DNA from: Deltaproteobacteria bacterium
GTDB lineage: Bacteria > JACQOV01
Direction of reading: 5' to 3'
Length of the DNA: 38,586 nucleotides
Assembly: GCA_016202395.1 (NCBI GenBank)
Contig: JACQOV010000083.1
Span: forward strand, 1 to 38,586
The translations under genes were made by a program, and so were the position numbers. Under the pieces are notes generated by a model that was not told where the DNA came from, did not search any database, and was given only the letters and a program-made list of their open reading frames with translations. How positions within the stretch are numbered: the stretch's first letter is position 1; each line of letters opens with the position of its first letter. Positions 1 through 38,586 of this stretch are shown piece after piece.

Positions 1-90
1 CCAGGTACGTTTCCGGGCTTTTTGCTCATCCTCCTTGTCTCGGCTCAGATCCTGATTTTTCGTCACGAACATAGTTTTTAGAGGTGCCCT
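1..90 (-). mobile_element. Partial copy (cut by the window edge) of the 180-bp MITE-like palindromic element at 27809-27988, in inverted orientation
   Basis: The reverse complement of 1-90 matches 27809-27898 at 82/90 nt and includes the 20-bp terminal repeat AGGGCACCTCTAAAAACTAT. Confidence 0.85.
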
Positions 91-100
91 TGAGATAAGA

Positions 101-140
101 TTGTGATGTTAAAGTCACGATTGTGATTTATTTATCACAA
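101..140. promoter_or_regulatory. Tandem dyad sites TTGTGA-N8-TCAC(G/A)A; probable upstream activator sequences for a sigma54 enhancer-binding protein
   Basis: TTGTGATGTTAAAGTCACGA (101-120) and TTGTGATTTATTTATCACAA (121-140) are adjacent palindromes about 115-155 bp upstream of a -24/-12 promoter. Confidence 0.6.
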
Positions 141-191
141 TTAAAATCGATTTAAAAACCTGTGAGGATAAGACATTTCCAGGAGGCTTAA

Positions 192-204
192 GAACCCTTT
201 GATT
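192..204 (-). promoter_or_regulatory. Putative IHF binding site
   Basis: AATCAAAGGGTTC on the - strand has one mismatch to WATCAANNNNTTR and lies between the dyad sites and the sigma54 promoter. Confidence 0.4.
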
Positions 205-253
205 TTAAATGGAAATATGTTATCCTCTATCTAACATTGTTTGAGACGCAGTG

Positions 254-269
254 TGGCATGATTTTTGCA
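254..269 (+). promoter_or_regulatory. Sigma54 (RpoN) -24/-12 promoter of lpxC
   Basis: TGGCATGATTTTTGCA has the GG-N10-GC spacing and is close to TGGCAC-N5-TTGCW; it lies 50 bp upstream of lpxC. Confidence 0.75.
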
Positions 270-319
270 TAGGATTGGGACAAAGAATGATCTCAAGAGG
301 CTGAGGAGGAGATTTTCAG

Positions 320-1246
320 TTGAGATTGAATCTAGCAAAGCAGTTCACTTTGAGAGAGTCGGTTTATTTCGAAGGGGTAGGGCTTCATAGTGGAGGCCGA
401 GCCGAGGTCACTTTGCATCCTGCGCCGGAGGCCACAGGAATCGTTTTTATGAAAGCGATGGGGCGTGGGATGGAGCGGTTTCGCGCCACACTGGATCGTG
501 TGGTCGACACCCAATTGGCTACCACGGTAGGAAATCGGCAATTTCGTGTGGCTACGGTAGAACATTTACTCAGCGCCATCGTTGGGATGGGGATCGATAA
601 TGTTTTTGTAGAGATTTCTGGTGAAGAGATTCCTGTTTTGGACGGGAGCGCTAAGCCTTTTGTGGAAGGAATTCGATCTGCGGGGCTTTTGGAACAACAA
701 AGCCCCCGTTCTTGGATAAAAATTAAAGAGTCCGTCAGTGTCAACGATTATGGTCGCCGGGCCGTTTTACTCCCTTCGGATGAATTTGAGGTGAGTTGTT
801 CTATCTATTTTGACCATCGAACCATTCAAGATCAGTTCTTTCATAACTCTATCTCAGCTCGTGTCTATGAAACAGAAATTGCCCCTTCTCGCACATTTGG
901 TTTCCTCTCCGAGGTGAATCGTCTCCGCTCCATTGGATTGGCGCGAGGCGGGAGTTTAGAGAATGCTGTTGTCATCGGAGAGTTTGGAGTTCTAAATCGT
1001 GAAGGATTAAGATTTGAAGATGAATTCGTTCGACACAAAGTGCTTGATGCGATCGGTGATTTTTCGTTACTGGGTTATCCGATCTTAGGACAACTGGTGA
1101 TTGATCGCTCAGGGCATAGTTTGCACCATCGTTTGATGATGGCCCTTTGGCAAAGCCCTTCTTGTTGGGAGATCACCACGGAGATTCCCACGTCTATCTC
1201 CCCTCTTTACTCTGAAGATTCTCGGTTTGTCTCAACCCATGCTTAA
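320..1246 (+). CDS. lpxC: UDP-3-O-acyl-N-acetylglucosamine deacetylase
   Basis: Motifs GVGLHSG, TVEHLLSA, EIPVLDGSA, IAPSRTFGF, GGSLENA, EFVRHKVLDAIGD; GGAGGAG RBS; TTG start. Confidence 0.97.
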   Translation: MRLNLAKQFTLRESVYFEGVGLHSGGRAEVTLHPAPEATGIVFMKAMGRGMERFRATLDRVVDTQLATTVGNRQFRVATVEHLLSAIVGMGIDNVFVEISGEEIPVLDGSAKPFVEGIRSAGLLEQQSPRSWIKIKESVSVNDYGRRAVLLPSDEFEVSCSIYFDHRTIQDQFFHNSISARVYETEIAPSRTFGFLSEVNRLRSIGLARGGSLENAVVIGEFGVLNREGLRFEDEFVRHKVLDAIGDFSLLGYPILGQLVIDRSGHSLHHRLMMALWQSPSCWEITTEIPTSISPLYSEDSRFVSTHA

Positions 1247-1282
1247 TTCCGTTCTTATCCAAAAAACGAATGGGAACAATGG

Positions 1283-1311
1283 TTTACTTTTGCTCTCAAC
1301 TCCATTAAAAT
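1283..1311 (+). promoter_or_regulatory. Putative sigma70 promoter of the ntrY-like gene
   Basis: TTTACT-17 bp-TAAAAT. Confidence 0.4.
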
Positions 1312-1330
1312 AGCTCCAAGCGTTTTCGCA

Positions 1331-1364
1331 TCTTAGAATTCTTAGAATTTAGAATTCTTAGAAT
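1331..1364 (+). repeat. Short tandem repeat (TC)TTAGAAT x4
   Basis: tcttagaat tcttagaat ttagaat tcttagaat immediately before the sensor-kinase start. Confidence 0.8.
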
Positions 1365-3219
1365 GAGGATCATTGTGAGTCACTCGAACTCGGCTTGGCA
1401 ATATCTGGAGGAGCAAGATCGCCGCCGTCGTCGGCAAGAGCGATGGATTCTAGTTTTGGTTTTGTTGGTGTGGAGCGCGCTAACTTATACGGAGTTTTAT
1501 TACTTTGGACGAACGGCGACGGCTCCTCCCATCCCTAACGAACTTTTTATTTTTGGCCTTATTAATCTTAATATTCTTCTTCTCGTTTTCTTGCTCTTCT
1601 TGATTTTTCGGAACCTTGTAAAACTTCTTTTCGAGCCCAAGAGCTCTGTGCGTTGGGGAGGACTCAGTCGAAAGTTGGGGATCGCTTTTCTAAGTGTGAC
1701 GCTTCTTCCAACCCTCCTCCTCTTTGGGATTGCCTCCCGCTATGTCACGCAAAGTATCGATAGCTGGTTCAGTGAAAAGATCGAGACCTCGCAAGAAAAC
1801 GCTCTTCAAGTTGTTCGAAGTTATTATGCGGACCGCTCTCAAAGCGCGCTGCTCTTAATTCGGGAGGTTGGCAGGGAGATGGGGGAATCGCAAGCATCGG
1901 GTCCAATCCAAGATCTGCAGAATCGCTTTAATCTGGAAGGGCTTGCTGTGCTCAGCTCAGAAGGGAAGGTTCTTGAGAAAAAGGTTTTAGGAGACGCATG
2001 GATGAGAAATCCACCCGAAAAAGAATTCCTGAGCAGAGCTCGAGAGAATCGGGGAGAGGTTCGAGTGATTCGTTTCGGCGAGCAGGACGTGATAGAGGCC
2101 GTAGCCCCTGTTAAGATTTTGGAAGCGGAAACAGGGTGGGTGTGGAGCTGGTCCTTGATCCCCGCTTCACTTTCTAAGGAGATGGAACAGATCTCGACGG
2201 CCTTTGAGGACTACCAACGTCTGGAGATGCATAAAAATCCTATCAAGCAAGGCTATATTTTTACCCTTCTTTTAGTGACCTTGGCGGTTTTGTTTGCCTC
2301 TATCTGGTTTGGGATTTATGTGGCGCGTGGCATGACTCGACCGCTTCAGCAGCTTGCGGAAGGGACACGTAAAATCGCTGCGGGGGATTGGGATGTTTCC
2401 CTGGAAAGCGCTTCCAATGATGAGATGGGAACCTTGGTGAAGTCTTTCAATCGGATGGTCGGCGAGCTCAAAGAGAAACGAGATGAATTAATGCAGACTC
2501 AGAAAATTGCGGCTTGGCAGGAGGTCGCGCGGCATGTCGCTCATGAGATAAAAAATCCTCTAACCCCCATTCAACTTTCCGCCCAGCGTCTTCGACGTCG
2601 TTATCTTGGCCAGTTTCGGGAAGATGCTATTTTTGATAATTGCACGGAGACCATTATCCAACAAGTGGACGAGTTGAAGAGGCTTGTGGATCAATTTGCT
2701 CAGTTTGCTCGTCTCCCAAAACCGATCTTGATGGAGGCCGATCTCAACGAAATTATACGGGAGATTGTTCCGATCTACCAAGAGGGACACAAGGAGATCC
2801 AATTTGACTTGCAATTGAGCGCAGACCTCCCTCTTTTGCAACTCGATCGAGAACAGATCCATCGTGTTTTAATTAACCTCCTAGAGAATGCGGTGGCGGC
2901 CATGGAAGGAGCGGGGAAGATTGCTTTAGGAACCTCTTTTTCTTTAGATTCGGTCCGATTGGAGGTTCGGGATACCGGCGCTGGAATTGACCCTATCCAC
3001 CGAGATCGGATCTTTGAGCCCTATTTTTCCACGAAAGTCAGTGGCACGGGTCTGGGCTTGGCCATTGTTCATCGAATTGTTCAAGATCACAAAGCGAAGA
3101 TTCGTGTGGAGGCCAGTCTGCCTCAAGGAACCGTGTTTATTCTTGAATTTCCAAGGGTTATTTCTCAGTCCGAGGAAATGCAACCGAGAACTTTGTATAA
3201 GGTGGGGGGTCTGAGATAA
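1363..3219 (+). CDS. ntrY: NtrY-like membrane sensor histidine kinase (TM, HAMP, HisKA, HATPase); start may be GTG 1375
   Basis: N-terminal TM segments with NLNILLL and SIDSWF, a HAMP domain, H-box AWQEVARHVAHEIKNPLTPIQLSAQRL, and N/G1/F/G2 boxes. Confidence 0.85.
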   Translation: MRIIVSHSNSAWQYLEEQDRRRRRQERWILVLVLLVWSALTYTEFYYFGRTATAPPIPNELFIFGLINLNILLLVFLLFLIFRNLVKLLFEPKSSVRWGGLSRKLGIAFLSVTLLPTLLLFGIASRYVTQSIDSWFSEKIETSQENALQVVRSYYADRSQSALLLIREVGREMGESQASGPIQDLQNRFNLEGLAVLSSEGKVLEKKVLGDAWMRNPPEKEFLSRARENRGEVRVIRFGEQDVIEAVAPVKILEAETGWVWSWSLIPASLSKEMEQISTAFEDYQRLEMHKNPIKQGYIFTLLLVTLAVLFASIWFGIYVARGMTRPLQQLAEGTRKIAAGDWDVSLESASNDEMGTLVKSFNRMVGELKEKRDELMQTQKIAAWQEVARHVAHEIKNPLTPIQLSAQRLRRRYLGQFREDAIFDNCTETIIQQVDELKRLVDQFAQFARLPKPILMEADLNEIIREIVPIYQEGHKEIQFDLQLSADLPLLQLDREQIHRVLINLLENAVAAMEGAGKIALGTSFSLDSVRLEVRDTGAGIDPIHRDRIFEPYFSTKVSGTGLGLAIVHRIVQDHKAKIRVEASLPQGTVFILEFPRVISQSEEMQPRTLYKVGGLR

Positions 3220-3220
3220 G

Positions 3221-4609
3221 GTGGAAACTGTTGCGAGAAAAGTGCTCGTTGTGGATGACGAAGGGAGCATCCTTCAGTCCCTCAAAGGGGTTCTAGAAGA
3301 CGAGGGATACGAGGTTCAGGTGTGTCAAAGCGGTGGAGGCGCTCTTCATGTCATCCAAGAATCGGCCTTTGATCTGGTAATGCTCGATATTCGGATGCCA
3401 GGCATGGATGGGATTACAACGCTACAGAAGATGCGAGAAATGAACCCGGAGATTCCCGTGGTGATGATGTCAGGACATGGAACCATTGAGACTGCTGTTA
3501 AAACGACGAAACTTGGCGCTTACGACTATGTCGAAAAGCCGCTCTCGGTGGATAAAGTTCTTCTAACGGTGCGTCATGCCTTGGATGAGTTAGCGCTTAA
3601 ACGAGAGAACCGAGGACTTCAGGAGAATTTCAAAAATCGTTACCAAATGATTGGGGAGAGTCCCCCCATGGAAGAGCTCAAGAGACAGATTGGGCAAGTG
3701 GCTCCCACCGATAGTTCCGTTTTGATTACTGGAGAAAATGGAACGGGGAAAGAGCTGGTTGCGCGAAACATTCACCATTTTAGTTCTCGCGCGAATCACC
3801 CCTTTGTGGAGGTGAACTGCGCGGCGATTCCTGAAGAGCTAATTGAAAGCGAGCTCTTTGGACATGAGAAAGGGGCTTTTACCGGCGCCGTTGCCCGACG
3901 ACGAGGAAAATTCGATCTCGCTGATAAAGGCACAATCTTTTTAGACGAGATTGGAGATATGAGTTTAAAGACTCAGGCCAAAATTTTACGGATCCTTCAA
4001 GAGAAACGATTTGAAAGAGTGGGCGGAAAAGAATCGATCCAAGTCGATGTTCGTGTTATTGCGGCAACTAATAAAAAGCTAGAACAAGAGATGGCTCATG
4101 GAAAATTCCGAGAGGATCTTTATTATCGACTCAATGTGATCCCTTTTCATATTCCTCCTCTGCGTGAGAGGAAAGAGGACATCCCTGTCTTTATCGATTA
4201 TTTTTTGAAAGAAAATGGGTCTCTCAACCTTCCAGTGAAAATCAGCCCGGAAGGAATAAAAGCTTTGATGGATTATCATTGGCCGGGCAATGTGCGAGAG
4301 CTCAAAAACCTAATGGAAAGGATTACGATTCTTTCTCCTTCGGAAACGATTCAACGGAAGGATCTTCTCCCGTGGCTCCGTAAGGAAAGTCCTGGGGGGA
4401 ACCCTCGCGCGAGCCGATCTCTTGAAGAGGCCCGGCGGCTGTTCGAAAAAGAGTTCATCGAGAATAAGTTGATTGAGAATCGATACAATATCTCTCGCAC
4501 CGCGGAGGTCATTCAGATCTCGCGAGAAAACCTTTCTCGAAAGATGAAGGCGCTCGGAATCCGTGTGGAGCGAATACAGGCGATGAGCCAGAAATTCCAA
4601 GAAATCTGA
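3221..4609 (+). CDS. ntrX: NtrX-like sigma54-dependent response regulator (REC, AAA+, HTH)
   Basis: Receiver VVDDE...LDIRMPG, Walker [38 protein letters not shown], Fis-type HTH. Confidence 0.88.
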
Positions 4610-5523
4610 TGATTGAAATATTACTCGACAATTTAAAGCGGTATTTCTATTTTGTTCATTTCGCGTTGGTCACCCTTTGCGCCTTCTTTGCTTCTCAGAT
4701 TGTTGCGGACTTTATCGCTCATCGCATCGGCGTCCCTTCCATCGCCGAGGTGGGAGCTCCCTCTGGGGAGATTTCGGAGCCCTCTTCTCGATCCGCCGCT
4801 CGAGCGGTTAGTAAGACTGCGTATAACTCCATTATCGATAGAAATATTTTTAACTCCCAAGCGACAGGATTAGAAGGAATCCCGGGTGAGATCTCCGAAA
4901 ATCTTCCTCCAACTCCTCTGCAGGCCCAACTTCTGGGGACCATTGTGGGGCCTGCGGATTATCCGGAGTATTCTTTTGCTGTGATTGAGGATAAGGTGGC
5001 GAAAGAGACCTCCGTCTATCATGTGAACGACCTTGTTCAAAATCAAGCGAGGATTATTCAAATTGAAAGAAACCGCGTCGTGATTTATCGCGATGGGAGA
5101 CAAGAGTCCCTTCTTTTATTTGAGCAAGAAACTCCCACACTCACCCCTTCGACCTCCACCAGTTCTAAGGAATCTGGAAGTGTGCAAGTTCGAGAGGTGG
5201 GAGAAGGAACTTACGAGGTTTCGCGCCAAGAATTCGAATCTGCGACAAACAACATGGGAACTTTGTTGACTCAAGCGCGAATTGTGCCGAATCTTTCTGA
5301 AGGTCAAGTTGATGGGTATAAGGTTTTTGCGATCAAAAAGGGGTCTCTTTACGAAAAGATTGGGCTTCAGAATGGGGATGTGATAAAAAACATTAATGGC
5401 ATTAATATCTCGAGCCCTGAAAAAGCTCTCCAGTTGTTCCAAGATTTAAGGAACGAGAGCGCATTTGCCGTAGAATTAACACGAAATGGACAACCCATGA
5501 CCCTTAACTATTCGATTCGATAA
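4609..5523 (+). CDS. gspC: Type II secretion protein C (TM, HR domain, PDZ)
   Basis: N-terminal TM, RNIFNS, LLGTI HR domain, C-terminal PDZ (KIGLQNGDVIKNING); precedes the secretin. Confidence 0.9.
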   Translation: MIEILLDNLKRYFYFVHFALVTLCAFFASQIVADFIAHRIGVPSIAEVGAPSGEISEPSSRSAARAVSKTAYNSIIDRNIFNSQATGLEGIPGEISENLPPTPLQAQLLGTIVGPADYPEYSFAVIEDKVAKETSVYHVNDLVQNQARIIQIERNRVVIYRDGRQESLLLFEQETPTLTPSTSTSSKESGSVQVREVGEGTYEVSRQEFESATNNMGTLLTQARIVPNLSEGQVDGYKVFAIKKGSLYEKIGLQNGDVIKNINGINISSPEKALQLFQDLRNESAFAVELTRNGQPMTLNYSIR

Positions 5524-5536
5524 AAAGGAGCTTTTG

Positions 5537-8008
5537 ATGAGAAAATTGTTAGGGTACGGTATCCTGACCCTCGTTTTGATGAGTTTCTCGGAGGGGTTTT
5601 CAGCGGAGGGGCCTGATCAATCGCTAGAGCCACCCTCGCCAGGCCCGTCCATTGCGATTCCAGAAACGACAGTGGCCACCCCTCCGGTGGAGCCCCTCAA
5701 AGAGCCTGAACCTGTTCCAGTTCCTCAGCCCTCCAATGAACAAAAGCCGGTGGAACCTCCCAAAGGGGGTCCTGCGACAAAGGCCCCGCTCCCGAAAGAC
5801 GCCAAGATCAGCATCGACTTTAAGGATATTGAGATTCGGGATCTCGTCCGAACCATCAGCGAGCTCACCGGCCAAAATTTTTTGGTGGATGACAAGGTTC
5901 GTGGGAAGATTACGATTATTTCCCCGACCCCCGTGACGCCAGAAGAGGCCTATGAGGTTTTCTTGTCGGTGCTGGCGGTCAATGACCTCACCGTTGTCAA
6001 AGTGGGGAAAATCAATAAGATTATTCCCGCCCGCGAAGCCAAAGAGACCCCCATCGAGACGATTGTAAACGCTAAGACGAGTATTAAACCTCAGGACAAG
6101 TACGTGACCCGCCTGATTCCTCTGTATTACATTGATGCGGGAACCATTGTGGATGCCTTAAAGGGGCTTATCTCAAAGTATGGGAATTTACAGGCCTATG
6201 AACCCACCAATACCTTGATTCTCACTGACACGGCCTCCAATATCGATCGGCTTCTCCGAATTATCTCCCGCCTGGATACCGATGTCTACAGCGAACGGAT
6301 TGAGGTCATCACTCTCAAGTACGCCTCCGCAAAAACGATATCGAGCTTGATCAGCAGTCTCTATACTGCAAAAACAGGGAGGGGAAAACCCAAAGAGGGA
6401 AGTCCCACCGTTGAGAAGATCTTATCGGATGATCGAACCAACTCCGTTATCATCGTTGCCAATCAACCTGATCTCGAAGCGATCAAGGAACTCATTGCCA
6501 AGTTGGATATTGAAGTTCCCGCCGGGACGGGACAGATTCATGTTCATTACCTCCAAAACGCCGATGCCGATGGGGTGGCCTCCACCCTTTCCAATCTCAC
6601 TCAAGGGGCAGGGCAGCCTCGGCAACCGGGTCAGACTGCGGCCGTGGCCGAGTTTGTAGGAGGCATCAAGATCACAGCGGATAAATCGACCAACTCTCTT
6701 GTAATTGTTGCGGACCCTCAAGATTATGAAACCCTCAAAGCGGTGATTGACAAACTCGATATCCGCAGACGCCAAGTTTTTGTGGAGGCTGCCGTCGTTG
6801 AAATCTCAGTCGACAAATTGAGAGACATCGGACTCTCCTTCCATGGAGGAAATGCGGCGAGTGACGGTGGAATTATCACGGGGGGATCGAATCTGGGGCC
6901 TGTCAGCACTTTAGGGCTCGATCCCACCTCTCTGGCGGGTCTTTCCGGCCTTGTCCTCACCGGCTTCGGCGATAACATTACCGTCACCGATTCGAGCGGA
7001 AATGAGGTTCAAGTTCCCGCCTTTGGAGCCCTTTTGCGCCTCATCCAAACCGACAGGGATGTTAATTTGCTCTCGACTCCTCATCTGTTAACGACGGACA
7101 ATGAGGAAGCGGAGATTGTGGTCGGTTCCAACGTTCCGTTCCAAACGGGAACGAGTCAATCCCCCACCAGCACGGTAGTGACCATTCAACGACAGGATGT
7201 CGGTTTAACCTTAAGGCTCAAACCCCAAATCAATGAGGGGGATTTTGTGAAGCTCAACATCTTTCAGGAGGTGACCTCTGTCATTGAAAGTCCTCCAGGG
7301 GTGGATGCGGCCACCGTCGGGGTCACCACCTCAAAACGCTCTGCCAAAACCGTGGTGGTGGTCAAAGACCGTCAAACGGTGGTGATTGGCGGACTGATTA
7401 CGGACAATCTCCGAAACGCTGAAAGTAAGATCCCAATCTTGGGGGATATCCCGATCTTGGGGTGGCTCTTCCGTTCCAGAAGTCACCGCGTTGAGAAGAC
7501 CAATCTGCTGATTTTTCTCACTCCTTACGTTGTCAAAGGGCCTGAGGACATGGATGACATTAAGAGGGTGAAAGAATCCGAGAAGAAACTCTTCATGGAG
7601 CATGTCGGAGCAAGAAAGCCAAACCGGTCGTATATCGAGAATAGAGAGGAGTTTACACCTCCCAAGGAAGCAACCCCCTCCAGTTACACCATCACTCCTT
7701 CAAAATCGACTTCCGAGGAGAAGAGAGAAAAGAGGCCCTCTTCGAAATACGAGATCGAATGGAGTGAAGAGGAGATGAAGGAGAAACAAACTCCAACGGA
7801 ACCTCTAATGGAACCCCCAACGGAATCCAAAGAAGAGCCCGTTGTTCCTAAAGAAACATCCTCTCCATCTCAAGAGATACCGGCTCAAGAGATGCCGGAG
7901 ATTCAAAAGCCTGTGGAGATTCCTCCGACCCCTTCTACCGAAGAGTCAACCCCTTTTGTAGCTCCTGAGGGGGAGGTGCAACCGTCCGCGATAGAGGAGG
8001 GGAGGTAA
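5537..8008 (+). CDS. gspD: Type II secretion secretin
   Basis: Signal peptide, N0 domain (IDFKDIEI...VRGKITII), N domains, secretin motifs LSTPHLLTTDNEEAEIVVG and KIPILGDIPILGWLFR; AAAGGAG RBS before ATG 5537. Confidence 0.95.
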   Translation: MRKLLGYGILTLVLMSFSEGFSAEGPDQSLEPPSPGPSIAIPETTVATPPVEPLKEPEPVPVPQPSNEQKPVEPPKGGPATKAPLPKDAKISIDFKDIEIRDLVRTISELTGQNFLVDDKVRGKITIISPTPVTPEEAYEVFLSVLAVNDLTVVKVGKINKIIPAREAKETPIETIVNAKTSIKPQDKYVTRLIPLYYIDAGTIVDALKGLISKYGNLQAYEPTNTLILTDTASNIDRLLRIISRLDTDVYSERIEVITLKYASAKTISSLISSLYTAKTGRGKPKEGSPTVEKILSDDRTNSVIIVANQPDLEAIKELIAKLDIEVPAGTGQIHVHYLQNADADGVASTLSNLTQGAGQPRQPGQTAAVAEFVGGIKITADKSTNSLVIVADPQDYETLKAVIDKLDIRRRQVFVEAAVVEISVDKLRDIGLSFHGGNAASDGGIITGGSNLGPVSTLGLDPTSLAGLSGLVLTGFGDNITVTDSSGNEVQVPAFGALLRLIQTDRDVNLLSTPHLLTTDNEEAEIVVGSNVPFQTGTSQSPTSTVVTIQRQDVGLTLRLKPQINEGDFVKLNIFQEVTSVIESPPGVDAATVGVTTSKRSAKTVVVVKDRQTVVIGGLITDNLRNAESKIPILGDIPILGWLFRSRSHRVEKTNLLIFLTPYVVKGPEDMDDIKRVKESEKKLFMEHVGARKPNRSYIENREEFTPPKEATPSSYTITPSKSTSEEKREKRPSSKYEIEWSEEEMKEKQTPTEPLMEPPTESKEEPVVPKETSSPSQEIPAQEMPEIQKPVEIPPTPSTEESTPFVAPEGEVQPSAIEEGR

Positions 8009-8010
8009 CG

Positions 8011-9729
8011 ATGGCGGGAGAGCGCCGATTGGGAGAAATTTTGGTGGAGATGGGAGCGATTCAACCGGATCGGTTGGAAGAGGCGCTTCAAGTTCAACGT
8101 GAAAAAGGAGGGAAGCTTGGAGAGATTTTACTGAAATTAAAGGCTATCGAAGAGGCCGATCTTTATCGCGCTCTGGGCATCGCTTTTGGGATGCGATATC
8201 TGCCTAAGTTAGAGCTCGCCGCGATTGATTCGACATTGGTCAGTCAAATTCCCATCAATTTTGCTAAAAAAAATCTCCTCGTTCCTTTAAAGAGGAGCGC
8301 CTCCGTGATAGAGGTTGCCATTGCCGATCCCCACAACTTGTACCCTGTGGATGATGTTGCCTTAATCTTTGGAAGTCGAGTGGAGCCGATTCTTGCCAGT
8401 CCAAGCTCGATTGTGGAGGTCATCAACGCGCTTTACGAGCGATCTTCCGACACCGCGGAAAGCATGATGGGAGATTTGGAGGAGCAGATTGATCTGGATT
8501 CCGTGGCCACCGGCTTGGACGAACCGATCGATCTGCTCGAGGCCGAGGACGAGGCGCCGATCATTCGTTTAGTGAACTCCCTCCTGTATCAAGCCGTTAA
8601 AGAACGGGCGAGCGATATCCACATCGAGCCGGCGGAGCGAGAGCTTGTGGTTCGGTTCCGAGTGGATGGAGTTCTCTACGATATTATTCGTCCCCCTAAA
8701 AGGATTCAGTCGAGCGTGGCCTCCCGCATCAAGATTATGGGGGGGCTCAACATCGCTGAGAAACGACTCCCTCAAGACGGCGGTTTTCGAATTAAGATTG
8801 CGGGGAAAGACATCGACATTCGTCTCTCAGCGATCCCGACTTTTTTTGGGGAACGAATCGTCATGCGTCTGCTCGATCGATCGAGTGTGTTAATTGGTTT
8901 GGAGCAACTCGGTTTCTCCAAAGATTACCTCGAAGTCATGCATCGGTTAATTGGCTTGAGCCATGGAATACTTCTGGTGACTGGGCCAACAGGAAGTGGG
9001 AAAACCACAACGCTCTACGCCGCTTTAAGCCGGATCAACAAGCCTGGAATCAACATTATCACGGTAGAGGATCCGGTAGAATATCAGTTAAAAGGGATCG
9101 GTCAGGTTCAGGTGAATTCCAAGATCGAGCTGACCTTCGCAACCGCTCTTCGTTCCATCTTGCGTCAGGATCCTGATGTGATCATGATCGGAGAGATTCG
9201 AGATCTGGAGACGGCCGAGATTGCCATTCAAGCCTCCCTCACAGGGCATCTCGTTCTTAGCACCCTTCATACGAATGATGCCGCGGGAGCGATCACCCGT
9301 CTTGTCGATATGGGGGTGGAACCTTTTTTGGTCTCCTCATCTGTCGTTGCGATTTTAGCCCAACGTCTTGTTCGCCTTGTTTGCAAGGAATGCGGGGAAC
9401 GGTATGAGCCTACCGATGCGGAACTTCAGGAGATTGGGTTGGAGCGAAATCAGCTCTCCGAAGGGAAGCTCTATCGAGCCCAAGGATGTCAAAAATGTTT
9501 GAAAACGGGTTACATGGGGCGAAGCGGAATTTACGAGCTCCTGCTTGTGGATGATGCGATTCGCGGGATGGTCACCGGAAATGTGGACTCGATGTCGATC
9601 CGGAAAGAGGCAATCAAAAAAGGGATGAGAACACTTCGAGAGGATGGCGCTTTAAAAGTGGCGCAAGGAGAGACAACCACGGAGGAGGTTTTAAGGGTGA
9701 CTCAGGAAGACATGATCGAGATACGATAA
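8011..9729 (+). CDS. gspE: Type II secretion ATPase
   Basis: MshEN-like RLGEIL N-terminus, ASDIHIEP, GPTGSGKTT, LRQDPDVIMIGEIRD, tetracysteine motif. Confidence 0.95.
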   Translation: MAGERRLGEILVEMGAIQPDRLEEALQVQREKGGKLGEILLKLKAIEEADLYRALGIAFGMRYLPKLELAAIDSTLVSQIPINFAKKNLLVPLKRSASVIEVAIADPHNLYPVDDVALIFGSRVEPILASPSSIVEVINALYERSSDTAESMMGDLEEQIDLDSVATGLDEPIDLLEAEDEAPIIRLVNSLLYQAVKERASDIHIEPAERELVVRFRVDGVLYDIIRPPKRIQSSVASRIKIMGGLNIAEKRLPQDGGFRIKIAGKDIDIRLSAIPTFFGERIVMRLLDRSSVLIGLEQLGFSKDYLEVMHRLIGLSHGILLVTGPTGSGKTTTLYAALSRINKPGINIITVEDPVEYQLKGIGQVQVNSKIELTFATALRSILRQDPDVIMIGEIRDLETAEIAIQASLTGHLVLSTLHTNDAAGAITRLVDMGVEPFLVSSSVVAILAQRLVRLVCKECGERYEPTDAELQEIGLERNQLSEGKLYRAQGCQKCLKTGYMGRSGIYELLLVDDAIRGMVTGNVDSMSIRKEAIKKGMRTLREDGALKVAQGETTTEEVLRVTQEDMIEIR

Positions 9730-10961
9730 TGGCTATTTATGAATATCAGGGCATGGGTGCTAATGGAAGAGTTGTAAAAGGGATTGTGGACGCGGAATCC
9801 CCTAAAGCGGCGCGCGCCAAACTCCGCAAGCAAGACCTTTTCATCACCCAGTTAGTTGAAGAGAAGGAAGTTGCCGAAAAAGGGTTGTCCCTTCGCCGAG
9901 AGGTGGATTTTCGTCAGATCTTTGGAAGGATTCGATCTCAAGAGATCTCCGTTTTTACTCGTCAGCTTGCAACCTTGCTCAACGCGGGACTTCCTTTGGT
10001 GGAGGCTTTGAACGCCATCATCGATCAACTCGAGAATGTAAAGCTCAAGAAGATTGTGACCCAGGTTCGAGAAAAGGTAAACGAAGGGAGTTCTCTTGCC
10101 GAAGGTCTTAAAGGCGCCTCGAATATTTTTTCCGATCTCTACGTCAACATGGTTCGGGCTGGGGAATCGAGTGGAGCTTTAGATATCGTTTTGGTCCGTC
10201 TTGCGGACTTTTTGGAAGACCAGGTTAAACTCCGGCAGAAAGTGACGGCCACATTGGTCTATCCTATCTTTATGGTCCTCTTTATGGGGGTGATTGTCTT
10301 TTTCTTGATGACCTTTGTTCTTCCAAAGGTCACCGAGGTTTTTGCCAATATTGGACAGGCGGTCCCGATCTACACTCGAATCATGATCGGCCTAAGCCAT
10401 TTCTTTCAGAGATTTTGGATCCCTCTAATTATTCTCATGATTGGCCTCTATTTCGGTTTTAGAAGAGCCCTCCATGTTCCAAAATTCCGACGGCGGTGGG
10501 ACGCCTTTCGGATCCGAGCCCCTATTTTTGGAAAGATCTCCCGAAAAATCGCCATCTCTCGTTTCACTCGGACCTTAAGCACGCTCCTCAGCAGTGGAAT
10601 CCCAGTTTTGATATCAATGGATATTGTGAAGAACGTGGTGGAGAATATGGTTTTATCTGAAGCGATTGATGCCGCAAAAAACAGCATTTCAGAAGGGTCG
10701 AGTATCGCGGAGCCTCTGCGTCGAAGCGGCCTTTTTCCACCCATCGTTACTCACATGATCACTGTGGGGGAGAAAAGTGGAGAGTTGGAATCGATGCTGG
10801 TCAAGGTTTCCGAGGCCTACGACAATGAGGTGGAGGCGACGGTGTCGGGGCTCACGGCGTTACTAGAACCGATCTTGATCTTAATGATGGGAGGGATCGT
10901 TTTCTTTATCATGATCTCGGTCTTGCTCCCAATTTTGCAGATGAATCAAGTACTAAAATAA
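9729..10961 (+). CDS. gspF: Type II secretion inner-membrane platform protein
   Basis: FTRQLATLLNAGLPL, AGESSGALD, GEKSGELE, LLEP; three TM segments. Confidence 0.95.
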   Translation: MAIYEYQGMGANGRVVKGIVDAESPKAARAKLRKQDLFITQLVEEKEVAEKGLSLRREVDFRQIFGRIRSQEISVFTRQLATLLNAGLPLVEALNAIIDQLENVKLKKIVTQVREKVNEGSSLAEGLKGASNIFSDLYVNMVRAGESSGALDIVLVRLADFLEDQVKLRQKVTATLVYPIFMVLFMGVIVFFLMTFVLPKVTEVFANIGQAVPIYTRIMIGLSHFFQRFWIPLIILMIGLYFGFRRALHVPKFRRRWDAFRIRAPIFGKISRKIAISRFTRTLSTLLSSGIPVLISMDIVKNVVENMVLSEAIDAAKNSISEGSSIAEPLRRSGLFPPIVTHMITVGEKSGELESMLVKVSEAYDNEVEATVSGLTALLEPILILMMGGIVFFIMISVLLPILQMNQVLK

Positions 10962-10971
10962 GGAGAAAAAC

Positions 10972-11433
10972 ATGAAAAGAGTTAACATTCGAAATAAAGA
11001 GAAAGGTTTCACGCTCATCGAGATCATGGTGGTGGTGATCATTATTGGATTGCTTGTCAGCATTGTTGGGGTGAACGTGATCTCGCGTGTGGACACCGCC
11101 AAGAGGGTTGCCGCCAAAAATCAGATGAAGAGCCTGGAGTCCGCTTTGTCCCTTTACCGGCTGGATACCGGAACTTATCCCAAGACAGAACAGGGCATGA
11201 AGGCCTTGCTCGAAAAGCCTGCGACAGGGGATGTCTCGAGTGCTTACCGAGAAGGGGGCTATCTGGACGCCAATGCTATTCCTAAAGATCCATGGGGGCA
11301 TGAGTACGTTTATCTTAGCCCAGGAAGTGAAGGGAGAGAGTATGAGGTTATTTCCTATGGAGCGGATGGAGAGCCGGGGGGGGAGGGGAAGGATGCGGAT
11401 ATACAAAGCTGGACGATGGAGGTTGAAGAATAG
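10972..11433 (+). CDS. gspG: Major pseudopilin
   Basis: Prepilin site G/FTLIE, LYRLDTGTYP..QG, PKDPWG, SYGADG. Confidence 0.96.
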   Translation: MKRVNIRNKEKGFTLIEIMVVVIIIGLLVSIVGVNVISRVDTAKRVAAKNQMKSLESALSLYRLDTGTYPKTEQGMKALLEKPATGDVSSAYREGGYLDANAIPKDPWGHEYVYLSPGSEGREYEVISYGADGEPGGEGKDADIQSWTMEVEE

Positions 11434-11434
11434 A

Positions 11435-11559
11435 GGGATGTCGATAAAGGCCCATCTGCTTCGTTGCCTTCCCTCGGCACTTGCTCGACGTACGCCACAG
11501 AGTACGTCTCGCTCGGCCTCGGTCAGGCGCCTCGCATCTGGGACCTTTCTCAACATCCC
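11435..11559. repeat. 125-bp rod-like palindromic element between gspG and gspH
   Basis: Terminal inverted repeats GGGATGTCGATAAAGG / CCTTTCTCAACATCCC (14/16 match) and a central hairpin GACGTAC-N8-GTACGTC. Confidence 0.75.
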
Positions 11560-11571
11560 ATTAATACTCTG

Positions 11572-12105
11572 ATGAAAAATCAGGAAAATGGATTCACGCT
11601 TATTGAGCTTTCGATTGTGCTTCTAGTCATTGGGTTGGTGTTGGGGATTGTGGTTCCTCGCTTTCAGAATTTTCTCGAGGTGGATCTGAAGTCGGCCTCG
11701 CGTCGATTGGCCGGCGCCATTAAATACACCTACGATCGGGCCATCTTCACTCGCAACACCCTGCGCCTTTTCATGGACTTGAAAGAGAACACCTATTGGA
11801 CCGAGGTGTGTGCTAGTGTGACCACAGAGGCCTGTGAGTGGGTCGCAGATTCATCGGTTCTGGGGAGAAAAACCAAACTGCCGCACGGGATTTCTTTTAG
11901 AGATATTTTTATCAATGGAGAAGAGGTGGATGCCACAGCGGTCGGGCTTCATTTTTACCCCTCTGGTTTTGTGATTCCATCGACGATTCACTTGTGGGAT
12001 GGAAAGGAAGACCACACATTGAGTCTCATTATCAATTCTGTTACGGGGAAGGCGGATATTTATAAGGGTTATAAAGTGGAGGTCAAACAATTTGAATTCG
12101 AGTAA
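11572..12105 (+). CDS. gspH: Minor pseudopilin GspH-like (start ATG 11572)
   Basis: MKNQENG/FTLIE prepilin motif; C-terminal FYPSG. Confidence 0.8.
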   Translation: MKNQENGFTLIELSIVLLVIGLVLGIVVPRFQNFLEVDLKSASRRLAGAIKYTYDRAIFTRNTLRLFMDLKENTYWTEVCASVTTEACEWVADSSVLGRKTKLPHGISFRDIFINGEEVDATAVGLHFYPSGFVIPSTIHLWDGKEDHTLSLIINSVTGKADIYKGYKVEVKQFEFE

Positions 12106-12541
12106 ACCACTTCGCAGCTTCAACGATCTTGGATTTACGTTATTAGAGGTGGTGGTGGCGGTGGCCATTTTAGCGACGGCGTTTTTTTCTCTCTTAGTTT
12201 TACATAATCAAACAGTAAATATGAGCTATCGCGTCCAGTGGATCAATGAGGCCACGTTTATCCTTCGGGAGAAGATGACGGAGGTGATTTTACAAAGGAG
12301 CGACTCTCAGGGGATTATTGCGGATCGGGAACCCCCTTTTGAGGAGCGCTTTCCGAATTTTGAGGTCTCTGTTCAAGAGATTCCTTTAAGCACTTTGAGT
12401 GTTATTCCTGTAGAACTGAAAATTCCTCTCGTTTATTATCAGATTACCACCACCGCTTTAAACTCTTCCTCAGAAGAGATATCGGAAGAGAAAAAGGGGG
12501 AGAGTATGGTCATCGGTTTTATTATCGCCGACACGGAGTAA
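12092..12541 (+). CDS. gspI: Minor pseudopilin GspI-like
   Basis: G/FTLLEVVVAVAILA prepilin motif; position in the cluster. Confidence 0.78.
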   Translation: MNSSKPLRSFNDLGFTLLEVVVAVAILATAFFSLLVLHNQTVNMSYRVQWINEATFILREKMTEVILQRSDSQGIIADREPPFEERFPNFEVSVQEIPLSTLSVIPVELKIPLVYYQITTTALNSSSEEISEEKKGESMVIGFIIADTE

Positions 12542-12543
12542 CA

Positions 12544-13251
12544 ATGTTTAAGTCTAAAAAGGGATTTACATTGCTGGAGATCATGGTCGCCTTGACCATC
12601 CTCTCGATCATTTTAATGTTCGTCTACGACACCTTTTTTGCCACACTTCGTGCCCGAGATATCGTGGAGGGGAAGAATGAATCGGTTCAAGGCGCCCGAA
12701 TTATTTTGCAGCGTCTCACCCGCGATTTGAGCGCTGCGGTTCTTGTGAATTATGGGGAGAAACAGGGGTCGGATGAACCGATCAAAACCTTATTTCAAGG
12801 GATTCGGGATGAGGAAGACGGATATGAAATGGATAAACTCCATTTCACAACCCTGTCCCACGTCCCTATTCCCATCGATTCGGAGGATAATAATCAATCC
12901 GCTTTGGCTGAGGTAAGCTACGTTTGGGAACGAGATTCTGAGGAGGAGAGCATCTATCTTTTCCGTCGAGAGGATTTCGCCGTGGACACCGAGCTCACCG
13001 AAGGAGGGAGTTACGCCATGCTTGGCAAGGGGCTCCAAGAGTTTCGCTTGAAATACTACACTGCATCGAGTTCCGGTCAAAGCTATCAGTGGGTGGATGA
13101 ATGGGATTCTACGGAAGACAATACTCTTCCGATGGCGGTAGAGGTTCGTTTGGTTTTTAAAGAACAGAATAACGAAGAAGAGGGTGAAACGGAATCGAGC
13201 GAAAAAGTTTACACGGCTTTAATCCCACTCTATCTTGCTCAAAGGAAATAA
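12544..13251 (+). CDS. gspJ: Minor pseudopilin GspJ-like
   Basis: KKG/FTLLE prepilin motif; C-terminal WVDEWDS...LPMAVEV. Confidence 0.85.
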   Translation: MFKSKKGFTLLEIMVALTILSIILMFVYDTFFATLRARDIVEGKNESVQGARIILQRLTRDLSAAVLVNYGEKQGSDEPIKTLFQGIRDEEDGYEMDKLHFTTLSHVPIPIDSEDNNQSALAEVSYVWERDSEEESIYLFRREDFAVDTELTEGGSYAMLGKGLQEFRLKYYTASSSGQSYQWVDEWDSTEDNTLPMAVEVRLVFKEQNNEEEGETESSEKVYTALIPLYLAQRK

Positions 13252-13257
13252 GATTTT

Positions 13258-14331
13258 GTGAAAAAAGATCCAAAGGGGTTCGCACTCATTATTGTATTAA
13301 CCCTAGTAACCATTTTAGCTGCGGTGGTTGTGGAGTTTGCTTACACAACGCGCGTTGAAGTAGAACTCACTAGCGCCACACGAGACGATCTGCAAGCCTA
13401 TGCTCTTGCTTACTCCGGGATCGAGATTGCAAAGTCTTTACTGCTATCGGATCTTCAAGAAGACCAAGAGCAAGGGGCTAAGATCGACTTCATTCCTTCG
13501 GAGCTTGATCCCACCGAAGAGCTTTGGGCGCAAACTCAGATGGGAGGTTTTGAAAGCTTCCCAATCACAACGGATGAAGCGGGAGAGATCGGTGTGGTCA
13601 GCATCAAGATTACAGATGAGAGCTCTAAATTCTACTTGAATGGCTTGGTAAAAACCAATGGGGTGGATGTCGATACGGAGGCCGCAGAGATGGCCTCTCG
13701 ATTGTTGGAGGCTTTAGAGCTTCCTCCGGAGATTGTGGATGATGTCATTGATTGGATTGACACCGATGACACCCCTTATGGATTAGATAGTGTGGAGTCC
13801 CCTTTTTATGCCTCTCTCGATAAACCTTATGAGTCGAGGGATAGCTTCATGCTCTCCATCTCAGAGCTTCAGATGATCCATGGGGTGGACGATGCCACAG
13901 CACGGAAATTGCAAGGACAAGAGGATGAAAACTACCGTAAAGATGCGCTCGGCTCGGTTTATCTCTCAGCCTATCCCCGTGTGGACAGTTGGGCTATCAA
14001 CGTCAATACTGCCTCTGCCATGGTGTTGCAATCGATCTCTGCGGAAATGTCCTCTTCCGTTGCAGAATCGCTGATAGAGCGCCGGGAAGAAGAGCCTTTT
14101 AAAAGTGTGAGTGATTTTACACAGGAATTAGCCAACTCTGGGATCCAACTCAGCGGCGCTCTAACGAGCCGTCTTGCTGTCAGGAGCGATGTTTTCTCGG
14201 TTCGAGCCGAAGGGGTGGTTCATGGTGTAAGCAGTGTAATGGAGGCTGTTTTGAAAAGAGGGACGACCTCTTCAGGAGGGGCCACCTCCTCCAGCAATCC
14301 CATCGAAATCCTTTTCCTCCGAGTTTTGTAA
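13258..14331 (+). CDS. gspK: Minor pseudopilin GspK
   Basis: G/FALIIVL (no Glu5), DESSKFYLN, DWIDTD, SELQMIHGV, INVNTAS. Confidence 0.9.
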   Translation: MKKDPKGFALIIVLTLVTILAAVVVEFAYTTRVEVELTSATRDDLQAYALAYSGIEIAKSLLLSDLQEDQEQGAKIDFIPSELDPTEELWAQTQMGGFESFPITTDEAGEIGVVSIKITDESSKFYLNGLVKTNGVDVDTEAAEMASRLLEALELPPEIVDDVIDWIDTDDTPYGLDSVESPFYASLDKPYESRDSFMLSISELQMIHGVDDATARKLQGQEDENYRKDALGSVYLSAYPRVDSWAINVNTASAMVLQSISAEMSSSVAESLIERREEEPFKSVSDFTQELANSGIQLSGALTSRLAVRSDVFSVRAEGVVHGVSSVMEAVLKRGTTSSGGATSSSNPIEILFLRVL

Positions 14332-14358
14332 CAGTTTTGCTATAAAAGGAATTTTGTC

Positions 14359-15369
14359 ATGAGCCCAAAGAGCTACAAAAAGGGGTGGTTTTGGCCGGTA
14401 GCGGTGGGTGGGATCCTCGTGGTCACCGTGGTCCTCCTACTCATTTGGAGATGGATAAAGCCACCGGTTCCTCCGCAGCCGCCGGCCCCTGATTCTTCAA
14501 CGGTCTCCCACTTTACTATTTATCACGGTGACCATTTAGGATCTGTCGCTTTAGTCACCAACGAATTCGGCTTTGTCACCCAAGCTGAGAGTTACTTCCC
14601 CTATGGCGAAATTGTCTCTGAGAGTAAGGTCAATGAAAACGAGGTCACTCGTTACCTTTACACCCACCAAGAACGGGACGATTCCGAATTCTATTATTAC
14701 GGCGCAAGATACTACGATCCAACCTCAGCTCGCTTCATGAGTGTTGACCCCATAGACCAATATCCGATAAACTCGTATAATTACGTGAAGAATAGTCCCA
14801 TTTCATTTGTTGATCCGAAGGGTCTATTTCTTGAGAGAACCACACCCTATACTGAACCTATTTTTCAGATGATTTTCGGCCGTCCTAGGGATAGCCATGT
14901 GGGTGAAGCTATTACTTCAAGAAAATTTATAAAATGGGTCGAAGGTAAAAGTTTAGCGATGTTACAACATGAGGCGGATTATAGAGGGCCAGCGAGTAGT
15001 AGTGATGCGGGGGGACCTGAACGGAAGCATCGATATGTGATAGATCCTGGAAATCCAGGTGCCATTATCGATATGAGGCACTTTTTAGTGGTTGGGGAAC
15101 GGGGAGAATTGTTTGGCCTGGGAGTTGAGCTACGTCAATTGAGCGACTCTATAATAACAGAGGATGCAGAATTAGAAAGAACAGTAATGGATCCGGAAGA
15201 TTTTTATTCCAACGCATTAGGAGTCGAATTCTTCACCAATTTTTATGATTTTAACGGAGAACCCTTTTGGGAACAGTTGCAAGATTATTTTGACTATCGT
15301 CGAGCTCAATACGAACAGTACTTAGCTCAATTCTGGAAAGATTCTAAAACCATTCCTGAAGAAAACTAA
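14359..15369 (+). CDS. Short RHS repeat-associated-core protein with N-terminal TM anchor and a variable, toxin-like C-terminal domain
   Basis: Hydrophobic segment at about aa 10-32, Pro-rich linker, then YHGDHLGS...YFPYG...YYYGARYYDP...RFMSVDP...YNYVKNSPISFVDPKG; no YD-repeat shell. Confidence 0.85.
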   Translation: MSPKSYKKGWFWPVAVGGILVVTVVLLLIWRWIKPPVPPQPPAPDSSTVSHFTIYHGDHLGSVALVTNEFGFVTQAESYFPYGEIVSESKVNENEVTRYLYTHQERDDSEFYYYGARYYDPTSARFMSVDPIDQYPINSYNYVKNSPISFVDPKGLFLERTTPYTEPIFQMIFGRPRDSHVGEAITSRKFIKWVEGKSLAMLQHEADYRGPASSSDAGGPERKHRYVIDPGNPGAIIDMRHFLVVGERGELFGLGVELRQLSDSIITEDAELERTVMDPEDFYSNALGVEFFTNFYDFNGEPFWEQLQDYFDYRRAQYEQYLAQFWKDSKTIPEEN

Positions 15370-15388
15370 GTTCACCGGAAATAAAAAA

Positions 15389-16411
15389 TTATCGGGGATC
15401 TTCTGTAACATCCAGCGGCACTTCTTTAAGGTATATCCTTTGATACTCCTGGTTAAGCTTGAGGTGATGTTCAGTACAACTGATTTCCACTACACATCCT
15501 ATCTCCTCATCGAAAACTACTCGAGGAGGTGCAGAAGCTGCAGACATTGAAGGATATAGGTGCTCTCGTCTTCTCTCTTGTCCCAGTACAATAGGGTACA
15601 CTCCATGATTGTACGTTATAAATCCTTCTAAATGACTTTTCTGAGGTGGGCCCATGATTTTTTCTACTTCCTCTCTTGTCATTCCTAAGCACAGATCATA
15701 GCATGCCGATAGTACCTTTCGAGCTTTGATTTCTTCTTCGTAATTCACTCCGAGAATACGCATGACAAGTCTGTCAAATAAACTAACAAGAGGGCGTTCG
15801 TCTAATGGTTCCAGGCGTTGTTGTCCAAGAGGTCCATCCGTTGTTTGAGGAGACTCATCTGGAGAATCCACATGCCCTGAATCGATCGTACTACTTACAA
15901 TGTTTAGAGTCAGATACTGCTCACCCAAATTGAGAGATGGGAAAAGTGGGTCATTCGATGTTAGACTTTTAGATGAGGTTGAATTTTCTTTCTCTTCTTT
16001 TCCGGAGGGGTCTGTAATTCTTAAAGGATTATTCCAGGCGTAGGCATAGAGATTGAGATCTTGAGGATTCGACTCATCTCGGATCGGATCGATACTCAAA
16101 AACCGGGATAACACCGGATCGTAACAGCGGGCTCCGTAATGGAAGAGCTCGGTAGAAGCATCGAATTCCTGTCCTGTATAAAAAGGGAAAGAAGATTCCC
16201 CCTCCGACGAAGACAGATCTGAAAGGATCTCTCCATCGGGGGAGTAGAGGAGGGCTTGAGTCACGTGTCCGTCTTCGTTGGTAACAATGGTAGAAGAGCC
16301 CACGTGATCCCCATGAGAGTATCGAACCCCCTCTGCCTGAACGGGGAACAGAGGCAAGATCCCCATCAGGGGGAAAAGATACCACCCTCGATGCCAATGG
16401 ACCTTTTTCAT
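15389..16411 (-). CDS. Short RHS repeat-associated-core protein with a predicted Sec signal peptide and a BamE/SmpA-like C-terminal motif
   Basis: MKK...PVQA/EG signal, then YSHGDHVGS...FYTGQEFD...HYGARCYDP...RFLSIDP...YAYAWNNPLRITDPSG; C-terminal LGMTREEVEKIMGPP. Confidence 0.82.
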   Translation of the reverse strand: MKKVHWHRGWYLFPLMGILPLFPVQAEGVRYSHGDHVGSSTIVTNEDGHVTQALLYSPDGEILSDLSSSEGESSFPFYTGQEFDASTELFHYGARCYDPVLSRFLSIDPIRDESNPQDLNLYAYAWNNPLRITDPSGKEEKENSTSSKSLTSNDPLFPSLNLGEQYLTLNIVSSTIDSGHVDSPDESPQTTDGPLGQQRLEPLDERPLVSLFDRLVMRILGVNYEEEIKARKVLSACYDLCLGMTREEVEKIMGPPQKSHLEGFITYNHGVYPIVLGQERRREHLYPSMSAASAPPRVVFDEEIGCVVEISCTEHHLKLNQEYQRIYLKEVPLDVTEDPR

Positions 16412-16572
16412 GGAAAATCCGATGAAATCCTATCACAAGAGTTGGATCCAACTCAACAGAGAAGACTCATAGAAACAGAAGTTCAATGCTATGAAGCCTG
16501 TTAGCTTTTAAAGAAGAAACAGTTTTTGGTTGATTTTCTTTTTAAATTTAGGTATTTTCGTCACTTACTGGA

Positions 16573-17685
16573 ATGGTCTCAAAAGGGAACAAAACAAATT
16601 CGGTTCGAAATCTTCGCCAAAGGATCGATCAAATCGACGAGAGGATCACCGATCTTCTGCACAAAAGAGGGAAGGTTGCCTTAGAGATCGTTCATGCGAA
16701 GGGGAGAGAGAAGCTTTCCACTTACGATCCTTCCCGAGAGAGAGAGGTTTTCGAGAGGGTTTTGAGCCACTCCGGTCCCTTTCCTAAGGTAGGCCTTCGA
16801 GCTATTTTCCGAGAGATTCTCTCAGCCTCCCGATCTTTGCAACGACAGATTCAGGTGGGTTATCTGGGACCTCAAGGAACTTTCACGCATGAGGCCACGC
16901 TAAAACACTTTGGGGAATCGGCAAGCCTTCTTGCCACCCCGAGGCTCGCGGATGTTTTTCGCTCTGTTGAGCAATGTGAGCTCGATTACGGTGTCGTTCC
17001 TGTGGAAAATTCTTTGGAAGGGGTCGTGTCAGAAACCCTGGATCTCCTTTTAGAGACCCCTCTTAAGATCTGCGCTGAGATTATTCTTACGGTTCGCCAT
17101 TCGTTACTCACTCGCGAAAGAAGATTAGAGGAAATTCAGCGGGTCTACTCTCATCCCATTGCTTTGGCTCAGTGCCGTCGTTGGCTTGCAGAGCATCTTC
17201 CCAATGCGATTAAAGTGGGAACCGAGAGCACGGCTGCAGCGGTGCAAAAGGTTCTCAAGGAGGGAGACTCGGCCGCCATTGCGGGCCCCTTGGCAGCAAA
17301 GCTTTACAGGATGAAACCATTGCGTCGAAATATCCAAGATCGAACGGAAGACCTCACCCGTTTTTTGGTTTTAAGTCGTCAAGAGGCCTCTCCAACCTCT
17401 CAAGATAAAACCACGCTCATTCTCTCCCTCAAAAATAGGCCGGGGGCCTTGTATCAAGCCCTGCGGCCCTTGGCTCAGGCGCGCATTAACCTCACCAAAA
17501 TTGAGTCCCGTCCCGCCAAAAATGAGCCCTGGTCGTATCTCTTTTTTATCGATTGCGATGGAAACTATCGCGATCCTCGCCTCTCTGGCGCTCTCCGAAA
17601 GGTTGAACCCCATTGTCGTTTTGTAAAGCTGCTAGGATCTTATCCCCGAGGAGATTCCCAAGGATTAAGGGGTAAACTCGGGTGA
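16573..17685 (+). CDS. pheA: Bifunctional chorismate mutase/prephenate dehydratase
   Basis: AroQ domain LRQRIDQID...YDPSRE, YLGPQGTFT, VPVENS, TRF, ACT domain NLTKIESRP. Confidence 0.95.
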   Translation: MVSKGNKTNSVRNLRQRIDQIDERITDLLHKRGKVALEIVHAKGREKLSTYDPSREREVFERVLSHSGPFPKVGLRAIFREILSASRSLQRQIQVGYLGPQGTFTHEATLKHFGESASLLATPRLADVFRSVEQCELDYGVVPVENSLEGVVSETLDLLLETPLKICAEIILTVRHSLLTRERRLEEIQRVYSHPIALAQCRRWLAEHLPNAIKVGTESTAAAVQKVLKEGDSAAIAGPLAAKLYRMKPLRRNIQDRTEDLTRFLVLSRQEASPTSQDKTTLILSLKNRPGALYQALRPLAQARINLTKIESRPAKNEPWSYLFFIDCDGNYRDPRLSGALRKVEPHCRFVKLLGSYPRGDSQGLRGKLG

Positions 17686-18776
17686 AACCTTTGGTCTCGG
17701 AAAATGTTGCCTCTCTTGTCCCTTACGTGCCGGGGAAGCCGATCGAAGAGGTGGAGCGAGAGCTTGGGATTAAAGGATCCATCAAACTGGCTTCCAATGA
17801 GAATCCTTTCGGTCCCTCTCCAAAAGCGGTTTCGGCCATTCGGAAGTCCCTCTCTCAGATTCATCGTTATCCAGAGGGAGACTGTTTCTATCTTCGGGAG
17901 CGTTTGGCGCAACACCTCGGTGTCGCTCCAGAGGAGCTTGTCTTTGGGAATGGTTCCAATGAGATTCTGGAACTCTTTGTCCGAACTTTTTTAACACCGG
18001 GGGATGAGGCTCTTCTCTCCGAATCTACTTTTCTGGTGTATGGGCTGCTCCTCCAAGCCGCCGGCATCGGGATCCGAAGAATCCCTCTAAAGGCGCATTG
18101 CTACGATTTCAAAGCCATGGCTCAAGCTGTGGGTCCTAAAACCCGGGCCCTCTTTATTGCCAACCCGAACAACCCCACGGGGACATTTGTTCGGCGCGAG
18201 GAGTTCAAGCAGTTTTTAAAGCAGGTGCCTCCTGAGATTTTTATCGTCATGGATGAGGCCTATTTCGAGTTTGCAACCGATCCAGACTACCCTGATTCTC
18301 TGGTTTACCGAAAAGATCGTCCCCTTTTGATTACGCTGCGGACTTTCTCAAAGGCCTATGGACTCGCGTCGCTGCGAATCGGATATGGAGTGTGTAGTCA
18401 AGAGGTTGCCAGTTTTATGAATCGGGTCCGTCAGCCCTTCAATGTCAACGGGCTTGCCCAGATTGCGGCCGTTGCCGCTTTGGGTGATTCGGAGCACGTT
18501 TCAAAAACGGTTCGGAACAATCAAAAGGGGATTCTCTTTCTTTCCAGAGAGCTTCAAAAGATGAAAGTGGAATCGATCCCCTCGCAGGCCAACTTTTTAT
18601 TGGTCAAAGTGGGAGGTTCTGCGGAAAGGGTCTATCAAGATCTTTTAAGGGAAGGGGTGATTGTCCGACCGATGGGGGTCTACGACCTTCCGGAATTTAT
18701 CCGGGTGACGGTGGGGCTTCCGGCTGAGAACAAGAGGTTTATTCAAGCGCTGAAAAAAATCTATGGCAAAACCTAA
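17682..18776 (+). CDS. hisC: Histidinol-phosphate aminotransferase
   Basis: YVPGKP, KLASNENP, GNGSNE, NPNNPTG, DEAY, RTFSKAYGLASLRIGY. Confidence 0.95.
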   Translation: MKPLVSENVASLVPYVPGKPIEEVERELGIKGSIKLASNENPFGPSPKAVSAIRKSLSQIHRYPEGDCFYLRERLAQHLGVAPEELVFGNGSNEILELFVRTFLTPGDEALLSESTFLVYGLLLQAAGIGIRRIPLKAHCYDFKAMAQAVGPKTRALFIANPNNPTGTFVRREEFKQFLKQVPPEIFIVMDEAYFEFATDPDYPDSLVYRKDRPLLITLRTFSKAYGLASLRIGYGVCSQEVASFMNRVRQPFNVNGLAQIAAVAALGDSEHVSKTVRNNQKGILFLSRELQKMKVESIPSQANFLLVKVGGSAERVYQDLLREGVIVRPMGVYDLPEFIRVTVGLPAENKRFIQALKKIYGKT

Positions 18777-19626
18777 ATGGAAAAAGGTTGTGATTGTTGG
18801 AGTTGGACTCATTGGAGGATCGTTTGCGAAGGCGATCCGAAAGAAGGGCTTAACAGAGGAAATCGTCGGCATTGGGAGAACGATTGAGAATCTCAAAATC
18901 GCCCAGCATCGCGGTTTGATTGATCGATACACGAGGGACCTTAAAGAAGGAGTCCAAGGAGCCGATCTTGTTTTTGTCTCTGTTCCCGTACTCACCATTC
19001 CCTCTTTAGTCGAGAGAATAGAGTCCGTTCTTTCACCCGAGGCGGTCATTACCGATGCGGGGAGTGTGAAAGGGCCGATCGTTGGGCGTCTTTCCTCCCG
19101 TTTAAGGCATCCGGAACGATTTGTGGGGGGGCATCCTATCGCGGGGACGGAACAATCGGGGGCAGGAGCCGCCTTTGCCTCCCTCTTTAAAGGAAAGCTT
19201 TGTTTCCTGACACCCACTCCAAGAACCGATCGGGTAGTTTTAGAGAAGATTCGAAGAACCTGGCTCGCCATTGGAGCCAAGGTTCAAACGATCGATCCTC
19301 AAGAACACGATCGGATCTTTGCTTGCGTCAGTCATCTCCCTCATCTGGTGGCCTACGCTTTAGTGGGAACCGTTTTGGAGACCGATCGATCGATGCTTCG
19401 TTACAGTGGAGGAGGATTTCGGGATTTCACTCGAATCGCAGAGAGCCCGGCCGAGATGTGGCGGGATATCTCCCTGATGAACCAAAAAGCCCTTCTCAAG
19501 GCGCTCGACCGATACGAAAAAGTGATCGGAGAACTTTCTGAAATGATCCAGAGTGGAGATTCTAGGAGACTTCTCCACTTTTTTCAAAAAGCTCAGAAGA
19601 CAAAGAAAGGGATGAAGAGTTTGTGA
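18763..19626 (+). CDS. tyrA: Prephenate/arogenate dehydrogenase
   Basis: GVGLIGGS, TDAGSVK, GGHPIAG, HD...SHLPH, GGFRDFTRIA. Confidence 0.93.
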   Translation: MAKPKWKKVVIVGVGLIGGSFAKAIRKKGLTEEIVGIGRTIENLKIAQHRGLIDRYTRDLKEGVQGADLVFVSVPVLTIPSLVERIESVLSPEAVITDAGSVKGPIVGRLSSRLRHPERFVGGHPIAGTEQSGAGAAFASLFKGKLCFLTPTPRTDRVVLEKIRRTWLAIGAKVQTIDPQEHDRIFACVSHLPHLVAYALVGTVLETDRSMLRYSGGGFRDFTRIAESPAEMWRDISLMNQKALLKALDRYEKVIGELSEMIQSGDSRRLLHFFQKAQKTKKGMKSL

Positions 19627-20924
19627 AAGTTGGAAAGAAATCGATGTGGACCGTTCGACCTCCATCCAAGATTCGGGGGGAGCTCAAGCCTCCTGGAGAC
19701 AAATCGATCTCCCATCGAGCTGTTCTTTTGGGGAGTGTTGCTCAGGGTAAAAGCACGGTTCAGGGGCTTGTTTTTGGCGAGGATCTGCTTTCCAGCATCC
19801 ACGCCATGGAAGCCTTAGGCGTCTCCATCGAAACGAAAAAGGGGAATTTAATCATTGAAGGGAAGGGGTGGGAGGGGCTTGCCGAGCCGCAGCAGGTCTT
19901 AGACGCCGGAAATTCAGGAACAACCACCCGTCTGCTTTTGGGGATCTTAAGCGGCCGTCCGTTCAGCGCTGTTCTTACTGGAGATGCCTCTCTTCGTTCA
20001 CGACCGATGCGACGTGTCGTGGAGCCTCTCTCCCAAATGGGAGCCCATTTTATTGGAAGAGGGGAAGGGGATCGGCTTCCTTTGGCGATTCAGGGGGGAT
20101 CTTTAAGAGGGATTCGATTTGTCTCTCCTGTTCCAAGCGCTCAACTCAAATCGGCCCTCCTTTTGGCTGGACTCCAAGCCAAAGGGGAAACTCTTGTTGA
20201 AGAAGAGACTTTAAGTCGGGATCACACCGAGAGGATGCTTTCGGAAATGGGGGTTTCGGTGACTCGTGAAGGGAATCGAATCCAGGTGCGTGGAGGAAGT
20301 TCTCTGAAAGGAACCTCTCTTAAGATTCCCGCAGATCCCTCTTCTGCCGCTTTCTTCGTTGTTGCCGCCTTATTGATTCCTGGATCTCGAATTCGGATCA
20401 AAGAGGTTTGTGTGAATCCCACACGAACGGGATTATTAGAGGTTTTGCGAGAGATGGGAGGAAAGATCCAACGAATCAACGAGAAAACTTTATCTGGAGA
20501 GCCGGTGGCCGATCTCATTGTGGAGTCGAGTCCCTTGAAAGGGGTTTCTATCGACCCCAAGGGGATTCCTTCGATGATTGATGAGTTTCCGATTCTGTGT
20601 GTTGCTGCGGCCTGCGCGGAAGGGATGACTACCCTTCGAGGCGCTTCCGAGCTTCGTTATAAAGAGAGCGACCGTATTCGGACCCTGGCTCAAGAGCTTC
20701 ACAAAATGGGGGTTCGAGTTCGAGAATTCGAAGACGGTTTAGAGATTCAGGGAGGCATCCCATTGAAAGGGGCTCATTGTCAGAGCTATGGAGATCATCG
20801 TGTTGCAATGGCAATGACGATTGCCGGGCTTGTTGCCAAGGGGAAAACCACGGTTCATGAGACAGATTGTGTTGCAACTTCGTATCCGGATTTTTGGCAG
20901 GATCTTCAGAGACTCGTCACATGA
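19623..20924 (+). CDS. aroA: 3-phosphoshikimate 1-carboxyvinyltransferase
   Basis: PGDKSISHR, DAGNSGTT, SAQLKS, RDHTE, KESDR, DHRVAM. Confidence 0.97.
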   Translation: MKVGKKSMWTVRPPSKIRGELKPPGDKSISHRAVLLGSVAQGKSTVQGLVFGEDLLSSIHAMEALGVSIETKKGNLIIEGKGWEGLAEPQQVLDAGNSGTTTRLLLGILSGRPFSAVLTGDASLRSRPMRRVVEPLSQMGAHFIGRGEGDRLPLAIQGGSLRGIRFVSPVPSAQLKSALLLAGLQAKGETLVEEETLSRDHTERMLSEMGVSVTREGNRIQVRGGSSLKGTSLKIPADPSSAAFFVVAALLIPGSRIRIKEVCVNPTRTGLLEVLREMGGKIQRINEKTLSGEPVADLIVESSPLKGVSIDPKGIPSMIDEFPILCVAAACAEGMTTLRGASELRYKESDRIRTLAQELHKMGVRVREFEDGLEIQGGIPLKGAHCQSYGDHRVAMAMTIAGLVAKGKTTVHETDCVATSYPDFWQDLQRLVT

Positions 20925-21610
20925 GGTTCATTCAGATCACCATTGATGGTCCGGCAGGAGCGGGCAAAAGCACCGTGGCCAAGGAATTGGCGAAGAGATT
21001 ACGATATCAGTACATAGATACCGGCGCCATGTATCGGGCATTTGCCTTAGCCGTATTGCGGGCAAAACTGGATCTTCAAGATTCCAAAGCGCTAGGCGCT
21101 CTCTGTAAAACCATCGAGATATCGGAGAGCTGGGAGGATGGGATGGTAAAAACTTTTCTCTACGGAGAGGATGTTTCTCAAGAGATTCGGAAAAATGAAG
21201 TGGGAGCCGTTGCCTCCCAAATCGCCACCTGTCCGGAGGTTCGCGAGAGACTTGTTGGACAACAACGGGAAATGGGGAGAGAAACCCATGTGGTTGTGGA
21301 AGGAAGAGACACAGGAACCGTTGTTTTTCCCGAGGCGAAGGTGAAATTTTTTCTCGATGCTTCTGCCGAAATCCGAGTTCAAAGAAGGGCTCTTGAATGG
21401 AGCGGGGGCTCCAAAGAAATAGGTTCCGCAGAGGTTTTTACGGAGATCCAAGAGCGGGATGCTCGAGATCGGGGACGTTCCCTCTCCCCATTGACGTTAG
21501 CGAAGGACGCGGTATATATTGATTCTACAGGGAAAACGGTTGCCATGGTAGTGGATGAGATGCTAGAGTGCATACGACAGAAACTCAAGGTAGGCCGTTC
21601 TCCAGTTTAA
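20921..21610 (+). CDS. cmk: Cytidylate kinase (start ATG 20921)
   Basis: ITIDGPAGAGKST, DTGAMYR, EGRDTGTVVFP. Confidence 0.95.
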   Translation: MRFIQITIDGPAGAGKSTVAKELAKRLRYQYIDTGAMYRAFALAVLRAKLDLQDSKALGALCKTIEISESWEDGMVKTFLYGEDVSQEIRKNEVGAVASQIATCPEVRERLVGQQREMGRETHVVVEGRDTGTVVFPEAKVKFFLDASAEIRVQRRALEWSGGSKEIGSAEVFTEIQERDARDRGRSLSPLTLAKDAVYIDSTGKTVAMVVDEMLECIRQKLKVGRSPV

Positions 21611-21636
21611 GACAAATTTAAGAAAAGAAAGGGGAC

Positions 21637-23313
21637 TTGAAACAGGTGATTTTAAAAGAGTCTGAAACAAAACATAAGATGGGGGAATTTAAGGTGCTGG
21701 GCGATATTGGAGAGAGGGATCTTTCTGAGATCGAAAAATTCAAGGAGCTCTATGAAGAGAGCCTTCGAGACGTTGAAGAGGGAAAGGTGGTTTCGGGAAT
21801 TGTCGTAGGAATTGATGATCGGTATGTAACGGTGGATGTTGGCTACAAATCGGATGGAAAGATTCCCGTTTCTGAATTTCTCTCGGCAGAGGGGATCTCC
21901 ATCAAAGTGGGAGATCGAATCAACGTTCTCATTGAGCGCCGCGAGGATGAGGAAGGGTGTGTCGTTTTATCCAAAGAAAAAGCGGATCGACTTCGTATTT
22001 GGGAAGAGTTGAGTGAAGTGGAAGAAGGGGAAGCGGTTGTTGAGGGAAAAATTATTGGAAGAGTGAAGGGAGGGCTTACCGTGGATATTGGGGTGAAAGC
22101 CTTTCTTCCAGGTTCTCAGATTGATGTTCGACCTGTTCGCGATTTTGGGCCTTACATTGGAAAAACCTTTCGATTCAAAGTTCTCAAGTTTAATAAAAAG
22201 AGGGCCAATATTGTCCTTTCGCGTCGCGTCTTGATTGAAGAGGAGCGTGGAAAACTTCGAGAGGAGCTCATGACCAAGCTTCAAGAGGGGCAGGTTTTGG
22301 AAGGAACGGTCAAAAATATCACCGATTATGGAGCCTTTGTGGATCTGGGGGGGATCGATGGACTTCTTCATATTACGGACTTGAGCTGGAGCCGTATCAA
22401 TCATCCTTCGGAGGTAGTCTCCGTGGGACAAAAAATTAAGGTTCAGGTTCTCAAATATGATGGCGAGAAGAACCGGGTCTCCTTGGGATTCAAACAGCTG
22501 GGATCGGATCCTTGGCAGGATGCCTCCCAGAAGTACCCCATTGGAAGTCGAATTCAAGGGAAGGTGGTCAACATCACGGACTACGGCGCCTTCATCGAGG
22601 TTGCGGTGGGGGTGGAGGGGTTAATCCATATCTCAGAGATGTCCTGGACCCGTCGGGTGAAGAGTCCCTCTCAAATACTCAAAATGGCGGATCTGGTGGA
22701 AGCGGTTGTTTTAGATATTGACGATGCGAATCGTCGAATGTCTTTAGGTTTGAAACAGTTGGAGCGCAATCCCTGGGAAGTTTTGGAAGAGAAATATCCG
22801 GTAGGGGCTGTTATCGAAGGGGAGATTAAAAATGTGACCGACTTTGGTGTTTTTGTGGGGATTGAGGAAGGGATCGATGGATTGGTCCATGTTTCCGATC
22901 TCTCATGGGATCATCGGACCGAACATCCAGGCAAGCTCTACAAGAAAGGGGACAAGATTCGCGCGGTGGTTCTGAGTATCGACCCCGTCAATGAGAAATT
23001 CTCTCTGGGGGTAAAACAGCTCACTGAAAATCCATGGACCACTTTCAGCCAAGATTACCATGTGGGTAGCAGCGCGGAGGGGACGGTCATCAATCTGACC
23101 GATTTCGGCGCGTTCGTTTCTTTAGCGCAAGGGGTGGAAGGACTCATTCACATCTCTGAGATGAGCGATCATCGAATCGGACACCCTAAAGAGATCCTTA
23201 AAGAGGGGGATAAAGTCCAGGTAGAGATTCTTCAGATCGATCTTGAAAACCGTAGGGTTGGACTTCGGCTTAAAGCCGTGGAGGCGGGCCAGGAAGTCCA
23301 GGAGGGGAATTAA
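21637..23313 (+). CDS. rpsA: 30S ribosomal protein S1
   Basis: Six S1 repeats (VDVGYKS, AFLPGSQ, YGAFVDLGGIDGLLHI, etc.). Confidence 0.96.
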   Translation: MKQVILKESETKHKMGEFKVLGDIGERDLSEIEKFKELYEESLRDVEEGKVVSGIVVGIDDRYVTVDVGYKSDGKIPVSEFLSAEGISIKVGDRINVLIERREDEEGCVVLSKEKADRLRIWEELSEVEEGEAVVEGKIIGRVKGGLTVDIGVKAFLPGSQIDVRPVRDFGPYIGKTFRFKVLKFNKKRANIVLSRRVLIEEERGKLREELMTKLQEGQVLEGTVKNITDYGAFVDLGGIDGLLHITDLSWSRINHPSEVVSVGQKIKVQVLKYDGEKNRVSLGFKQLGSDPWQDASQKYPIGSRIQGKVVNITDYGAFIEVAVGVEGLIHISEMSWTRRVKSPSQILKMADLVEAVVLDIDDANRRMSLGLKQLERNPWEVLEEKYPVGAVIEGEIKNVTDFGVFVGIEEGIDGLVHVSDLSWDHRTEHPGKLYKKGDKIRAVVLSIDPVNEKFSLGVKQLTENPWTTFSQDYHVGSSAEGTVINLTDFGAFVSLAQGVEGLIHISEMSDHRIGHPKEILKEGDKVQVEILQIDLENRRVGLRLKAVEAGQEVQEGN

Positions 23314-24210
23314 TTGGCAAGTCGCGCTAGACGAATCGGAGTGATTGTTGCCGTTGCGCTCGCCTTGATCTTTGTTATCTCAATGGCGACTTCCCTGATG
23401 AGGCAGAAAGTGTCTCTCCCTTTTGGAGATCGGGTGGGAGTGATCGAGATCCAAGGGGCCCTGGAGCAAAGCGAGCCGATCGTTAGACAGTTAAAAGAGT
23501 TCAAAGAGGATCGCTCGATCCGAGGCGTTCTTTTGAGAATTGATTCCCCTGGAGGGGGTGTGGCAGTTTCTCAAGAGATTTATGAGGAGGTTGTCCGAGT
23601 TAAAGAGAGGAAGCCGGTTGTGGTGTCTATGGGGGCTGTTGCGGCCTCCGGAGGATATTATATTGCTTCTCCCGCCACCAAGATTGTTGCCAATCCAGGA
23701 ACGATTACAGGGAGCATCGGGGCGATTATCGAATTCTTGAATGTGCGAGAGTTAGCTCAAAAGTGGGGAGTGGAGATGGAAGTGGTCAAAAGTGGGGATC
23801 AAAAAGATATGGGCAACCCTTTTCGCGAGATGACCTCTGAGGAACGGGCTACTTTGCAAGGGATGGTCTATGATATCCAACACCAATTCGTGAATGTTGT
23901 GGCTCAAAATCGAGGATTAGAGATTCCAAAAGTCAAAGCCATTGCGGACGGACGAGTTTTTACGGGAGAAAAAGCTAAAGAACTAGGGTTGGTGGATGAA
24001 TTAGGAGGGTTTGAGGCGGCTCTAAAGATCTTAGGAGAGCTCGCTGGAATTGATGGAGAGCCCAAAAAAGTTTATCCCAAGAAGGAGATTTCTTTTTCAT
24101 TTAGGGATCTCTTTCGTGAAGAAACATGGGTTCGTTGGCTTTCTAGGAGTCTAGAAAATTTATCCGAGATCAAAATTCAGTATCGGTATAATCCTTCACA
24201 TCCTTCATAG
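23314..24210 (+). CDS. sppA: Signal peptide peptidase SppA (36K type)
   Basis: RIDSPGG, AASGGYY, TGSIG, DGRVFTG; N-terminal TM. Confidence 0.93.
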   Translation: MASRARRIGVIVAVALALIFVISMATSLMRQKVSLPFGDRVGVIEIQGALEQSEPIVRQLKEFKEDRSIRGVLLRIDSPGGGVAVSQEIYEEVVRVKERKPVVVSMGAVAASGGYYIASPATKIVANPGTITGSIGAIIEFLNVRELAQKWGVEMEVVKSGDQKDMGNPFREMTSEERATLQGMVYDIQHQFVNVVAQNRGLEIPKVKAIADGRVFTGEKAKELGLVDELGGFEAALKILGELAGIDGEPKKVYPKKEISFSFRDLFREETWVRWLSRSLENLSEIKIQYRYNPSHPS

Positions 24211-24227
24211 GGAAAGGAGATTCCGAC

Positions 24228-24506
24228 ATGACCAAGAGTGAACTGGTCGAGAAAATCGCAACCCAAACGTCGCAACTTTCTAAGCGAGTTGCCGAAGCCG
24301 TCGTGGAACAACTCTTTGAGAGCATGGTGGATGCTTTGAGACAAGGAGAGCGGATCGAGATTCGAGGTTTTGGCAGCTTTGAAATCCGAACGCGAAACGC
24401 CAAGGTCGGGCGCAACCCGAAAACCGGGGACAAAGTTTCGATCCCCCAAAAGAGAATCCCCTTCTTTAAAGCGGGGAAAGAATTGAGAGAACGTGTCGAT
24501 TCTTAG
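24228..24506 (+). CDS. ihfB: Integration host factor beta subunit / HU family
   Basis: MTKSEL, IEIRGFGSF, GRNPKTG, FKAGKELRERV. Confidence 0.9.
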   Translation: MTKSELVEKIATQTSQLSKRVAEAVVEQLFESMVDALRQGERIEIRGFGSFEIRTRNAKVGRNPKTGDKVSIPQKRIPFFKAGKELRERVDS

Positions 24507-24536
24507 CCCGTCCTGATCCTACTAAAGGCATGCCTT

Positions 24537-27104
24537 ATGACCCCCATGATTCAGCAGTACCTCGAGATCAAGGCTCAGCATCGAGATGCGATCCTCTTTT
24601 TTCGTTTGGGGGATTTCTACGAGATGTTTTTTGAGGACGCCCAGCTCGCCTCTAAACTCCTTAACATCACCTTAACCTCTCGAAATCGAAATGAACCGAA
24701 CCCCATCCCTCTTTGTGGCGTTCCTTATCACTCCGCGGATGGCTACATCCAAAAATTGACCTCTCTGGGGCATAAGGTGGCGATCTGTGAACAGACTGGG
24801 GGTTCTGAAGATGGGGCGATCTTCGAGCGTCGGGTGATTCGAATTGCAACCCCAGGCCTTATTCACAACCCGGATACGGTGGAAGCCAAGGAGAGTTGTT
24901 ATGTCGGAAGTTTTTACGAGAGAGAGGGGCGGTTTGGTCTTGCGATTCTGGATCTGACGACGGGGGACTTTCAGACAACAGAACTGGAGGAGATCGATTC
25001 CCTTTTGGATGAGTTGGGGCGAGTCCAACCTCGAGAGATCGTTGTCTCTGAGAAGACGCTTCCAAAGATGGAATGGATTCGGGATCGCCTCGGCGACGTT
25101 GTCATCAACACCTTGCCGGAAGAGGCCTACCAACCTGGGAATGCCAAAAGAAAGCTTTTAGAGCAACTTCGAACGACAACCTTAAGTCCTTCAGGTTGCG
25201 ATGGAATGGAGCTGGCCGTTGTTGCTGCGGGATCGCTTGCCACTTATCTACAAGAGAATCAAAAACAGATTGTGGATCATATTCGAGAACTTAAAACCTA
25301 CTTTCCGCAGCGTGGACTCATTCTGGATGAGTCGGCTTTAAGGAACCTCGAGATTTTACAGCCCGCTGTTGGAGGGGAACGTCGCGCTACACTCTTAGCT
25401 TTCCTAGATCACACGCAAACAGCCATGGGAGGAAGAGAGCTTCGAAAAACGCTCACGTATCCTCTTAAAGATGTTCAACAAATCAACCGACGCCTGGATG
25501 CGATTGAAACATTGCAGAAGGAGGTAGGGATCTACCGATATCTTTTAGAGAGGCTGGGGCAGATCTATGATCTGGAGCGATTGAGCACAAAATTTTCTCT
25601 AGGAAACGGCAATGCTCAGGATCTCGTCGCTATTCGAAGCACACTGGCTTTCATTCGAGGAATGAAAGAAACACTTCTGAATCTATCGGACCCGTTGATT
25701 CGTGAGATTGTGAATCGGATGGATCCTTTGTCGCAACTTCAGGAACTTTTGGCAAGGGCGGTGATTGACGATCCTCCCCCTAGTGTTCGAGAGGGAGGAG
25801 TCTTCCGCGAGGGATATCACATCGAACTCGATGATTTAAGAAAGATTCAGAAGGGAGGGAAGCAATGGATTGCAGAACTAGAGAGAAAAGAGAGGAAACG
25901 AACAAAGATTGGCTCCCTGAAAGTGGCCTACAATAAAGTGTTTGGCTATTACATTGAGGTGACCAAGCCCAATCTCTCTTGGGTTCCAGCAGAGTACATT
26001 CGAAAGCAGACTGTCAGCAACGCCGAGCGTTTTATCACTCCTGAGCTTAAAGAATATGAGGAAAAAGTTCTACATGCGGAGGAGCGGATTCTTGCTCTCG
26101 AATATGACCTGTTTTGTGAACTTCGCGACCGAGTGCGAGAGAATCTCTCGCCACTTCTAGCGACCGCTCGAGCCGTGGGGGAGATGGATGTTCTTGCTGC
26201 GTTGACCCAGATTTCGCTTCGCCTCGGCTATGTTCGTCCCCAAGTGGAGGAATCCGAATCTTTAGAGATCGAAGAAGGGAGACATCCTGTGCTGGAATCG
26301 TTCCCTGAGATGAAAAGCTTTGTTCCTAACAGCGTTCGTTGGGATACCAAAGACCAGCAGATTTTGATTGTGACAGGCCCCAACATGTCTGGAAAATCAA
26401 CTATTTTAAGGCAAACAGCGCTCATCGTCATTATGGCTCAGATCGGATCGTTTGTTCCGGCCCGATCGGCTCGGATCGGAGTGGTCGATCGAATCTTTAC
26501 TCGGGTGGGAGCGATGGATCGAATCAGCCGTGGAGAGAGCACCTTCATGGTAGAGATGAGTGAAATGGGGAATATCTTGCGGCACGCCACACGGCAGAGC
26601 TTGATCCTGCTCGATGAAGTGGGGAGGGGCACAAGCACCTTTGATGGAATTAGCATTGCCTGGGCTATTGTGGAATATCTCCATCGTCAAATTGGCGCCA
26701 AAACCCTATTTGCAACTCACTATCACGAGTTAGCGGAGCTACCCAAAGTTCTGTCCAAGGTTCACAATTGGACGGTTGCCGTTCGAGAGTGGAACAACAA
26801 GATCCTTTTTCTCCACAAGCTGATTCCTGGTGTGGCAAGCCATAGCTATGGCATTCAAGTGGCTGAATTAGCAGGGCTTCCCAGCTCTGTCCTTGAAAGG
26901 GCCAAGCAGATCCTAAAGGATCTTGAATCGGAATCTTTGGGGATGAAAGTTCGAAAAGAAGATTCAGAAAAGGTCGTTCAACCGTCGCTCTTTGAGCCTC
27001 CCTCCCATCGATGGACGGAGATTTTAAAAGAGATGGATCCCGATCGGTTGACCCCGATTCAAGCCCTTCAATGGATCCAGCAGTGGAAAAAGGATCTGAT
27101 GTGA
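24537..27104 (+). CDS. mutS: DNA mismatch repair protein MutS
   Basis: TPMIQQY, GDFYEMFF, TGPNMSGKST, DEVGRGTST, FATHYHEL, SYGIQVA. Confidence 0.97.
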   Translation: MTPMIQQYLEIKAQHRDAILFFRLGDFYEMFFEDAQLASKLLNITLTSRNRNEPNPIPLCGVPYHSADGYIQKLTSLGHKVAICEQTGGSEDGAIFERRVIRIATPGLIHNPDTVEAKESCYVGSFYEREGRFGLAILDLTTGDFQTTELEEIDSLLDELGRVQPREIVVSEKTLPKMEWIRDRLGDVVINTLPEEAYQPGNAKRKLLEQLRTTTLSPSGCDGMELAVVAAGSLATYLQENQKQIVDHIRELKTYFPQRGLILDESALRNLEILQPAVGGERRATLLAFLDHTQTAMGGRELRKTLTYPLKDVQQINRRLDAIETLQKEVGIYRYLLERLGQIYDLERLSTKFSLGNGNAQDLVAIRSTLAFIRGMKETLLNLSDPLIREIVNRMDPLSQLQELLARAVIDDPPPSVREGGVFREGYHIELDDLRKIQKGGKQWIAELERKERKRTKIGSLKVAYNKVFGYYIEVTKPNLSWVPAEYIRKQTVSNAERFITPELKEYEEKVLHAEERILALEYDLFCELRDRVRENLSPLLATARAVGEMDVLAALTQISLRLGYVRPQVEESESLEIEEGRHPVLESFPEMKSFVPNSVRWDTKDQQILIVTGPNMSGKSTILRQTALIVIMAQIGSFVPARSARIGVVDRIFTRVGAMDRISRGESTFMVEMSEMGNILRHATRQSLILLDEVGRGTSTFDGISIAWAIVEYLHRQIGAKTLFATHYHELAELPKVLSKVHNWTVAVREWNNKILFLHKLIPGVASHSYGIQVAELAGLPSSVLERAKQILKDLESESLGMKVRKEDSEKVVQPSLFEPPSHRWTEILKEMDPDRLTPIQALQWIQQWKKDLM

Positions 27105-27775
27105 AAGATAAACTTGATTTTGTTGAGTTCATCTCTGTTTATATCGGTGTCAATCTCGCGCTTAAAATATTGGACGAGAGTCGCTCTATTTTATGGATTC
27201 AAGAATATTTCAACGTCATCGTTGCTTCTATCCAACTTTATGTTCCTCTTGCGTTTATCTTAATCCGACGTCAAAATTTTTCTGACTTTGGAATCACGTT
27301 CCAAAACTGGAAAAAAGCGCTTGGTGGTTTTTTGATTCTCATGGGAGTTCTATTTATCCCCTACACAGTTGGGTTTTATTCCTATCACTCCTTCTTCCTT
27401 CAACGCTCGCTTTCGTTGCATTGGCATTTTCCCGAAGCTTTGGGCCAAGCCGCTCTCTTTCAGCTCTTTTTTGTCGCCCTGCCCGAAGAATTCTTCTTTC
27501 GTGGCTACCTCCAAGCGAGATTAAACTCGCTATTTCCAAAGAAACTCATCTTAGGCCGATTTCAACTGAGCGCTGGAGCCATCCTTGCAAGCGTTCTTTT
27601 CGCTTTGAGCCATGTTTGGATTGTTCCCCAAATCGATCGTCTAGCCGTCTTCTTCCCTTCGCTCCTCTTTGGTTGGCTCCGAGACCGCTATCAGACCCTC
27701 ACAGGGTCTGTTCTTTTCCACGCCGCCTGCAATCTCTGGAACCTCTGGCTCTGGACCATTTTTGTCAGTGCGTGA
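27101..27775 (+). CDS. CPBP (Abi/CAAX) glutamic intramembrane protease, myxosortase MrtC-like (start GTG 27101)
   Basis: EEFFFRG, LFALSH, RLAVFFPSLLFGWLR, HAACN; multiple TM segments. Confidence 0.85.
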   Translation: MKDKLDFVEFISVYIGVNLALKILDESRSILWIQEYFNVIVASIQLYVPLAFILIRRQNFSDFGITFQNWKKALGGFLILMGVLFIPYTVGFYSYHSFFLQRSLSLHWHFPEALGQAALFQLFFVALPEEFFFRGYLQARLNSLFPKKLILGRFQLSAGAILASVLFALSHVWIVPQIDRLAVFFPSLLFGWLRDRYQTLTGSVLFHAACNLWNLWLWTIFVSA

Positions 27776-27777
27776 TT

Positions 27778-27806
27778 TTGACACGATCATTCTAACTCTG
27801 TATAAT
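27778..27806 (+). promoter_or_regulatory. Consensus sigma70 promoter
   Basis: TTGACA (27778-27783), 17 bp, TATAAT (27801-27806). Confidence 0.85.
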
Positions 27807-27808
27807 TA

Positions 27809-27988
27809 AGGGCACCTCTAAAAACTATGTTCGTCACGAAAAAACAGGATCTGAGCCGAGACAAGGAAGATGAACAAAAAGCCCGCAAACGTAGCCAGAG
27901 TGCTACGTTGAGGACTTTTTGTGAAATCTGACGCAGTCGCAGGCCAGAGCCTGTTTTTGCAGTAGAAGATAGTTTTTAGAGGTGCCCT
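27809..27988 (+). mobile_element. 180-bp MITE-like palindromic element
   Basis: Perfect 20-bp TIRs AGGGCACCTCTAAAAACTAT / ATAGTTTTTAGAGGTGCCCT, internal complementary arms, and a second copy at 1-90. Confidence 0.85.
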
Positions 27989-28005
27989 CAAATAACTTTT
28001 CCTTT

Positions 28006-29151
28006 ATGCGCTTCTCTTCCAAGACATGGAGGTGGGTCCTCTTCTTCCTGACTTTTATTCTGAAGGCCGATGAAGGAGAGACAAGAACCGGTGTTCTCAA
28101 AGCGGTGCGCTATTCGACGGATGCGAGTTCCGTTCGGGTGGTGATGGACGTCAACCAAAAGATCCAATACCAGCAGAATCGGCTGGAGGTAAAATCGGGA
28201 AAGGGGATTGTCGAGCGGGTTTATATCGATCTCTCCCCTTGTCGACTCGATCCCGCTATTGAAAAAGAGATTCCAATCGATCAAAACGGAATCCAAGCGA
28301 TTCGTGTGGCGCAATTTGATTCAAACACGGTCAGAGTGGTGCTGGATCTTAAGGAACGGCTTGAAGTCAAAACCTTTTCTCTCTCTGACCCTTTTCGAGT
28401 TGTTTTAGAACTCCCTATTTCGAATAAAGAAGCAGCCGTTTCGCAAAAAGTAAGCTCCAATGAAGGGATCCGAGTGATTGTGATTGATCCGGGGCATGGG
28501 GGGAAAGATACCGGAGCGATCGGTTCACGAGGAACTCGGGAAAAGAACGTGGTTCTCACGGTGAGCCAACTTTTAGCGAAAGAACTTCAAAAGAAACTTT
28601 CTGCTAAGATTGTTCTTACACGAAATAAAGACGTTTTTATCCCTCTGGAAGAGAGAGCCGCTATTGCGAACCGTCTGAAAGCGGACCTTTTTATCTCGGT
28701 TCACGCAAATTCTGCGAGGAATCGTTCCGCTCATGGGATTGAAACCTACTATCTTGATTTTGCCAAAGACAAAAGATCCCGAGAGGTAGCCGCCAGGGAG
28801 AATGCGAGCGCCTCGGTTAAGAGGACCGATCTCGAGGTGATCTTAAATGATCTTATTAAAACTTATAAGGGGAATGAATCCCCTCGGCTTGCAGAAAATA
28901 TTCAAGATTCTCTTGTAGAAAATTTAAAAGGTCGATACTCTTCGATTCGGGACCTTGGAGTTAAACATGCCCCTTTCTACGTTTTGGTAGGAGCGCAGAT
29001 GCCCTCGGTTCTCGTGGAGATTGAGTTTGTGAGTCACCCAAACATGGAGAAAAGACTCCAAAATAGTTCTTATCTTCAAGCGATTGCTCAATCCATTGCT
29101 GAAGGGATTTTGGATTATACTCGTGAGCCTATTGGAACCGCGATGTATTAA
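28006..29151 (+). CDS. N-acetylmuramoyl-L-alanine amidase (AMIN + Amidase_3); start ATG 28006
   Basis: AMIN domains (RVYID, VRVVLDL), IDPGHGGKDTGA, FISVHAN, PSVLVE. Confidence 0.92.
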   Translation: MRFSSKTWRWVLFFLTFILKADEGETRTGVLKAVRYSTDASSVRVVMDVNQKIQYQQNRLEVKSGKGIVERVYIDLSPCRLDPAIEKEIPIDQNGIQAIRVAQFDSNTVRVVLDLKERLEVKTFSLSDPFRVVLELPISNKEAAVSQKVSSNEGIRVIVIDPGHGGKDTGAIGSRGTREKNVVLTVSQLLAKELQKKLSAKIVLTRNKDVFIPLEERAAIANRLKADLFISVHANSARNRSAHGIETYYLDFAKDKRSREVAARENASASVKRTDLEVILNDLIKTYKGNESPRLAENIQDSLVENLKGRYSSIRDLGVKHAPFYVLVGAQMPSVLVEIEFVSHPNMEKRLQNSSYLQAIAQSIAEGILDYTREPIGTAMY

Positions 29152-29165
29152 AAGAAAGGAACCCA

Positions 29166-31865
29166 TTGGAAGCCAATATTGCGCAGGTCATCGAAAAAGA
29201 AGAGAATCTCTTTGAACCTTTTGCCTCGAAGGAAGCCATTGTGGAAGCCTCTCGCGCGTACATCCAAACTAAACGACAAGGGATCCAGAAAGGGATTTTG
29301 GAGGGGGTACAGGGTTGGAAATTAGCCATCGATTGGAGCCACTCTATCGATCAACTTCTTATTCACCTATTTCGAAATGCGGAGGAAGAGTTTTTTCGGC
29401 GGTATCCTCGGTTGGGACAACGCTGTACTTTGATCGCTCTGGGGGGCTATGGACGTCGAGAACTTTGCCCCTACTCCGACATCGATCTCCTTTTTCTTTA
29501 TCCGTACAAGGTGGACGCTTATGTGGAAACGGTTGCAGAAAAAGTTTTGTATATCCTTTGGGATTTGGGATTGGACGTAGGTTATAGCACCCGTTCGATC
29601 AAAGGCTGTCTCAAAATCGCTATGGAGGATTATACGGCCAGGAACGCGTTAATCGATGCTCGTCGGATTGGCGGAGATTCTTTGCTCTTCAACGAGTTGG
29701 TCCAGGAAACCTTCTCTAAACTTTACTACCGCAACGCAAACACCTTCATTCAGGAAAAATGGGAAGAGCTTCAAACTCGTCACAAAAAATTTGGCTCTTC
29801 CGTTTACGTTTTGGAACCTCAGCTGAAGGAGGGCCCCGGGGGTCTGCGTGATCTTCACGCCGTTCTCTGGGCCTCCAAGGCTAAGTTTAAGATCGATTCC
29901 TTTAAAGATCTTCTTCAAAAAGGGGTCATCACGGCGCGTCAATGGACCGTGGTTTCAAGGTCATGGGACTTTCATTTAAGAACTCGTGTCGTTCTTCATG
30001 ATCATGTTGGAAGAAGACAAGATCAACTCACCTTTGAGTTGCAAGCTCCCCTTGCGGAGAAATTAGGGTTTAAACAAACTCGACGCGGGACCGCTGCGGA
30101 AAACTTCTTGCATTCCTACTACGCTTATGCCAGCACGATAAGCCAGTTTACTGAAGAGCTCTTCGAGCGGCTTGATGAAAGGCTCATCGGAAAACGATCC
30201 TGGACCCGAGTTCGACCTTACAAGGGTTTTGAAATCTACAATGGGAAGCTCCATGTGTCGGATCTATCTCATTGGACGAAAGATCCCATCCATCTGATGA
30301 GAGCATTCCAAATCTTTCAAAAGTACAACGTGGAACTTAGCAGTACTCTCAAAGAACTTATTCGAGAAGGGCTCGGTCCCATTGACGCGATTTACTGCAA
30401 GAGACCTGAGGTTCAATCCCTGTTCCATGAGATTATTTCAGAGCCTAAAGGGCTGAGTCGGACCTTTTTACAAATGCATGAGCTCAAATTCTTTGGACGC
30501 TTGATTCCTCAGTTCGGTCGTCTCTATCGGAAAGCGCAACACGATCTCTATCATGTGTACACAGTGGACGTTCATTCCATTTTCGCCGTTCGAGAATTCG
30601 AACGCCTTTATTTGGGAGAATATGCGGAACAGTTTCCCCTTCTTCATAAGATGGCGCGAGAGACGAAGGATCTCAAATCCCAGATCTTGGGAATTTTGTT
30701 TCACGATATCGGAAAGGGGTTGGGAGGAGGGCATGTTGCAAAAGGGATGCGGATGATCCCCCAGATCGCCAAAAGACTGGGCTTAAGTCCTGAAGAGGAA
30801 GAAAAGATTATTTTTTTAGTGGAGCACCATCTGTTGATGCCTCATATTGCCCAACGTCGTGATATGCATGATGAAAAACTGATTATACGATTTGCTCGAA
30901 CCGCAGGAAACCTGGAGCGATTGCAGATGCTCTACTTGCTTGCTTTTTGCGATATACGAGCTGTGGGGCCGGAGGTCTGGACCGGCTGGAAAGGGATGTT
31001 ATTTCAAGAGCTTTACCTTAAAACAGTGGCTGTCCTCGAGAAGGGGACTTTTGAAGAGGCAGGGGAGGAAGCGATCGCGACCACTCGCAAAGAGACAGAA
31101 GATATCTTGTTTGCAGAGTATCCTAAGAATGAAGTCGCTCGATTCCTCGATTCCTTTGATTATCGGTACTTCCTCTACGTGAAGCCCAACGATGTCGCGC
31201 GTCACTTTCGTTTGGATAAGGGGTTAGAAGGACGTGCGGTCATTCTTGAGAAATGGGATCATTCCGATAAGGGATATTCCGAAGTCATTGTCGTAACCTG
31301 GGATCGCCCTGGACTGTTCTCTGAGATTGCGGGGGTTCTTTCTGCCAACGGGATTAATATCTTGGGGGCCCAAATCCACGTTCGTAAAAATGGTCGAATC
31401 TTAGACATCTTCCAAGCCAATGATGCTTACAGTCGAGGCCCTATTCTGAATGAGGAACGTTGGAAGCGAGTCGAGCAGGATATGCTTCGGGTTGTAAAAC
31501 AAGATATTTCTGTCGAGGACCTTCTTGCGAAACGCAAAGAGCGTAGCCTTCTTCAGACCGAGTCTCGCACGCACGCTCCGTCCAGGGTGATTCTCGATAA
31601 CAACGACTCGGATCGGTACACCGTGATTGAGGTGTATACTTTTGATCGTCCCGGGTTGCTCTATAACATGACTCGAACGCTCTATCACCTGGGTCTAACC
31701 ATCGATTTATCGAAGATATCGACCAAAGTGGACCAGGTGGCGGATGTCTTTTATGTCAAGAACTTTCGTGGAGAGAAGATTGTCTCAGAAGAGATGCTAG
31801 AGCGAATCCGGACTGAACTCCTTACCGTAGTGGAACCCCAGGCCGTTGCCAAGGCCGTTGTATGA
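29166..31865 (+). CDS. glnD: [Protein-PII] uridylyltransferase
   Basis: ALGGYGRRELCPYSDIDL, KEGPGGLRD, YHVYTVDVH, HDIGKG, two C-terminal ACT domains (DRPGL). Confidence 0.96.
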   Translation: MEANIAQVIEKEENLFEPFASKEAIVEASRAYIQTKRQGIQKGILEGVQGWKLAIDWSHSIDQLLIHLFRNAEEEFFRRYPRLGQRCTLIALGGYGRRELCPYSDIDLLFLYPYKVDAYVETVAEKVLYILWDLGLDVGYSTRSIKGCLKIAMEDYTARNALIDARRIGGDSLLFNELVQETFSKLYYRNANTFIQEKWEELQTRHKKFGSSVYVLEPQLKEGPGGLRDLHAVLWASKAKFKIDSFKDLLQKGVITARQWTVVSRSWDFHLRTRVVLHDHVGRRQDQLTFELQAPLAEKLGFKQTRRGTAAENFLHSYYAYASTISQFTEELFERLDERLIGKRSWTRVRPYKGFEIYNGKLHVSDLSHWTKDPIHLMRAFQIFQKYNVELSSTLKELIREGLGPIDAIYCKRPEVQSLFHEIISEPKGLSRTFLQMHELKFFGRLIPQFGRLYRKAQHDLYHVYTVDVHSIFAVREFERLYLGEYAEQFPLLHKMARETKDLKSQILGILFHDIGKGLGGGHVAKGMRMIPQIAKRLGLSPEEEEKIIFLVEHHLLMPHIAQRRDMHDEKLIIRFARTAGNLERLQMLYLLAFCDIRAVGPEVWTGWKGMLFQELYLKTVAVLEKGTFEEAGEEAIATTRKETEDILFAEYPKNEVARFLDSFDYRYFLYVKPNDVARHFRLDKGLEGRAVILEKWDHSDKGYSEVIVVTWDRPGLFSEIAGVLSANGINILGAQIHVRKNGRILDIFQANDAYSRGPILNEERWKRVEQDMLRVVKQDISVEDLLAKRKERSLLQTESRTHAPSRVILDNNDSDRYTVIEVYTFDRPGLLYNMTRTLYHLGLTIDLSKISTKVDQVADVFYVKNFRGEKIVSEEMLERIRTELLTVVEPQAVAKAVV

Positions 31866-32788
31866 AGGCGTCGCCGTTGCAAATGGAGCTAGGGATCCAG
31901 ATTGAGAGATTTTTGAACTCTCTCTTAACTGAAAGAGGATTTTCTCCAAGAACCGCTTCCTCTTATCGGAGCGATTTAAAAAGATTCGTTTTGTTTCTAA
32001 AGAATCGACCCCTGCGAAAAATCGCTGATTTCTCGCCTCACGATATCCAAACCTTCAAGACCTTTTTATTCCAACGCCAGCTCAAGGAACGCTCCGTCTC
32101 GAGATACCTTTCAAGCCTGAGGAGTTTCTTGGGTTATCTTCAGGAAGAAGGGATTCTAAGAAAGAATCCCGCAGCCGATATCGGGTTGCCCAAGCTTCCC
32201 CTCTTGCTTCCTAAAGCTCTTCCACAAAGCTGGATCGAAGAACTTCTCAAGCAACCTCACGGGGCTAATCCTTTGGCGGTGCGAGATCGCGCATTATTGG
32301 AGGTCCTCTACGCCACGGGGCTTCGGGTGTCCGAGTTGGTCCAGCTTTTGTTTGCGAGTCTCGACTTACAAGGAGGGATGCTCCGTGTCATGGGGAAGGG
32401 AGGAAAGGAGAGGATTGTTCCGCTTACAGGGATAGCCCAGAGATGTTTAAGGGAGTACATCCAACAAACTCGTCCCTTGCTTTTAAAACATCGAGAAAGT
32501 CCATTCCTTTTTGTGACCTCTCGAGGAAAACCGATGACACGACAAGCCTTCTGGATCCGTCTGCGCCACTACGCTCAACAAACAGCCCAGGGGCTTAAAG
32601 TGAGCCCTCATCAGATCCGGCACTCTTTTGCGACTCATCTTTTAGAAGGGGGAGCGGATCTTCGAACCGTTCAAACCTTGCTGGGGCATGCTCAAATTGG
32701 TACAACACAGATCTATACTAAGGTCACTAGCAGGCGTCTTCGGGAGATCTGCGATGCTTTGCATCCGCGGTCTCCTCAAGGAAAGTAA
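31862..32788 (+). CDS. xerD: Tyrosine recombinase XerD
   Basis: RDRALLEVLYATGLRVSEL, GKGGKERIVP, HQIRHSFATHLLEGGADLR, LGH...TTQIY. Confidence 0.88.
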   Translation: MKASPLQMELGIQIERFLNSLLTERGFSPRTASSYRSDLKRFVLFLKNRPLRKIADFSPHDIQTFKTFLFQRQLKERSVSRYLSSLRSFLGYLQEEGILRKNPAADIGLPKLPLLLPKALPQSWIEELLKQPHGANPLAVRDRALLEVLYATGLRVSELVQLLFASLDLQGGMLRVMGKGGKERIVPLTGIAQRCLREYIQQTRPLLLKHRESPFLFVTSRGKPMTRQAFWIRLRHYAQQTAQGLKVSPHQIRHSFATHLLEGGADLRTVQTLLGHAQIGTTQIYTKVTSRRLREICDALHPRSPQGK

Positions 32789-32795
32789 TAGGATC

Positions 32796-34052
32796 ATGGA
32801 CCCTCAAAATCTTATTTTAAAAAGACGGGATTTGCCTCATTTTGTCGCTCCGGTGATTCATGCCCTCTCGGAGATCGTCCAAGGAAGTCGGCTTCGAGTT
32901 TTTCTGGTAGGGGGTTTTGTGAGGGATCTTTTATTGGGAGGTTCTCTGCGCGATATGGATGTGGTCACGGAGGGGAACAGTGGCGATCTGGCCCGCCAAC
33001 TTGCAGGAAAGGTTGATGGGAAAGTCCACTCTCACGGCGAGTTTGAGACTTACGCGGTGTTTCTTGCAGAAGGGACTCGGATCGATATTGCCATGGCTCG
33101 TCGGGAATCGTATTTAACGCCGGCGGCTCTCCCTCAGGTGGAGCCTGGAACGATGGAGCAAGATCTCCAACGGAGAGATTTTACAATTAACGCCATTGCA
33201 ATTGAAGTCCAAAGAGGTGGGCTTGGAGATTTCATGGACCCGTATCAAGGCGAAAAGGACCTCCGCTCCAAAAAGATCCAAGCCCTGCATGAAAAAAGCT
33301 TTGTAGAGGACCCGACCCGTATTTTTAGAGCCCTTCGGTATCAGTATCGATTTGGGTTTTCGCTAGAATCAAAAACGGCTCAGTGGATGGAGCAATCGAT
33401 TCAACAGAGAATTCCCGCGTTGCTTTCTGGAAAAAGACTCTTTACAGAGCTGAAAAAGATGGCCGAAGAAAAAGATCCACTCCCTCTCTTTAAAGCGCTG
33501 GAGCAGTGGAAACTTTTTTCATTCTTCGACAGCTCGATTCGATTTGGGAAGGACGAAACTAAAGCATTGAGGCGTTTAAAGGAGGCCTTAAAATGGGCCC
33601 CTTCCGAGTTCGAAGCCTCTCTGACGTTTTTATTGTTGATCTTATCTCGGCTTTCGGAAAAAAAAATCTCCGCCCAGTGCAGAGAATGGTCTCTTCCTCG
33701 TCGATGGGAGAAAGCGGTTCTGCAATCCAAAGAGGCGACTAAAGTAGCTCGAAGTTTGAACCGCCCTCGATTGAAACCGAGCCAGGTTTATCGTATCCTT
33801 GCTCCGTATGAGTTGGAACCTCTTCTTCTTTTTGACGCTCAGGGAGAGAGGAGAGCCTCGCAATGGATCCAGCAATTTATTTGTGAATTACGAAAGACTC
33901 AAATCCATACGACCGGAGAGGAGCTAAAACGTTTGGGGATTCCTCCTGGCCCTTCTTACAAGAAGATTCTTGGGACATTGCGAGATTTAACCTTGGATGG
34001 AAAAATGAGCTCTCCAGTGGATGAGGAGGCCTATCTGAAAGGACTACTTTAA
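32796..34052 (+). CDS. Class II tRNA nucleotidyltransferase (CCA/A-adding type); start ATG 32796
   Basis: VGGFVRD, DMD, ARRESY..PAALP, RRDFTINA, EDPTRIFRA. Confidence 0.85.
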   Translation: MDPQNLILKRRDLPHFVAPVIHALSEIVQGSRLRVFLVGGFVRDLLLGGSLRDMDVVTEGNSGDLARQLAGKVDGKVHSHGEFETYAVFLAEGTRIDIAMARRESYLTPAALPQVEPGTMEQDLQRRDFTINAIAIEVQRGGLGDFMDPYQGEKDLRSKKIQALHEKSFVEDPTRIFRALRYQYRFGFSLESKTAQWMEQSIQQRIPALLSGKRLFTELKKMAEEKDPLPLFKALEQWKLFSFFDSSIRFGKDETKALRRLKEALKWAPSEFEASLTFLLLILSRLSEKKISAQCREWSLPRRWEKAVLQSKEATKVARSLNRPRLKPSQVYRILAPYELEPLLLFDAQGERRASQWIQQFICELRKTQIHTTGEELKRLGIPPGPSYKKILGTLRDLTLDGKMSSPVDEEAYLKGLL

Positions 34053-34058
34053 AAGATC

Positions 34059-34769
34059 ATGGACATGGATTCTCAACTTTTGATCAGGGAGATGCTCGTT
34101 CTTGTCCCCGTTTTGCTCATGGCCTTAACGTTTCATGAGTTCTCTCATGGATGGATGGCCTATCGCTTTGGCGATGACACGGCAAAACAGGCAGGGCGCT
34201 TGACTTTGAATCCGCTGGCCCATCTCGATCCGATAGGAACACTCATGATCCTCTTCGTTCACTTTGGTTGGGCGCGACCTGTTCCTATCAACCCAACCCG
34301 AATGCGAAATCCAAAACGGGACAGCCTTTTAGTTGCCCTCGCAGGGCCTTTCTCAAACCTGCTTTTGGCCCTACTCTTTGCGATCCTCTTAAGAGTTTCT
34401 ATCCATGCCTTAGGTTCTCTCACCCTGTTGGAATCTTCTCCAGGATGGATAAAGGGAGGGATCGCCTTGCTCATCACCGGGGTTGAAATCAACGTTGCGC
34501 TGGCCTTCTTTAATCTGATTCCGATCCATCCTTTGGACGGCTCTAGGGTTCTATCAGGGTTGCTTCCTTTAAGGCAGGCCTACGCTTATAGTCGCTTGGA
34601 GCCGTATGGATTTTTAATCCTTTTAGGGCTCATTATTTCGGAGCAGAGTTTAGGCATCCCTGTATTTCGTCTTCTGGTGTGGTATCCTGTTGAAGTGGTG
34701 GGAGGGATTTTTACGGGGATTCCTTGGTGGATGATCAAGGGGCTTCTTTTACATCTTTTAACTTTTTAA
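34059..34769 (+). CDS. Site-2 protease (M50) family
   Basis: HEFSH, AGPFSN, FNLIPIHPLDG. Confidence 0.92.
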   Translation: MDMDSQLLIREMLVLVPVLLMALTFHEFSHGWMAYRFGDDTAKQAGRLTLNPLAHLDPIGTLMILFVHFGWARPVPINPTRMRNPKRDSLLVALAGPFSNLLLALLFAILLRVSIHALGSLTLLESSPGWIKGGIALLITGVEINVALAFFNLIPIHPLDGSRVLSGLLPLRQAYAYSRLEPYGFLILLGLIISEQSLGIPVFRLLVWYPVEVVGGIFTGIPWWMIKGLLLHLLTF

Positions 34770-34773
34770 AGAT

Positions 34774-35565
34774 ATGACTCTTTCTCTATCAGATCCTGAA
34801 TCGCTCCGAGTTCATGTCAAGGTCTTTGATGGACCTTTGGATCTGCTTCTCCACCTCATCCACAAGAATGAGCTCGATATTATGGATATTCCCATCGCAA
34901 CGATTATGGAGCAATATCTAGAGCATCTTGAGCTGATGCAAGACTTAAACCTAGAGGTTGCAGGAGAGTTCCTTTTAATGGCAGCCACTCTCACTCAGAT
35001 CAAGTCCAAAATGCTCCTGCCGCCGGAGGAGGGACCCGGGGGAGCGGAAGAGGCCCTGGATCCCAGAGCGGAACTTGTGATGAAGTTGCTCGAGTACCAA
35101 AAATTTAAAGAGGCGGCAACGACTTTGGAGTCGCGCCATTGGTTAGGACGGGATGTGTTCAAACGAGGTGGACATTTTGCAGAGGTTACAGGCATAGAGA
35201 CCTCGAGGGAGAGGCCCCTGGTAGTTCCCAGCACCCTTGTTTTGGTAGACGCCTTAAAAGTGGTTCTGGATCGAATATCGGCAGGGGAGGGAACAGAGAT
35301 CGAGGGGGAACATTATTCGGTCTTTGATCAGATGAAGTGGGTTCTTTCTGAAATCTCTGTTGGAGAGGAACGGATTTTTGATTCGTTATTTGACACTCTA
35401 AGGACCCGACGACAAGTGATTGCCACCTTTTTAGCTCTTCTGGAGCTCATTCGCCTCCATCGTGTCAATGTTCTACAGGAAAGCGATAGTGGAACGATTC
35501 TAATCCGTCGTGTGGAAATAAGCGACTCCGCTTTAGGAGAAAAGGAGATCGATGAATACCTCTGA
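34774..35565 (+). CDS. scpA: Segregation and condensation protein A
   Basis: FDGPLDLLLHLI, FLLMAATL..IKS, FLALLEL. Confidence 0.95.
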   Translation: MTLSLSDPESLRVHVKVFDGPLDLLLHLIHKNELDIMDIPIATIMEQYLEHLELMQDLNLEVAGEFLLMAATLTQIKSKMLLPPEEGPGGAEEALDPRAELVMKLLEYQKFKEAATTLESRHWLGRDVFKRGGHFAEVTGIETSRERPLVVPSTLVLVDALKVVLDRISAGEGTEIEGEHYSVFDQMKWVLSEISVGEERIFDSLFDTLRTRRQVIATFLALLELIRLHRVNVLQESDSGTILIRRVEISDSALGEKEIDEYL

Positions 35566-36148
35566 AATAAAACCTTTAATCGAAGCGATTCTGTTTGCCT
35601 CTGATCAACCCGTGACCCTCGACCTTTTACGAACGATCGTGCCTGAGATTGAGAGCGCGAGAATTCAAAAAGCGATCGAGGAGCTCCAAGCGGAATTTAG
35701 CGGACATGGGATCGCCCTCTGCGAAGTAGCGGGAGGTTATCAGTTTCGAACGTGTCCGGAACATGCGGAGTGGGTAAAAAAACTCTTTGAGCTTCGACCG
35801 GCTCGTCTCACTCGCGCTGCTTTGGAGGCGCTCTCGATCATTGCTTACAGGCAACCAGTCACACGGGTTGAGATTGAGGCGATTCGAGGAGTGGACTCTG
35901 GAGGGGTGCTACAAACACTCTTAGAGCGGTCTTTAATTGAAGCCGTAGGGAAGAAAGAGGCTCCTGGACAGCCCATTCTTTACGGCACCACGAAAATTTT
36001 TATGGAACACTTTCACTTGAGAGACCTCTCCGAGCTCCCTCCACTCCAAAAGATCGAAGAGCTCAAACTCTCCTCCGCGACTCAAGAGGTTTTGGAAAAG
36101 CTCAAGCAAAATCGCACCGAAGAAACGGAGAACTCATCCCCATTGTGA
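35552..36148 (+). CDS. scpB: Segregation and condensation protein B
   Basis: IEAILFA, ALEALSIIAYRQPVTR, IRGVDS, YGTT. Confidence 0.95.
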   Translation: MNTSEIKPLIEAILFASDQPVTLDLLRTIVPEIESARIQKAIEELQAEFSGHGIALCEVAGGYQFRTCPEHAEWVKKLFELRPARLTRAALEALSIIAYRQPVTRVEIEAIRGVDSGGVLQTLLERSLIEAVGKKEAPGQPILYGTTKIFMEHFHLRDLSELPPLQKIEELKLSSATQEVLEKLKQNRTEETENSSPL

Positions 36149-36161
36149 GTGCAGACGTATC

Positions 36162-36878
36162 GTGAGCACAGGAGAAAGATTACAGAAGTTTTTAGCCCGC
36201 TCTGGAGTCGCTTCACGCCGCGCTTCTGAGCGACTCATTGAAGAGGGGAGAGTTAAAGTTAATGGCCGCATCGTCCAAGAGTTGGGCACACGCGTTTTCC
36301 CTCCTAAAGACCGTGTTGAAATCGGTGGAAAGATTGTCCAGCCTGCAGAGAAAACCTATCTTCTCCTCTATAAGCCGAAGGGGGTTTTAACGACCCTGCA
36401 CGATCCTCAGGGACGTCCAACGATTAAGGATCTTCTTCCGAGACTGAAAGGGCTTTTCCCTGTGGGGCGGCTCGATTTTGCCTCTGAAGGGTTATTGTTG
36501 GTGACTAATGATGGAGATTTAGCCCAGAAACTTTTACATCCCAAGTATCAAGTCCCTCGAACCTACGAGGTGAAGGTAGAAGGGATTGTTTCCTCTAAGG
36601 AGATGGAGAGATTACTCCAAGGGATTCTGCTGGAGGGTTTTGTTGTTCACCCTTCTAAAATAATTCTCATTCGCCAGGGAAAAAACCATTGTTGGCTTGA
36701 GGTGACGGTTCACGAGGGACGTCATCACGAAGTTCGACGTTTAATGGAGGCCGTGGGTCATCCTGTTGTGCATCTTCGGCGCGTACAGTTTGGCCCTTTA
36801 AATCTAAGAGGCCTGAGGCCTGGCGACATTCGACATCTCACCCCCAAAGAGATTCAGAGACTCCTCATGCTTCGATAA
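36162..36878 (+). CDS. rluB: rRNA pseudouridine synthase (RluB/RsuA family, S4 domain)
   Basis: RLQKFLA...SRR S4 domain, VGRLD catalytic motif, EGRHHEVRR. Confidence 0.85.
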   Translation: MSTGERLQKFLARSGVASRRASERLIEEGRVKVNGRIVQELGTRVFPPKDRVEIGGKIVQPAEKTYLLLYKPKGVLTTLHDPQGRPTIKDLLPRLKGLFPVGRLDFASEGLLLVTNDGDLAQKLLHPKYQVPRTYEVKVEGIVSSKEMERLLQGILLEGFVVHPSKIILIRQGKNHCWLEVTVHEGRHHEVRRLMEAVGHPVVHLRRVQFGPLNLRGLRPGDIRHLTPKEIQRLLMLR

Positions 36879-36901
36879 AATCCTATTACAGTAATCTTCC
36901 A

Positions 36902-36930
36902 TTGACATCTATGCTCTCACTTGATAGCCT
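36902..36930 (+). promoter_or_regulatory. Sigma70 promoter of tRNA-fMet
   Basis: TTGACA-17 bp-TAGCCT, 12 bp upstream of the tRNA 5' end. Confidence 0.7.
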
Positions 36931-36976
36931 CTTAGACACTGATGCGGGGTAGAGCAGCCCGGTAGCTCGCGAGGCT

Positions 36977-37605
36977 CAAGTGATGGATACCAAGCTGAAA
37001 GCGGATGTCGCAGAGTCTGCCGTCATAACCGAACTCTTGAAAAAAGGGTTCAAAGTTCTTAAGCCTGTGGGAGACAGATTGTCCTATGATTTAGCTCTAG
37101 ATATCGAGGGTAATCTTCTCAGGATTCAGGTGAAAAGTGCATGGCATGACGTTGAAGCCAAATGTTATGTTGTTGATGCACGAAGAACCAAAACTAACCG
37201 TAGAAAAATGGTTAGGGATCGTTATGAGGTAGAAGATTTTGACTTTGCGATTCTTTACATCGATGATCTGGGTGTGTTTTATGTCATGCCTGTTAGTGTC
37301 TTCATAAGCTATGGAAGTACCATTAGTTTGATTGAAGAAGAAAAACGGCAACGTAAACCAAAATCAGCAGAATACAGAAATCGATGGGATTTGTTATCCA
37401 TTCGGGCCCCTCAGCCTGAAAGGGTTGAGGATAACCTGTCAAACTCGGTGAAGCCCGGAAAAGGTAATACCGAGCCAAGGTCTGGTGTTTTAATCAGACA
37501 AGGTGTAGAGACTAGACGGCAGGCACCCGAAGCGATCATCGCAGGGTGAAGGTATAGTCCAGACCACGAATCTCAATGGAGAGCGGCGAAAGCCGAAGTG
37601 GTAAG
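36977..37605 (+). ncRNA. Group I intron (629 nt) inserted between U33 and C34 of tRNA-fMet
   Basis: 5' exon ends in U and intron ends in G; IGS GGGCC 37404-37408; P2 with GAAA loop 37409-37430; P3 CCTGTC/GGCAGG; P4 CTCGGT/ACCGAG; P7 GACTA/TAGTC; P8 CACCC/GGGTG; P9 region ACCAC/GTGGT with CGGC-GAAA-GCCG. Confidence 0.93.
36983..37549 (+). CDS. Intron-encoded PD-(D/E)XK homing endonuclease, I-Ssp6803I-like
   Basis: TKLKADVAE...KPVGDRLSYDL...QVKS...RRTKTNRR...DFDF...KRQRKP; D8, E11, D36, Q49, K51 counted from ATG 36983; ORF starts in the P1 loop. Confidence 0.92.
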   Translation: MDTKLKADVAESAVITELLKKGFKVLKPVGDRLSYDLALDIEGNLLRIQVKSAWHDVEAKCYVVDARRTKTNRRKMVRDRYEVEDFDFAILYIDDLGVFYVMPVSVFISYGSTISLIEEEKRQRKPKSAEYRNRWDLLSIRAPQPERVEDNLSNSVKPGKGNTEPRSGVLIRQGVETRRQAPEAIIAG

Positions 37606-37650
37606 CATAACCTCGAAGTCGGTGGTTCAAATCCACCCCCCGCTACCAAA

Positions 37651-38544
37651 TTAAAAGGGCAATTTAAATCCTGTAATCCGATAGAGGGCCTCTTTGTATT
37701 TTTCAGAGGTCTTTTGAACAATCTCCGGAGGGAGTTCTGGAGCCGGTGGCTTCTTATTCCATCCCATGGAAGTCAGGTAATCCCGAATAAATTGTTTATC
37801 GAAACTCGACTGTGAACGCCCTGGTTGATACGGGTCCTTGGGCCAGAATCGAGAAGAATCAGGCGTCAAGACCTCGTCAATCAAAATGAGGCGGTCTTGG
37901 TAGAGGCCAAACTCAAACTTGGTGTCGGCAATGATAATCCCTTTTGATTTGGCATGCTCAGCCCCTTTTTGATAAAGCTCTAAACTCTTAAGCTGAACTT
38001 GCTGAGAGAGTTCTTTCCCGATCCGTCTCTCAACCTCTCCAAAAGAGATATTTTGATCATGATCCCCCTTTTCCGCTTTGGTGGAAGGGGTAAAGATCGG
38101 ATGTGGAAGAGGAGAGGATTCCATCAATCCCTCTGGGAGCGAGATGCCACACACACTTTTCGACTCCAGATATTCTTTATAGCCGCTTCCTGCAAGATAA
38201 CCTCGAACGATGGCTTCGATAGGGAGGGGTTTCGCTTTATGAACAATGAGGCTCCGTTCTCGAAACTCCTCTGCGATGGAATGATCGGAGATGAATTCCG
38301 AAAGATCTTTTTCTATTAAATGATTTTGAATCACGGAACTTAAACGCTTTAACCAAAAACGGGTCATTGCGGTTAGAACGCGCCCTTTGTCGGGAACAGG
38401 TGTGGGAAGAACCACATCAAAAGCGGAAACCCGATCGGTTGTCACTACCAAGAGGAATGGATCGAGATCGTAAATGTCTCGAACCTTTCCTCGAAACAGG
38501 AGTTTTAAGCCAGGAATTTCAGAAGAAAATAGAGGCGCCTTCAC
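37651..38544 (-). CDS. purC: Phosphoribosylaminoimidazole-succinocarboxamide (SAICAR) synthase
   Basis: GKVRDIY, TDRVSAFD, RGYLAGSG, FTPSTKA, ADTKFEFG, DEVLTPDSSRFW, DKQFIRD. Confidence 0.97.
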   Translation of the reverse strand: MKAPLFSSEIPGLKLLFRGKVRDIYDLDPFLLVVTTDRVSAFDVVLPTPVPDKGRVLTAMTRFWLKRLSSVIQNHLIEKDLSEFISDHSIAEEFRERSLIVHKAKPLPIEAIVRGYLAGSGYKEYLESKSVCGISLPEGLMESSPLPHPIFTPSTKAEKGDHDQNISFGEVERRIGKELSQQVQLKSLELYQKGAEHAKSKGIIIADTKFEFGLYQDRLILIDEVLTPDSSRFWPKDPYQPGRSQSSFDKQFIRDYLTSMGWNKKPPAPELPPEIVQKTSEKYKEALYRITGFKLPF

Positions 38545-38586
38545 AGAGCGTATTTTATATCACTTTTTTTCTTTAAAAATCAATCC

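Follow-up and report, generated by a model that had tools for sequence, protein, structure and literature searches.

The cocoons of RHS and Tc proteins are thought to enclose their cargo in the cytoplasm, during the folding of a single chain or the co-folding of TcB and TcC, and the two Asp residues of the RHS core (in the motifs RF.S.DP and DPxG) are catalytic. WapA is a full-length RHS toxin with an N-terminal Sec signal, and T6SS Rhs proteins depend on PAAR/VgrG as well as on a T6SS. The orphan rhs-CT modules of classical loci are truncated at the 5′ end and lack a signal, and behind each of them lies a cognate immunity gene. Tc cargo is known without immunity genes, and canonical TcA translocation prefers basic cargo. 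In Tc toxins a single shell has more than one cargo gene at its disposal (PMC11067744, excerpt), and excerpts of Song et al. (2021; PMC7861908) place 97.2% of TcCs at 851 to 1,050 aa, with a hypervariable region (HVR) of 201 to 400 aa in 97.9%.

The stretch of DNA analyzed here (the window; 38,586 nucleotides) contains two open reading frames (ORFs) that face each other 19 bp apart, one of 336 aa (gene 1; 14359..15369, plus strand) and one of 340 aa (gene 2; 15389..16411, minus strand). A sequence-only reading had described two convergent genes of ~340 aa, in each of which an export signal precedes an RHS-associated core and the C-terminal domain is unrelated to that of the other, and this description was borne out. 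The TIGR03696 (Rhs_assc_core) scan that it proposed gave 72.4 bits for gene 1 (residues 79 to 156) and 72.2 bits for gene 2 (residues 57 to 137), against a curated cut-off of 32.5 bits; both genes have an ATG start and a heuristically called export signal, and as their C-terminal regions fall into different blastp clusters, these are considered unrelated. Both also retain the two Asp motifs, RF.S.DP and P....DP.G, as had been claimed. Using Pfam and NCBIfam profile scans, no YD/RHS-repeat family was found above threshold in either gene. Unlike TcC, these proteins and their relatives, termed minis here, have no N-terminal half-shell and measure 330 to 430 aa, and the window pair does not lie beside tcB or tcA, although other minis do adjoin TcB-like shells.

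Gene 1 (family member C62_14332) begins with a predicted signal anchor of the uncleaved type (residues 1 to 34; 14359..14460, plus strand), in which a basic n-region precedes a 21-residue hydrophobic helix (KD10 of 3.58; uncharged run of 22) with no AxA-type site after it. A Pro-rich linker (residues 35 to 52; 14461..14514) leads directly into the core (residues 53 to 158; 14515..14832), which extends from the Y.H.DHLGS strand, here Y-H-G-D-H-L-G-S, to DPKG-L and was delimited by TIGR03696, a junction listing, and our own core HMM (142.5 bits). The remainder (14833..15366) is a putative cargo domain of 178 aa with no Cys. Gene 2 begins with a predicted cleavable Sec signal with n, h, and c regions (residues 1 to 26; 16334..16411, minus strand) ending in V-Q-A at a −3/−1 site, and the first core aromatic lies four residues further on; the homologues P0002 to P0004 have the same layout. 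Its core (residues 29 to 139; 15995..16327) scored 131.7 bits with our HMM and is followed by a putative cargo domain of 201 aa with four Cys (15392..15994), the last ~100 aa of which are weakly BamE/DUF3192-like. A promoter/terminator scan around the gene pair was not above shuffles (6 versus 3.9±1.8; 4 versus 3.0±1.6).

Directly upstream of gene 1 lies a T2SS operon identified by Pfam and NF037980, comprising gspC-D-E-F-G, pseudopilin genes, gspJ, and gspK (4609..14331, plus strand). The adjacent ORF (13258..14331, plus strand) is GspK (NF037980, 197.8 bits; also PF21687 and PF03934), and gene 1 does start 27 bp past its end on the same strand, as had been noted, with an RBS-like AAAGGA; pheA flanks the pair on the other side. 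No GspL or GspM family match was found anywhere in the genome. The further proposal that the pair forms its own T2SS-attached system was not supported in that form: just 2 of 58 family members in this genome adjoin gsp genes, both being the window pair, and the largest mini arrays instead adjoin TcB-like RHS shell genes. Proximity to gspK is not a property of the family.

Genes 1 and 2 are not a special pair but belong, like any other member, to a family with 58 copies in this small groundwater bacterium. TIGR03696 matched 61 times in the genome (1.897 Mb, 89% complete); 58 of these matches lie in frames of 246 to 456 aa, and our own core HMM recovered the same 58 minis. A start codon and hydrophobic signal were found in all but one, which is truncated by a contig end, and a strongly hydrophobic N-terminal stretch is present in 57/58 minis compared with 268/765 unrelated frames (signals were called with our own hydropathy and −3/−1 heuristics, not SignalP). 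In 33 of the 54 scorable minis the predicted signal-peptidase site (−3/−1) lies exactly seven residues before the D of DHLGS. Residues D108 and D134 are invariant across 60/60 aligned family members, and core dN/dS was 0.16 to 0.52 in those pairs (8 of 12) whose dS was unsaturated; the mini core is under purifying selection. The sequence-only reading was thus right that these are not decayed orphans, and the homologues on which it had made its proposal depend exist: at least 41 foreign cluster representatives share the build of signal, core, and C terminus, and with its recurrence there and 58 times here, it is not due to chance.

Similarity among family members ends right after DPxG. Most minis stand in back-to-back arrays, and the gaps between neighboring family genes have a median of 48 bp and mostly (24/33) measure less than 150 bp, too little to hold immunity genes. 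As in the classical rhs loci of Enterobacteria and bee-gut bacteria, arrays of cores with variable C termini lie behind a full-length gene and DPxG marks the boundary of variability; unlike classical orphans, each unit has its own start and signal and leaves no space for an immunity gene. The minis share the N-terminal Sec signal, the core, and the two Asp with WapA-type toxins, and the core and both Asp with T6SS Rhs effectors, but the whole YD shell found in one chain in both of those groups is absent from the minis, and no TssC/VipB was found in this genome. Fourteen contigs carry a solitary mini with no shell in view. Together with the shells described below, the family makes up 5.7% of the 1.9-Mb genome, whereas none of the 40 other genomes searched, all related to this bacterium only at the domain level, has more than seven core matches; this unusual scale marks the family as central to the organism's way of life. 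In a weakly resolved core tree, the 16 minis of contig C28 form one clade; this genome's minis as a whole were not monophyletic relative to outgroups, but resolution was poor and the tree was used for the C28 clade only. One pair of minis (C30_7442 and C5_1262) has a mosaic pattern, with a dS of 0.05 in the 5′ region but 1.5 in the core. From four groundwater metagenome DNA runs (of five, from two studies), all contigs recovered were short, identical, and of low depth.

Three TcB/TcC-like shells of 1678 to 1836 aa, all with a signal but none with a core, are also encoded in this genome, on contigs C28 (1678 aa; SpvB, TcdB_toxin_midN, and RHS repeats), C95 (1836 aa; RHS repeats), and C29 (1792 aa; RHS repeats). 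TIGR03696 is absent from all three but present in each of the genome's three shell-core fusion proteins. Alignment of the 1678-aa shell with a fused 2485-aa protein stops at residues 1626 and 2071, respectively, and the fused core begins at residue 2100. Residues 1242 to 1390 of the shell map to YenC2 residues 271 to 424, placing the shell end by length at about 575 to 580 of YenC2, and residues 28 to 137 of gene 2 map to YenC2 residues 582 to 689; the shells end where the minis begin. Two of the shells terminate in a transmembrane (TM) segment and RRRRR and one in a hairpin, and the latter has a core-less orthologue, P0006, with 55% identity. All three fused proteins carry a TM segment, a basic loop, and a second TM segment between shell and core, the second helix being signal-like with an AxA-type site; the fusions have thus retained both an anchor and a signal-like helix. 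Among foreign core-bearing RHS proteins no TM-like segment was found at this position (0/112 and 0/42). The fused cores are the most divergent of the family (53 to 106 bits with our HMM, versus 95 to 147 for minis). On C28 and C95 the gene order is fused RHS gene, core-less shell, mini array, and mini arrays thus lie directly behind two of the three shells. The G-C-S/TM/RRRRR tail of these shells was considered as a MYXO-CTERM-like sorting tag and rejected, as it had no NCBIfam match and occurs in two proteins genome-wide.

An AF2 model of gene 2 gave a core pLDDT of 81 to 92 over most of residues 31 to 140, with a whole-model pTM of 0.32. Using Foldseek, the core matched TcdB2-TccC3, YenC2, RhsA, and teneurins (E values of 1.7e-5 to 1e-2 over ~110 columns; rmsd, 7 to 8 Å), and the titles of PDB entries among the matches name Asp cleavage mutants. 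The core is 34 to 38% identical to those of TccC3, YenC2, and RHS2. For the fused stretch of shell, hairpin, and core, AF2 returned a pTM of 0.69, with confident shell and core but not hairpin, and the model, taken in one piece, could be superposed on complete TcC subunits (5kis_B, TM score of 0.72 over 814 columns; 6l7i_G, 0.68).

We read the minis and shells together, with a probability of about 0.5, as an RHS/Tc-type cocoon that is split into Sec-exported parts and whose core-cargo modules are interchangeable. A physical partnership between shell and mini is favored because three natural fusions exist and because shell end and mini start are exactly complementary, and the minis probably load the separately encoded core-less shells rather than act without a shell. 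The term "shell-less" given to the pair by the sequence-only reading therefore stands for the polypeptide, which has no YD repeat, but probably not for the system, given the three core-less shells and three hairpin fusions. Each module comprises a signal peptide (in gene 1, a signal anchor), an RHS core of ~110 residues, which in RHS/TcC cocoons forms the plug and acts as an aspartyl autoprotease, and a variable putative cargo, and the minis would represent the detached C-terminal piece of a TcB/TcC-type RHS cocoon encoded in two parts. Shell and mini would be exported separately by Sec, whereupon, in the periplasm, the mini core would complete the membrane-tethered shell and act as its plug; the cargo would be enclosed and severed after DPxG by the two Asp, with the many paralogues providing a supply of interchangeable cargo. 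If this is true, the usual view of cocoon assembly would change, since separate export of the shell and of the plug with its cargo means that the core acts in trans and that the cocoon is loaded after membrane translocation.

A more specific proposal is offered tentatively, at somewhat less than even odds: the RHS core may serve as a portable docking and self-cleaving adaptor, with which each of ~58 separately exported modules could complete, load, and seal a membrane-tethered, core-less TcB/TcC-like shell once in the periplasm. This would be a Sec-dependent, trans-assembled encapsulation system that draws on a large library of cargo, requires no T6SS or TcA, and exists in reduced form in DPANN-type archaea. 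The T2SS is a plausible exit route from the cell, since both halves would be periplasmic and neither a T6SS nor a TcA was found. No VipB/TssC was detected in the 89%-complete genome, while the control in E. coli was positive, and the assembly contains no TcA-size ORF, its other large ORFs not being TcA-like; a search for TcA_TcB_BD (PF18276) returned no match, but its control was also silent.

The arrangement resembles the Tc BC sub-complex, in which TcB pairs with TcC and variants of TcC are encoded at separate loci, in that SpvB, TcdB_toxin_midN, and RHS repeats occur in the large proteins, the core and the fused stretch match TcC chains in sequence and fold (34 to 38% identity; TM score of up to 0.72), and a cocoon would form from two polypeptides, with a cargo of 201 to 400 aa, several cargo genes per shell, and no immunity genes. 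It differs in that the split falls at the shell/core boundary and not in mid-shell, and in that both halves carry Sec signals and the shells C-terminal membrane anchors. Relative to Tc toxins, this genome has no TcA-size ORF, as many as 58 cargo genes, and acidic cargo. The last of these and the missing TcA-size ORF weigh against the split cocoon, as does the size of the core-less shells, which fall 200 to 370 aa short of a canonical TcB and the TcC shell region taken together.

The excess of minis over core-less shells (58 to 3) and the solitary minis on 14 contigs also weigh against the split cocoon, as do several foreign signal-bearing minis (L106, L057, L071, and L112) that have no confirmed RHS shell within their locus. 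All three observations instead favor autonomous, shell-free minis, which would be exported by Sec, fold their core alone, cut themselves after DPxG, and deliver cargo to the periplasm or, through the T2SS, to the medium, the shells being a separate matter. The operon-like position of gene 1 behind gspK, with its RBS-like sequence, agrees with this account, as do the high pLDDT of the isolated core and the fact that, given no T6SS sheath and no TcA-size ORF, Sec plus T2SS is the sole export route in view. We nevertheless consider it rather unlikely. The modeled core superposes poorly on solved plugs, at the rmsd and pTM given above, T2SS adjacency is confined to the window pair, and the three natural fusions, like the exact match between where the shells end and where the minis start, argue for a physical partnership. 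In addition, folding or cleavage of an RHS core outside a shell is to our knowledge unprecedented, and no example was found in the literature searched. The minis offer a direct experiment on whether an RHS core folds and cleaves without a shell.

The nature of the cargo bears on whether the split cocoon delivers toxins. The C termini of the 61 proteins fall into 52 blastp clusters, and 56/61 are 201 to 400 aa long; those of genes 1 and 2, at 178 and 201 aa, compare with a TcC HVR range of 201 to 400 aa. Mini cargo is hypervariable, about 240 aa long, mostly acidic (median pI of 5.1, and below 6 in 47/61), and Cys poor, with no Cys in 41/61 C termini and a Cys fraction of 0.26% versus 1.06% elsewhere. 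A TM-like segment is present in 19/61, often directly after DPxG, and three C termini have weak helix-turn-helix matches. Since none of the 58 mini C termini matched a Pfam toxin family, the label "toxin" is an assumption. A search for near-length homologues of the gene 1 C terminus recovered only itself, with no Pfam family and a weak Atlas lead to uncharacterized YkzU-type clusters (score of 0.92; TM score of 0.61). The gene 2 C terminus is homologous to those of P0002 to P0004, with weak Atlas structure leads (TM scores of 0.54 to 0.63 by target) and a Pfam BamE match at an E value of 0.075; with its four Cys and BamE-like tail, it is closer in appearance to a periplasmic domain that folds than to a toxin that is translocated.

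This cargo and the 0/58 Pfam result weigh against the split cocoon as a toxin system. Along with the TM-like segments, the helix-turn-helix matches, and the absence of immunity genes, they speak for variable periplasmic or surface proteins, with roles, for example, in binding, adhesion, or the envelope, in which the core would be only a maturation or attachment device. Such a non-toxin family is improbable, as polymorphic toxin cargo is characterized by just such hypervariability starting exactly at DPxG and by the size range seen in TcC, Cys depletion fits proteins that are kept unfolded, and known Tc cargo also lacks immunity genes. It is more improbable still that the minis are classical orphan cassettes, that is, silent or rarely expressed reservoirs of C termini recombining through the core into the three fused RHS genes in the manner of enterobacterial rhs loci, for while the arrays that follow full-length RHS genes on C28 and on C95, the DNA-level conservation of the core in some pairs, the mosaic pair, and the C28 clade in the weakly resolved tree are all compatible with it, 57/58 minis have their own start and a signal whose spacing to the core is fixed, features that classic orphans lack, immunity genes are absent between minis, the core is under purifying selection, the fused cores are so divergent as to be poor recombination partners, and in four foreign genomes (G041, G043, G044, and G045) no full-length acceptor was found, since all 18 core matches lie in frames of 275 to 581 aa.

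Returning to the split cocoon, large RHS proteins without a core were also found next to minis in two unrelated genomes. Loci were scanned with an 8-sequence core alignment. In an archaeon (L066), an RHS_repeat protein of 2118 aa (111 bits) that lacks a core is followed by a signal-bearing mini, and in Sulfidibacter (L110) the neighbor of a signal-bearing mini is a protein of 2322 aa that has SpvB, FG-GAP, and RHS_repeat but no core. The short frames of all 18 core matches in G041, G043, G044, and G045 also count in favor of this reading. A giant protein of an Aenigmatarchaeota genome (L111) was rejected as a shell example, as it matched Laminin_G_3 and no RHS family. Against the split cocoon, no YD repeats were found in G043 at an E value of ≤0.001. 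Signal-less core-bearing frames of the classic orphan type made up 35/113 and 9/61 in the other-genome samples. Surveys that require proteins of TcC size would miss the mini architecture, which recurs in very small archaeal genomes.

Genes 1 (336 aa; 14359..15369, + strand) and 2 (340 aa; 15389..16411, - strand) appear in the ORF listing as convergent mini-RHS genes with 19 bp between them. A gspC-D-E-F-G-pseudopilin-J-K operon ends with gspK (13258..14331, + strand; NF037980, 197.8 bits), and gene 1 starts 27 bp beyond it, with AAAGGA 9 nt 5' of its ATG. Profile searches of both proteins gave a match of approximately 72 bits to the RHS-associated core model TIGR03696 (cut-off, 32.5 bits) in each and no matches to YD/RHS-repeat families in either. 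In gene 1, a basic n-region, a 21-residue hydrophobic helix, and a Pro-rich linker precede the core; in gene 2, a signal ending in V-Q-A is followed by four residues and then the core. The motifs RF.S.DP and P....DP.G are present in both. The sequence-only reading of the pair was right in each detail that could be checked. In canonical operons gspL and gspM come after gspK. Here that place is taken by gene 1, whose product has one membrane helix, at the N-terminus (14359-14460), and neither GspL (PF05134) nor GspM (PF04612) was found anywhere in the 89%-complete genome, in searches whose controls gave matches. Genes for an NtrY-like histidine kinase and for a sigma-54-dependent response regulator lie directly 5' of gspC on the same strand (1363-4609); their products may control the T2SS operon and, with it, gene 1.

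The window genes are members of a family, not a lone pair. The window genome (1.897 Mb in 108 contigs, 89% complete) holds 61 TIGR03696 matches, 58 of them in frames of 246 to 456 aa and three in frames of 2485, 3061, and 3192 aa, and an HMM made from the window genes recovered the same membership. The short members (minis) are spread over 24 contigs, with 16 on contig C28, five on C30, and five on C104. They account for 3.5% of the assembly, or 5.7% if the six large RHS genes are counted in; all six of the longest ORFs in the genome encode RHS proteins. T2SS genes, to which the pair had been tied in the sequence-only reading, adjoin only the two window genes among family members. The median gap between adjacent family genes is 48 bp, and 24 of 33 gaps are below 150 bp; most are therefore too small for an immunity gene. 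Four ORFs without a Pfam family lie beside or inside arrays (C28:27143-29587, - strand, 815 aa; C28:15036-16817, + strand, 594 aa; C29:16225-18429, + strand, 735 aa; and C95:21531-22325, + strand, 265 aa) and could encode accessory factors or immunity proteins.

Nearly all mini N-termini consist of Met, a few basic residues, 12 to 20 hydrophobic residues, and an AxA-type site, with Y.H.DHLGS a few residues on. A hydropathy threshold of 1.6 was passed by 57 of 58 minis, the one failure being clipped by a contig start, and one of 2.0 by 55; the 1.6 threshold by itself is not very specific, as 268 of 765 unrelated frames pass. The signal-to-core register is strikingly fixed: of 54 scorable minis, 33 have the last -3/-1 site exactly 7 residues ahead of the D of DHLGS. 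Exceptions to the signal layout are gene 1 and C58_25117, each with a long helix and linker of the signal-anchor type. In a 60-sequence alignment, both Asp residues, P58, G60, R95, Y122, Y124, P129, and G137 are invariant. Of 12 paralogue pairs, 8 had unsaturated dS, and their core dN/dS ranged from 0.16 to 0.52. Two pairs of paralogues stood out: C30_7442 and C5_1262 are mosaic, with near-identical 5'/signal regions (dS 0.05) and very divergent cores (dS 1.5), and in the youngest pair, C43_1206/C43_2519, dN/dS is approximately 1.3 for the cargo and 0.33 for the core.

Each of the three fused RHS proteins, which carry shell and core in one chain (2485 aa on C28, 3192 aa on C95, and 3061 aa on C29), is directly followed by a core-less shell. 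These shells are of 1678 aa on C28 (SpvB, 89.7 bits; TcdB_toxin_midN; RHS_repeat, 82 bits), 1836 aa on C95 (RHS_repeat), and 1792 aa on C29 (RHS_repeat), and on C28 and C95 a mini array lies directly behind the shell. An NCBIfam scan of the three fused proteins and of two shells, those on C28 and C95, found TIGR03696 in every fused protein and in neither shell, and our own core HMM had no matches in any of the three shells. The alignment of the 1678-aa shell with the fused protein of 2485 aa runs from the SpvB region of the shell to its residue 1626, equivalent to residue 2071 of the fused protein, whose core starts at 2100. Mapping to solved structures equated gene 2 residues 28 to 137 with YenC2 582 to 689 and shell residues 1242 to 1390 with YenC2 271 to 424; extrapolating by length, the last strand of the shell would fall near YenC2 575 to 580, where the mini starts.

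A signal-like N-terminus is found on every large RHS protein. Two of the shells terminate in a hydrophobic helix with RRRRR behind it, and the third in a two-helix hairpin with a tail of approximately 50 residues. A 55%-identical orthologue of this third shell (P0006, a library protein of 1648 aa) is also core-less and has the same ending; the hairpin-ending form is therefore conserved and not a fresh pseudogene. In all three fused proteins, approximately 100 residues between shell and core comprise a TM-like helix, a basic loop, a second helix, and an AxA-type site, and this insert is, judged by its sequence, a putative C-terminal anchor and signal peptide kept back to back. The insert is missing in all 112 of the other RHS proteins with a core that a search with the shell retrieved, and in all 42 of the long or mid-size proteins that the core profile retrieved. 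The stretch from shell through hairpin to core of a fused protein was modeled with AF2 (pTM 0.69; shell strands and core confident, with pLDDT up to 92, and hairpin low), and the model could be superposed as one unit on entire TcC chains (5kis_B, TM 0.72 over 814 columns; 6l7i_G, 0.68; 4igl_D, 0.59). The isolated gene 2 core (pLDDT 81 to 92) matches TcC, Rhs, and teneurin plugs at 25 to 38% identity, yet with an rmsd of 7 to 8 A.

In place of the shell-less, self-cleaving release module proposed from the sequence alone, the reading we favor, with a probability of roughly one-half, is a split cocoon exported by Sec. We take the core, by homology, to be both the plug of RHS/TcC cocoons and their aspartyl autoprotease; Asp cleavage mutants are named in the titles of PDB entries matched by the models. 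From the anatomy, Sec would export shell and mini separately, with which the basic tails agree under the positive-inside rule, and the C-terminal anchor would keep the shell tethered. The mature mini, starting exactly at the first core strand, would finish the spiral, plug the shell, and enclose its cargo, which would then be severed after DPxG. This partnership is suggested by the natural shell-core fusions, a Rosetta-stone argument. As a search of the 89%-complete genome gave no T6SS sheath (the control gave a match), no TcA-size ORF is present in the assembly, and the genome has three secretins, T2SS is a plausible exit route, albeit without support from linkage.

Similarity between family members ends directly after DPxG, and blastp sorts the regions beyond, from 61 proteins, into 52 clusters. 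These regions are 120 to 292 aa long (at least 201 aa in 56 of 61), mostly acidic (median pI, 5.1; below 6 in 47 of 61), and poor in Cys (none in 41 of 61; 0.26%, against 1.06% in other frames). The size, the Cys depletion, and the missing immunity genes fit an enclosed cargo kept unfolded. Family C-termini contained no Pfam toxin families at E ≤ 0.01, and their sole non-RHS Pfam matches were weak, repeated helix-turn-helix matches in three minis (HTH_1, HTH_23, and HTH_Tnp_ISL3; best E = 8e-7), unusual for secreted cargo and located on C2 and C43 (loci L022:4600-6829 and L021:2519-3724). Of the 61 family proteins, 19 have a TM-like segment in the C-terminus, often right behind DPxG, as in all three fused proteins; some of the cargo may therefore insert into membranes.

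Among known systems, the one most like this is the TcB-TcC cocoon of Tc toxins, whose alternative TcCs come from separate loci (PMC11067744). The system of the window genome differs in its split point, in the Sec signals on both halves, in shells with membrane anchors, in that no TcA-size ORF was found, in its acidic cargo, and in the number of cargo genes. The survey by Song et al. 2021 (PMC7861908) places 97.2% of 2,528 TcCs at 851 to 1,050 aa and demands that size of orphan TcCs also, a count that mini-size proteins would have escaped. Within the full-text listings and abstracts searched, signal-bearing core-only RHS proteins and a shell/core split are undescribed, which does not prove their absence from the literature.

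Forty "relatives" of the window genome are domain-level kin only, with at most seven core matches in any. Gene 2 has three metagenomic homologues of the same build, one of which shares 39% identity across 86% of its length, a stretch that takes in the C-terminus. Searched against 1.84 billion representatives, a signal-plus-core profile matched 427,695 proteins at E ≤ 0.001. Of the 150 top matches, 37 are the window genome's own proteins, 41 are short foreign proteins in which a clear signal comes just ahead of the core (31 to 74% identical to home minis), 43 are short foreign proteins with no signal by our heuristic, 20 are long foreign proteins, and nine are foreign intermediates. The C-terminus reaches 100 aa or more in 37 of the 41 signal-bearing foreign minis (for these 37: median length, 228 aa; median pI, 5.3; Cys fraction, 0.49%). 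Short frames with a signal are in the minority among the core-bearing frames sampled: a named-genome sample of 113 contained 10 (two of them doubtful by eye), beside 63 long, 35 short without signal, and five cut, and a metagenome sample of 61 contained none (43 long, nine short without signal, and nine cut).

In an archaeal MAG (locus L066), a signal-bearing 2118-aa protein has RHS_repeat (111 bits) and YD repeats to its extreme end and no core, and the product of the next gene consists of a signal, the final strand of the shell, the core, and a C-terminal domain. Similarly, in Sulfidibacter corallicola (L110), a signal-bearing mini adjoins a core-less protein of 2322 aa that has SpvB, FG-GAP, and RHS_repeat. 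Strict pairing of shell and mini is spoken against by loci L106, L057, L071, and L112, in which no shell was confirmed, and by the foreign genome G043, in which no YD repeat was found. In four of five foreign genomes with minis, all core matches lie in short frames (7/7, 6/6, 4/4, and 1/1; 275 to 581 aa, one at a contig start); those minis are therefore not spare cassettes for a full-length core-bearing gene. Giant proteins of 3,300 to 5,300 aa were also encountered (P0126, P0128-P0130, P0133, P0138, P0151, P0222, and others in the library, and in Sulfidibacter genome G042), several representatives having two or three RHS cores per chain. An M36 fungalysin-type metallopeptidase (273.8 bits) is encoded just 5' of the solitary mini on C22 (C22:626-4132; L180), and a giant protein just 5' of a Planctomycetota mini array (L106:1-5550) has an internal match to "myxosortase-dependent M36" models (residues 525 to 661); an M36-type protein may be a recurring neighbor of minis.

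Follow-up and report, generated by a model that had tools for sequence, protein, structure and literature searches.

The initiator tRNA-Met gene of a groundwater bacterium that is not a cyanobacterium is, most probably, split by a working self-splicing group I (IC3-like) intron, homologous to the cyanobacterial tRNA-fMet intron, whose P1 loop holds an intact gene for a PD-(D/E)XK homing endonuclease of the I-Ssp6803I type. Here we describe the anatomy of this element, its homology to the prototype, the structural conservation of its family and the intactness of its reading frame in a window that comprises the whole contig JACQOV010000083.1 (38,586 nt, forward strand) of assembly GCA_016202395.1 (Deltaproteobacteria bacterium, GTDB JACQOV01). 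By its sequence, the intron appears to be a divergent member of a large, mostly non-cyanobacterial radiation rather than a one-off escape from cyanobacteria. What is new is the host range, which is wider than we found in print; the mechanism is as already described for Synechocystis, and mechanistic novelty is low.

The split initiator tRNA gene

An earlier note on this DNA had proposed a group I intron in tRNA-fMet at 36943-37648, inserted between U33 and C34. The proposal is confirmed by ARAGORN on the spliced exons, by both ends of the intron and by a P2-P9 fold that covaries strongly over its family. The gene is laid out as follows.

36943..36976, + strand: tRNA-fMet 5′ exon (positions 1-33), ending ...GGCU with U33 (ARAGORN on the in-silico spliced gene; sequence; same exon end in 56 of 71 related loci)
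36977..37605, + strand: group I intron of 629 nt, beginning directly after U33 and closing with its terminal G (omega G) (sequence; Rfam; ARAGORN; exon scan)
36983..37549, + strand: ORF of the homing endonuclease (188 aa) within the P1 loop (PF11645, 2OST_A, invariant residues)
37606..37648, + strand: tRNA-fMet 3′ exon, starting at C34 (CAUAACC), with an encoded CCA at its end (sequence; ARAGORN; exon scan of related loci)

Joined in silico, the exons give a 77-nt tRNA-Met(CAT) that ARAGORN folds into a canonical cloverleaf with positions 1 and 72 unpaired (U·U). Bacterial initiator tRNAs are marked by an unpaired 1:72, by A11:U24 and by three consecutive G:C pairs in the anticodon stem. The split gene has A11:U24 in its D stem, as read from the sequence, and two consecutive G:C pairs (30:40 and 31:39) rather than three, with A29:U41 instead, a pair also present in many related loci. 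U36976 lies at −1 and G37605 is the last intron base, as the two end rules of group I introns prescribe, and the same holds in all 56 loci of the exon scan. A ‘CA’ is repeated at both junctions, so that three cut positions give the same product; only U33/C34 fits both rules.

Two other tRNA(CAT) genes of JACQOV01 have fully paired acceptor stems, one resembling elongator tRNA-Met and the other tRNA-Ile2. A second initiator-type gene was not found in the 89%-complete assembly, in which one could have been missed. The only initiator-type tRNA found is thus the split gene; splicing would therefore be needed, and the intron is very probably splicing-competent.

The earlier note had also warned that standard pipelines could miss this gene, and they do. 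With default settings, ARAGORN reports no tRNA in the whole 38,586-nt contig; with introns enabled it detects the gene, places the intron at 37/38 (the archaeal/eukaryotic position) and miscalls the product as tRNA-Leu(CAA). Rfam at gathering thresholds returns no match in the contig, the intron being matched only in E-value mode. A promoter and terminator scan of 36800-37800 was uninformative, with two promoter-like sites (1.6 expected) and one terminator-like site (0.9 expected).

Ribozyme core

The earlier note claimed a complete ribozyme core. Intron_gpI (RF00028) aligns from end to end with 37381-37580 (model positions 1-253 of 253, E 2.6e-10), scoring 45.9 bits, just short of its gathering score (50). 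Each of 13 related loci given to the same model also matches, with scores of 39-81 bits that reach 50 or more in 10 of them. For 57 introns, the final 245 nt or less were aligned, and an explicit structure from P2 to P9, with the pseudoknotted P7 and an outer P9 stem, was scored on the alignment; its elements are listed below.

37403..37408, + strand: internal guide sequence (3′ strand of P1), GGGC at 37404-37407 (GGG nearly invariant in the 57-intron alignment; pairing deduced from group I rules)
37411..37428, + strand: P2 hairpin with GNRA loop (7/7 pairs with compensatory changes)
37435..37523, + strand: P3 (37435-37440 with 37518-37523), enclosing P4, P5, P6 and the 5′ strand of P7 (alignment structure)
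37444-37450 with 37468-37474, + strand: P4 (alignment structure)
37454-37455 with 37463-37464, + strand: P5 (alignment structure)
37480-37486 with 37493-37499, + strand: P6 (alignment structure; every pair covaries)
37508-37514 (5′ strand) with 37555-37560 (3′ strand), + strand: P7, pseudoknot with P3 (6/6 pairs invariant, hence uninformative)
37524..37560, + strand: P8 (37524-37529 with 37543-37548), then J8/7 and the 3′ strand of P7 (6/6 P8 pairs with compensatory changes)
37563..37605, + strand: P9 domain, outer stem 37563-37567 with 37598-37602, and terminal G 37605 (alignment structure)
37571-37574 with 37579-37582, + strand: P9a hairpin (every pair covaries)
37584-37587 with 37592-37595, + strand: P9b hairpin, GNRA (alignment structure)

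Across the 57 introns, the 56 pairs of this structure are standard in 96.7% of cells, as against 81.2 ± 0.4% when partners are shuffled (none of 500 shuffles reaches the observed value) and 23.6-41.2% when partners are slid by 1-3 columns. Compensatory double changes are seen at 37 of the 56 pairs, compared with 27.4 for shuffled and 17-22 for slid partners, and P2, P6, P8 and P9a covary at every pair. The JACQOV01 intron itself has 53 standard pairs out of 56, the exceptions being a terminal G-A in P8 and, in P9a, two gap cells, and it keeps all positions that are invariant over the 57 introns, including those in P7, J3/4, J6/7 and J8/7. L2 and the loop of the last hairpin are of the GNRA type, as in IC3 tRNA introns. 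A pairing of the guide sequence with the 3′ strand of P7, proposed by RNAalifold, was rejected as an artefact of the P3/P7 pseudoknot, and the explicit P7 was used.

At the 5′ end, group I rules suggest that GGGC pairs with exon G-3, C-2 and U-1 (the last as a U·G wobble) and with intron C+1; the exon bases from −1 to −4 are invariant, which makes a covariation signal for P1 impossible. The resulting P1 has only about 4-5 bp with the exon end. Most relatives have an AUG just 5′ of GGGC through which P10 could form with bases 1-3 of the 3′ exon; the JACQOV01 intron has UUC at this position, and its P10 is accordingly weak.

Homing endonuclease

The reading frame in the P1 loop starts 6 nt after the splice site, ends with a TGA at 37547-37549 and has no stop or frameshift in its domain. 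Its product scores 150.3 bits against PF11645 (PDDEXK_5), whose cut-off is 26.1, and covers positions 1-137 of the 138 in the profile; residues 2-140 match 2OST_A, the I-Ssp6803I structure, with E 5.1e-50; no NCBIfam model matches it. The frame was previously called intact and AT-richer than its surroundings, and both descriptions stand: GC across the intron ORF is 0.37-0.435, with 0.44-0.555 in the flanks and 0.493 in the genome.

When 66 homologues are aligned (12 come from the cyanobacterial phylum), 34 residues prove invariant. Among them are E11, D36, Q49 and K51, which are present in 66 of 66 sequences, align with identical residues of 2OST and which we take to be the catalytic residues of I-Ssp6803I. 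The active-site residues of that enzyme were reportedly described by Zhao et al. in 2007 (EMBO J). The earlier note had the catalytic residues at the numbering of that enzyme, a point that these invariant residues support.

The PD-(D/E)XK domain occupies residues 1-140 and ends at about 37402. The last roughly 48 codons then read through P1′, P2, P3, P4-P6, P7 and P8 to end in J8/7, so that the frame extends about 143 nt beyond the guide sequence into the ribozyme core. In many relatives the stop lies 15-26 nt past the guide sequence, giving 145-147 aa, not far from the 150 aa of the Synechocystis enzyme; in four loci (L012, L014, L035 and L042) the frame reads on as in JACQOV01. The 48 C-terminal residues may be junk, and they could affect the enzyme. 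Upstream, a GAGG in the anticodon stem of the 5′ exon (36943-36976) lies 8 nt before the ATG of the frame; it is likely to serve as the ribosome-binding site of the intron ORF and to be part of the 5′ strand of P1 as well.

I-Ssp6803I is a tetramer that cuts the intron-less tRNA-fMet gene at a pseudo-palindrome of about 23 bp (PMC3384342). The JACQOV01 element would work as follows. The gene would be transcribed as a precursor tRNA in which the guide GGGC (37404-37407) and the exon end ...GGCU form P1. A free guanosine bound in P7 would attack after U33 (36976); the terminal G (37605) would then occupy the same site, the exons would be ligated and the CAU anticodon would be restored. The unspliced precursor would be the template for translation of the endonuclease, and the GAGG, shared by the ribosome-binding site and the 5′ strand of P1, would set P1 folding and translation in competition. 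The enzyme would cut intron-less tRNA-fMet genes around the anticodon loop, and repair from the intron-bearing copy would spread the intron (homing). On the strength of its intact, conserved frame, homing activity of the JACQOV01 enzyme is plausible.

Related introns and their phylogeny

A scan for the endonuclease in one genome per species, with peptide patterns taken from the JACQOV01 query and thus favouring close relatives, yielded 71 loci, most of them titled Candidatus Omnitrophota or Omnitrophica. Other titles are binned metagenome-assembled genomes (MAGs) of Planctomycetia or Planctomycetales, two Patescibacteria, and one locus each of Deltaproteobacteria, Myxococcales, Bacteroidetes, Margulisiibacteriota, Melainabacteria and Nostoc; two genomes with ‘Planctomycet...’ or uncultured titles (G045 and G048) share a tool-defined phylum with an Omnitrophota genome. 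ARAGORN with introns calls an intron-bearing tRNA in 63 of the 71 loci. A stricter exon pattern, in which the 5′ exon ends in GGCT, the intron in G and the 3′ exon begins with CATAACC, is found in 56, and the 15 loci that it misses include cyanobacterial-type exons (CGCGGGA...) and contig ends. The introns fall into three classes: 43 loci with an ORF that begins 2-9 nt after the splice site (620-675 nt), 10 with a short intron and no ORF (193-243 nt) and three with a partly deleted ORF (272-442 nt). Among 46 long introns, JACQOV01 included, 39 have open frames of 139-188 aa and seven have frames truncated to 28-123 aa.

PF11645 scores above its cut-off in 53 of 301 genomes sampled from the phylum to which an Omnitrophota genome belongs; for the phylum of a Nostoc genome the figure is 18 of 301. 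It was thus about three times as frequent in the former, under listing thresholds that differed (the Nostoc listing used a stricter E ≤ 1e-10); both searches gave 0 of 14 control genomes. A wider protein search returned 1116 homologue clusters at E ≤ 1e-20. Databases already contain the family in Omnitrophota, because NCBI names several of these homologues ‘group I intron-associated PD-(D/E)XK endonuclease’. In the available parts of the literature searched (including PMC4853749, PMC11622646, PMC1995217, PMC3384342 and bioRxiv 10.1101/2025.04.08.647717), with subscription journals mostly outside the search, we found no tRNA-fMet group I intron outside cyanobacteria.

We placed the enzyme in a quick maximum-likelihood tree of 66 domains, with midpoint rooting only and with genome titles that are not verified taxonomy. 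The 12 endonucleases from the cyanobacterial phylum form one clade (SH-aLRT 99), and the JACQOV01 enzyme lies outside it. It belongs to a clade of 39 rows (SH-aLRT 84), all from MAGs labelled Omnitrophota or otherwise non-cyanobacterial, and no sister of it is supported there. The cross-phylum spread from cyanobacteria suggested in the earlier note is thus not upheld: the cyanobacterial clade is separate and the family is widespread elsewhere. Within the 39-row clade, supported sisters cross phylum labels (Margulisiibacteriota with Patescibacteria, 99; Myxococcales-labelled with Omnitrophota, 98), pairs that, in a midpoint-rooted tree with unverified titles, would fit movement between phyla. 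The ribozyme DNA tree likewise gave no supported sister for the JACQOV01 intron, which sits on a long branch.

These trees also bear on an alternative in which the intron splices and the endonuclease no longer drives homing (being inactive, decaying or in another role such as ribozyme folding), the element now being inherited vertically. The nearest relatives of the element are 78-79% identical (endonuclease at most 78%), and the long, unsupported branches of both ribozyme and endonuclease give no sign of recent transfer; ORFs of the family have often decayed (truncated in 7 of 46 long introns, partly deleted in 3 of 56 loci), and the 48-residue read-through tail of the JACQOV01 frame is unusual. 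Set against this are a domain of full length that is free of stops and frameshifts, the presence of all 34 family-invariant residues (which follows by construction of that count) and a frame in its usual position after the splice site with GAGG upstream. We consider this alternative unlikely, and an element whose enzyme can still drive homing remains the preferred reading.

Host and assembly

The JACQOV01 assembly comprises 1.9 Mb in 108 contigs, at 89% completeness and 0.05% contamination. Three intron-split tRNA genes are present in this 1.9-Mb genome. On the 38.6-kb contig, lpxC, a type II secretion operon, rpsA, mutS, a myxosortase-core protein, glnD, xerD, scpA, scpB and rluB lie upstream of the split tRNA gene, and purC lies downstream on the opposite strand.

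As the earlier note had it, the host is not a cyanobacterium, and it is not close to any intron-bearing genome tested. The deltaproteobacterial character of the flanking genes, also asserted there, is partly sustained. The GspC of the type II secretion operon matches the deltaproteobacterial model NF041515 (GspC_delta) above cut-off and the contig genes include a myxosortase-core match, but RpsA and MutS are only 39-53% identical to those of every titled genome, values that do not discriminate among these genomes. RpsA reaches 53% with the Myxococcales-labelled MAG, 52% with the Deltaproteobacteria-labelled MAG and 45-49% with the other titled genomes tested, and MutS 39-46% throughout, with 41% for Nostoc and 40% for Melainabacteria; a short N-terminal piece of MutS is 51% identical to that of the Myxococcales-labelled MAG, in which rpsA and mutS are spaced by about 5 kb, as in JACQOV01. 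A ‘delta-like’ host is plausible from some marker genes of deltaproteobacterial type. In the genome collection searched, the phylum-level set for JACQOV01 holds no genome besides its own, and a search for genome relatives gave 40, all of them kin at the level of the domain and matching only at the tRNA exons. Only one related locus, L014, has flanking genes in common with JACQOV01 (scpA/scpB; scpB 48% identity).

Might the intron-bearing tRNA belong to another organism, for example an Omnitrophota, and have been joined to this contig in assembly or binning, so that the host is wrong? The element lies 1 kb from the contig end, and tRNA-fMet exons are near-identical between organisms and break de Bruijn graphs. 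The stretch was found in four groundwater metagenome runs, all from one study and none of them RNA; the assembly may derive from one of the four. No contig in these runs bridges the 3′ junction (37530-37618), which is supported by a 30-nt overlap between two contigs of the possible source run, and the samples hold many other tRNA-fMet genes, seen as loose contig ends at 36978. However, contigs without a single difference extend from scpB/rluB across the 5′ exon and on into the intron, over 35500-37611 in the possible source run and 36199-37529 in a second, with shorter ones at 36797-37247 and 36837-37039 in two further runs. Moreover, U1 of the 5′ exon and U72 of the 3′ exon co-occur in all 16 related loci that have U1, which suggests that the two tRNA halves of JACQOV01 belong together. 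Its exon and intron sequences also differ from those of every Omnitrophota locus, with identities of at most 79%. We regard a misjoined element as very improbable, and take the intron to reside in the JACQOV01 genome. The loose ends at 36978 were considered as an intron-less JACQOV01 allele and rejected on 3-4 differences in about 36 nt; they belong to uninterrupted tRNA-fMet genes of other organisms in the same samples.

Equally remote is a dead element, with a ribozyme that no longer splices, a pseudogene for a tRNA and the true initiator gene missing from an incomplete assembly: an Rfam score below gathering, a weak P10 and one non-standard P8 pair could be read in this way, but the invariant positions of P7, J3/4, J6/7 and J8/7 and 53 of 56 standard pairs are kept, the exons fold as an initiator-type cloverleaf and the assembly yields no other initiator tRNA.

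Implications

The literature, in the parts available to us, describes the tRNA-fMet intron and I-Ssp6803I as cyanobacterial; here they occur in at least seven differently labelled bacterial groups. We tentatively suggest, at somewhat less than even confidence, that the intron and its I-Ssp6803I-type enzyme form a mobile element of broad host range, with its main reservoir in Omnitrophota and other uncultured, largely groundwater phyla and with cyanobacteria as a side branch. If so, the anticodon arm of the initiator tRNA gene, which is the target of the element and is almost identical in all bacteria, would be what lets it move from phylum to phylum. The family would also preserve all stages of the homing cycle (free-standing genes beside ORF-less introns, intron-borne genes and decayed genes), making it a natural system for how mobile introns form, and in the JACQOV01 host a lineage about which little is known would have a representative unusually rich in introns.

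There is a practical side as well. The gene for an essential tRNA, the initiator, is left unannotated in JACQOV01 and, very probably, in hundreds of MAGs, so that inventories of tRNAs and checks of completeness are distorted. The loci collected here provide a data set for cross-phylum homing, for co-evolution of PD-(D/E)XK enzymes with their tRNA target and for the transition between free-standing and intron-borne endonuclease genes.

Comparison with known introns

Close counterparts of the JACQOV01 intron are those of Omnitrophota and other uncultured-phylum MAGs (loci L009-L079), which have the same architecture (43 loci, 620-675 nt), a common endonuclease clade and a common ribozyme structure. 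They differ in their flanking genes, except for scpA/scpB in L014, and most have the AUG 5′ of the guide, whereas the JACQOV01 intron is without it and sits on a long separate branch.

The prototype is the tRNA-fMet intron of Synechocystis PCC 6803 with I-Ssp6803I, on which Biniszkiewicz et al. (1994) and Bonocora & Shub (2001) are said to have reported. PMC1995217 and PMC11622646 give a group I intron of 655 nt and an enzyme of 150 aa for Synechocystis sp. PCC 6803. Position and architecture are shared, as the earlier note had recognized: both introns interrupt the same gene at the same point (between ...GGCU and CAUAACC...), carry the ORF in the P1 loop, encode an enzyme of the PD-(D/E)XK family and are of similar length (629 nt in JACQOV01, 655 nt in Synechocystis). 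The insertion junction (...GGCT, CATAACC...) recurs in the cyanobacterial loci L080-L091, and over 190-199 aligned nt the JACQOV01 ribozyme core shares 69-75% identity with the cores of five cyanobacterial tRNA-fMet introns. In four of the cyanobacterial loci (L080, L081, L088 and L091) the intron encloses the ORF and measures 654-655 nt, as reported for Synechocystis; in seven others (L082, L083, L085-L087, L089 and L090) an ORF-less intron of 237-244 nt is accompanied by a free-standing endonuclease gene beside the tRNA. In contrast to the cyanobacterial introns, in which the ATG follows the splice site by about 20 nt, that of JACQOV01 follows it by 6 nt; its ORF runs to 188 aa through the ribozyme core into J8/7, compared with 150 aa in Synechocystis; and its anticodon stem is CGAGG/CCUCG rather than UCGGG/CCCGA. 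Host and enzyme set the two apart as well, the host of the JACQOV01 intron being no cyanobacterium and its endonuclease lying outside the cyanobacterial clade.

A wider circle is formed by the IC3 tRNA introns of Anabaena tRNA-Leu(UAA), Azoarcus tRNA-Ile(CAU) and Agrobacterium tRNA-Arg(CCU), which interrupt different tRNAs and are not known to carry an ORF. Like them, the JACQOV01 intron has a small ribozyme seated in the anticodon loop, with a short P1, with P2 and P9 capped by GNRA loops, and with a P3-P9 core as in Rfam RF00028.

Group I introns in further tRNA genes of the host genome

The genome assembly that contains the window (G000, 1.9 Mb) carries group I introns in two tRNA genes besides the tRNA-fMet gene:

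C1:4026–4650 (L092:527–1151), + strand, split tRNA-Asn(GUU), second split tRNA of G000, identified by a match to the Rfam model Intron_gpI and by its junctions
C76:10723–11094 (L093), − strand, split tRNA-Arg(UCU), third split tRNA of G000, identified by an Intron_gpI match and by its junctions

In the tRNA-Asn(GUU) gene, a 550-nt intron sits directly 3′ of anticodon position 2; it scores 73.9 bits against Intron_gpI, above the gathering score, and its junctions have the exon-terminal U and intron-terminal G. An open frame of 165 amino acids at this locus has a weak HNH match (PF01844, 17.4 bits, under the cut-off of 21.4). We know of no group I intron in a bacterial tRNA-Asn gene. The tRNA-Arg(UCU) gene, with a 283-nt intron (Intron_gpI, 45.1 bits), adds a third case, and G000 thus has three tRNA genes interrupted by group I introns. 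Interrupted tRNA-Arg-TCT genes are on record in Beggiatoaceae (PMC4853749).

In the genome collection searched, no relatives of G000 were found at the phylum, class, order, family or genus level; either the host is the lone representative of a deep lineage within this collection, or its classification is missing.

Elsewhere in the window, two convergent open reading frames (ORFs) directly follow the type II secretion operon:

14359–15369, + strand, ORF with an RHS repeat-associated core domain (TIGR03696, ~72 bits)
15389–16411, − strand, ORF with an RHS repeat-associated core domain (TIGR03696, ~72 bits)

The pair may represent toxin C-terminal cassettes.

Diversity of endonuclease genes and their layouts

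In the Omnitrophota-phylum genomes, matches to the I-Ssp6803I-type endonuclease family PF11645 fall into two score classes (~125–160 versus ~92–106 bits), and some genomes, such as G204, G059 and G341, hold two to three copies. Together, the score classes and multiple copies suggest a second, divergent subfamily.

At eight loci (L041, L062, L065, L066, L067, L071, L078 and L079) the ribozyme is conserved and the endonuclease ORF is truncated (28–123 amino acids) or partly deleted, the latter in introns of 272–442 nt. These combinations look like decay stages of the homing cycle.

Free-standing I-Ssp6803I-type genes occur both outside the cyanobacterial phylum (L039, L054, L057, L060, L061, L063, L064, L074, L076 and L077, with only a gene fragment matched at L074 and L077) and within it (L082, L083, L085/L056, L086, L087, L089 and L090). 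The distance to the neighbouring tRNA-fMet gene ranges from 57 nt to ~1.1 kb, and this tRNA gene is itself split, at the identical insertion site, by a short intron (193–244 nt) that lacks an ORF. Intron-borne and adjacent layouts are each seen in cyanobacteria and outside. For phage introns, a pathway from free-standing to intronic endonuclease genes was reportedly proposed by Bonocora & Shub in 2009 and Zeng et al. in 2009, and the occurrence of the two layouts resembles that pathway.
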